A DNA stretch of 34,400 bases from Marine Group II euryarchaeote MED-G33. Lineage in GTDB: Archaea; Thermoplasmatota; Poseidoniia; Poseidoniales; Thalassarchaeaceae. Shown here one piece after another: positions 1 through 34,400 of this stretch (within the stretch, counting starts at the first letter, position 1; the number at the start of each line of letters is the position of its first letter). Both the position numbers and the translations under genes were made by a program. The stretch covers positions 1-34,400 of the forward strand of contig CATISE010000078.1 in the NCBI GenBank assembly GCA_949538655.1, given 5' to 3'. Under the pieces are notes generated by a model, which was not told where the DNA came from, ran no database searches, and saw only the letters and a program-made list of their open reading frames with translations.

Positions 1-1
1 C

Positions 2-175
2 ACAATAGCCAGAATGGGTGATGCCTGTCCAACTTGGGAAGGAGTTTTACCAACTCAAGAGATTAACCTAAACAATGAATCATCAGGAGGTAGTTCCAAC
101 CTAAGTAGTTCATTTTCCATGTCACTTTCTGTGATTTCGGTGGTGATGGCTGCTGTGGTAATTCGTAAAGAATAA
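2..175 (+). CDS. 3' end of a secreted/surface protein with a C-terminal membrane anchor (partial, runs off the window)
   Basis: Frame from base 2 is open to TAA at 173-175: ...NNESSGGSSNLSSSFSMSLSVISVVMAAVVIRKE*. A Ser/Gly linker, hydrophobic helix and basic tail are typical of a C-terminal anchor or sorting segment. Not in the supplied ORF track. Confidence 0.7.
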   Translation, partial: TIARMGDACPTWEGVLPTQEINLNNESSGGSSNLSSSFSMSLSVISVVMAAVVIRKE

Positions 176-357
176 CAAGCAGAAAATGTATTGATTTATC
201 CAGATGGTATGGGATTAGACTCACAAAAGTGAACAAGTGGTTTACTTATGATCACGAGGGGTTATGCTAAACACCCTTGTACGCAATCAGTCTGTTAAAA
301 AGGGGTCGCAGTGCGTCCTATTCGTGCGTACCCATGCGTTCGTGGACCCTTTGACAA

Positions 358-1179
358 TCAAGCGATACGATCCACAGTCTCTGGTGTAATGGCTTCATCC
401 TTGGTAACACGGAATGAAATGGCTTTGAGATTCTCAGGTCCATTTCTGAACTTCCGAATAACCATCCGTGTTTCAAAATCGGTTCCAAGCATTCCAACTT
501 CGAATTCCATGACAATATCACAAATGGAACGCAACTCACGCTCCACCGATTTGTCAACCATGTCACTAGATACATTGAGCAAGAGAATACCTCTGTGCAA
601 TTGCGCATGTGCTTGAATCATTCGCAGCATCGAGATGACTCGAGATGGTTCATTTCTAGCGAAGAAAAAGTCGAGGTTATCGATTGCAGCTCGGAAGTAA
701 GTGGGCATAGAGGTCATCTGACTTGTGAGATCGGTTAGATAATCGTGGATGTCATTATCGACGAATCTGGTTTGTGCAAGTCTCTGAATGTCTTGCATTG
801 TAAAACCCTCAAGCCTGTAACGACTGGCTCGTAAATCACGTTCCAAGACATTGCGGTTGTATTCTTCACCCATGGTGCGTACCATGATGTCAGTGGGCCA
901 ATCATATCGACGGAATAGTGAAAGAATTTCAGCTTGACTTTCAGCCGTGGAAATCAGCAATGTCTTTTCGGCATCTTCAGCAACCGATACAAATTGTTTC
1001 CCAAACAAATCCATTCCTGCACCTTGGTTTCCAATGGCCAGCAGTGTAAATCCACGTGGAATGCTGCCTTCATTGAGTGGACTACCAGTCAAGATTGCAT
1101 CGAATTTGGGTGAGCCAATACTTGCCATGTCACCATAGAACTCTTCATCATCGGCATCAAATCGAACAGTTGTTGTCAT
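358..1179 (-). CDS. KaiC/RAD55-like RecA-superfamily ATPase with a degenerate Walker A
   Basis: IGSPKFDAIL...GSIPRGFTLLAIGNQGAGMDLF (Lys of GK[ST] replaced by Met), Walker-B-like RAAIDNLD, SICDIVMEF, and the arginine-finger region IRKFRNG. Start moved from 1194 to ATG 1179 because GAGGTG (1185-1190) lies just upstream of it. Confidence 0.85.
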   Translation of the reverse strand: MTTTVRFDADDEEFYGDMASIGSPKFDAILTGSPLNEGSIPRGFTLLAIGNQGAGMDLFGKQFVSVAEDAEKTLLISTAESQAEILSLFRRYDWPTDIMVRTMGEEYNRNVLERDLRASRYRLEGFTMQDIQRLAQTRFVDNDIHDYLTDLTSQMTSMPTYFRAAIDNLDFFFARNEPSRVISMLRMIQAHAQLHRGILLLNVSSDMVDKSVERELRSICDIVMEFEVGMLGTDFETRMVIRKFRNGPENLKAISFRVTKDEAITPETVDRIA

Positions 1180-1190
1180 ATCAGCACCTC

Positions 1191-1778
1191 TCAATGGATT
1201 ACGACCTGCCCACGGTCAATCAGGTCGGTGCAATACAGATCTAAATTTGCAAGCACACCTGGTGGTGTTTGGTCTGGAACGTTAACGATCGCCGTTAGCA
1301 CCTCACGTGCGCGAAACGTGTTGATGAATGTGTGAAGATATTCTGCCAGCATTCTCTTTTCATTGTAAATTGATAGTGCATTGACTGAATCAAGAATTAC
1401 GAAATTACCGGTTTCAGTGTATTCACCCAAGTGGTATAATGTCTGCAGCATGATTGACTCTAGCATGATTGGACTGTCTACAAATCGAACATTTGGATAG
1501 GGTATATTTGTGCCACCGATGAAACCACTTGACACCGTATCGATGAATTGAATTCCACTAGGGTCAACCCCAATTTGCTCAAGTGTTTGAATGACTTCTG
1601 TAGCGCTGCGAGATGCACAGATGTAGACACCTCTCATTTCAAAGCCCTGAATCAAAGGTTGCAACAATGAGGCGATAATCAACTCGGAATTACTCGTGCC
1701 GACACGAACCTGAATTGCTGATGAAGGTGTGGCTTCTTCAGCCAATTGCTGAGCGATACCTGTGTCCAATTCAATCAT
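1191..1778 (-). CDS. Inactive RecA/KaiC-fold protein (DUF835-like), KaiC-associated
   Basis: GVYICASRS, IQFIDTVS and FVILDSVNALSIYN resemble the strand/Walker-B elements of degenerate KaiC-fold proteins, with no Walker A. The start overlaps the upstream stop (ATGATTGA, 1771-1778). Confidence 0.65.
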   Translation of the reverse strand: MIELDTGIAQQLAEEATPSSAIQVRVGTSNSELIIASLLQPLIQGFEMRGVYICASRSATEVIQTLEQIGVDPSGIQFIDTVSSGFIGGTNIPYPNVRFVDSPIMLESIMLQTLYHLGEYTETGNFVILDSVNALSIYNEKRMLAEYLHTFINTFRAREVLTAIVNVPDQTPPGVLANLDLYCTDLIDRGQVVIH

Positions 1779-2619
1779 TCACAGCACCCCACTTCAACAT
1801 CGGCGTGAGCATCACACCCTTCGGTGTCAACTCTAAGGCATATTTCGCTCGTGCGTGAGATGTCCCTCTCATTTTTACGACCTGAACAAATCGTAGAAGA
1901 TGCCCCATTCGCTCAACGTCTCCGAGCACGATGATACCATCGAGAATGGCTTCTTCAACACCGAATGATGACCAGTATGCCTTGGCACCTGAAGATGTAA
2001 TTTCTGAGACGAGCAATGCAGTACAACCGAGTGTAGCAAGTGCTTTTCCAAGTTTGAACAAGAAGTCACGAATCAATTGCTCACTTGGGATTTTGTAGCA
2101 CAACGTTGTGACTGAATCAATTACCAATCGAGTTACACCAATCGTGTTGACGATATCTGTAATCGACTTGACCATGGCGTCGATATCTGACAATTCAAAC
2201 GTCGACTTCGTCATCCCTAGCCAAGAGAACAGGACGTCCATGTCGAATACGTTGATCAAACCTTGATCCACCAGTTGCATGTCGAAAAAGTCGAATTGAC
2301 GGACGTTCTCAAGAAGTTTGACAGAGGGCTCCGTCGCAGAAAAATGGGCGCAAGCTTCTCCATTGCTTGCACCATTCACCAGGAATTCCATGCACATTGT
2401 TGTCTTGCCTGAACCACAGGTTCCGGCGACAAGAACGGTGGAACCGTAAGGGATTCCACCTCGCAAAATCTCATCCAACCCAGGAATTCCTGTGACACAC
2501 CTGTCACGCTGGTACTGGGGGGTCGGCATCATGGGAACAGTCCGCGATTCAACAGGCTGTAGATAAGCCGATTGACTCAGAGGTGCCGAATTCACCCCAA
2601 CTGACGAGTTTCTTACCAA
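1771..2619 (-). CDS. KaiC-like single-domain ATPase (RAD55/KaiC family)
   Basis: RCVTGIPGLDEILRGGIP, intact Walker A GTCGSGKT, Walker B RLVIDS, GVEEAILDGII, VVKMRGT. The start codon is uncertain (TTG 2619 or a downstream GTG/ATG). Confidence 0.92.
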   Translation of the reverse strand: MVRNSSVGVNSAPLSQSAYLQPVESRTVPMMPTPQYQRDRCVTGIPGLDEILRGGIPYGSTVLVAGTCGSGKTTMCMEFLVNGASNGEACAHFSATEPSVKLLENVRQFDFFDMQLVDQGLINVFDMDVLFSWLGMTKSTFELSDIDAMVKSITDIVNTIGVTRLVIDSVTTLCYKIPSEQLIRDFLFKLGKALATLGCTALLVSEITSSGAKAYWSSFGVEEAILDGIIVLGDVERMGHLLRFVQVVKMRGTSHARAKYALELTPKGVMLTPMLKWGAVND

Positions 2620-3692
2620 CCGGGTGTACCGCCGTCAACAGCGGTCCAATTTGTCAAACTGCTCGGTGAGCCACCAAGGTTGTAGGTCATTGAGTGATTT
2701 GCCTGGATGTTCCACGTATTATCCCAAGTAATGACAATTACATCATACGTCAATACAGTACCAGGCCGAGTCCAACCAAGTGTGATGGAATCTCCCTCGG
2801 CAGCCAATGTATCGATTGTACCAGTTCCAAGCACACCACTAGATGCTAAATCAATCATTGGGACATTGTAGGGGTTGTACTGTGTGGCTGAATTGCCAGT
2901 GCAAATAACGCGTCCACCGGCAGCTACGGCTCCATCCTGAATCAACTCAAATGCTCCCGGCCGGGACATGCTCCATCCAGAAAGGTTCATCGCAAATCCA
3001 TCAGGGTTTTCCAATTCAATCCACTCTGGTGGACCGTTCAATGGGTCGGCCATAAATTCAGTAATTCTGAGTCCCGATGGCTCCCGTCCCGCATTGTGTA
3101 CTTCCAATGTTACGCGCACAGAATCATCACCTAGATGCATTACACGACTCGCAGTGGCACCTTGCGTTGCGCCGGAGCGGTGAGACCCGTCTGAGAAGAC
3201 AATTTCACCAATGCTTGATTCGTCAGCACTTTGTACGATTATAATCGTTAGATTGATACTCAATCCTTCATCGATTCCAAGGCCATGAATGAGACGATCT
3301 TCTGTCACATTCCCGAGTGCTGAAATCCGATTCAAATCAAGATGCCCATCGCCATCCCCGATTGCGGGCAATAGATCAGCAGTGAGCAATGTACTGGCGT
3401 TGTATACATGCCAATCATCGGTTGAATTTTCGATATCACGGATTCCAGCGTCCCTTAACACAACATGGCCCTTAGAATCTGTCAATCTTTCGAGACTATC
3501 GATGGCCATTTTATCCAGTCGATCTGTGTCGGCCACATTGCTCCCCAGTTTCAGCTGGCTAAGGGCAAGAAAAGCACTGACGATGACCAAGAAAAGCACG
3601 AACGCGGAGAGGAATTCAACCACTGCCGTCAAGCCTCTCTCGTCGCGCACTTTTCGTGCGCTCGCGACCGCGTTCCCGCCCCGCCTCATCAT
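2613..3692 (-). CDS. Pilin-like (putative class III signal peptide) protein with a C-terminal lamin-tail domain (LTD)
   Basis: N-terminal RDERG|LTAVVEFLSAFVLFLVIVSAFLAL: a charged leader ending in RG, then a hydrophobic helix with an early Glu. LRITEFMADP...EWIELEN...NLSGWSM and the C-terminal GTPG are LTD hallmarks. Confidence 0.75.
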   Translation of the reverse strand: MMRRGGNAVASARKVRDERGLTAVVEFLSAFVLFLVIVSAFLALSQLKLGSNVADTDRLDKMAIDSLERLTDSKGHVVLRDAGIRDIENSTDDWHVYNASTLLTADLLPAIGDGDGHLDLNRISALGNVTEDRLIHGLGIDEGLSINLTIIIVQSADESSIGEIVFSDGSHRSGATQGATASRVMHLGDDSVRVTLEVHNAGREPSGLRITEFMADPLNGPPEWIELENPDGFAMNLSGWSMSRPGAFELIQDGAVAAGGRVICTGNSATQYNPYNVPMIDLASSGVLGTGTIDTLAAEGDSITLGWTRPGTVLTYDVIVITWDNTWNIQANHSMTYNLGGSPSSLTNWTAVDGGTPGW

Positions 3693-3779
3693 GCTGCCAT
3701 AATGGTCGCATCCATCAACCCTGTGGCTAGATTCGTAGTGTCGTACAATCCTTCTGTTGCAGTGTCAGTTCGCCGAGGG

Positions 3780-3787
3780 GTATTTAC
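3780..3787 (+). promoter_or_regulatory. Putative TATA box for the 3812 gene
   Basis: GTATTTAC about 25-32 nt upstream of ATG 3812, the spacing expected for a leaderless archaeal transcript. Confidence 0.45.
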
Positions 3788-3811
3788 GGGCCGTTTGTGG
3801 TCGTCGGTTCA

Positions 3812-6800
3812 ATGGGTTCAGTCCAGCGCGCCCTACGGGCGCGGAAGCAGCACCGTGCGAGCGGCTTGGTTTTGCTGATGATTTTCAGCTCTCTAGCGGC
3901 ATTTTTGGCACCCGTTCAAGCCAGTATTGCCACAGACGATTTGGCGATTGTGTCAGCGATTGAACCTCAACCGGAGATTCATTATGACTCCGACGACCTA
4001 ATCGATTGGACGCCCAGTGTTTTGATTGAAAATCAATATAATTTCAATGCCGTGGCTCGTACAATCGATCTCGAGATTTGTGGTGGTGATCACACCGGAC
4101 TTGCTACCTGCCCGGCTCAACATATTGTGAAAGAAGCATCCGCACAATCTCCAAATCTCAATCGCTCAGGAGTCGATGGTGATTCAGCAATTGTTTCCTT
4201 TTGGTCGTTCTTGTGGTTCGTAGACGCGGGAGATATTTCGACGTATTCTGGCGTTTTCACAGTCATGTTCCATTTTGCGATTGAAGACAGCAACGCTGCC
4301 AATGACCACCTTCGATATACAGTAACAATCGAAGAGGACTTGGTCGATTTGATCGCCAATGATCATGATGTTGACACATCAGTGGTATACAATAGTGGTA
4401 CTCCGATTCCTGCCAATCTCGATGTGCGTAGCCGTTCATGGCCGCAAGGTCAAAGCTTCTACACCCATTGGTCGATGCATTTGATCAGCCCATTGGTTGC
4501 TGAATCCCAAGATTGTGTTGATTGGGATATGAATTTCACAGGTATAGGTGACGCGGATGGTTCGGGTGAATTGATTATTCACACTGCAAATCACTATAAT
4601 TCAACCTCGAGTATTCACTACACCCCGTTCGATATCGAAGTTATGCTCACCAATAACTCAAACAAACTCCTAGGCAACATTGCAGTCACAGGAACCGAAT
4701 GGGGCGTTAATCATGATGTCGAAGTTACTGCTTCAGTGAACGGAACAGAGGTATACACCGAAAATTGGCTATTCGTTGGTGATGGAACAGTCCAGACCCA
4801 GCAATACAATACCGATCTCGAAAATGGTACGCTTTGCTTCACAGTCAAGATGACTGTAGATGAAATGCAAGTTGCTGAAGACAATCATGAGGTGACCGGT
4901 TTTGATGGGACATACAATTCCCAAATGATTCCATTGCCCGACATCATCGCGCCTTTCGCTGATGATTTTGAAGTTCGCGCATGGGTGAATGGGACTCAAT
5001 TGGACCCTAATTTATACAATGATATGATTGTCTTTGATCTCACAGTTAACGATACCACCGATGTATGGATTCGCGAAGTTGTCCCAGCACGTGGCACCAC
5101 TACGTATGTTTTCCAGGGAGGGGAGTATCTCGTCCGGTTCCCTTACGGCGAACAGTCGATTCGTGTTGTATCTGGAAATATTGGTTGGGTGACTGCAACC
5201 TCGACAGTCGAAGTGAATCTCTACAATTTGGTTACCAATGAATTTGCTGCGGGCCCCTATACCTGCGAAGTTACACTAATGCCTGGGGAAGAAACCAATT
5301 GTGATTTTGATTTCTCTTCAACAGGACTCTACACCCTCAATGCATCGATTACAACCACCGATGGTAACATCGATTCTCTACCCAGTGACAACTGGTTCGA
5401 GCAAGCGATCATCATTGATTTTGGAGCGATTAATCCAACAATTGCAAACCCTTCACCAACGGATGTTTTCGAAACCGGACAAAATATTCTCGCTGTTGCT
5501 GCAGTCGACCCACAGGCTCCAATGCCGTTAAATTACACATGGAGGATGAATTTCATGGAGATTTTGGGCTATGGGGCAGTCACCAATGTCACATTGCCCA
5601 TGGGCGAGTGGGTTCTAACCCTATATGTGACAGATGAAGCTGGAAATCTTGAAATCGCCACACAAAACATTCGTATTCTCAACAGAGTTGAATTGCAATC
5701 GATGCCTTACGTCACAGATGGTGTAGCGATTTCTACCTACTCAATGGAACTCGATTTCGATCCACCTCAATTGCCTCCGCCTGGAGTTTTCTATCCATCT
5801 GCATACAACAAAGGAATGGAGCCATTGGCCCTCTTCAACTTGACAATGGAATCCCCCTATGGTGTCGACATTAATGTAGACAGTATCGAAGCGTGGATTG
5901 ATTTGGACCAATTCCTCCCATCTTCAATCAATCAATCAACAGTCGAATTGTTGCGCTTATCAAATTGGTCCTCAACAGTCACAAATGAATTGGATGGTGC
6001 TGAGAGTTTTACCGTTTACAACAACGGTAGCCTACACATGACGTTGACCATGCACAATGGGGGCTCGTTCATGATTATTGGAGATCTAAGCCCCGTTGAA
6101 GTCAATCCTGCAAATTTGACCATGGTGCTCCAAAAAGATGGCCAAGTTCAACTGGAATGGGAAAATGAAGGAGATGTCGAGAATCCTTATTTCGGTGGCT
6201 GGAAGATTTTCAGAAAAGACACATTCCGATTTATTTTCCCGTATGATTCAGCTTCACACTTCGATGCATCAACCGGAGGTTATGCAATTACAGAAGTCTC
6301 GAGCGACACACAATCTTGGCAAGACCCCAATTTCTGGGAAGAAGGAACTTGCCTGTCCTATCTTGTGATGTCTCATAATCGTGCTGGGATGATTGATTGG
6401 CGGTTCGGAAACGTATCGAATGCGGTGTGGGATTCTGTGCAAGAACGCATGGTTGTCGACGAAGTTTGTGTCGATGATTCAGATCCTGGGACCACAGTAC
6501 AGAGCATGGATGCAATAGCCACCTTCGACAATAATTCCAAGCGCCACACGATTCATGTTAGTTGGACATGGCCCGAAATTGATGATGAAGGGCCATTGGC
6601 CTGGAATCTCTATCGCTCTCAAGTTGTACTACCGAGCGTCACTTACATGGAACCACTCGTCATTGGATTGCAGGGCACACCAGGTGAGACAGAATGGTTC
6701 AATGAATCAGAAAGTGGATTGCGTGAATCAATCAAGGTAGAGCAATTCTACTACTATGTGTTGGTCCCATTTGATGCGGTTGGGAACAGCGACTATCTTG

Positions 6801-7165
6801 TCCGGGATGCCAATGCGGTAGAAATCGAATTAGATGACATGTTCTGGGATTATCCTCACAATCAACCTCCGATTGAAGGTTGTAGGGACAGTAGTGCTGA
6901 AAATTACGATTCTGAAGCATTGATCGAAGATGGCTCGTGTACTTATCCCTGGGATGGCCGTCTTCAGAATGATCTCAAATCAGGAGCATTCCAGCAGGCA
7001 GGAATTGTTTGTCTTGCCTTGGGTGTGATGAATATGCTGATGATTCCTATGCTCATTAACAAGTTCAAGGAACAGAAGGTCAAACTCAAGCGAAAGCGTG
7101 CCAGGCAAAAGCGACTTTCTGGTGTTGAAGACTTCGCTGACGATTTAGAGGACTTCTTCGATTGA
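3812..7165 (+). CDS. Large acidic cell-surface protein (signal peptide, CARDB/Ig-like, PKD-like and FN3-like modules, C-terminal TM)
   Basis: Signal peptide (..RASGLVLLMIFSSLAAFLAPVQA). CARDB-like DxNxxN motifs (DSNAAND, DPNLYND, DSLPSDN). PKD-like NYTWRM...LTLYVTDEAGN. FN3-like VQLEWEN and YYYVLVPFDAVGN. TM helix GIVCLALGVMNMLMIPMLI followed by a basic cytoplasmic tail. ATG 3812 preferred over GTG 3797. Confidence 0.85.
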   Translation: MGSVQRALRARKQHRASGLVLLMIFSSLAAFLAPVQASIATDDLAIVSAIEPQPEIHYDSDDLIDWTPSVLIENQYNFNAVARTIDLEICGGDHTGLATCPAQHIVKEASAQSPNLNRSGVDGDSAIVSFWSFLWFVDAGDISTYSGVFTVMFHFAIEDSNAANDHLRYTVTIEEDLVDLIANDHDVDTSVVYNSGTPIPANLDVRSRSWPQGQSFYTHWSMHLISPLVAESQDCVDWDMNFTGIGDADGSGELIIHTANHYNSTSSIHYTPFDIEVMLTNNSNKLLGNIAVTGTEWGVNHDVEVTASVNGTEVYTENWLFVGDGTVQTQQYNTDLENGTLCFTVKMTVDEMQVAEDNHEVTGFDGTYNSQMIPLPDIIAPFADDFEVRAWVNGTQLDPNLYNDMIVFDLTVNDTTDVWIREVVPARGTTTYVFQGGEYLVRFPYGEQSIRVVSGNIGWVTATSTVEVNLYNLVTNEFAAGPYTCEVTLMPGEETNCDFDFSSTGLYTLNASITTTDGNIDSLPSDNWFEQAIIIDFGAINPTIANPSPTDVFETGQNILAVAAVDPQAPMPLNYTWRMNFMEILGYGAVTNVTLPMGEWVLTLYVTDEAGNLEIATQNIRILNRVELQSMPYVTDGVAISTYSMELDFDPPQLPPPGVFYPSAYNKGMEPLALFNLTMESPYGVDINVDSIEAWIDLDQFLPSSINQSTVELLRLSNWSSTVTNELDGAESFTVYNNGSLHMTLTMHNGGSFMIIGDLSPVEVNPANLTMVLQKDGQVQLEWENEGDVENPYFGGWKIFRKDTFRFIFPYDSASHFDASTGGYAITEVSSDTQSWQDPNFWEEGTCLSYLVMSHNRAGMIDWRFGNVSNAVWDSVQERMVVDEVCVDDSDPGTTVQSMDAIATFDNNSKRHTIHVSWTWPEIDDEGPLAWNLYRSQVVLPSVTYMEPLVIGLQGTPGETEWFNESESGLRESIKVEQFYYYVLVPFDAVGNSDYLVRDANAVEIELDDMFWDYPHNQPPIEGCRDSSAENYDSEALIEDGSCTYPWDGRLQNDLKSGAFQQAGIVCLALGVMNMLMIPMLINKFKEQKVKLKRKRARQKRLSGVEDFADDLEDFFD

Positions 7166-7251
7166 TGGCGCGACGTGGGAGATTTGAACTCCCGTGGGTG
7201 AACCCACTGGTTTAGCAAACCAGCGCAATGGCCAGACTATGCGAACGTCGC
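7166..7251 (-). tRNA. tRNA-Ser(GCT), encoded CCA, no intron
   Basis: Reverse complement GCGACGT...CTGGT-TTGCTAA-ACCAG-TGGGTTCACCCA-CGGGAGTTCAAATCTCCC-ACGTCGC-G-CCA: 7-bp acceptor stem, GCT anticodon, long variable arm, G discriminator. Confidence 0.97.
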
Positions 7252-7275
7252 AGTGGCCGCACGACCAGCATTTTT

Positions 7276-7282
7276 CATTTAA
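7276..7282 (-). promoter_or_regulatory. Putative TATA box of tRNA-Ser
   Basis: TTAAATG on the minus strand, 25-31 nt upstream of the tRNA 5' end. Confidence 0.5.
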
Positions 7283-7296
7283 GCCGAGTGGTTTAC

Positions 7297-10074
7297 TCAC
7301 TCTTCCCCATCGTCAACTTGTTCTTGTTGTGCGGCTTCGAATTCTTCGCGATCAATGACCCCATCTTGATTGGTGTCCATCGAATCAAAATCATCCTCCT
7401 CGTCAATCAATTCAGAGGGTAATCGTGCTGTGAAAATAATCTCATCAACAAATCCGTCTTTGTCTTTGTTTCTTAGTTCCATGACTCTAGTTCCCTTGGT
7501 TGCCTTTCCTGTTGTTTCCTTTGTTTGGTCGGCCCGAACTCGAATCATCATACCTTTTCCAGTCAAGATGAAGAGTTGGTCCCCTAAGTCCGGAATGGTG
7601 TGAACACGTACAATTTCATCATCATCGCCAAGTTTCATGGTTGCTACTCCGCCTGCGCCACGGTTCGTCTTTCGATATCCATCTCTCTCTTGTTTGGTTT
7701 CACCGGTTTTCAAGTCGATGACCGGTTCGCCATCTTCGCCGATAATCGGGTGCATTTCACCATCGCCAAGACGGCTACGTTTGGCCATTCCATATTTAGA
7801 GAGGGTAAGGACTTGTGTTTCCTCATTTGAAGTGGCAATCATGCCGACAACAGCATCATTTTCTTTGAGGTTCATACCACGCACACCAGCTGTCACTCTA
7901 CCTTGGACCTTGACCGTAAATCCAGTAGATCCATCTGGTAATTGCTTTGTTTGACTTGGCTTGAACCTACATGCTCGTCCATTCTTTGAGACGAGTACAA
8001 CATGGTCATCATCTGTTGCTTCACGAACAGCAACCAGTGTATCGGTTTCAGTCTTGAATTTCAGAGCAAATTTACCATTCCGATTGATTCGTGTATAATC
8101 TTCCAGTTTTGATCTCTTTACAACGCCTTCATGTGTTGCGAAAATTAGGTAGTGCCCTTCTGGATTCTCTTGTAATTCTTTAGAAATAGGCAGTATTGTA
8201 ACTACACTTTCATCTTCGCGCAATCTCTCAATCAGGTTTCTGATGTGACTTCCTCGGCTGTGGCGACTCCCTTGCGGAGTCTCCCATGCCTTGAGCCCAT
8301 AGACGCGCCCCTGGTCAGTGAAAATGAGTAACCGATCTTTGCTGAAGCAAGTCAGAATTGATTTTGGGAAATCCTCATCTTTTGTGGTAACGCCCTTCAG
8401 CCCCTTGCCGCCGCGATTCTGAACCCGGAATGCTTCAGCAGGAAGATGTCTGATGTAATTGTCTTCGGATAGAGAGATGACAATAGCTCGCTCTTCGACC
8501 AGGTCTTCTCTGTCCATTGAGAGTGGCATTGGGTCAATGTCAGTACGACGCTCATCGCCGTGTTTTTCGACCATTTCATCTAATTCATTCAACAGAATTT
8601 CCAATTGTCGGCTACGGCTCCCCAGAATTGAATTGTATTCTGTGATGTCAATTTTCAATTCGTTGAATTCATCGTCTACTTTCTGAGTATCCATCTTTGA
8701 GAGTTGATACAGACGACGTTCAGCGATGGCCTTCGCTTGTGGTTCTGAGAAGTCAAAGGCTGAGAGTTTGCCAAATGTGACTTCACCACGAAGAATTTGT
8801 TCAAAGTGGTCACGACTATCCGCACCTTTACCGGCAGCCACAATATCATCAATTCGGGCTTGTGCCTTGACCAATCCTTCTAGCACGTGAGCACGAGCTT
8901 CTGCCTTGGCAAGATCGAATTGAGTTCGTCTGCGAATAACTTCTTCTCGGTGTCGAACGTAAGCGTGTAAGATTACGGGCAGGGTCAACTGCACGGGCTC
9001 TCGATTGATGATTCCCATCATGTTGGCCGAATATGATTCTTGCAATCGACTGGAACGGTATAATTGATTCAGAACAGCATGAGGGTCTGCATTCTGTTTG
9101 ATTTCAATCACCACACGAATCCCTTCCTTGCTGGATTCATCTCGAATATCTCGGATTCCTTTGACGGTTTCTTTACTCACAAGTTCGGCTATTGCTTCCA
9201 GCATTGCTGCTTTCTTGACCTGGTATGGGATTTCGGTGACGACAATACGCTTTCCGTTACCATCATCATGGACTTCACATTGTGAACGGATGTGGAACCG
9301 TCCATGGCCGGTTTCATACATGTCTCGAATGCCATCTATGCCATGTATTGTCGCACCAGTGGGGAAATCGGGGCCCTTTAGGTGTTGCATATATTCTCCA
9401 ATATCGATAGTGGGGGGCGTTTCAGGATCGCCATTTTCATCACCTTCTTCCATTATCCGTCCCACGTGTAGGTGGACAGCAGAAGCAACCTCTGGGAGGT
9501 TATGTGGGGGTATTTTTGTCGCCATTCCAACCGCGATACCGTCGCTTCCGTTGAGGAGGAGGTTGGGTAGCCTGGCTGGGAGTACTTCTGGTTCCTGTTC
9601 GGAGTCATCAAAATTCGGTTGGAAATTGACAGTATCTTTTTTGATATCTTCAAGCATATGCTTGGACAATCGATCAAGTCGACTTTCTGTATATCGCATT
9701 GCGGCAGGGGGGTCGCCGTCAATACTACCGAAATTGCCTTGACCATCTACAAGTGGATAGCGAAGACTGAAATCTTGTGCCATTCGAACCATTGTGTCAT
9801 AGATTGACTGGTCGCCATGAGGGTGATATTTACCCATCACTTCACCAACGGAGCGTGCTGATTTCGAATAGGAGCGGTCAGATGTATGTCCTGCTTCGTG
9901 CATCCCGTAGAGGACACGCCGATGAACAGGTTTCAATCCATCTCGAACCTCTGGTAATGCACGTCCGATGATGACAGACATTGCATAATTGATGTACGAT
10001 ATACGCATTTCATCATCGACAGTATGTCGAACTTGGTTATCGGTTGGGTTTGCTGGTAATTCATCATCACTCAT
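7297..10074 (-). CDS. gyrA: DNA gyrase subunit A
   Basis: [23 protein letters not shown], catalytic AAMRYTE, GyrA-box QNRGGKG, beta-pinwheel CTD repeats. RBS GAGGTGA (10079-10085) overlaps the gyrB stop. Confidence 0.98.
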
Positions 10075-10083
10075 TCTATCACC

Positions 10084-12087
<2,004 letters not shown>

Positions 12088-12102
12088 TTATTTTTTAATG
12101 TC

Positions 12103-12127
12103 TGAGGACCCCCTATGGGGGTCCTCA
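12103..12127. promoter_or_regulatory. Perfect 11-bp inverted repeat upstream of gyrB
   Basis: TGAGGACCCCC-TAT-GGGGGTCCTCA, 27 nt from the gyrB ATG. The sequence is certain; the function is not. Confidence 0.6.
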
Positions 12128-12334
12128 TTGGATGTTCATAGGTTGTCTGTCGGGGTTATTGAATGATTCGCTAAAAAAGCCTGAAAAGCACCATTTTACG
12201 CACCCTTGGGAGAACCCAAAAATGTACACGTTCGGGCCATAAATAGGCGAAGAAACACGGTGTCAAAAATCACACAATCAGGTGCACGAATCTAGCGCAA
12301 TACGATTAAACAGGGAGTGCGGGTCCCCGGCTCG

Positions 12335-13132
12335 ATGACTGAGACCGAAATCTGCGTATCTTTGCGTGGCCACAGTGTGGGCGACATGATTCGTGATGCC
12401 AGCCGGGCGACAGCAGCTGGTGCGGATTTGGTCGAAGTTCGCTTCGATAATTTGTATGTCAATCGGATTGAAGTCGACCCCATCGTAACCAAGGGTTCAG
12501 ATGGTGAAGAAACCATCGAAAAGCAACCACCTATTATGGAAAATCGTCCCATTGAAGAAGTCGATGTGGAATCGTCGATTCAAACCCTTAAAGATGGCAT
12601 TCAGATTCCTGTGATTTTCACATGCCGATCTACTGGTGAAGGTGGCTACTTCCATGGTGAAGAAAAGACACGGATTTCGATTTTGAATACAGCGATTGAG
12701 AGTGGTGTGAGCTGGATTGATCTTGAGATTTCAATCGATACGAAATCTCGTAAGGCTCTGGTTGAGGCTTGTAGTGATTCGACATCGATTATCGCCTCTA
12801 ACCATTCTATGGCTGCCAATTCGTCTGAAGAAATTATTGATTTTGTCAAGGAAAATGCGGATGCTGGTTCAATCATTAAGTGCTGTTATCGGGGTGTTGA
12901 ACACGCGCACAGTTTGCATATCTTTGAGGCGGCATACAGCCTCTCTGGTGGCGATACACGCGTCGCTCTCATGGGTCTGGGGCCTGGTGGGGACTGGACT
13001 CGAATACACGCACCTCTCCTCAAACAAGCATTGGTTTACACCACGCTTGACAGGGATTATGCTTTGGTCAAGCGAGGCCAAGTCAATATCAACGACTTGC
13101 GAACGGCTTGGGGCGTCCTAGAATACGAGTGA
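12335..13132 (+). CDS. aroD: Type I 3-dehydroquinate dehydratase
   Basis: ADLVEVRFD, PVIFTCRSTGEGG, WIDLE, IIASNH (catalytic His), IIKCC (Schiff-base Lys), MGLGPGGDWTR, RGQV. ATG 12335 preferred, with TATA-like ATTAAA at 12305-12310. Confidence 0.88.
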   Translation: MTETEICVSLRGHSVGDMIRDASRATAAGADLVEVRFDNLYVNRIEVDPIVTKGSDGEETIEKQPPIMENRPIEEVDVESSIQTLKDGIQIPVIFTCRSTGEGGYFHGEEKTRISILNTAIESGVSWIDLEISIDTKSRKALVEACSDSTSIIASNHSMAANSSEEIIDFVKENADAGSIIKCCYRGVEHAHSLHIFEAAYSLSGGDTRVALMGLGPGGDWTRIHAPLLKQALVYTTLDRDYALVKRGQVNINDLRTAWGVLEYE

Positions 13133-14101
13133 TTACCCTTGAGGGGGTGCAGGTTGTACTGGGGTTGGGTTCTCCCTCTCAGGTGCTGTATCGAGGTGTG
13201 GCATCAAATCCCCACCTCCGGACTCGACTACATCCAATCCAGCCTTCATGTAACGATGGTGTACGAGGAACGGGGCTGCAAGAATCCCGATTAATCCCCC
13301 ACAACAGACCATGGACACAGTCCAGTTTGGAAGGGAGAATCTCTCTTCGACTTGTATGGTTAAATCAACACTAAAATTCGATTCTTGTGATTTGGAATCG
13401 TAATCTCGAATGTTGTCCCATGATTCAATCATCAGGAACATCGGGTCGGCACCTACTGCATCTGTCTCCCAAATCGAATAACTTCGCTCTTCATGATCTA
13501 GTGCAACGGCAAAATCGACTTGACTTAATTTCTCATAAGAATGGACGTCTCTGAATGGGTGCCAAAGTATTAGATTTTGCAGCCAGGGTGAAGAATGCGC
13601 AATATCATCCCGCATTCCACCCCATTCATTGTGCCTCGAATTATAATCCCATTCATACCGTTCATAATCATCTTCTTGCATCAAATATACATCTGCAATT
13701 GGATCTTGATCAAATTCTGTGAGTGGCTGTAGGTTAACTGAAACCGTGTATTTCCAGCCAGTTGTGAGGTGCATTCGTAAGCCCACCGCAGTATCGTTGT
13801 AGAGCACAAATGACGTACTGAATGTAGTGCGGAGGGGACATAAATCTTGGACCATGTATTCAGGTCCTGTATTGTCTCCAAAACCCCAGTCATCATCTTC
13901 ACCGTAATCGCCTACTGAGGTCATATTGAATTGTTCAATCGACCACTCGTCGATGGGCATTCCAACTTGGCAAGTAGGCGCTTGTTGAGCTGATGCCTCT
14001 GGTGCAATTTGAATTCCAGTTTCGTATGAAATTGCTGTGAGTAAAGGTAGGAGTAGCATTGCGACAGCAACGGTGGAACTAACCCGCCTAACACCCGTCA
14101 C
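13133..14101 (-). CDS. Hypothetical secreted protein with a C-terminal TM anchor
   Basis: N-terminal hydrophobic signal, acidic beta-rich body, TM VSMVCCGGLIGILAAPFLV and Pro-rich tail. GGTGA RBS overlaps the upstream stop (14106-14110), so it is probably co-transcribed with the peptidase. Confidence 0.75.
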   Translation of the reverse strand: MTGVRRVSSTVAVAMLLLPLLTAISYETGIQIAPEASAQQAPTCQVGMPIDEWSIEQFNMTSVGDYGEDDDWGFGDNTGPEYMVQDLCPLRTTFSTSFVLYNDTAVGLRMHLTTGWKYTVSVNLQPLTEFDQDPIADVYLMQEDDYERYEWDYNSRHNEWGGMRDDIAHSSPWLQNLILWHPFRDVHSYEKLSQVDFAVALDHEERSYSIWETDAVGADPMFLMIESWDNIRDYDSKSQESNFSVDLTIQVEERFSLPNWTVSMVCCGGLIGILAAPFLVHHRYMKAGLDVVESGGGDLMPHLDTAPERENPTPVQPAPPQG

Positions 14102-14105
14102 AACA

Positions 14106-17100
14106 TCACCGCCGGCGCCTACTGGTCACAGGCCGCACATAACCTGAATCCTTGCTGCGCCGGTCATCCTTCGTCAAATGACCTGGTTTGGGTGGCGGGG
14201 CGTGTTGATCCATGCCCAAAATTCCACCTTCGGTGTGAACTTCTGTAACGTCGTAGGTGCTGGCTGCTTGCTCGGCTTCGACTTCAATTTCTTCAGGTTC
14301 TCGCATGACCAACCAACCGAGGGTAAGGACCAGTGCGATTAGAATGATGATGTACAAACTTCCAGAATCTGATGACGGCAGCAAATCTTTCCATGACAGA
14401 TCGCCCAATGCTTCGTCTTCTGAATCGGGATCTCGAACGATGAGGTCATAGGTTTCAATCACACAGACATCGGTATCGTCACAGACCTTCAATCGGATGA
14501 CATATTCACCCGATTCATTCCACTGTGCATCGTTTCCACGGCCTTCACGGACATTTGGATTCGTGACCCAATCGTCATTGAAATTACCGTTTTCATCCTC
14601 ATCAACACTGTCGTCAACATCCCACCAGTAGGTGAGGATACTGTTGAGTAGTGTATCTTGATCGTTATCAGAAATTCCATCATTGTCACTGTCGATCATC
14701 GCATCTTCGTCACGCCAAGCAAGCATTCCAGAATCCATATCCGAATCGATTGCATAGGCTTCGATGATGTTCAAATTTTCACTGTATGTGGTCCCATCAC
14801 CAATGACATGGTCGGAGAGGATGGATGGGGCGCTTGAGACCCAGATTCCAATCGTTGTTGAATTGCTATCTCCTGTGCCATAACCATCTCGAACGGTTAG
14901 GGTCACCGTGTAGTATCCCGGTTGCTCGAAAACATGCCATGCATCGTTTACATGCGATGGTGGGGATGCATCTCCCCAATTCCATGTGGTGTCGACAATA
15001 CCATTCCAGTCAGGAGCATTTTGGTCAGGGTTTAGCATTCCATCGTAGGCAACATCCATGTCTCTCGAACCGTCCGATGAGAATCGCAAAGCAGTCCCCG
15101 GTGCGACGAAAATATCACCTGAATCGGTAAACGTCCGTCGCCATGTGTAGACTGAAAAATCGGACCCGGGCACTGTGACAATCATCTCATTGAGCCAAGC
15201 CTCATGGACAGAAAGAACTGGCATTGGGAGTGGGTTTGCGATATGGATGGTGTAACTCTTTGGCAAGGAATCTAATCCTCTTTCATCGGTGACCACCAAT
15301 GTGACAGTGTAAACGCCAGGTTCAGTGAACACATGGTTGACCTGATTGTTGGGTGGAATCGCATCTTCAATCCCAGAAATGGTCCAGTTGTGAGTCATAT
15401 TCCCTGTGTTTCCATCCGGGTCAAATGATGAGGATAGGAACGAGTACATCGTGTTGGTCGTACCATCATTGGGGCGCGGGAAAATAGCCACAGGTCGTTG
15501 GTTCAACACCTCGACACGTAGCACGGTCCAACTCGTGTTTCCAGAATCATCTGTTGCGTAAATCGTGACATTCTTCCAGCCAGGGGTTTGCCAAGCAGGA
15601 GTGGGGTTGGCCTCCATAGTTTGGTTGTTCAAAAACGGTGAAGACATTGTGACAATACCACCATCAAAGTTGACGTGTTCATCGAACGACCATTGCGTGG
15701 TGACGATTGTTCCATCGTCGTCAGTAAATACGGTTGGCAGGTGTAGAGGTGTCAATGTCGATGTCTGCAAATCTTCGAACCAAACTTGCCGCGGGACTCG
15801 ATTCATCACCAAGATTGTGACAGACATGTTGGAAATGTGTGTTCCATCACCGACTTGGAGTGTCAAATTGTAAGGCGTTCCATTTGAAGAACCAACAGCC
15901 CATTCGTGAGATACTTCATAGAGACCTTGGCCACTGAGGATGGTTCCATCGCCAAAATTCCAAATAAAGTTCAATTGGTTCAGTGGTACATTGTCTTCAC
16001 TTCTCGCTGCAGAGAATTGCACTCTTTGGGATGTGAGGAGTGTGTAAGGGTCTGAAATTGAAGCTGGTGGCGAACCAACATCGATTCGAGGTGTTGGGGG
16101 TTCAGTGTCGTTGACACTGATTTGCCATGCCTGTATATCGCTAACACTACCGCCTTGATCGACAACGGTCAGTGTGACATTGTACATTCCGGGGTTTTGC
16201 CAAGAACGCATTGGGTCCTTCAAGCCAGAACCAGACAACCCATCGCCGAAATTCCAGTTGTAACCAACCGGGGTTTCGTTGTGTGAAAATGACTCATTGG
16301 TTAGCCCCAATCCCCAGAGATCGTAGCCCGCTCCGAAGAACTGTAAGGGCATCCAGGTCTGAGTTGCATTGGCAGCAGCACCACCTACGGCCACAGGTGC
16401 CATATTTTCCAAAGTTAGGGGTAGAGTGAGTGCTTCATCGACAATTTCACCGATTTGGTTTCGCATTGTGAAATGTAGTGTCCAATCACCATCCCATGGT
16501 GGTGTATACCAGATTGTTCGGTTGGTGAAACCGATCGGGATGGTATTGCCTGCCTCAAGTGAGAATTCAAGGGCGTCATGGAGGGTATTGTTTTCGTATG
16601 CCTTGACCTCAATGTCTAGAACTTCGTAAAACGCTGATGAGGTTACGTCAACAGTTGCTTCGACTGTATCGATTCCACCGTCTTCATCACGATCTGCTGT
16701 AATTTCCTGTGTAACGGTGATTTCAGCAGGCTGACTGATGATTCCAGCAGTTACATCGAAGGTGGCGATAGGGTATTCGCTCCCACCGGGGAATGCACAA
16801 TTTGGACTGGTGTAATCACAATCATCCACGCCACTTTCGTACCAAACGATGAGGTAAACATCATCGGTGACATTTCCAAAGCTGGGAATCAATGCTGTTC
16901 CGATTCCTGTAAATTCATCAAATCGCAATTGGTCCATCGACCAAGTCCCAGTTACTGCATCATGGGTCATCACCGTGGCTGCAAAACCCAACTCACTGGG
17001 CTGAATCATGATGTTCAAAGGTGCCCCCGTTCCATCCAAAAATCTGAATGCATGCACGCCCCAACCTTCGATATCCTGTGTTCCACTTTGCCACATTCCA

Positions 17101-18266
17101 CCCCAATTGAGATTGGAACCTGAGAGTTGAATCCTACAAAATTGGTTGGCACCACAGGTTTCGTACATATCGATATTATCGAGCCCAAATTCTGCTTGAG
17201 ACGCGTGGTCAAGGGTTACGGATGCGGTAAAGTTGGCATAAATGTCACTCATTGTGGTCCCAATTGGCGTTCCTGTCGGTCCGAGTGTTTGAGCCAAATC
17301 GATGATTCCTTGGCCACCTGTTAGGGTGTCAGCGACCAATTGTCGAATGGCTGATCCACCACCCAGGTTGTCTGCAAGGAAGAGCATGAACATGAATCCG
17401 CCACCGTAATCTCCGAGACGCTGGTTCCACCATCGGACGGATGCGCTGGCATTCTGTGTCCAAGCATTGGCGTGCCCGATGACCGCATTGGATGCTCCAA
17501 AGCAGAGGAAAGCGGCCATGTCTGCATTTCCTTCATCAATCCAGATGTATTCAAATGGGTCTCGAGCATTGTGGAGGAGGTGCTGGAATTCGTGAGAAAG
17601 AATGGTATTTCTCCATGACAAATCATCGATGTCAACGTACATCACTTCACGAGTTGATGACATGCTGGGCATGAAATAACCACCAATGTTTGCGCCCCCA
17701 TCAATGGCATAGATGACAATCTCAATCTGACAATTGTTATCGACGTCAGGAGCGTTTCCGAAGTAGTTTGTATTGGTGGGGAAAATTGTGGTTTCCCAAG
17801 TTGAGCCAATATTGTTCAGGGTAGTCGATGAAACCGATTGACCATTCTCGATTAGAATCACAGAATTGGCCGTTACATGCATTGCAGAAACCTGAATTTG
17901 GCCACCGGTGGTCTGCACCGTCCCGGTTTGTCCTGTCGTCCAAGCATTCTCACAGGCTCTCGCTGCGGTTCGTGCGCTGGTAGTCGTTTCTTCAAACGGT
18001 GAAACAAGTCCTGGGTATCCTTCATCCACCCATTGTTGCTTGAGATGGCGGGTGGCACTGAAGATGAGTTCGTCTTCTCCACCAGCGAAAAGATAGGGTT
18101 TGCCATTGGTCGTCGGATCGAATTCATCAAGGGTGTAGAACAACCCTGCATTCATGTTTGAATCTTGTTCAGAATCGCCTTCATCAGCCGTAGCCAGGGG
18201 CACCCAAGATGCCAGAATCATCAGAGAAACCAAGAACAGACTTTGAGAGCGGTTGTTTGTCGACAT
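14106..18266 (-). CDS. Membrane-anchored extracellular zinc metallopeptidase (gluzincin, M30/hyicolysin-like) with about six PKD-type domains
   Basis: Signal peptide MSTNNRSQSLFLVSLMILASWVPLATA. HEFQH (17580-17594) followed by WIDEGNA. Repeated WNFGDG / PGxYxVTLTVxD PKD motifs, DxDxDG Ca-binding-like motifs, TM YIIILIALVLTLGWLVM. ATG 18266 follows RBS GAGGTGA (18271-18277). Confidence 0.85.
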   Translation of the reverse strand: MSTNNRSQSLFLVSLMILASWVPLATADEGDSEQDSNMNAGLFYTLDEFDPTTNGKPYLFAGGEDELIFSATRHLKQQWVDEGYPGLVSPFEETTTSARTAARACENAWTTGQTGTVQTTGGQIQVSAMHVTANSVILIENGQSVSSTTLNNIGSTWETTIFPTNTNYFGNAPDVDNNCQIEIVIYAIDGGANIGGYFMPSMSSTREVMYVDIDDLSWRNTILSHEFQHLLHNARDPFEYIWIDEGNADMAAFLCFGASNAVIGHANAWTQNASASVRWWNQRLGDYGGGFMFMLFLADNLGGGSAIRQLVADTLTGGQGIIDLAQTLGPTGTPIGTTMSDIYANFTASVTLDHASQAEFGLDNIDMYETCGANQFCRIQLSGSNLNWGGMWQSGTQDIEGWGVHAFRFLDGTGAPLNIMIQPSELGFAATVMTHDAVTGTWSMDQLRFDEFTGIGTALIPSFGNVTDDVYLIVWYESGVDDCDYTSPNCAFPGGSEYPIATFDVTAGIISQPAEITVTQEITADRDEDGGIDTVEATVDVTSSAFYEVLDIEVKAYENNTLHDALEFSLEAGNTIPIGFTNRTIWYTPPWDGDWTLHFTMRNQIGEIVDEALTLPLTLENMAPVAVGGAAANATQTWMPLQFFGAGYDLWGLGLTNESFSHNETPVGYNWNFGDGLSGSGLKDPMRSWQNPGMYNVTLTVVDQGGSVSDIQAWQISVNDTEPPTPRIDVGSPPASISDPYTLLTSQRVQFSAARSEDNVPLNQLNFIWNFGDGTILSGQGLYEVSHEWAVGSSNGTPYNLTLQVGDGTHISNMSVTILVMNRVPRQVWFEDLQTSTLTPLHLPTVFTDDDGTIVTTQWSFDEHVNFDGGIVTMSSPFLNNQTMEANPTPAWQTPGWKNVTIYATDDSGNTSWTVLRVEVLNQRPVAIFPRPNDGTTNTMYSFLSSSFDPDGNTGNMTHNWTISGIEDAIPPNNQVNHVFTEPGVYTVTLVVTDERGLDSLPKSYTIHIANPLPMPVLSVHEAWLNEMIVTVPGSDFSVYTWRRTFTDSGDIFVAPGTALRFSSDGSRDMDVAYDGMLNPDQNAPDWNGIVDTTWNWGDASPPSHVNDAWHVFEQPGYYTVTLTVRDGYGTGDSNSTTIGIWVSSAPSILSDHVIGDGTTYSENLNIIEAYAIDSDMDSGMLAWRDEDAMIDSDNDGISDNDQDTLLNSILTYWWDVDDSVDEDENGNFNDDWVTNPNVREGRGNDAQWNESGEYVIRLKVCDDTDVCVIETYDLIVRDPDSEDEALGDLSWKDLLPSSDSGSLYIIILIALVLTLGWLVMREPEEIEVEAEQAASTYDVTEVHTEGGILGMDQHAPPPKPGHLTKDDRRSKDSGYVRPVTSRRRR

Positions 18267-18319
18267 TAAGTCACCTCGCAGGAACACTACGTGTTCCGCG
18301 TTGACTTGAACCGAGCAGG

Positions 18320-18326
18320 TATTTAA
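18320..18326. promoter_or_regulatory. Putative shared TATA box for the divergent peptidase and glutaminyl cyclase genes
   Basis: TATTTAA (+) / TTAAATA (-), 25-31 nt upstream of ATG 18351; the most TATA-like element in the spacer. Confidence 0.5.
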
Positions 18327-18350
18327 CACAAGGTGGAGCATTGTTCATAC

Positions 18351-19319
18351 ATGCTCGGGGGGCGAGGTGTACTGGCGGTCTTATTCACCACCATTTTTTT
18401 ACTCTCAACAGCCCCAATTATTGGCGCGCAGGAAGACGAACCGGCCTATGTTCGGGCCGAATCTTATTTGGTGGTTGTTCACGACAATGTTACGCATGAT
18501 TCCGGCGCCTATACCCAAGGTCTGGAGTTTTATCAAGGACGTTTGTTTGAATCCACGGGCAAGTATGGGGAATCAACACTTCGGGAAGTGAACCTTTCAA
18601 CAGGTGAAGTCATTCGTTCACTCAATCTATCTGGAGACGAATTCGGAGAAGGGATGACATTCGTTGGGGATGAGATTGTTCAACTGACTTGGAAGAATGG
18701 AACTGCATATCGCTACGACATGGATACGTTTGAGATCATTGCGAATTATTCCTATGCCGGTGAAGGCTGGGGGTTGGCCTATGATGGGCAGCACCTCATC
18801 ATGTCAGATGGTTCCGATGTGTTACAATTTCGAAACGCTTCTACATTTGAACTAGTGTCGACCCTAAATGTGACATTGAACAATCAATCTCTTAACCGTA
18901 TTAATGAACTTGAGATGGTCGGAGATCTATTGATGGCAAATATTTACCAAACCGATGAGATTGTCGCAATCGATCTGGTTTCCGGTGTGGTCGTCGAGCA
19001 TATCGATGCGAGTAATCTGAATTCCTCTGGTGGGGAGGTGCTGAATGGAATCGCCTTCGATTCGACAACACAATCCTTGTGGGTCACAGGGAAATATTGG
19101 CCGAAAATGTACAATATTACATTCACCGTTCCAGAACCAGAAATTCAGGATCCACCAGGTTCTGAAATCATCGAAGAGGAAATCATCACCTCAACGACTG
19201 TCAATTCAATATTTTCCGAGGCGATTCTATTCTCTCTGTTAACCCTCACAGTGATTCTATGGGCCATGAACTTGAAGGACGGCGGACCCAACCCACCGGA
19301 TAGGGGGCCTTCTGAGTGA
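18351..19319 (+). CDS. Glutaminyl-peptide cyclotransferase (plant/bacterial beta-propeller type), secreted, with a C-terminal TM anchor
   Basis: YTQGLEF, FESTGKYGESTLR, FGEGMT, QLTWK, EGWGLA, SDGSD, INELE, ANIYQ, VLNGIA, VTGKYWP. Signal peptide ..IIGA|QEDEP and C-terminal TM AILFSLLTLTVILWAM. Confidence 0.93.
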   Translation: MLGGRGVLAVLFTTIFLLSTAPIIGAQEDEPAYVRAESYLVVVHDNVTHDSGAYTQGLEFYQGRLFESTGKYGESTLREVNLSTGEVIRSLNLSGDEFGEGMTFVGDEIVQLTWKNGTAYRYDMDTFEIIANYSYAGEGWGLAYDGQHLIMSDGSDVLQFRNASTFELVSTLNVTLNNQSLNRINELEMVGDLLMANIYQTDEIVAIDLVSGVVVEHIDASNLNSSGGEVLNGIAFDSTTQSLWVTGKYWPKMYNITFTVPEPEIQDPPGSEIIEEEIITSTTVNSIFSEAILFSLLTLTVILWAMNLKDGGPNPPDRGPSE

Positions 19320-20095
19320 GTGATGATGAAGACCTGGTTGTTCAGTTAAATCTCGATGAAGAAGTCGAAGCCGCCGCCCGCCTTGGTTCCCAAGAAGAGG
19401 CGCTTGAATGGTCTAGCAATGTAGCGGTTACTTTGATTGTTGTTGGTTCGTTGATGGGCCTTTGGTTCGGAGCGTTACTGTTTGCTGCGGATCCTCAAGA
19501 TGTGCTTGAAAACCCCCTATTTATCGATAATAATACTGCAACCGTAAGTGGTCAAATTTTGTCTGCAGTGGATCAGGGGAACCTTACTGGTGGAGATCCC
19601 ATTGAAGGCATTCAAGTGATCTTGTTGGATATCGAGGACAAGCCCACCCCCCACAGTGCCTATACCAATCGAGATGGGCGTTTTTCAATGACTGATGTTC
19701 CCAAAGAACAATCATTCATTCTCAAAGTTGCTCATTCTGGAAACCAAACCCTCCGAATCACATTCAACCCAGGTGACCAAGCAGATTTGTCATTGACCAT
19801 GACTCCTGGTGAAGGGGTTATCGAAGAGGATTTGCGACGCGACTCTCATCTCGAAGGGGCTGTATTACTCGCATCTGTAGTCGCATCACTGACGGTCATT
19901 TCAGCATTATTTGGCCTCGTTGGTGCGACTGAAGCCAGACGGGGCAAGCGTTACCGCAGAACTCAGTACCTTTGTGGACTTGCTCTATTTAGTCGGGGTG
20001 GTATTTTCATTGGACCCATGCTAATTTTGGCAGGGATGGGGATGCTTTCAGCGACAAAGCACCAGTTCGACGATATCGAAGAAGCCGAGGATTGA
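19316..20095 (+). CDS. Membrane protein with an extracellular carboxypeptidase-regulatory-like (prealbumin-fold) domain
   Basis: One N-terminal TM, VSGQIL...PIEGIQVIL...TNRDGRFSMTDVP motif, then 2-3 C-terminal TMs. The GTG start overlaps the upstream TGA (GTGA). Confidence 0.7.
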   Translation: MSDDEDLVVQLNLDEEVEAAARLGSQEEALEWSSNVAVTLIVVGSLMGLWFGALLFAADPQDVLENPLFIDNNTATVSGQILSAVDQGNLTGGDPIEGIQVILLDIEDKPTPHSAYTNRDGRFSMTDVPKEQSFILKVAHSGNQTLRITFNPGDQADLSLTMTPGEGVIEEDLRRDSHLEGAVLLASVVASLTVISALFGLVGATEARRGKRYRRTQYLCGLALFSRGGIFIGPMLILAGMGMLSATKHQFDDIEEAED

Positions 20096-20104
20096 GGTGC
20101 GAAA

Positions 20105-21445
20105 ATGTACCTGATTACCGTTGAGGGTGGGGATGGTTCGGGCAAAGGTCTGGCCACAAAAATGATTGCTGAAATTTTACAGCAAGAATTCACATTTTCT
20201 GGTGTGGACGTTACCGCTGAACCACGTCGAGATGCCGAACTGGGGTTGCTGGCGGTTGAAGCAGTCCGCACAGGTGATGCAGGACCGACCAGAGAGGCCG
20301 TATATTTCGCAGCAGATCGTATGGACCACTCGCATACTTGGATTCGTCCAAGATTGGGGCAGGGTCGTGTGATTGTCAGTGAGCGAAATATCCACTCTTC
20401 TTTGGTCTACCAAGGGGTGGTAGGAGATCTCGGAATCGAGGAAGTCGCCCGCATGAACGCAGCTGCGATGATTCCAGATCTCTGCATCTGGGTCGATTGT
20501 GATCCAGGAGCAGCATTGCGTAGAATTGAACAAGATACACTTCGAATCACACTCGACAAGTCAGAATATTTTGAAACTGATGAGTATCAGAAAAAAATTC
20601 GTCAAGGGTACCATGATTTACTCGGTGGAACTGTTCCAATGCCCTCTCCATTCAACCGGGGGCGCGTAGTAGGGCCCATTGTCAATGATAGCACAAAGGG
20701 GGAGTTGCGGAAGAAATTGCAACTTGAAATCCGGCGATTTCTGCATGAACGTCCAAAGCCACTGAATGTTTCGACCGAAGAAGTCGACCTTCACATGCTG
20801 GGTCGGGCTTTGGTTTCTCAGCGAGGACAAACAACCCTGGATGTAGTCGAATCACGGCCTCCTCGTAGCAATTTGGATTGGCTAGATTCACGCAAACCTT
20901 GGGAAATTGTTCGCGACTCTACGAAGATCTATGTCGATGCCATTCAGGCGTCGGACACACCCTCACGTCTCGATGCACCTGCGGATCCTCTTAGCCATCC
21001 AGTGCTAGCCATCGTCGGGACTCTTTCTTTGCTCCCGAGCGTTGAGATTCATGAGTTGAGGACGTGGCTAGGCCCGGTCCGGATGGTAACGGAGAGGCAC
21101 ACACGTAGGATGGTGAAAATATTCCATGAACAATCTGGCTGGGTTAGGGTCTATCGCTCGCTGGTCGGTGGCGATGCTTCACGCTCTGAATTGCGTTCTG
21201 ACTGGCAGGCTTTCGGTCGAATTGGAATTGCACTGTGGCCACTCAAAGAAGCCCTTTCTGAATGGCGCAAGACACATCCAGGATCATCTTGGAAACATGC
21301 ACTCAGTGCATCATTGTCATCTGAACCAAACGCTGCACAATCATGCCTTTCTCGATTGGCCTTGCTGGGTTCTGGTAAGGCAGAAGTTCCACCCCCAAGC
21401 AACCGTGAAGAACTCATCACTTGGTGGCAAAATGGTGCTGTTTGA
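20105..21445 (+). CDS. tmk: Thymidylate kinase (dTMP kinase) domain fused to a ~230 aa C-terminal domain of unknown function
   Basis: LITVEGGDGSGKG, TAEP, YFAADRMDH, IRPRLGQGRVIVSERNIHSSLVYQG, PDLCIWVD, FE...YQKKIRQGY. RBS GAGGTG at 20094-20099. Confidence 0.85.
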   Translation: MYLITVEGGDGSGKGLATKMIAEILQQEFTFSGVDVTAEPRRDAELGLLAVEAVRTGDAGPTREAVYFAADRMDHSHTWIRPRLGQGRVIVSERNIHSSLVYQGVVGDLGIEEVARMNAAAMIPDLCIWVDCDPGAALRRIEQDTLRITLDKSEYFETDEYQKKIRQGYHDLLGGTVPMPSPFNRGRVVGPIVNDSTKGELRKKLQLEIRRFLHERPKPLNVSTEEVDLHMLGRALVSQRGQTTLDVVESRPPRSNLDWLDSRKPWEIVRDSTKIYVDAIQASDTPSRLDAPADPLSHPVLAIVGTLSLLPSVEIHELRTWLGPVRMVTERHTRRMVKIFHEQSGWVRVYRSLVGGDASRSELRSDWQAFGRIGIALWPLKEALSEWRKTHPGSSWKHALSASLSSEPNAAQSCLSRLALLGSGKAEVPPPSNREELITWWQNGAV

Positions 21446-22222
21446 TTATTCACTTTCATCTTGGGTGTTCACTGCAGCTGACAAACGGGCACCTGCTGGG
21501 AGGTGGACCTGAGATGCATCAAAACCGAATTTCTCAGGCCTTGATGACAAGCTTGCACACAAATACCATCCAATGATGAAGCCAAATGGGAGTCCGGTTA
21601 GGATACGCATTGGGTTGATTGATTCGTAGTCAGTGATGGCTTGGATGCCCCCATCCAGCACAACAGGTAAACAAAATAGTACACCCATTCCAAGCATGGC
21701 GGGCAATCGTCGATCTTTCATGTAGAGGGGGGCAATCATTGAATCGGGTAGGAGGGTTAGGAATGAGTCGCGTATGGTCCATCGATTCAGCCCACGTCTT
21801 GAAAACCACCAACTGCCCAGGGCGAGTCCGAAGAAAATACCAACATCACGGGTACACACTGGCATTTGGTTGCCATTGATTACCCAGGAACGTTCATGCT
21901 TTTGATGGCAATTCAAATCGCCAAAAGCATAGACGAATGCAAAGTATGGGTTGAGTTCTGACCAAGCAAAAGTCCCGCCATGGGCACTTTGGTTGTGCCC
22001 CATTTCACCACCCTCATGGTGATCTTGATTCCCCCATGATCCTTCGGATGTGTAATCCATCATATTGGCTCGACCCGACAGTTCGGGGACGGTGCCATGT
22101 GGCATCAAAATTGGAACTAGAAACATCGAGATACAGTAGAATGCAACGATTCGGAAAACCCATCGGCTGACCTTAATTTCACGGTCGCGACCACTCAACC
22201 CATTCCGATAGGGTGGCTCCAT
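21446..22222 (-). CDS. DUF2085-family membrane protein
   Basis: NCHQKHERSW..NGNQMPVCTRDVGI and LDGGIQ...ESINPMRILTG motifs, with several TM helices. Confidence 0.85.
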   Translation of the reverse strand: MEPPYRNGLSGRDREIKVSRWVFRIVAFYCISMFLVPILMPHGTVPELSGRANMMDYTSEGSWGNQDHHEGGEMGHNQSAHGGTFAWSELNPYFAFVYAFGDLNCHQKHERSWVINGNQMPVCTRDVGIFFGLALGSWWFSRRGLNRWTIRDSFLTLLPDSMIAPLYMKDRRLPAMLGMGVLFCLPVVLDGGIQAITDYESINPMRILTGLPFGFIIGWYLCASLSSRPEKFGFDASQVHLPAGARLSAAVNTQDESE

Positions 22223-22309
22223 GTTGGCTGGACTGCCAGTCGCATCTAATGTGCTTGCTGTTTCAATCTCTGCCGCCTCTTTGATAGCCGGCGACGTGGC
22301 GGCACATAC

Positions 22310-23086
22310 ATGACCGAGTTGAGACCGAGGGACTTGTTCACTCTCTCGGGCGTCATGGGTCTTATGATTGGCACAATGTCCTTTTTCATGTATATCTTTG
22401 CAAATGGGATGGATGTTTCCAATCTTGATCGGGCCATGGAAATCGGCGGGGTTGTCGGCGGTTCAACCGCTCTGGTTTTCCTCAGTTACACATCAGTTCG
22501 CTATGTGGAGCGCAATCGAAAGTTGGCAACAGCCACCGTTGAAATCGACACACTCGATCGTTTGCAAATGCTACTTCACCCAATCGAAGAGGCTGCAGTA
22601 ACCCTTCCATGGGCGGATGAAAAGCCGTGGACTACCTCCAGTCATGTCCGGCGTGACCGCGGTGTTTTGAGTGTGGATTTACATGATTTGGACCTTAAAC
22701 AAGCGAGAGCGACCATAGAACTCATTATCGCTTCTCGAGATTGGCTCGGACGGATTCGAATTGTCACTGGCCGAGGATTGCATTCGGCGACAGTTCCGAA
22801 GATTAGACCGATGGCCATTGAAAGACTACGCCAGGTCACAAGTAGACTCAATTGGGAATTACTCATGAAGAAAGGATCGGTGACCCTTCGCCCAATTGGG
22901 GCAGCCCCAACCCTGACGAAGTGGTTTTTGAGATTCATTTTCTTGGGTAGCCCGATTACTGTTGCCTTCGCATTGGCTTTCCGTGACCTTGCTGGCGAGG
23001 GAGCGCATACGCAAGGGCTCCAAGTCGGGGTTGTGCTGGGGATTCTTTTGAGCGGTCTACTCGCATCCTACAGAGAGCGTCAGTGA
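22310..23086 (+). CDS. Smr (small MutS-related) domain protein with two N-terminal and two C-terminal TM helices
   Basis: SVDLHDLDLKQARATI (DLH at 22676-22684) and IRIVTGRGLHS (TGRGLHS at 22766-22786) are the Smr signature motifs; four hydrophobic helices flank the domain. Confidence 0.8.
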   Translation: MTELRPRDLFTLSGVMGLMIGTMSFFMYIFANGMDVSNLDRAMEIGGVVGGSTALVFLSYTSVRYVERNRKLATATVEIDTLDRLQMLLHPIEEAAVTLPWADEKPWTTSSHVRRDRGVLSVDLHDLDLKQARATIELIIASRDWLGRIRIVTGRGLHSATVPKIRPMAIERLRQVTSRLNWELLMKKGSVTLRPIGAAPTLTKWFLRFIFLGSPITVAFALAFRDLAGEGAHTQGLQVGVVLGILLSGLLASYRERQ

Positions 23087-23224
23087 CTATTCCCAAGTGG
23101 GGGCACCTTCACAGCACGCTTCCACAACATGGCCACAGCGTGGACATTCCATGTGTTGTCTCCGAGGGACAGCTCTCCCCTTGTATCCACAGTGGCAGGT
23201 AATCGTCTCACAATAGTCTGCCAT
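23087..23224 (-). CDS. Small Cys-rich CPxCG-type zinc-finger protein (45 aa), not in the ORF track
   Basis: MADYCETITCHCGYKGRAVPRRQHMECPRCGHVVEACCEGAPTWE*: seven Cys arranged as C, CHC, CPRC and CC. It fills the gap between the Smr gene stop and tRNA-Glu. Confidence 0.75.
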   Translation of the reverse strand: MADYCETITCHCGYKGRAVPRRQHMECPRCGHVVEACCEGAPTWE

Positions 23225-23254
23225 GCACAAGGCGTGTCATAGACGGTCGAAAAG

Positions 23255-23329
23255 TGCTCGTGCCGGAATTCGAATCCGGGTCAGCGGGATGAAAACCCAC
23301 CATGATGGGCCTGGCTACACCACACGAGC
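23255..23329 (-). tRNA. tRNA-Glu(TTC), CCA not encoded, no intron
   Basis: Reverse complement GCTCGTG-TGGTGTAGCCAGGCCCATCAT-G-GTGGG-TTTTCAT-CCCGC-TGAC-CCGGATTCGAATTCCGG-CACGAGC-A. Confidence 0.95.
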
Positions 23330-23370
23330 GACAGACTTCGCGCAGTCAATCGGGTTGATGAGGGGTTCGG

Positions 23371-23982
23371 TCATTCTTCCTCATCAAGAAGTCCATCCCA
23401 CCACTTTTTGGCCGGTATGGAAATCACAATCAAGAGAATACTCAGTATGATCCAGACAATGGGGTTCGTGAGTGCATCGTACAGGCGATCACCCCAGAGT
23501 CCAATGGCGATGGCTTGGATGCCAAATCGTAGACCGCGACCCCATAAGCCAGCGATGATGAATCTTCGATAATCCATCTCGCCCATGCCGGCAACCCAAG
23601 CTAGGACTTTGTATGGGATTGGGGAAATTGCGGCGATGAAGATTCCAGCATCGCCATAACGAACAATCAGTTCATCCAATCTAGCAATATGGTTCGGTTT
23701 GATGTACCGGTCCGCCAAGGGGCGCCCTAATTTTTTACCAAACCACCATCCTACCATCGCCCCTGCTACACTGGTAAATGTGACCACGGACCAAATCAGG
23801 AAAATCATCACCGGGTTTCCTTGGTTGGCGATGAACATCGGTAGTGTGAGGACTTCTGGAGGGATTGGTTGTATGAATGACTCTGTGAAAGAAAGAACGG
23901 CCAGACCCGGCAAACCGAGACTGTCAGCCCAATTCACGAAGGAATCAATGGCCGACCAGAAACTGGGTGGGAGCAGGCCCAT
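23371..23982 (-). CDS. DedA/VTT (YqaA-like) membrane protein
   Basis: SFTESFIQPIPPEVL, SVAGAMVGWWFGKKLGR, ISPIPYKVLAWVAG, GRGLRF. Confidence 0.9.
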   Translation of the reverse strand: MGLLPPSFWSAIDSFVNWADSLGLPGLAVLSFTESFIQPIPPEVLTLPMFIANQGNPVMIFLIWSVVTFTSVAGAMVGWWFGKKLGRPLADRYIKPNHIARLDELIVRYGDAGIFIAAISPIPYKVLAWVAGMGEMDYRRFIIAGLWGRGLRFGIQAIAIGLWGDRLYDALTNPIVWIILSILLIVISIPAKKWWDGLLDEEE

Positions 23983-24071
23983 GTGTGCAAGGCGGGTGAT
24001 AGAAGGGATGACCCTTTCCCATCATCGACAGGTGCGGAAGGCTGATGTCACATCGATGCTGCCTTGCCGAC

Positions 24072-24527
24072 ATGGAGGTTCTCGATACGGCTGCATTACT
24101 CACCTGGCCGCTGGAGATGCTCATGCATGGGGTCTGCTCAGTCAGCCAATTGGATGAAGTTGAGCGATTATCACCTTCACGCCACCTCATGATTGAATCG
24201 CAGGGCCCTGATTTTCAATCACCCACTCCCGCTTCGCTTGAACTTGCAACCTTGGCCAGCCAAGAAACCGGTGATTTCAGCGGTCTATCCAATGTAGATC
24301 TAGATGTCCTGGCGCTGGCATTTTCAACCGGATTGACATTGGTTACAGATGATTACAGAATGCAAAATGTCTGCCAACACCGCGGACATCCTTGGCGTGG
24401 AGTCATCCAAGATGGTGTCCGGGAAGTTCGAACCCATGCTTTGGTCTGCAAGGGTTGTGGCGCAGTGCACAAGCAAGGTGAAAATTGTCCAGATTGTGGA
24501 TCAATACTCGAATTTAAGAGGGTCTAG
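24072..24527 (+). CDS. nob1: Nob1-like rRNA maturation endonuclease (PIN domain + Zn ribbon)
   Basis: VLDTAALL, ETGD..GLSNVDLDVLALA, LVTDDYRMQNV, CKGCG...CPDCGS. ATG 24072 preferred over 24045. Confidence 0.9.
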   Translation: MEVLDTAALLTWPLEMLMHGVCSVSQLDEVERLSPSRHLMIESQGPDFQSPTPASLELATLASQETGDFSGLSNVDLDVLALAFSTGLTLVTDDYRMQNVCQHRGHPWRGVIQDGVREVRTHALVCKGCGAVHKQGENCPDCGSILEFKRV

Positions 24528-24531
24528 ATTC

Positions 24532-24557
24532 CAATTGGAAATTTAATTTTCCAATTG
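24532..24557. terminator. AT-rich inverted repeat between convergent nob1 and tatA, possible bidirectional terminator
   Basis: CAATTGGAAA-TTTAAT-TTTCCAATTG (10-bp stem) fills most of the 31-nt spacer and overlaps the palindrome TTCCAATTGGAA (24529-24540). Confidence 0.45.
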
Positions 24558-24558
24558 A

Positions 24559-24837
24559 TTATTCTGACATTTCGCCTTCAACTTCATCAGGTGTCTTTCC
24601 TTCTACATCAACCCCAGAATCTTCGGCTTTTTCCGTCAATTCTGCAGCCTCGGTACGGCCACCACGATCCAAATCTTCTTCAGTTGAATCCCCAGCATTC
24701 TTGACATCTGCCAAACCTTGGTGGAATTCACCCTTTGCTTGCCCCATCGCTCGAGCGAGTTTGGGCAACTCCTTCGCTCCGAATAGAATGAAGAAGGCCA
24801 CGAGTACGATTACAAGTTCCTGAGTACCGAATGCCAT
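24559..24837 (-). CDS. tatA: Twin-arginine translocase TatA/TatE subunit
   Basis: MAFGTQELVIVLVAFFILFGAKELPKLARAMGQAKGEF: TM, FG hinge, amphipathic helix, acidic tail. Start moved from 24876 to ATG 24837. Confidence 0.93.
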   Translation of the reverse strand: MAFGTQELVIVLVAFFILFGAKELPKLARAMGQAKGEFHQGLADVKNAGDSTEEDLDRGGRTEAAELTEKAEDSGVDVEGKTPDEVEGEMSE

Positions 24838-24888
24838 GTGCTTACCGAACCCTGCTGAGCGAGCCAGCCCATTCAAGATTGCGCATGA

Positions 24889-25116
24889 TTAACCGCCTGA
24901 AACCGGTGGAAGTAGAGCAATTTCAGAACCCACCTTCAATTGGGTGGAAATCGGCATAATTTCACCATCCATGGCCGTTTTTACGTAATCCGTGTCCACA
25001 CCAAGGTGATTTAGCAAGTCCTCAATGGAACTATTTTCTGGCATTTCAATTGTGAGTTCACTCGAATCGAATTTGTCGCGCAGTGGGCCGAAAAGAAGGA
25101 CTGTATGGGGATTCAT
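24889..25116 (-). CDS. MoaD/ThiS-family ubiquitin-like sulfur carrier (SAMP-like)
   Basis: 75 aa; VLLFGPLRD and the C-terminal EIALLPPVSGG di-glycine motif. Confidence 0.92.
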   Translation of the reverse strand: MNPHTVLLFGPLRDKFDSSELTIEMPENSSIEDLLNHLGVDTDYVKTAMDGEIMPISTQLKVGSEIALLPPVSGG

Positions 25117-25140
25117 CTGGGGTTCGCTACAGCCGGAGTG

Positions 25141-25146
25141 TTATAT
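25141..25146. promoter_or_regulatory. Putative bidirectional TATA box between the divergent MoaD/SAMP and ABC ATPase genes
   Basis: TTATAT / ATATAA at the centre of a 53-nt spacer, about 24-30 nt from both ATGs (25116 and 25170). Confidence 0.6.
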
Positions 25147-25169
25147 CCCTGCTCCACCCACAGTAAGTC

Positions 25170-25868
25170 ATGACGACAGTACTCGAAGCGCTTGATTTGT
25201 GGAAGGTGTACGAAACAGGCTCAAACAGGGTGGAAGCTCTACGCAAAGTCAGCGTATCTCTGGAAGCCGGTGAAATGGTTGCTGTCATGGGTCCCAGTGG
25301 ATGTGGAAAGACAACACTTCTCAATTGCCTTTCTGGGTTGGATGAAATCACGGCAGGCGATGTTCTAATCCAAGACCAAGCATTGTCGCAGATGTCCGAT
25401 TATGACCTCACAGCACTACGTGGCTCACAGTTGGGATTCATTTTCCAATCATTCAATTTGCTACCCGTATTGACTGCAGTAGAAAATGTCGAACTCCCCT
25501 TGTTGATGGCTGGCTGCTCACCCCGTGAGGCACGTGAGCGAGCCTTGGCAGCATTGGAAGCGGTTGGTTTAGGGGAGCGAGATGGCCATTTACCATCGGA
25601 ATTGTCAGGTGGACAGCAGCAGCGTGTCACGATTGCCCGCTCTTTTGTTCATGACCCCGCGGTTATTTTCGCCGATGAAGCGACCGGAAACCTAGACTCT
25701 CAGACCAGTGATGAAATCATTGATTTATTGCTAAATTTGAATTCTGAAAGGGGTGTGACAATGATGCTTGTAACACACGATTCGGAGATTGCCGACCGCT
25801 GTTCCCGAGTGTTGGTCATGCAGGATGGTCGAATTGTGGAAGATCGGCGTACTGGAGAAGAGGAATAA
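25170..25868 (+). CDS. ABC transporter ATP-binding protein, LolD/MacB/FtsE (type VII) family
   Basis: Walker A GPSGCGKT, GFIFQSFNL, signature LSGGQQQR, Walker B IFADEATGNLD, VTHD. Confidence 0.97.
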   Translation: MTTVLEALDLWKVYETGSNRVEALRKVSVSLEAGEMVAVMGPSGCGKTTLLNCLSGLDEITAGDVLIQDQALSQMSDYDLTALRGSQLGFIFQSFNLLPVLTAVENVELPLLMAGCSPREARERALAALEAVGLGERDGHLPSELSGGQQQRVTIARSFVHDPAVIFADEATGNLDSQTSDEIIDLLLNLNSERGVTMMLVTHDSEIADRCSRVLVMQDGRIVEDRRTGEEE

Positions 25869-25879
25869 GGGGTTTTTCC

Positions 25880-28800
25880 ATGTCACTGGCAGGACCGTGG
25901 ACACTCGAGAAACGAGTTATTTCCGCTTGTGCCAGCATTCTCGCTGCCATCCTGGTAGCAGCCGTTCAGTGGGGCGATTACGATTGGAGTTTGGGTCGTA
26001 CATTCACACTGACAGGTCTTTCTCTAATCGCGGGCCTTGTCGTTTGGTCAACACTCCAGTGGCTTCTCTCAAGTCGCCATCGGATTTTGTCTGTGATGGC
26101 ACGTAACAATTTGGTTCGGAGAAAGCGTAACACGGCGCTCGTTGTCATCGGTTTGCTTGTCGGTTCGGCGATTGTCACCTCTTCCCTGGTTATCGGTGAT
26201 AGTTTGGATGCGACCATGGAGGAGCAATTCATCGCACCCCTGGGTGATACTGATTATTACATTAAGAAAAATGACAAAGCCACGGGCCTGTGGGTCGAAT
26301 GGAACCACACAAGAGCCAGTGAAATTTCTGAGGATTTACGCACCTGGTCCAACGTTCAAGGCGCTAGACCCGGTTTGCAAATGAGTGCATCGATCGAATT
26401 TGAGGGATTGGGGGAACCGGTTGCGACGTGGTATGCATTTGACTCGATTTTATCCAACGCGGGTGGTTTTGATCCCATTGGCGGCCCTGATGGTATTCGG
26501 TACATGGATATCGATGATGGCAATGTTGTAATCAATGAAGAACTGTCAAACAGTATTTCAGCCGGTATTGGGGATTCGATTGAAATTCATTGGGTAAACA
26601 TCGATTTGGAAGATGGAATTGTCCGCAGTAGCACAAACCTGACGGTGCAATACATCGTTAATGACATCAATACTGGACATCGAAATAGTGGACAGCCACT
26701 GTTGTTTACGAGTTTGACACAAGCTCAGGAAATCACTGGGAAGGAGTTACTTGTTACCCATGTGGGTATCGCAGTGGATGGCAATGGAAACGAGGCACTC
26801 CGCGATGATATCCGGACACTCGTCGATGAACATCTCATCGCTGAAGACGCAGGTTTTTCGATTGAATCAGATGCGGAATCGGGGCTGATCGCAGTGGCTC
26901 GAACGACCGGGCTCGGGCAACTGCGCGAGAATGAAGTCACCAATCTCACAACTTTGGTCAATGAATCTCAATTCACTTTAGATTCGGTCGAATTGTTGCA
27001 GGTCCCTCTCTACAACATCGCACAACAATGGTTCAATGTCTCTGGTCTTGCATCAGCATCGATCTCATTGATTGAACAATCGGATGGTTGGGATTGGTAT
27101 GCAACAGGTTCGGGCTTATCCCTGCAAGATGAAGGTGGTCAATGGTGGATTTGGGCTCCAGATGATGCCGATGATGAATCGATTCGCGATATCTTACTGA
27201 CTGGAAATGATAGTGCATTCATCGCACATGCCGATGGTGTTCGGTACATCGATTTGGCACCTGATGCTCCGGATTCAGATTACCTGGAATCACACTCTAT
27301 CGAGGGGCTGGCCTCGGTTTGTTTCGACGATTGCTCGAACAACCAATCGACCATACTTGCCCTTGAGGAAAGCGAAGGCAACGTTTGGCTTCATTCATCT
27401 TCTGACAACCTAGAGACGTGGGTGGCCACCAACCTCGTCAATGATGGGTCGGCATTGGGTGTCGATATCGCTGTTGATGACGATGAAATCATCATTAGAA
27501 TCGGGGGTATAATCGGCAGCCAAACCTGTTCTGGTAAAGATGTAGAATCGTTAAACTGTTCTCAAGATTCAAGCGAGAGACGGGATTTGTTTGAGCACGG
27601 TTCTTCGACATGGGTTGTCGAAGGGCAATCACTCTATCTCTTGGATAATGGGAATACCACTTTAGCATGGGCCTATGGGCTTCCAAACGGGACATTGGTC
27701 GCCTATTCCTCAGATGTGATATGGGTTGAGGATGAAGGCCTTTGGGCTTGGAACGGATCTGTATTCAACGCACTTTCGATTTCCTTGCCATCGGCAGCCA
27801 ACCCCGATGATGCTGCAATTGGCCTCAAATCTGATCGATTGATTGTGACCACTGGTTCAGGTGTTTCAGTGGTAGAGGGGGATGATCTATCCGGCCGTCT
27901 TCCATCACGAATCCGAATCGATTCGGTCAACCGCGTCCCACTTACGGTTGTGGGCTGTGATGGATGCGACACAATGGGCTTCCCATCCGTCGAGAGTGGA
28001 AAAATACACGTTTCTGACTGGGCTGGCGACACGCTGTCTTTGGAACCGGAAAGTTTGATTCGTTTGCGTGGGTATTTACCCGCGATTCGAGGACAACTCG
28101 ATGGTGAACTATTCAGGGTGGAAGATGCCAATCTCAGCCTACCTTCGCCACCAGGACAGCCTTCATTTGCAGATATGACATTCGGACTCGTATCAATTCC
28201 GGATGCTGAATTGTTGGCTGGAGGTAGTACTGGTGCTCGAAGCATGGTCATCATCGTCGGGCCGGGTTTGGCCAATCCGGCTGTTTATGAGGCTGTTTTG
28301 GCTATTGTCGAAGACTGGGCCGATGAACAAGCCGACCTTGATTCAGCAGATTTGAATGTCGCCCCAATCAAGGTTAGGGCGATTGAATCCACCGCAGATG
28401 CAGGTGAGAATTTCTCTATGTTATTCCTCATTTTTGGCTCGTTTGTCATTTTCGCTGGTATTCTCTTGGTGATGAATATCTTCGTCATGTTGGCTGATGA
28501 ACGTAAGCCCGAGATGGGCATGGCCCGTGCCATTGGAATGCATCGTGGCGACCTGCGAGTTTTGTTCGTTCAAGAAGGTGCCTTACTCGGCATGATATCG
28601 AGCGCAGTTGGCGCTTTTATCGGCATTGGGGTTGCTTGGGTTTTGATGAAATTCATGGCCACCGCATTCCAGGACACACTCTCTTGGACGGTGGTTTTCG
28701 ATTGGTCATTCCAGAGCCTATTGGCGGGATTCACTGCGGGTTTCTTGGTCACTTGGTCCACATTGTGGATGACCTCCATGTGGATCAGTCGGCTCAATGT

Positions 28801-30511
28801 TGTCGCAGCCATTCGAAGCATACCGACACGTTATGCTGGTGCCTTGCCATGGTGGTCGATTTTGGTCACCTTATTCCTTGGATTTTCATCCCTCGGTAGT
28901 TTTGCCCTCGCCTTCTTCCTCGGCGTTCCTGAAGATGGTACACGGCATGCTTGGTGGCTGTTGGGTGGATTCACACTCTTGCTTGCCTTGGTTCCCCCTG
29001 CATTTTGGATTCTTGGCCGAATCCTGCCTGAAGACATCACTGTTCGGGGCATGCGATTCCACCGTCCAGTTGTTCTCCCGCGCCTGATTTTATCCATCCT
29101 AAGTTTAACAATGATTTTCTGGGGTTGGAAGGGTGATCCAATCAGTGAGCCTTGGGAACAAGGTCCCTTTTCATTCATCATTTTGGGTGTTTTCATGGTG
29201 GCTGCCGGCGTCTTGTTGTTGACCAGCCTTGCACCTCTGGTGACCCGTTTCTTATCGCGTCTGTTGGCCCCTCTTTCGGGGCGCATTGCCTCTGTTTTAC
29301 CGACCAGTCTTGCTTACCCGATGGCGACACCATTCCGGACAGCCATGACAATGGGCATGTTTTCCTTGGTCATCTTTGCCGTTGTCATTCTTTCAGGAAG
29401 TTCAGCGATTACATCTAACAATCTCGATGAAATGGGTGATGAATCAGGTGGCAATTACGAGATTCTTGCATACAGCAGCAGTGAATTGGATCCAGATGTG
29501 AGCAATTGGAATCTAGGTGCAATGAATGTATCTGATTTCGATTCGATTGCAACCATACATACCGGCGTGGTCAAGGCTGAAAGAGGCGATGGTACCGGCG
29601 AATCGCTAAATGTTGGTTTACGGGGTTTCGACTCTAATTTCTCAGGGCACGGTGCACTGAGTTTGGAGATTTGGGCTACAGAATTGGGAGATACGGAAGA
29701 GGATGCATGGGCGGCTGTTCTCGCTGATGAAAGCCTCGTCATTGTCGATTTCAGCTTAACCCCCACACCAGAGGGTTGGGAGAATGCACCACCGACACTC
29801 GACCTGGGGATTGGTGATAGAATTCTGATTAGCGACCCTAGTAACTCTGGAGTCAATCGTACCGTATTTGTCGGTGGAATCCTGAAGCAGGAGGCCTCAG
29901 TGTTCATTCCGGGAATTTACATACAGTCCGATTTTGCCGAAGAGCGGTTTGATGCCAAGCCCCATATCGTTTGGTTTAGCGTTCCCAATGGTACGGACGT
30001 TGATGATCAGGAATATGCTGCTGATGAAATTGAACGAGGTATGATTGAGGAAGGGGTTGGTGTATTTGTCATTGAAGTCGCTTGGAGTAAAATAAACTCA
30101 TTCGTACTGTCTATATTCGGGCTACTGAAGGCCTTCTTGGGCTTGGGTCTGGTCGTGGGGATCGCCGGGCTGGCTGTTGTTACAATTCGCAACGTTAGCG
30201 AACGTCGTCATCAAATCGGAATCTTGAGGGCACTTGGTTTCCAGAGAAGCATGGTTGTGGCCACCTTCCTTGTTGAATTGTCATGGGTTTCTTTCTTGGG
30301 CATTCTCAATGGGGCTCTGGTTGGAGTGGGTTTCCACTATGCATTGTATGAACGATTTCTCAAAGAAGATGGTGCGGAATTCATCATGCCATGGAATGAA
30401 ATTTACATGATTGTCATCGGTGCTTACATTTTGACACTTCTCGCCACATTGTGGCCTGTCCGTCAGGCGGCTTCGATTCATCCGGCCGAAGCACTGCGGG
30501 ACGTAAATTAA
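25880..30511 (+). CDS. Giant ABC permease, duplicated FtsX/MacB-type, with a large extracellular insertion
   Basis: RNNLVRRKRNTALVVIGLLVGSAIV; two FtsX motifs (DERKPEMGMARAIGM and SERRHQIGILRALGF); C-terminal PVRQAASIHPAEALR. Confidence 0.92.
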   Translation: MSLAGPWTLEKRVISACASILAAILVAAVQWGDYDWSLGRTFTLTGLSLIAGLVVWSTLQWLLSSRHRILSVMARNNLVRRKRNTALVVIGLLVGSAIVTSSLVIGDSLDATMEEQFIAPLGDTDYYIKKNDKATGLWVEWNHTRASEISEDLRTWSNVQGARPGLQMSASIEFEGLGEPVATWYAFDSILSNAGGFDPIGGPDGIRYMDIDDGNVVINEELSNSISAGIGDSIEIHWVNIDLEDGIVRSSTNLTVQYIVNDINTGHRNSGQPLLFTSLTQAQEITGKELLVTHVGIAVDGNGNEALRDDIRTLVDEHLIAEDAGFSIESDAESGLIAVARTTGLGQLRENEVTNLTTLVNESQFTLDSVELLQVPLYNIAQQWFNVSGLASASISLIEQSDGWDWYATGSGLSLQDEGGQWWIWAPDDADDESIRDILLTGNDSAFIAHADGVRYIDLAPDAPDSDYLESHSIEGLASVCFDDCSNNQSTILALEESEGNVWLHSSSDNLETWVATNLVNDGSALGVDIAVDDDEIIIRIGGIIGSQTCSGKDVESLNCSQDSSERRDLFEHGSSTWVVEGQSLYLLDNGNTTLAWAYGLPNGTLVAYSSDVIWVEDEGLWAWNGSVFNALSISLPSAANPDDAAIGLKSDRLIVTTGSGVSVVEGDDLSGRLPSRIRIDSVNRVPLTVVGCDGCDTMGFPSVESGKIHVSDWAGDTLSLEPESLIRLRGYLPAIRGQLDGELFRVEDANLSLPSPPGQPSFADMTFGLVSIPDAELLAGGSTGARSMVIIVGPGLANPAVYEAVLAIVEDWADEQADLDSADLNVAPIKVRAIESTADAGENFSMLFLIFGSFVIFAGILLVMNIFVMLADERKPEMGMARAIGMHRGDLRVLFVQEGALLGMISSAVGAFIGIGVAWVLMKFMATAFQDTLSWTVVFDWSFQSLLAGFTAGFLVTWSTLWMTSMWISRLNVVAAIRSIPTRYAGALPWWSILVTLFLGFSSLGSFALAFFLGVPEDGTRHAWWLLGGFTLLLALVPPAFWILGRILPEDITVRGMRFHRPVVLPRLILSILSLTMIFWGWKGDPISEPWEQGPFSFIILGVFMVAAGVLLLTSLAPLVTRFLSRLLAPLSGRIASVLPTSLAYPMATPFRTAMTMGMFSLVIFAVVILSGSSAITSNNLDEMGDESGGNYEILAYSSSELDPDVSNWNLGAMNVSDFDSIATIHTGVVKAERGDGTGESLNVGLRGFDSNFSGHGALSLEIWATELGDTEEDAWAAVLADESLVIVDFSLTPTPEGWENAPPTLDLGIGDRILISDPSNSGVNRTVFVGGILKQEASVFIPGIYIQSDFAEERFDAKPHIVWFSVPNGTDVDDQEYAADEIERGMIEEGVGVFVIEVAWSKINSFVLSIFGLLKAFLGLGLVVGIAGLAVVTIRNVSERRHQIGILRALGFQRSMVVATFLVELSWVSFLGILNGALVGVGFHYALYERFLKEDGAEFIMPWNEIYMIVIGAYILTLLATLWPVRQAASIHPAEALRDVN

Positions 30512-30587
30512 TTACAAATCGTTCGTTCTAGTAATTATAAACAAATGCGTGTTTAAGCGGAAAAACGTAACTTGGACCGCCCATCAC

Positions 30588-30595
30588 TATAAATA
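30588..30595 (+). promoter_or_regulatory. Strong consensus TATA box of the surface-protein gene
   Basis: TATAAATA, followed about 32 nt downstream by RBS GAGGGAGG (30627-30634) and then GTG 30643. Confidence 0.65.
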
Positions 30596-30642
30596 CGAAG
30601 TTTTACTGTGGCAACGCACCCACTGTGAGGGAGGACTGTAAA

Positions 30643-33600
30643 GTGAAGCAAATAGTGCCCATAGTACTCACTGCGTTGATGATGACCAGCTTGTTCGCTG
30701 GAATCGACTTCGTTGATGAGCTGAAGGATACGAACGAAATGGAAACGGGTGGCCGTGCAGCATACGAATTGAATCTGCACGACGTCTTGGAACCACGAGA
30801 AACATTCGTGGACCAAGCCGGTAACACTCGGAATGGAATTGACGTTGGTGACACCGTCTATTTCCGGCCGATCATCATCAATGATGGTGACAACGCACAC
30901 GACGAATTTAACGTACGTGTGACCGTTACGCCGGCCGGCGATGGTCAAACTGCCGTGATCGATAGCCTCGATGACGTCGTTTGCCCCGGTAACACCGCCG
31001 AAACTGGTTGCAGCTACAATACGCTGGGAGCCGGTGACTTCTTGGGTGGCGGAAACTACCGCATCCAAGCAGAAAGTGGTGGCGACCTAGCATGGACTCC
31101 ATCCGTTCCTGGCGATTATACTGTAACGATTTCAATCGACGTCGACAGTTCAATGGATACTGATCTAACCAACAATGACATGACTTACCAAGTCACTGTT
31201 CAGCACTACCGCGACATCGTTGTCGACCTATGTTGGACAGACGGCCCCGGTGGCGAGTGTCTTTCAGAAGCTGCAGGTGGATACGACAACGTGCAGGGTG
31301 AAGGCCCGCACAACTTCGCACTTACTGTAACTGCAGATGGTTCCGAATCATGGGCACCTCGAGCAACAACGGTCTCTGTTGAATTATCAGGTGCATATTC
31401 CACGACCAGTATGAAGCCCACAAGCTTCGACTCTGATGGAGATGGAGCGATGGAGATGGCGTCCGACAATGGACACATGTACACTGTTGTCGTCGGTGAT
31501 GCAACCGACGTTGACGTATGGCACAACATGTCCAACTTGGACAGCCCTGTGACCGATGCCAACGACTTGGCTGAGAACCCATGCACAAACGGTGACAACC
31601 CGTGCCAGCAGTCTCGCACTGTCATGGTTTACCAGCAAGCATACGTCTTCCACGGCGAGATTGCTGGTGACACTGCCGCAGAAGGTGCATCAAGCGCACC
31701 AGTTGGATTCTCAATCACTGCAATGCTACAATCCATGGATGAATACTCACCATCGTCTGGAGCATCTGGTGGAATGGGTCCTGGTGGCCAAAATGATACC
31801 GAAGAGCCATCGATAATCATGAAAGAAAACTCAGTCGATTATGATGACCGAACTGGTAACAATGATGGAACCCTCGCAGGATATTTCTCAGTCTTCCACG
31901 ACATTGGCGTAACATCCCTCACCGCCGGTGACAACGAAGCGACTGAAGGCACTCTGAATGTTGGGGTTACAACTCTGAAAGCAAACGTCGTTTTCGGCGG
32001 CTCTGCTGGTGACAACGAATACGATTGGGCAGTCACATTTTCAGTCACTGACGAAAATGGTCAATCTGCTCTTGGTGGCGACCCCGGTATTGCAGACTCT
32101 TGCGAGGATGGATCCGAGGATGCTTACTCACACGCTTTGCTCAGTGAAACGGCACCTGGTTCATTCCCAGAAGGCAAGGCTTGCCTAGATGTGAACTTGC
32201 AGGCTGGCCGATACACGGTTACTGCAACATCCAGTCTACTTGGTGCAACCAGTTTGCCATCGAATGCAACAGACATGAACGGTGGTAACGACGTTCGAGC
32301 AACCTTCTACGAGGTTATCAACGACAATCCAACCGTGTTCATCACACTGGACGAAATCGCTCGCGGTGATGAGAGCGTAGAAGCTCCAGTCATCGTTGGT
32401 GACACCATCACCATGCGTGCGCGCGGAATGGATACAGAATCAACAGATGAAGAACTGATGTATTCCTGGAAGCGAGTCACTGCTTCCGGTGAAGTCGAAG
32501 AGATGCTTTGCGACTTGACGATCTGCACAGTCGAGACCGATATGTCTTGGGCTGGAGAGCGAATGGTTACTGCAACAGTGACCGATGGCAATGGTGCCAG
32601 CGCCTCCGACAGCATGCTCATGTCCGTTTGGAACTCGTATTCCGCAGACATGTCCGTGACTGGAGCAACCATGAGTTACTCGATCGTTTACGGTCCTATG
32701 GTTAACTACAACGTCTCAGCAGCTGATGCTGATGCGTTCACAGCACAGCAACTGGGCAACAATGCAGGTTCATACGACAGTGTGGTCGCATTCGACCTCA
32801 CAGTCTCCAACCTGATGATGCCAGCTGATATGGGAACAGAGACACTCACCATCGACTTCGATGGTGATGCAACAAACTCCTGGGGACTATGGTACAAGCG
32901 TACCACGGATTCCCCATGGACCTCTGTCAACCACATCACCTCCTCTGCAGGTGCAGCCAGTGGTACAACCATGACCTTCTCTCACGATGGTAGCATGGAA
33001 GGCAACCTTGGTGGCGGAACCTACGCGATCTTTGATGCAGCAACAGCAGGTGCACAACCACCCGCAACAGGCGTATCAGGACTCACTGCAACCTTGGCAC
33101 CCGATGCACGCATCGATGTTGCTTGGGGCTATGGTGAGAACCCACAGTTCGCAAGTGGCGACACAGTGAACGTTTACTGGTGCGCTTGGGCAGATGCTGA
33201 CACTTCATGTGACGCAATGGCTGGAACATCAATCGCAGGACAGGATCCTGTTACACAGGCTTGGCAACACAACGGCGTAGATGCGACAAAGTATACCATC
33301 CTCGTACAGACACAGAATGGTAACACAGACGCTGTGACTGGTGCAATGCTCACTGGTGGCCTCGCTGAGATCACTGTGACTGCTGATGGTAGCGTAACAC
33401 CTGCACCAACACTCAGCAACGCAGCAGCAACCATGACATCCACAAATGATGGTCTAACCTTCACATGGGATGCAACTGGTACCGATGACGTATCGTCATG
33501 GGTAGTCTGCTGGGCTGGAACTCAAGACATCGTCAACAACGAGTTTGACAGTCTATTGGGCAACAGCTGTGCAACAACCGAAGACACAACCTCCTCGATC

Positions 33601-33903
33601 ACAGTGACCGAGCAGGACATGTGTGGTGGAACTTGCAGCGCTGACATGTACTTTGGTATCGCAGGCAAGGACTCAGTCGGTAACGTAGCCGACCCGGGTG
33701 CAGATATGTATGCAGACATGAAGGCAGGCCTAGATGTGCCTGACAATATCGATGCTACAGACCCAGGTGCTGAAGACGAAGGCATGCCATCTACCGCAAT
33801 CTACGCAATCATTGGATTGGTCGTACTTGCAGTGATTGGTGGCGCTTTCATCCTCACCCGTGGCGCAGAAGCCGACGGTGATGACAAAGAGTGGGATTAC
33901 TGA
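30643..33903 (+). CDS. Large acidic cell-surface glycoprotein, S-layer-like candidate (Ig/CARDB-, PKD-, FN3-like modules, C-terminal TM)
   Basis: Signal peptide MKQIVPIVLTALMMTSLFAG. DxDxTNN / DMNGGND motifs, YSWKR...ATVTDGNG, IDVAWGY, LTFTWD...IAGKDSVGN, TM AIYAIIGLVVLAVIGGAFIL. Strong preference for AAC/GAC/TAC/ATC/TTC codons. GTG 30643 preferred over 30625 because of the RBS. Confidence 0.85.
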   Translation: MKQIVPIVLTALMMTSLFAGIDFVDELKDTNEMETGGRAAYELNLHDVLEPRETFVDQAGNTRNGIDVGDTVYFRPIIINDGDNAHDEFNVRVTVTPAGDGQTAVIDSLDDVVCPGNTAETGCSYNTLGAGDFLGGGNYRIQAESGGDLAWTPSVPGDYTVTISIDVDSSMDTDLTNNDMTYQVTVQHYRDIVVDLCWTDGPGGECLSEAAGGYDNVQGEGPHNFALTVTADGSESWAPRATTVSVELSGAYSTTSMKPTSFDSDGDGAMEMASDNGHMYTVVVGDATDVDVWHNMSNLDSPVTDANDLAENPCTNGDNPCQQSRTVMVYQQAYVFHGEIAGDTAAEGASSAPVGFSITAMLQSMDEYSPSSGASGGMGPGGQNDTEEPSIIMKENSVDYDDRTGNNDGTLAGYFSVFHDIGVTSLTAGDNEATEGTLNVGVTTLKANVVFGGSAGDNEYDWAVTFSVTDENGQSALGGDPGIADSCEDGSEDAYSHALLSETAPGSFPEGKACLDVNLQAGRYTVTATSSLLGATSLPSNATDMNGGNDVRATFYEVINDNPTVFITLDEIARGDESVEAPVIVGDTITMRARGMDTESTDEELMYSWKRVTASGEVEEMLCDLTICTVETDMSWAGERMVTATVTDGNGASASDSMLMSVWNSYSADMSVTGATMSYSIVYGPMVNYNVSAADADAFTAQQLGNNAGSYDSVVAFDLTVSNLMMPADMGTETLTIDFDGDATNSWGLWYKRTTDSPWTSVNHITSSAGAASGTTMTFSHDGSMEGNLGGGTYAIFDAATAGAQPPATGVSGLTATLAPDARIDVAWGYGENPQFASGDTVNVYWCAWADADTSCDAMAGTSIAGQDPVTQAWQHNGVDATKYTILVQTQNGNTDAVTGAMLTGGLAEITVTADGSVTPAPTLSNAAATMTSTNDGLTFTWDATGTDDVSSWVVCWAGTQDIVNNEFDSLLGNSCATTEDTTSSITVTEQDMCGGTCSADMYFGIAGKDSVGNVADPGADMYADMKAGLDVPDNIDATDPGAEDEGMPSTAIYAIIGLVVLAVIGGAFILTRGAEADGDDKEWDY

Positions 33904-33954
33904 AATCCCGCAGGCCTCGAAACAAAACATGACCCGTCCATGAGACGGTGACCC

Positions 33955-33992
33955 GGGCCGGGCCCCCTATAGGGGGCCCGGTCCTTTTTTTT
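33955..33992 (+). terminator. GC-rich hairpin plus T-tract terminator
   Basis: Perfect palindrome CCGGGCCCCCTATAGGGGGCCCGG (33958-33981), extendable by GGG/TCC, directly followed by T8. Confidence 0.8.
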
Positions 33993-34317
33993 GTTTCCGA
34001 TTTCACCAATGTTCGGATCATAAAAATTGTTAGATTCTTGTTATCAGGCTCACAGTTGACCGATTTTTGGCGTGTAGAAACCGACATTTCCGCATGTCTT
34101 TTTTCATGTTTGAAATCAATTATCGAGCAATCATATTCTGTGGATGGAGTTTGTTACAAATTGTTTGTACCACTTATTTTCGTAGATTTTAACTGCTCAA
34201 AAATATCTGCGCAGTTTGTCGAACAGAATTGAGAAATCAAAGGGTTTGCACCCATACGGTTATATCTACGTCAGAACGTGGAACGGCCTGTTCATAGGAC
34301 ACTCTGGGGTATCTTGA

Positions 34318-34400
34318 ATGGTGACAAATGGAAACAAGAAGGTGTTGGGCGGCAGTTGGCTGTTGCTCACGCTATTGATGATTGGAATGAGTTGGGCCCA
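34318..34400 (+). CDS. 5' end of a secreted protein (partial)
   Basis: MVTNGNKKVLGGSWLLLTLLMIGMSWA... looks like a signal peptide. GGGGT RBS at 34306-34310 and TTATAT at 34260-34265. Confidence 0.6.
   Translation, partial: MVTNGNKKVLGGSWLLLTLLMIGMSWA

What the first reader, a model, noticed from the sequence alone, without database searches (positions are those of the whole stretch)
22310..23086. Membrane-anchored Smr nuclease (2TM-Smr-2TM): candidate quality-control RNase at the membrane
Seen: intact DLH and TGRGLHS motifs in a soluble domain held between two TM hairpins; the basic flanks (RYVERNRK, final YRERQ) suggest it faces the cytoplasm. Established: Smr domains with DxH and GxG motifs (E. 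coli SmrB, yeast Cue2, C. elegans NONU-1) cleave mRNA on collided ribosomes, and those proteins are soluble. I do not know of a characterised TM-anchored Smr. Inference: rescue of ribosomes stalled during co-translational secretion of this organism's very large surface proteins, or a membrane-associated nuclease acting on incoming nucleic acid (defence or uptake). Nearby nob1, tRNA-Glu, tatA, DedA and SAMP genes loosely fit an RNA/secretion housekeeping context.
Basis: partly seen in the sequence, partly recalled or inferred. Interest (0 to 1): 0.75.

Follow-up and report, generated by a model that had tools for sequence, protein, structure and literature searches.

The report
Membrane-embedded Smr protein of marine archaea
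A conserved membrane protein of marine archaea carries, on its inner side, a small nuclease-type (Smr) domain otherwise known from soluble ribosome-rescue factors, which suggests that it cuts or binds RNA at the cell membrane, though nothing about its function has been tested.

Summary
ORF 22310-23086 (+) encodes a 258-aa protein with four hydrophobic helices (2+2). Between them lies a soluble domain with intact DLH (aa 123-125) and TGRGLHS (aa 153-159) motifs.

- **Smr identity:** supported at family level. Pfam Smr matched 18 of 25 members. The model's soluble part aligns best with solved Smr domains (Z 8.1, rmsd 2.1 A over 72 residues).
- **Topology:** charge distribution puts the Smr domain in the cytoplasm.
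- **Selection and spread:** the gene is under strong purifying selection (dN/dS 0.03-0.14) and is single-copy. It always sits divergently beside a DUF2085 gene. Among the genomes searched it is confined to one order of marine Thermoplasmatota (59 of 63 there, 1 weak hit in 238 elsewhere).
- **Relatives:** its nearest relatives are a large, unrecognised family of tail-anchored Smr proteins, mostly from Myxococcota.
- **Against a pure nuclease role:** 4 of 18 genera have lost DxH, yet the gene stays under selection.
- **Context and geometry:** the nob1/tatA/DedA context is conserved in only 2 of 14 loci. The Smr domain is held about six residues from the membrane, which makes a SmrB-like reach into translocon-docked disomes doubtful.

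Best reading: a membrane-surface RNA-binding endonuclease. It is a new variant of a known kind, and its function is untested.

The parts
22310..23086 (+). Whole gene: 258-aa integral membrane Smr protein (the end coordinate includes the stop codon)
   Evidence: ORF. 56 homologues. dN/dS 0.03-0.14.
22337..22402 (+). TM1 (aa ~10-31), with family-invariant M19, M23, F30
   Evidence: Hydropathy. Model helix 6-32. Invariant columns.
22439..22495 (+). TM2 (aa ~44-62), glycine-rich (G46, G50 invariant). In the model it continues as a helix to aa 74 through the basic RYVERNRK stretch.
22535..22645 (+). N-terminal extension of the Smr domain (aa ~76-112): two short helices plus the LPWA...PW..SH motif. 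W107 is invariant across the broadened family. The motif is shared with the tail-anchored bacterial relatives.
   Evidence: Model pLDDT is 87-92 here.
22646..22897 (+). Smr core (aa 113-196), beta-alpha-beta-alpha-beta-beta
   Evidence: Pfam Smr matches aa 122-176. VIA-align: 2zqe Z 8.1, rmsd 2.1 A over 72 residues; 4och Z 8.0; 3fau Z 7.4.
22676..22684 (+). DxH motif (D123-L-H125)
   Evidence: Read. D123 is invariant in A1. The motif is kept in 14 of 18 genera.
22766..22786 (+). GxG motif, TGRGLHS (aa 153-159)
   Evidence: Read. T153 and G154 are invariant in A1. It aligns to TGRGNHS of N4BP2. The loop 156-161 has low model confidence.
22922..22984 (+). TM3 (aa ~205-225), starting about 6 residues after the last Smr strand. 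R208, P215 and F224 are invariant.
22985..23014 (+). Short acidic outer loop with the conserved D226-L227-A228-G229-x-G231 motif (aa 226-235); it has no K/R
23015..23071 (+). TM4 (aa ~236-254), followed by the basic tail YRERQ. TM4 is missing in two genera of the sister family.
22223..22309 (.). 87-bp divergent intergenic region shared with the DUF2085 gene
   Evidence: The divergent arrangement is conserved in 14 of 14 loci and in 7 further sister-family loci.
21446..22222 (-). DUF2085 membrane protein gene. It is a constant divergent neighbour but a core gene of the order, so the link may be only positional.
   Evidence: Pfam PF09858, E 5.9e-22. Found in 200 of 201 genomes.

Best explanation
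**Shown or strongly supported.** The gene encodes an integral membrane protein with both termini and the central Smr domain in the cytoplasm. The order of parts is TM hairpin, Smr domain with a conserved N-terminal extension, then a second TM hairpin. The family is single-copy, vertically inherited and syntenic. In the genomes searched it is confined to one order of marine Thermoplasmatota (probably Marine Group II/Poseidoniales; that name is my inference, not a tool result). Its nearest relatives are tail-anchored Smr proteins, mostly from Myxococcota.

**Inferred.** In this genome the DxH and GxG motifs are intact. In SmrB and Cue2 these motifs are needed for mRNA cleavage and RNA binding. 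I therefore expect the domain to be an active Smr-type endonuclease. It is held within a few nanometres of the inner membrane face. There it would bind and cut RNA that comes to the membrane surface, most likely mRNA on membrane-proximal stalled ribosomes or mRNAs of membrane proteins. In effect it would work like a membrane-tethered SmrB/Cue2, or like the membrane-tethered decay RNases of bacteria.

Cleavage cannot be the whole conserved function. Four of 18 genera have lost DxH yet keep the gene under purifying selection. Ligand binding at the membrane (RNA, ribosome or a partner) is therefore probably the shared activity, with cleavage retained in most lineages. The very conserved TM3-loop-TM4 region suggests that the membrane part is more than an anchor.
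For: **Gene is real**
- ORF and motifs.
- Purifying selection.

**Smr identity**
- PF01713 matched 18 of 25 family members, best E 1.9e-6.
- Family member P0073 scores 31.4 bits, above the 25.7 cut-off.
- The family profile, run against 1.84 billion proteins, retrieves proteins that pass Pfam's Smr cut-off on their own: P0092 at E 5.0e-13 (36.7 bits to PF01713) and P0165 (42.3 bits).
- The nine best structural matches to the soluble part are all Smr domains, Z 6.8-8.1 at 16-23% identity. RNase E, SepF and IF3-C follow at Z <=6.6 and 8-13% identity.

**Topology**
- Positive-inside pattern in 25 of 25 rows.
- The relatives start with the Smr domain and have no N-terminal hydrophobic segment. One is Smr-TM-Peptidase_M23. 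This fits a cytoplasmic Smr domain.

**Distribution**
- Profile A1: 77 of 201 genomes of the order.
- Broadened profile A4: own family 17 of 21, sister family 42 of 42, all other families of the phylum sample 1 of 238. That one hit is weak (E 3.6e-4) and covers a TM segment only.
- All 25 archaeal rows fall on one side of a branch, SH-aLRT 98.

**Motif conservation**
- DxH in 14 of 18 genera, GxG in 13 of 18.
- The His-less genus has dN/dS 0.09-0.12 at unsaturated dS of 0.27-0.43.

**Roles of the motifs**
- Passages of the SmrB preprint (10.1101/2021.08.16.456513) and of a review (PMC11806357).
- The review passage also says that B. subtilis MutS2 binds collided ribosomes through its Smr domain without cutting mRNA, and that DXH is absent in many MutS2 proteins.
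Against: - The protein alone is below Pfam's Smr cut-off (18.9 against 25.7 bits).
- PF01713 run over the whole genome gave no match at E<=1.
- Profile against PDB sequences gave only E 0.22 for N4BP2 Smr.
- Foldseek on the whole model gave no match at E<=0.001; the best was 2d9i at E 0.04.
- Z of about 8 is in the range the tool calls middling.
- Catalytic residues are lost in 4 of 18 genera.
- Nothing here shows a substrate. No conserved functional neighbourhood was found in the archaea: DUF2085 is a core gene (200 of 201 genomes) and the other neighbours vary. None was found in 9 Myxococcota loci either.
- The tether between the Smr domain and TM3 is about 6 residues. This argues against reaching the inter-30S cleft of ribosomes docked on the translocon (inference from recalled ribosome-SecY geometry).
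- Topology rests on hydropathy, charge bias and a model, not on a dedicated predictor or an experiment.
- Smr domains of MutS2 also nick DNA (recalled), so an RNA substrate is not certain.
Confidence: 0.45

Rival explanations
1. Non-catalytic membrane adaptor. The Smr domain serves as a binding module for RNA, a ribosomal surface or a protein partner, the conserved 4-TM part does the main job, and the DxH/GxG motifs in this genome are a dispensable remnant.
For: - DxH is lost in 4 of 18 genera and GxG in 5 of 18.
- Selection is still strong in the His-less genus (dN/dS 0.09-0.12).
- Across the broadened family only W107 and R166 are invariant, not the catalytic residues.
- In A1, 15 of the 40 invariant columns lie in aa 208-257, the TM3-loop-TM4-tail region.
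- There is precedent for Smr domains that bind without cutting: B. subtilis MutS2 (passages in PMC11806357) and SmrA, predicted inactive.
Against: - DxH is kept in 14 of 18 genera.
- It is kept in nearly all tail-anchored relatives: in the 15-row alignment A2, H48 is invariant and D46 nearly so.
- That conservation is hard to explain without a catalytic role in most lineages.
Confidence: 0.2
2. Narrower version of the best explanation: a collision sensor for ribosomes stalled while translocating large surface proteins, inserting between two small subunits as SmrB does. Its probability is contained within that of the best explanation.
For: - Smr biology.
- Cytoplasmic orientation at the membrane.
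- The genome encodes very large surface and membrane proteins nearby: a 1411-aa PKD protein and a 1543-aa FtsX/MacB-like protein.
Against: - The Smr domain is tethered about 6 residues from TM3. The mRNA and 30S side of a translocon-docked ribosome faces away from the membrane (recalled; an inference).
- There is no SmrB-type soluble N-terminal hook and no KOW domain.
- The secretion-related gene context is conserved in only 2 of 14 loci.
Confidence: 0.15
3. Membrane-surface nuclease against incoming nucleic acid, for virus defence or DNA uptake. It would work like SNIPE, where membrane anchoring keeps a nuclease away from host DNA and places it at the point of genome entry.
For: - Precedent: SNIPE, a membrane-bound GIY-YIG nuclease that cuts phage DNA during injection (PMC13190303; abstract and passages).
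- The Smr domain sits right at the membrane face.
- The protein evolves faster than its neighbours: 28-51% identity across 14 loci, against 46-63% for DUF2085 and 38-65% for Tmk. Domains are also repeatedly lost or remodelled.
Against: - The gene is single-copy, occupies one fixed syntenic slot across the whole order and is vertically inherited.
- Purifying selection is strong.
- There is no PADLOC match, and no defence or mobile genes appeared among the neighbours scanned.
- Catalytically dead versions are maintained.
Confidence: 0.12
4. DNA-nicking enzyme of the MutS2-Smr type, acting on membrane-attached chromosomal DNA in recombination control, repair or segregation.
For: The best structural matches include the Smr domains of Thermus and Deinococcus MutS2 (Z 8.1 and 8.0). 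Those domains are reported to nick DNA (recalled, not read here).
Against: - There is no MutS-type ATPase, clamp or KOW part: the protein is 258 aa and the only Pfam rows at E<=10 are Smr and a weak Romo1.
- Current literature places Smr proteins mainly on RNA and ribosomes.
- There is no DNA-repair context.
Confidence: 0.08

Closest known systems
E. coli SmrB (stand-alone Smr endonuclease of collided ribosomes)
   Same: A small protein whose only globular part is an Smr domain with DxH and GxG motifs (DLH and GHG in SmrB). [quoted passage not shown]
   Different: SmrB is soluble, and its extension is an N-terminal helix with the acidic-acidic-x-x-x-aromatic motif that hooks uS2. Here the N-terminus is a TM hairpin, the extension carries a different motif (LPWA..PW..SH), and a second TM hairpin follows. 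SmrB did not appear among the structural matches listed.
Smr domains of MutS2 (Thermus 2zqe, Deinococcus 4och) and of human N4BP2 (2d9i, 3fau, 2vkc)
   Same: These are the best structural matches: Z 8.1 (rmsd 2.1 A, 72 of 80 residues, 21% identity), 8.0 and 7.0-8.1. The motifs align residue for residue with N4BP2.
   Different: Those domains sit at the C-terminus of large soluble proteins with ATPase, KOW, CUE or kinase modules. Here the domain is inserted between membrane hairpins.
Tail-anchored Smr proteins (unnamed family; 5 of 9 genome loci are titled Myxococcota and 2 Deltaproteobacteria)
   Same: They are the nearest sequence relatives (E 2.6e-15 to about 1e-7 with the archaeal profile). 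They share the N-terminal extension motif and DLHDL/TGxGxHS, and a hydrophobic helix follows shortly after an 'AP' linker. Most are likewise below Pfam's Smr cut-off.
   Different: They have about 150-190 aa, no N-terminal TM hairpin, and one C-terminal helix (sometimes two). A few are fused to Peptidase_M23 or zinc ribbons. They form a separate group in the tree (29 of 31 rows, SH-aLRT 92), and its relation to the archaeal clade is unresolved.
Membrane-tethered endoribonucleases of bacteria (RNase E via an amphipathic helix, RNase Y via an N-terminal TM helix; recalled, not read here)
   Same: Works-like analogy: an endonuclease restricted to the inner face of the membrane. The Smr fold is also related to the DNase-I-like subdomain of RNase E (Z 6.1-6.6).
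   Different: They use different catalytic domains and chemistry, and there is no sequence relationship at family level.
SNIPE (membrane-bound GIY-YIG nuclease, anti-phage; PMC13190303)
   Same: A cytoplasm-facing nuclease domain anchored in the membrane.
   Different: SNIPE has one N-terminal TM helix, DUF4041 and a GIY-YIG domain, and it is a mobile defence gene. This protein has an Smr domain, four TM helices, a fixed chromosomal slot and no PADLOC hit.

Membership tests
Smr domain (Pfam PF01713) | Significant sequence-profile similarity to the Smr family | tested here: met
   Met at family level only. This protein alone scores 18.9 bits (cut-off 25.7), E 0.0017, and the own-genome PF01713 scan found no hit at E<=1. 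Across the family, 18 of 25 members match, best E 1.9e-6, and member P0073 scores 31.4 bits. The family profile also retrieves Pfam-passing Smr proteins at E 5.0e-13.
Smr domain (Pfam PF01713) | Two-layer alpha/beta fold, beta-alpha-beta-alpha-beta-beta (IF3-C-like) | tested here: met
   Model elements are E119-123, H129-141, E149-152, H165-180, E182-187 and E190-195. The nine top soluble-part matches are Smr domains, Z 6.8-8.1. The Z values are middling by the tool's own note.
Smr domain (Pfam PF01713) | DxH motif at the end of the first core strand | tested here: met
   D123-L-H125. It is aligned to the DLH of N4BP2.
Smr domain (Pfam PF01713) | GxG motif (TGxGxHS) after the second core strand | tested here: met
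   T153-G-R-G-L-H-S159.
Smr domain (Pfam PF01713) | Endonuclease activity dependent on DxH | not testable with these tools
   This needs an enzyme assay.
SmrB clade (proteobacterial stand-alone Smr) | Soluble N-terminal helix with the acidic-acidic-x-x-x-aromatic motif that binds uS2 | tested here: not met
   Here aa 1-62 are a TM hairpin. The segment before the Smr core carries LPWADEKPW, which does not fit that motif.
MutS2 clade | [quoted passage not shown] | tested here: not met
   The protein has 258 aa. The only Pfam rows at E<=10 are Smr and a weak Romo1.
Tail-anchored Smr family (unnamed, Myxococcota) | N-terminal extension motif (L-x-W-A ... W ... [ST]-H) plus an Smr core followed by a hydrophobic helix | tested here: met
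   The motifs are shared. The archaeal proteins form their own clade (SH-aLRT 98) and have extra TM helices, so they are a sister or derived architecture rather than the same family in the narrow sense.
SNIPE-type membrane nucleases | DUF4041 plus a GIY-YIG nuclease domain | tested here: not met
   No such Pfam match and no PADLOC match.
SepF / IF3-C / RNase E DNase-I-like subdomain (same superfold) | Closer structural and sequence similarity to these than to Smr | tested here: not met
   Z 5.5-6.6 at 8-13% identity, below the Smr matches. These families do not have the DxH and GxG motifs (recalled).

The most novel reading that the evidence does not exclude
Membrane-embedded and tail-anchored Smr proteins form a previously unrecognised class of membrane-surface RNA surveillance factors, found in marine Group II-like archaea and in Myxococcota. 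In this reading the archaeal member would be the first candidate no-go-decay-type endonuclease of Archaea. It would be specialised for messages being translated at the membrane. Its conserved 4-TM module (TM3-DLAGxG loop-TM4) would couple it to a membrane partner such as the translocon, an insertase or the neighbouring DUF2085 protein. The DxH-less lineages would have converted it into a cleavage-independent sensor, as happened with MutS2.
Probability: 0.2. Interest if true: 0.8.

Novelty: new variant of a known kind. Interest (0 to 1): 0.55.

Why it matters
- **Known Smr proteins are soluble.** Smr proteins are the conserved mRNA endonucleases or sensors of collided ribosomes in bacteria and eukaryotes. 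All characterised ones are soluble.
[quoted passage not shown] I know of no assigned endonuclease for stalled archaeal ribosomes (recalled).
- **A membrane-integrated version would be new.** A near-universal version in an abundant, uncultured order of marine archaea, plus a large family of tail-anchored relatives in Myxococcota that mostly escape Pfam's threshold, would mean that Smr function is spatially restricted to the membrane in some lineages.
- **Natural active and inactive variants exist.** Repeated loss of the catalytic residues under continued selection gives natural 'sensor-only' variants to compare with active ones.
- **Limit of this work.** All of this is inference from sequence. 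None of it has been tested experimentally.

Tried and rejected
- **Homodimer prediction** (two copies, alignment A1): no answer, score 0.00. This counts neither for nor against self-association.
- **The search for related loci with the 15-row alignment A2** failed because no stretch was conserved enough. It worked with the 5-row alignment A3.
- **The listing of cluster members** could not be run because the database was off, so source names of the relatives are missing.
- **NCBIfam:** only a weak CrcB row (E 0.08), rejected.
- **Single-sequence PDB search:** only E 0.4-1.1 hits to designed proteins, rejected.
- **Co-occurrence with DUF2085:** no signal, because DUF2085 is in 200 of 201 genomes.
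- **Gene context of 9 Myxococcota loci:** nothing recurrent. One ABC-F-type ATPase and one Leu/Phe-tRNA protein transferase lie nearby, each in a single locus.
- **PADLOC:** no hit for the protein or for two tail-anchored relatives.
- **RNA runs:** four oligo-dT RNA libraries of one study hold 80-237-base contigs inside the ORF (for example 22527-22757 and 22802-23038), at depth 2-6 and 95-100% identity. The neighbours are covered alike and DNA carry-over cannot be excluded, so transcription is not shown. Uncovered parts mean nothing.
- **4-TM bundle:** it aligns with NDUFA11/B14.7, Tim22 and Tim23 (Z 8.2-9.1), and Romo1 gives weak Pfam rows (3 of 25 members, best E 0.11). That Z is below what the tool asks for helical bundles, so I make no claim.
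- **Direction of transfer** between archaea and Myxococcota: unresolved in the tree.
- **Literature:** five full-text searches and term look-ups in the SmrB and NONU-1 preprints ('membrane' occurs 0 times in each main text) found no description of a TM-anchored Smr. The architecture figures and supplements of those papers could not be seen and may show such forms.
Full report
**1. The observation**

The window has an ORF at exactly 22310..23086 on the + strand. It is 258 aa long and starts with ATG. Its translation contains the following:
- D123-L-H125 (nt 22676-22684)
- T153-G-R-G-L-H-S159 (nt 22766-22786)
- RYVERNRK (aa 64-71)
- a YRERQ C-terminus

A 19-residue Kyte-Doolittle scan gives four hydrophobic stretches, at about aa 10-31, 44-62, 205-225 and 236-254. 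An AlphaFold2 model built on 25 family sequences has mean pLDDT 82.0 and pTM 0.59. It shows helices 6-32, 36-74, 202-228 and 233-252. Between them lies a beta-alpha-beta-alpha-beta-beta domain (strands 119-123, 149-152, 182-187, 190-195; helices 129-141, 165-180), preceded by short helices at 81-96 and a strand at 113-116.

**2. It is a real gene**

- The word-indexed search found 56 proteins at E<=0.001 among 2203 candidates. Most are 257-260 aa long and 37-95% identical.
- Seven orthologues from the same genus gave dN/dS of 0.031-0.141 in the 14 of 21 pairs where dS was not saturated. The cleanest pair had dN 0.019 and dS 0.306. One 257-aa orthologue was dropped, and four loci were not picked up by my motif filter.

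**3. Is the middle domain Smr?**

On its own the protein is sub-threshold:
- PF01713 scores 18.9 bits against a cut-off of 25.7 (E 0.0017, aa 122-176).
- A scan of the whole genome with PF01713 gave no match at E<=1. That genome is 78.85% complete.
- The family profile against PDB sequences gave only E 0.22 for the N4BP2 Smr domain. The alignment does pair DLH with DLH and TGRG.HS with TGRGNHS.
- Foldseek on the whole model found nothing at E<=0.001. The best hit was N4BP2 Smr 2d9i (E 0.04, probability 1.00).

At family level the case is good:
- 18 of 25 members match PF01713, best E 1.9e-6. Member P0073 scores 31.4 bits.
- The family profile, run against 1.84 billion representative proteins, retrieves proteins that pass Pfam's Smr cut-off by themselves. 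P0092 came at E 5.0e-13 (36.7 bits to PF01713) and P0165 scores 42.3 bits.
- VIA-align places Smr domains on top for the soluble part. Thermus MutS2 2zqe has Z 8.1 (rmsd 2.1 A, 72 of 80 residues, 21% identity). Deinococcus MutS2 4och has Z 8.0. N4BP2 entries have Z 7.0-8.1. The Smr domain of a subunit of the plastid RNA polymerase complex has Z 6.8-7.8.
- RNase E's DNase-I-like subdomain, SepF and IF3-C follow at Z 5.5-6.6 and 8-13% identity.

These Z values are middling by the tool's own warning. I accept the assignment because fold, motifs and profile agree. SmrB-clade and MutS2-clade membership are both ruled out by architecture.

**4. Topology**

In 25 of 25 aligned family members the two short hairpin loops are nearly free of K/R. 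Their means are 0.32 and 0.56, with net acidic charge. The segments flanking the Smr domain are basic (mean K+R 4.2 and 4.5), and the tails carry 2.0 and 1.5.

By the positive-inside rule this gives N-in, Smr-in, C-in. The bacterial relatives begin directly with the Smr domain and have no N-terminal hydrophobic segment. One is Smr-TM-Peptidase_M23. This fits a cytoplasmic Smr domain. No dedicated topology predictor was available.

**5. Distribution and evolution**

*Spread.* With the first profile (A1), 77 of 201 genomes of the order matched: own family 68 of 99, a second family 0 of 2, sister family 8 of 99. There was always one copy.

*Sister family.* Inspecting the syntenic slot in the sister family revealed strongly diverged orthologues:
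- 210-211-aa forms with two N-terminal TM helices, Smr, and a single C-terminal helix (two genera)
- 229-233-aa forms with degenerate motifs (two genera)

*Broadened profile.* After adding these to the profile (A4), a sample of 301 genomes of the phylum gave own family 17 of 21, sister family 42 of 42, and all other families 1 of 238. That one hit was weak (E 3.6e-4) and covered a TM segment only. The family is thus near-universal in one order and was not found elsewhere in those searched.

*Taxon name.* The only taxon name any tool gave is 'Candidatus Thermoplasmatota archaeon'. 'Marine Group II/Poseidoniales' is my inference.

*Synteny.* In 14 of 14 loci from 13 other genera the gene lies divergently next to a DUF2085 gene. 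Beyond that come a long thymidylate-kinase gene, a CarboxypepD_reg gene, glutamine cyclotransferase and a PKD protein. The DedA/Nob1/TatA side is kept in only 2 of 14. DUF2085 itself is in 200 of 201 genomes, so the pairing may be purely positional.

*Losses.* Where the Smr gene is missing, the slot is closed up. This was seen in 3 loci of the own family and 1 of the second family. In 2 of those loci a conserved 45-aa zinc-ribbon ORF sits directly beside DUF2085. In this window that same ORF follows the Smr gene.

*Rate of change.* The protein diverges faster than its neighbours: 28-51% identity, against 46-63% for DUF2085 and 38-65% for Tmk, across the same 14 loci.

**6. Catalytic motifs**

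Across one to three loci from each of 18 genera, DxH (DLH or DMH) is kept in 14 genera. It is lost in 4 (DLM/DLL, NLI, SLS, KLR). GxG is kept in 13.

In the genus with DLM/DLL and TG[IV]IG, three orthologues give dN/dS of 0.09-0.12 at dS 0.27-0.43. The 'dead' form is therefore maintained by selection.

Across the broadened family only W107 and R166 are invariant. This mirrors what is written about bacterial Smr proteins: SmrA is predicted inactive, active-site residues were lost several times in MutS2, and B. subtilis MutS2 binds collided ribosomes without cutting (passages seen).

**7. Relatives outside the archaea**

The exhaustive profile search listed 150 proteins, with 153 at E<=0.001. 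I classified 149 of them (P0039 left out as already known) with a strict hydropathy threshold:

| Class | Count |
|---|---|
| Smr followed by a C-terminal hydrophobic helix | 57 |
| Archaeal full-length forms (5 more scored as N-TM only) | 6 |
| Non-archaeal forms with an N-terminal hydrophobic segment before Smr | 6 |
| No hydrophobic segment | 37 |
| Fragments | 37 |

The tail-anchored proteins are about 150-190 aa long. They share the L-x-W-A...W...[ST]H extension, DLHDL and TGxGxHS. Most fall below Pfam's cut-off.

Nine loci found in species-representative genomes are titled as follows:
- Myxococcota (5)
- Deltaproteobacteria (2)
- an 'Alphaproteobacteria' bin whose isolate name contains MYXO (1)
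- 'uncultured Enterobacteriaceae' (1)

The ESM Atlas neighbour cluster is also mostly Myxococcota, with phylum known for 6 members.

I built a quick maximum-likelihood tree of 88 domain sequences. The rows were 25 archaeal, 31 of the 57 tail-anchored, 26 of the 37 without TM and 6 N-TM. All 25 archaeal rows fall on one side of a branch (SH-aLRT 98), and 29 of 31 tail-anchored rows fall in one group (92). The relation between the two groups is unresolved.

**8. How it most likely works**

*Shown:* a selected, cytoplasm-facing Smr domain with intact motifs, fixed to the membrane by four helices. The last strand ends at aa 195 and TM3 begins at aa 202.

*Inferred:* it binds and, in this lineage, cuts RNA at the inner membrane face.

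The short tether matters. In SmrB the Smr domain sits between the two small subunits of a disome. A ribosome docked on the translocon presents its large subunit to the membrane, so its mRNA lies far from the bilayer (recalled). In the looser model, substrates are membrane-proximal polysomes not docked by their exit tunnel, mRNAs of membrane proteins, or other RNA at the membrane.

The high conservation of TM3-DLAGxG-TM4 suggests a partner or a role within the membrane. In A1, 15 of the 40 invariant columns lie in aa 208-257.

The rivals are a non-catalytic adaptor, a SNIPE-like defence or uptake nuclease, and a MutS2-like DNA nickase. They are weighed in their own sections.

**9. Novelty**

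The Smr identity is partly visible in databases. One cluster carries the automatic name 'putative Smr domain-containing protein', and one member has a precomputed PF01713 hit. The presence of Smr in Thermoplasmatota is mentioned in the SmrB preprint.

I found no description of a membrane-integrated or tail-anchored Smr protein in five full-text searches. The word 'membrane' does not occur in the main text of the SmrB or NONU-1 preprints. Their figures and supplements could not be seen.

I rate the finding a new variant of a known kind. It has moderate to good interest, and its function is entirely untested.

Noticed in passing
window 23087-23224 (-): A 45-aa zinc-ribbon-like ORF (two Cys pairs plus a CC pair) runs convergent with the Smr gene and abuts its stop codon. 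It is conserved at 60-87% identity in 10 other loci. In two loci that lack the Smr gene (L039, L043) it lies directly beside the DUF2085 gene. The Smr gene therefore behaves as an insertion or deletion between two conserved genes.
   Followed up: partly
window 21446-22222 (-): The DUF2085 membrane protein, with a conserved Cys/His-rich stretch, is present in 200 of 201 genomes of the order. It is always divergent from the Smr gene where that gene exists. Its function is unknown.
   Followed up: partly
window 20105-21445 (+): The thymidylate kinase is 446 aa long, but the Pfam Tmk domain covers only aa 6-173. A C-terminal extension of about 270 aa has no Pfam match and is conserved across the order (38-65% identity over the full length in 14 loci). 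There is also a weak PADLOC row, PDC-M51B, E 4.9e-5.
   Followed up: no
window 22310-22495 and 22922-23071 (the four TM helices): The 2+2 helix bundle aligns with NDUFA11/B14.7, Tim22 and Tim23 (Z 8.2-9.1). Romo1 gives weak Pfam rows in 3 of 25 members. This is below the level the tool asks for helical bundles, so it is only a lead.
   Followed up: no
L036, L044, L045, L046 (sister-family loci): Orthologues in two genera have lost TM4 and the conserved outer loop (210-211 aa; two N-terminal helices, Smr, one C-terminal helix). Their C-terminus would then lie outside the cell. They keep DLH or DMH and VGRG or VGQG.
   Followed up: partly
proteins P0083, P0124, P0145 (relatives): Unusual architectures occur among the bacterial relatives: three tandem Smr-like repeats, each with the LPWA-type extension (616 aa); Smr-TM-Peptidase_M23 (392 aa); and Smr-TM-zinc ribbons (330 aa).
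   Followed up: no
This was judged by eye only and not scanned.
   Followed up: no
ESM Atlas rows for P0095: Two clusters of 179-188-aa proteins, mainly from Thermoplasmatota, scored 0.80-0.82; one has PF01713 in 14% of its members. Short, possibly tail-anchored Smr proteins may therefore also exist in archaea. The scores are below the tool's 0.9 mark, so this is only a lead.
   Followed up: no
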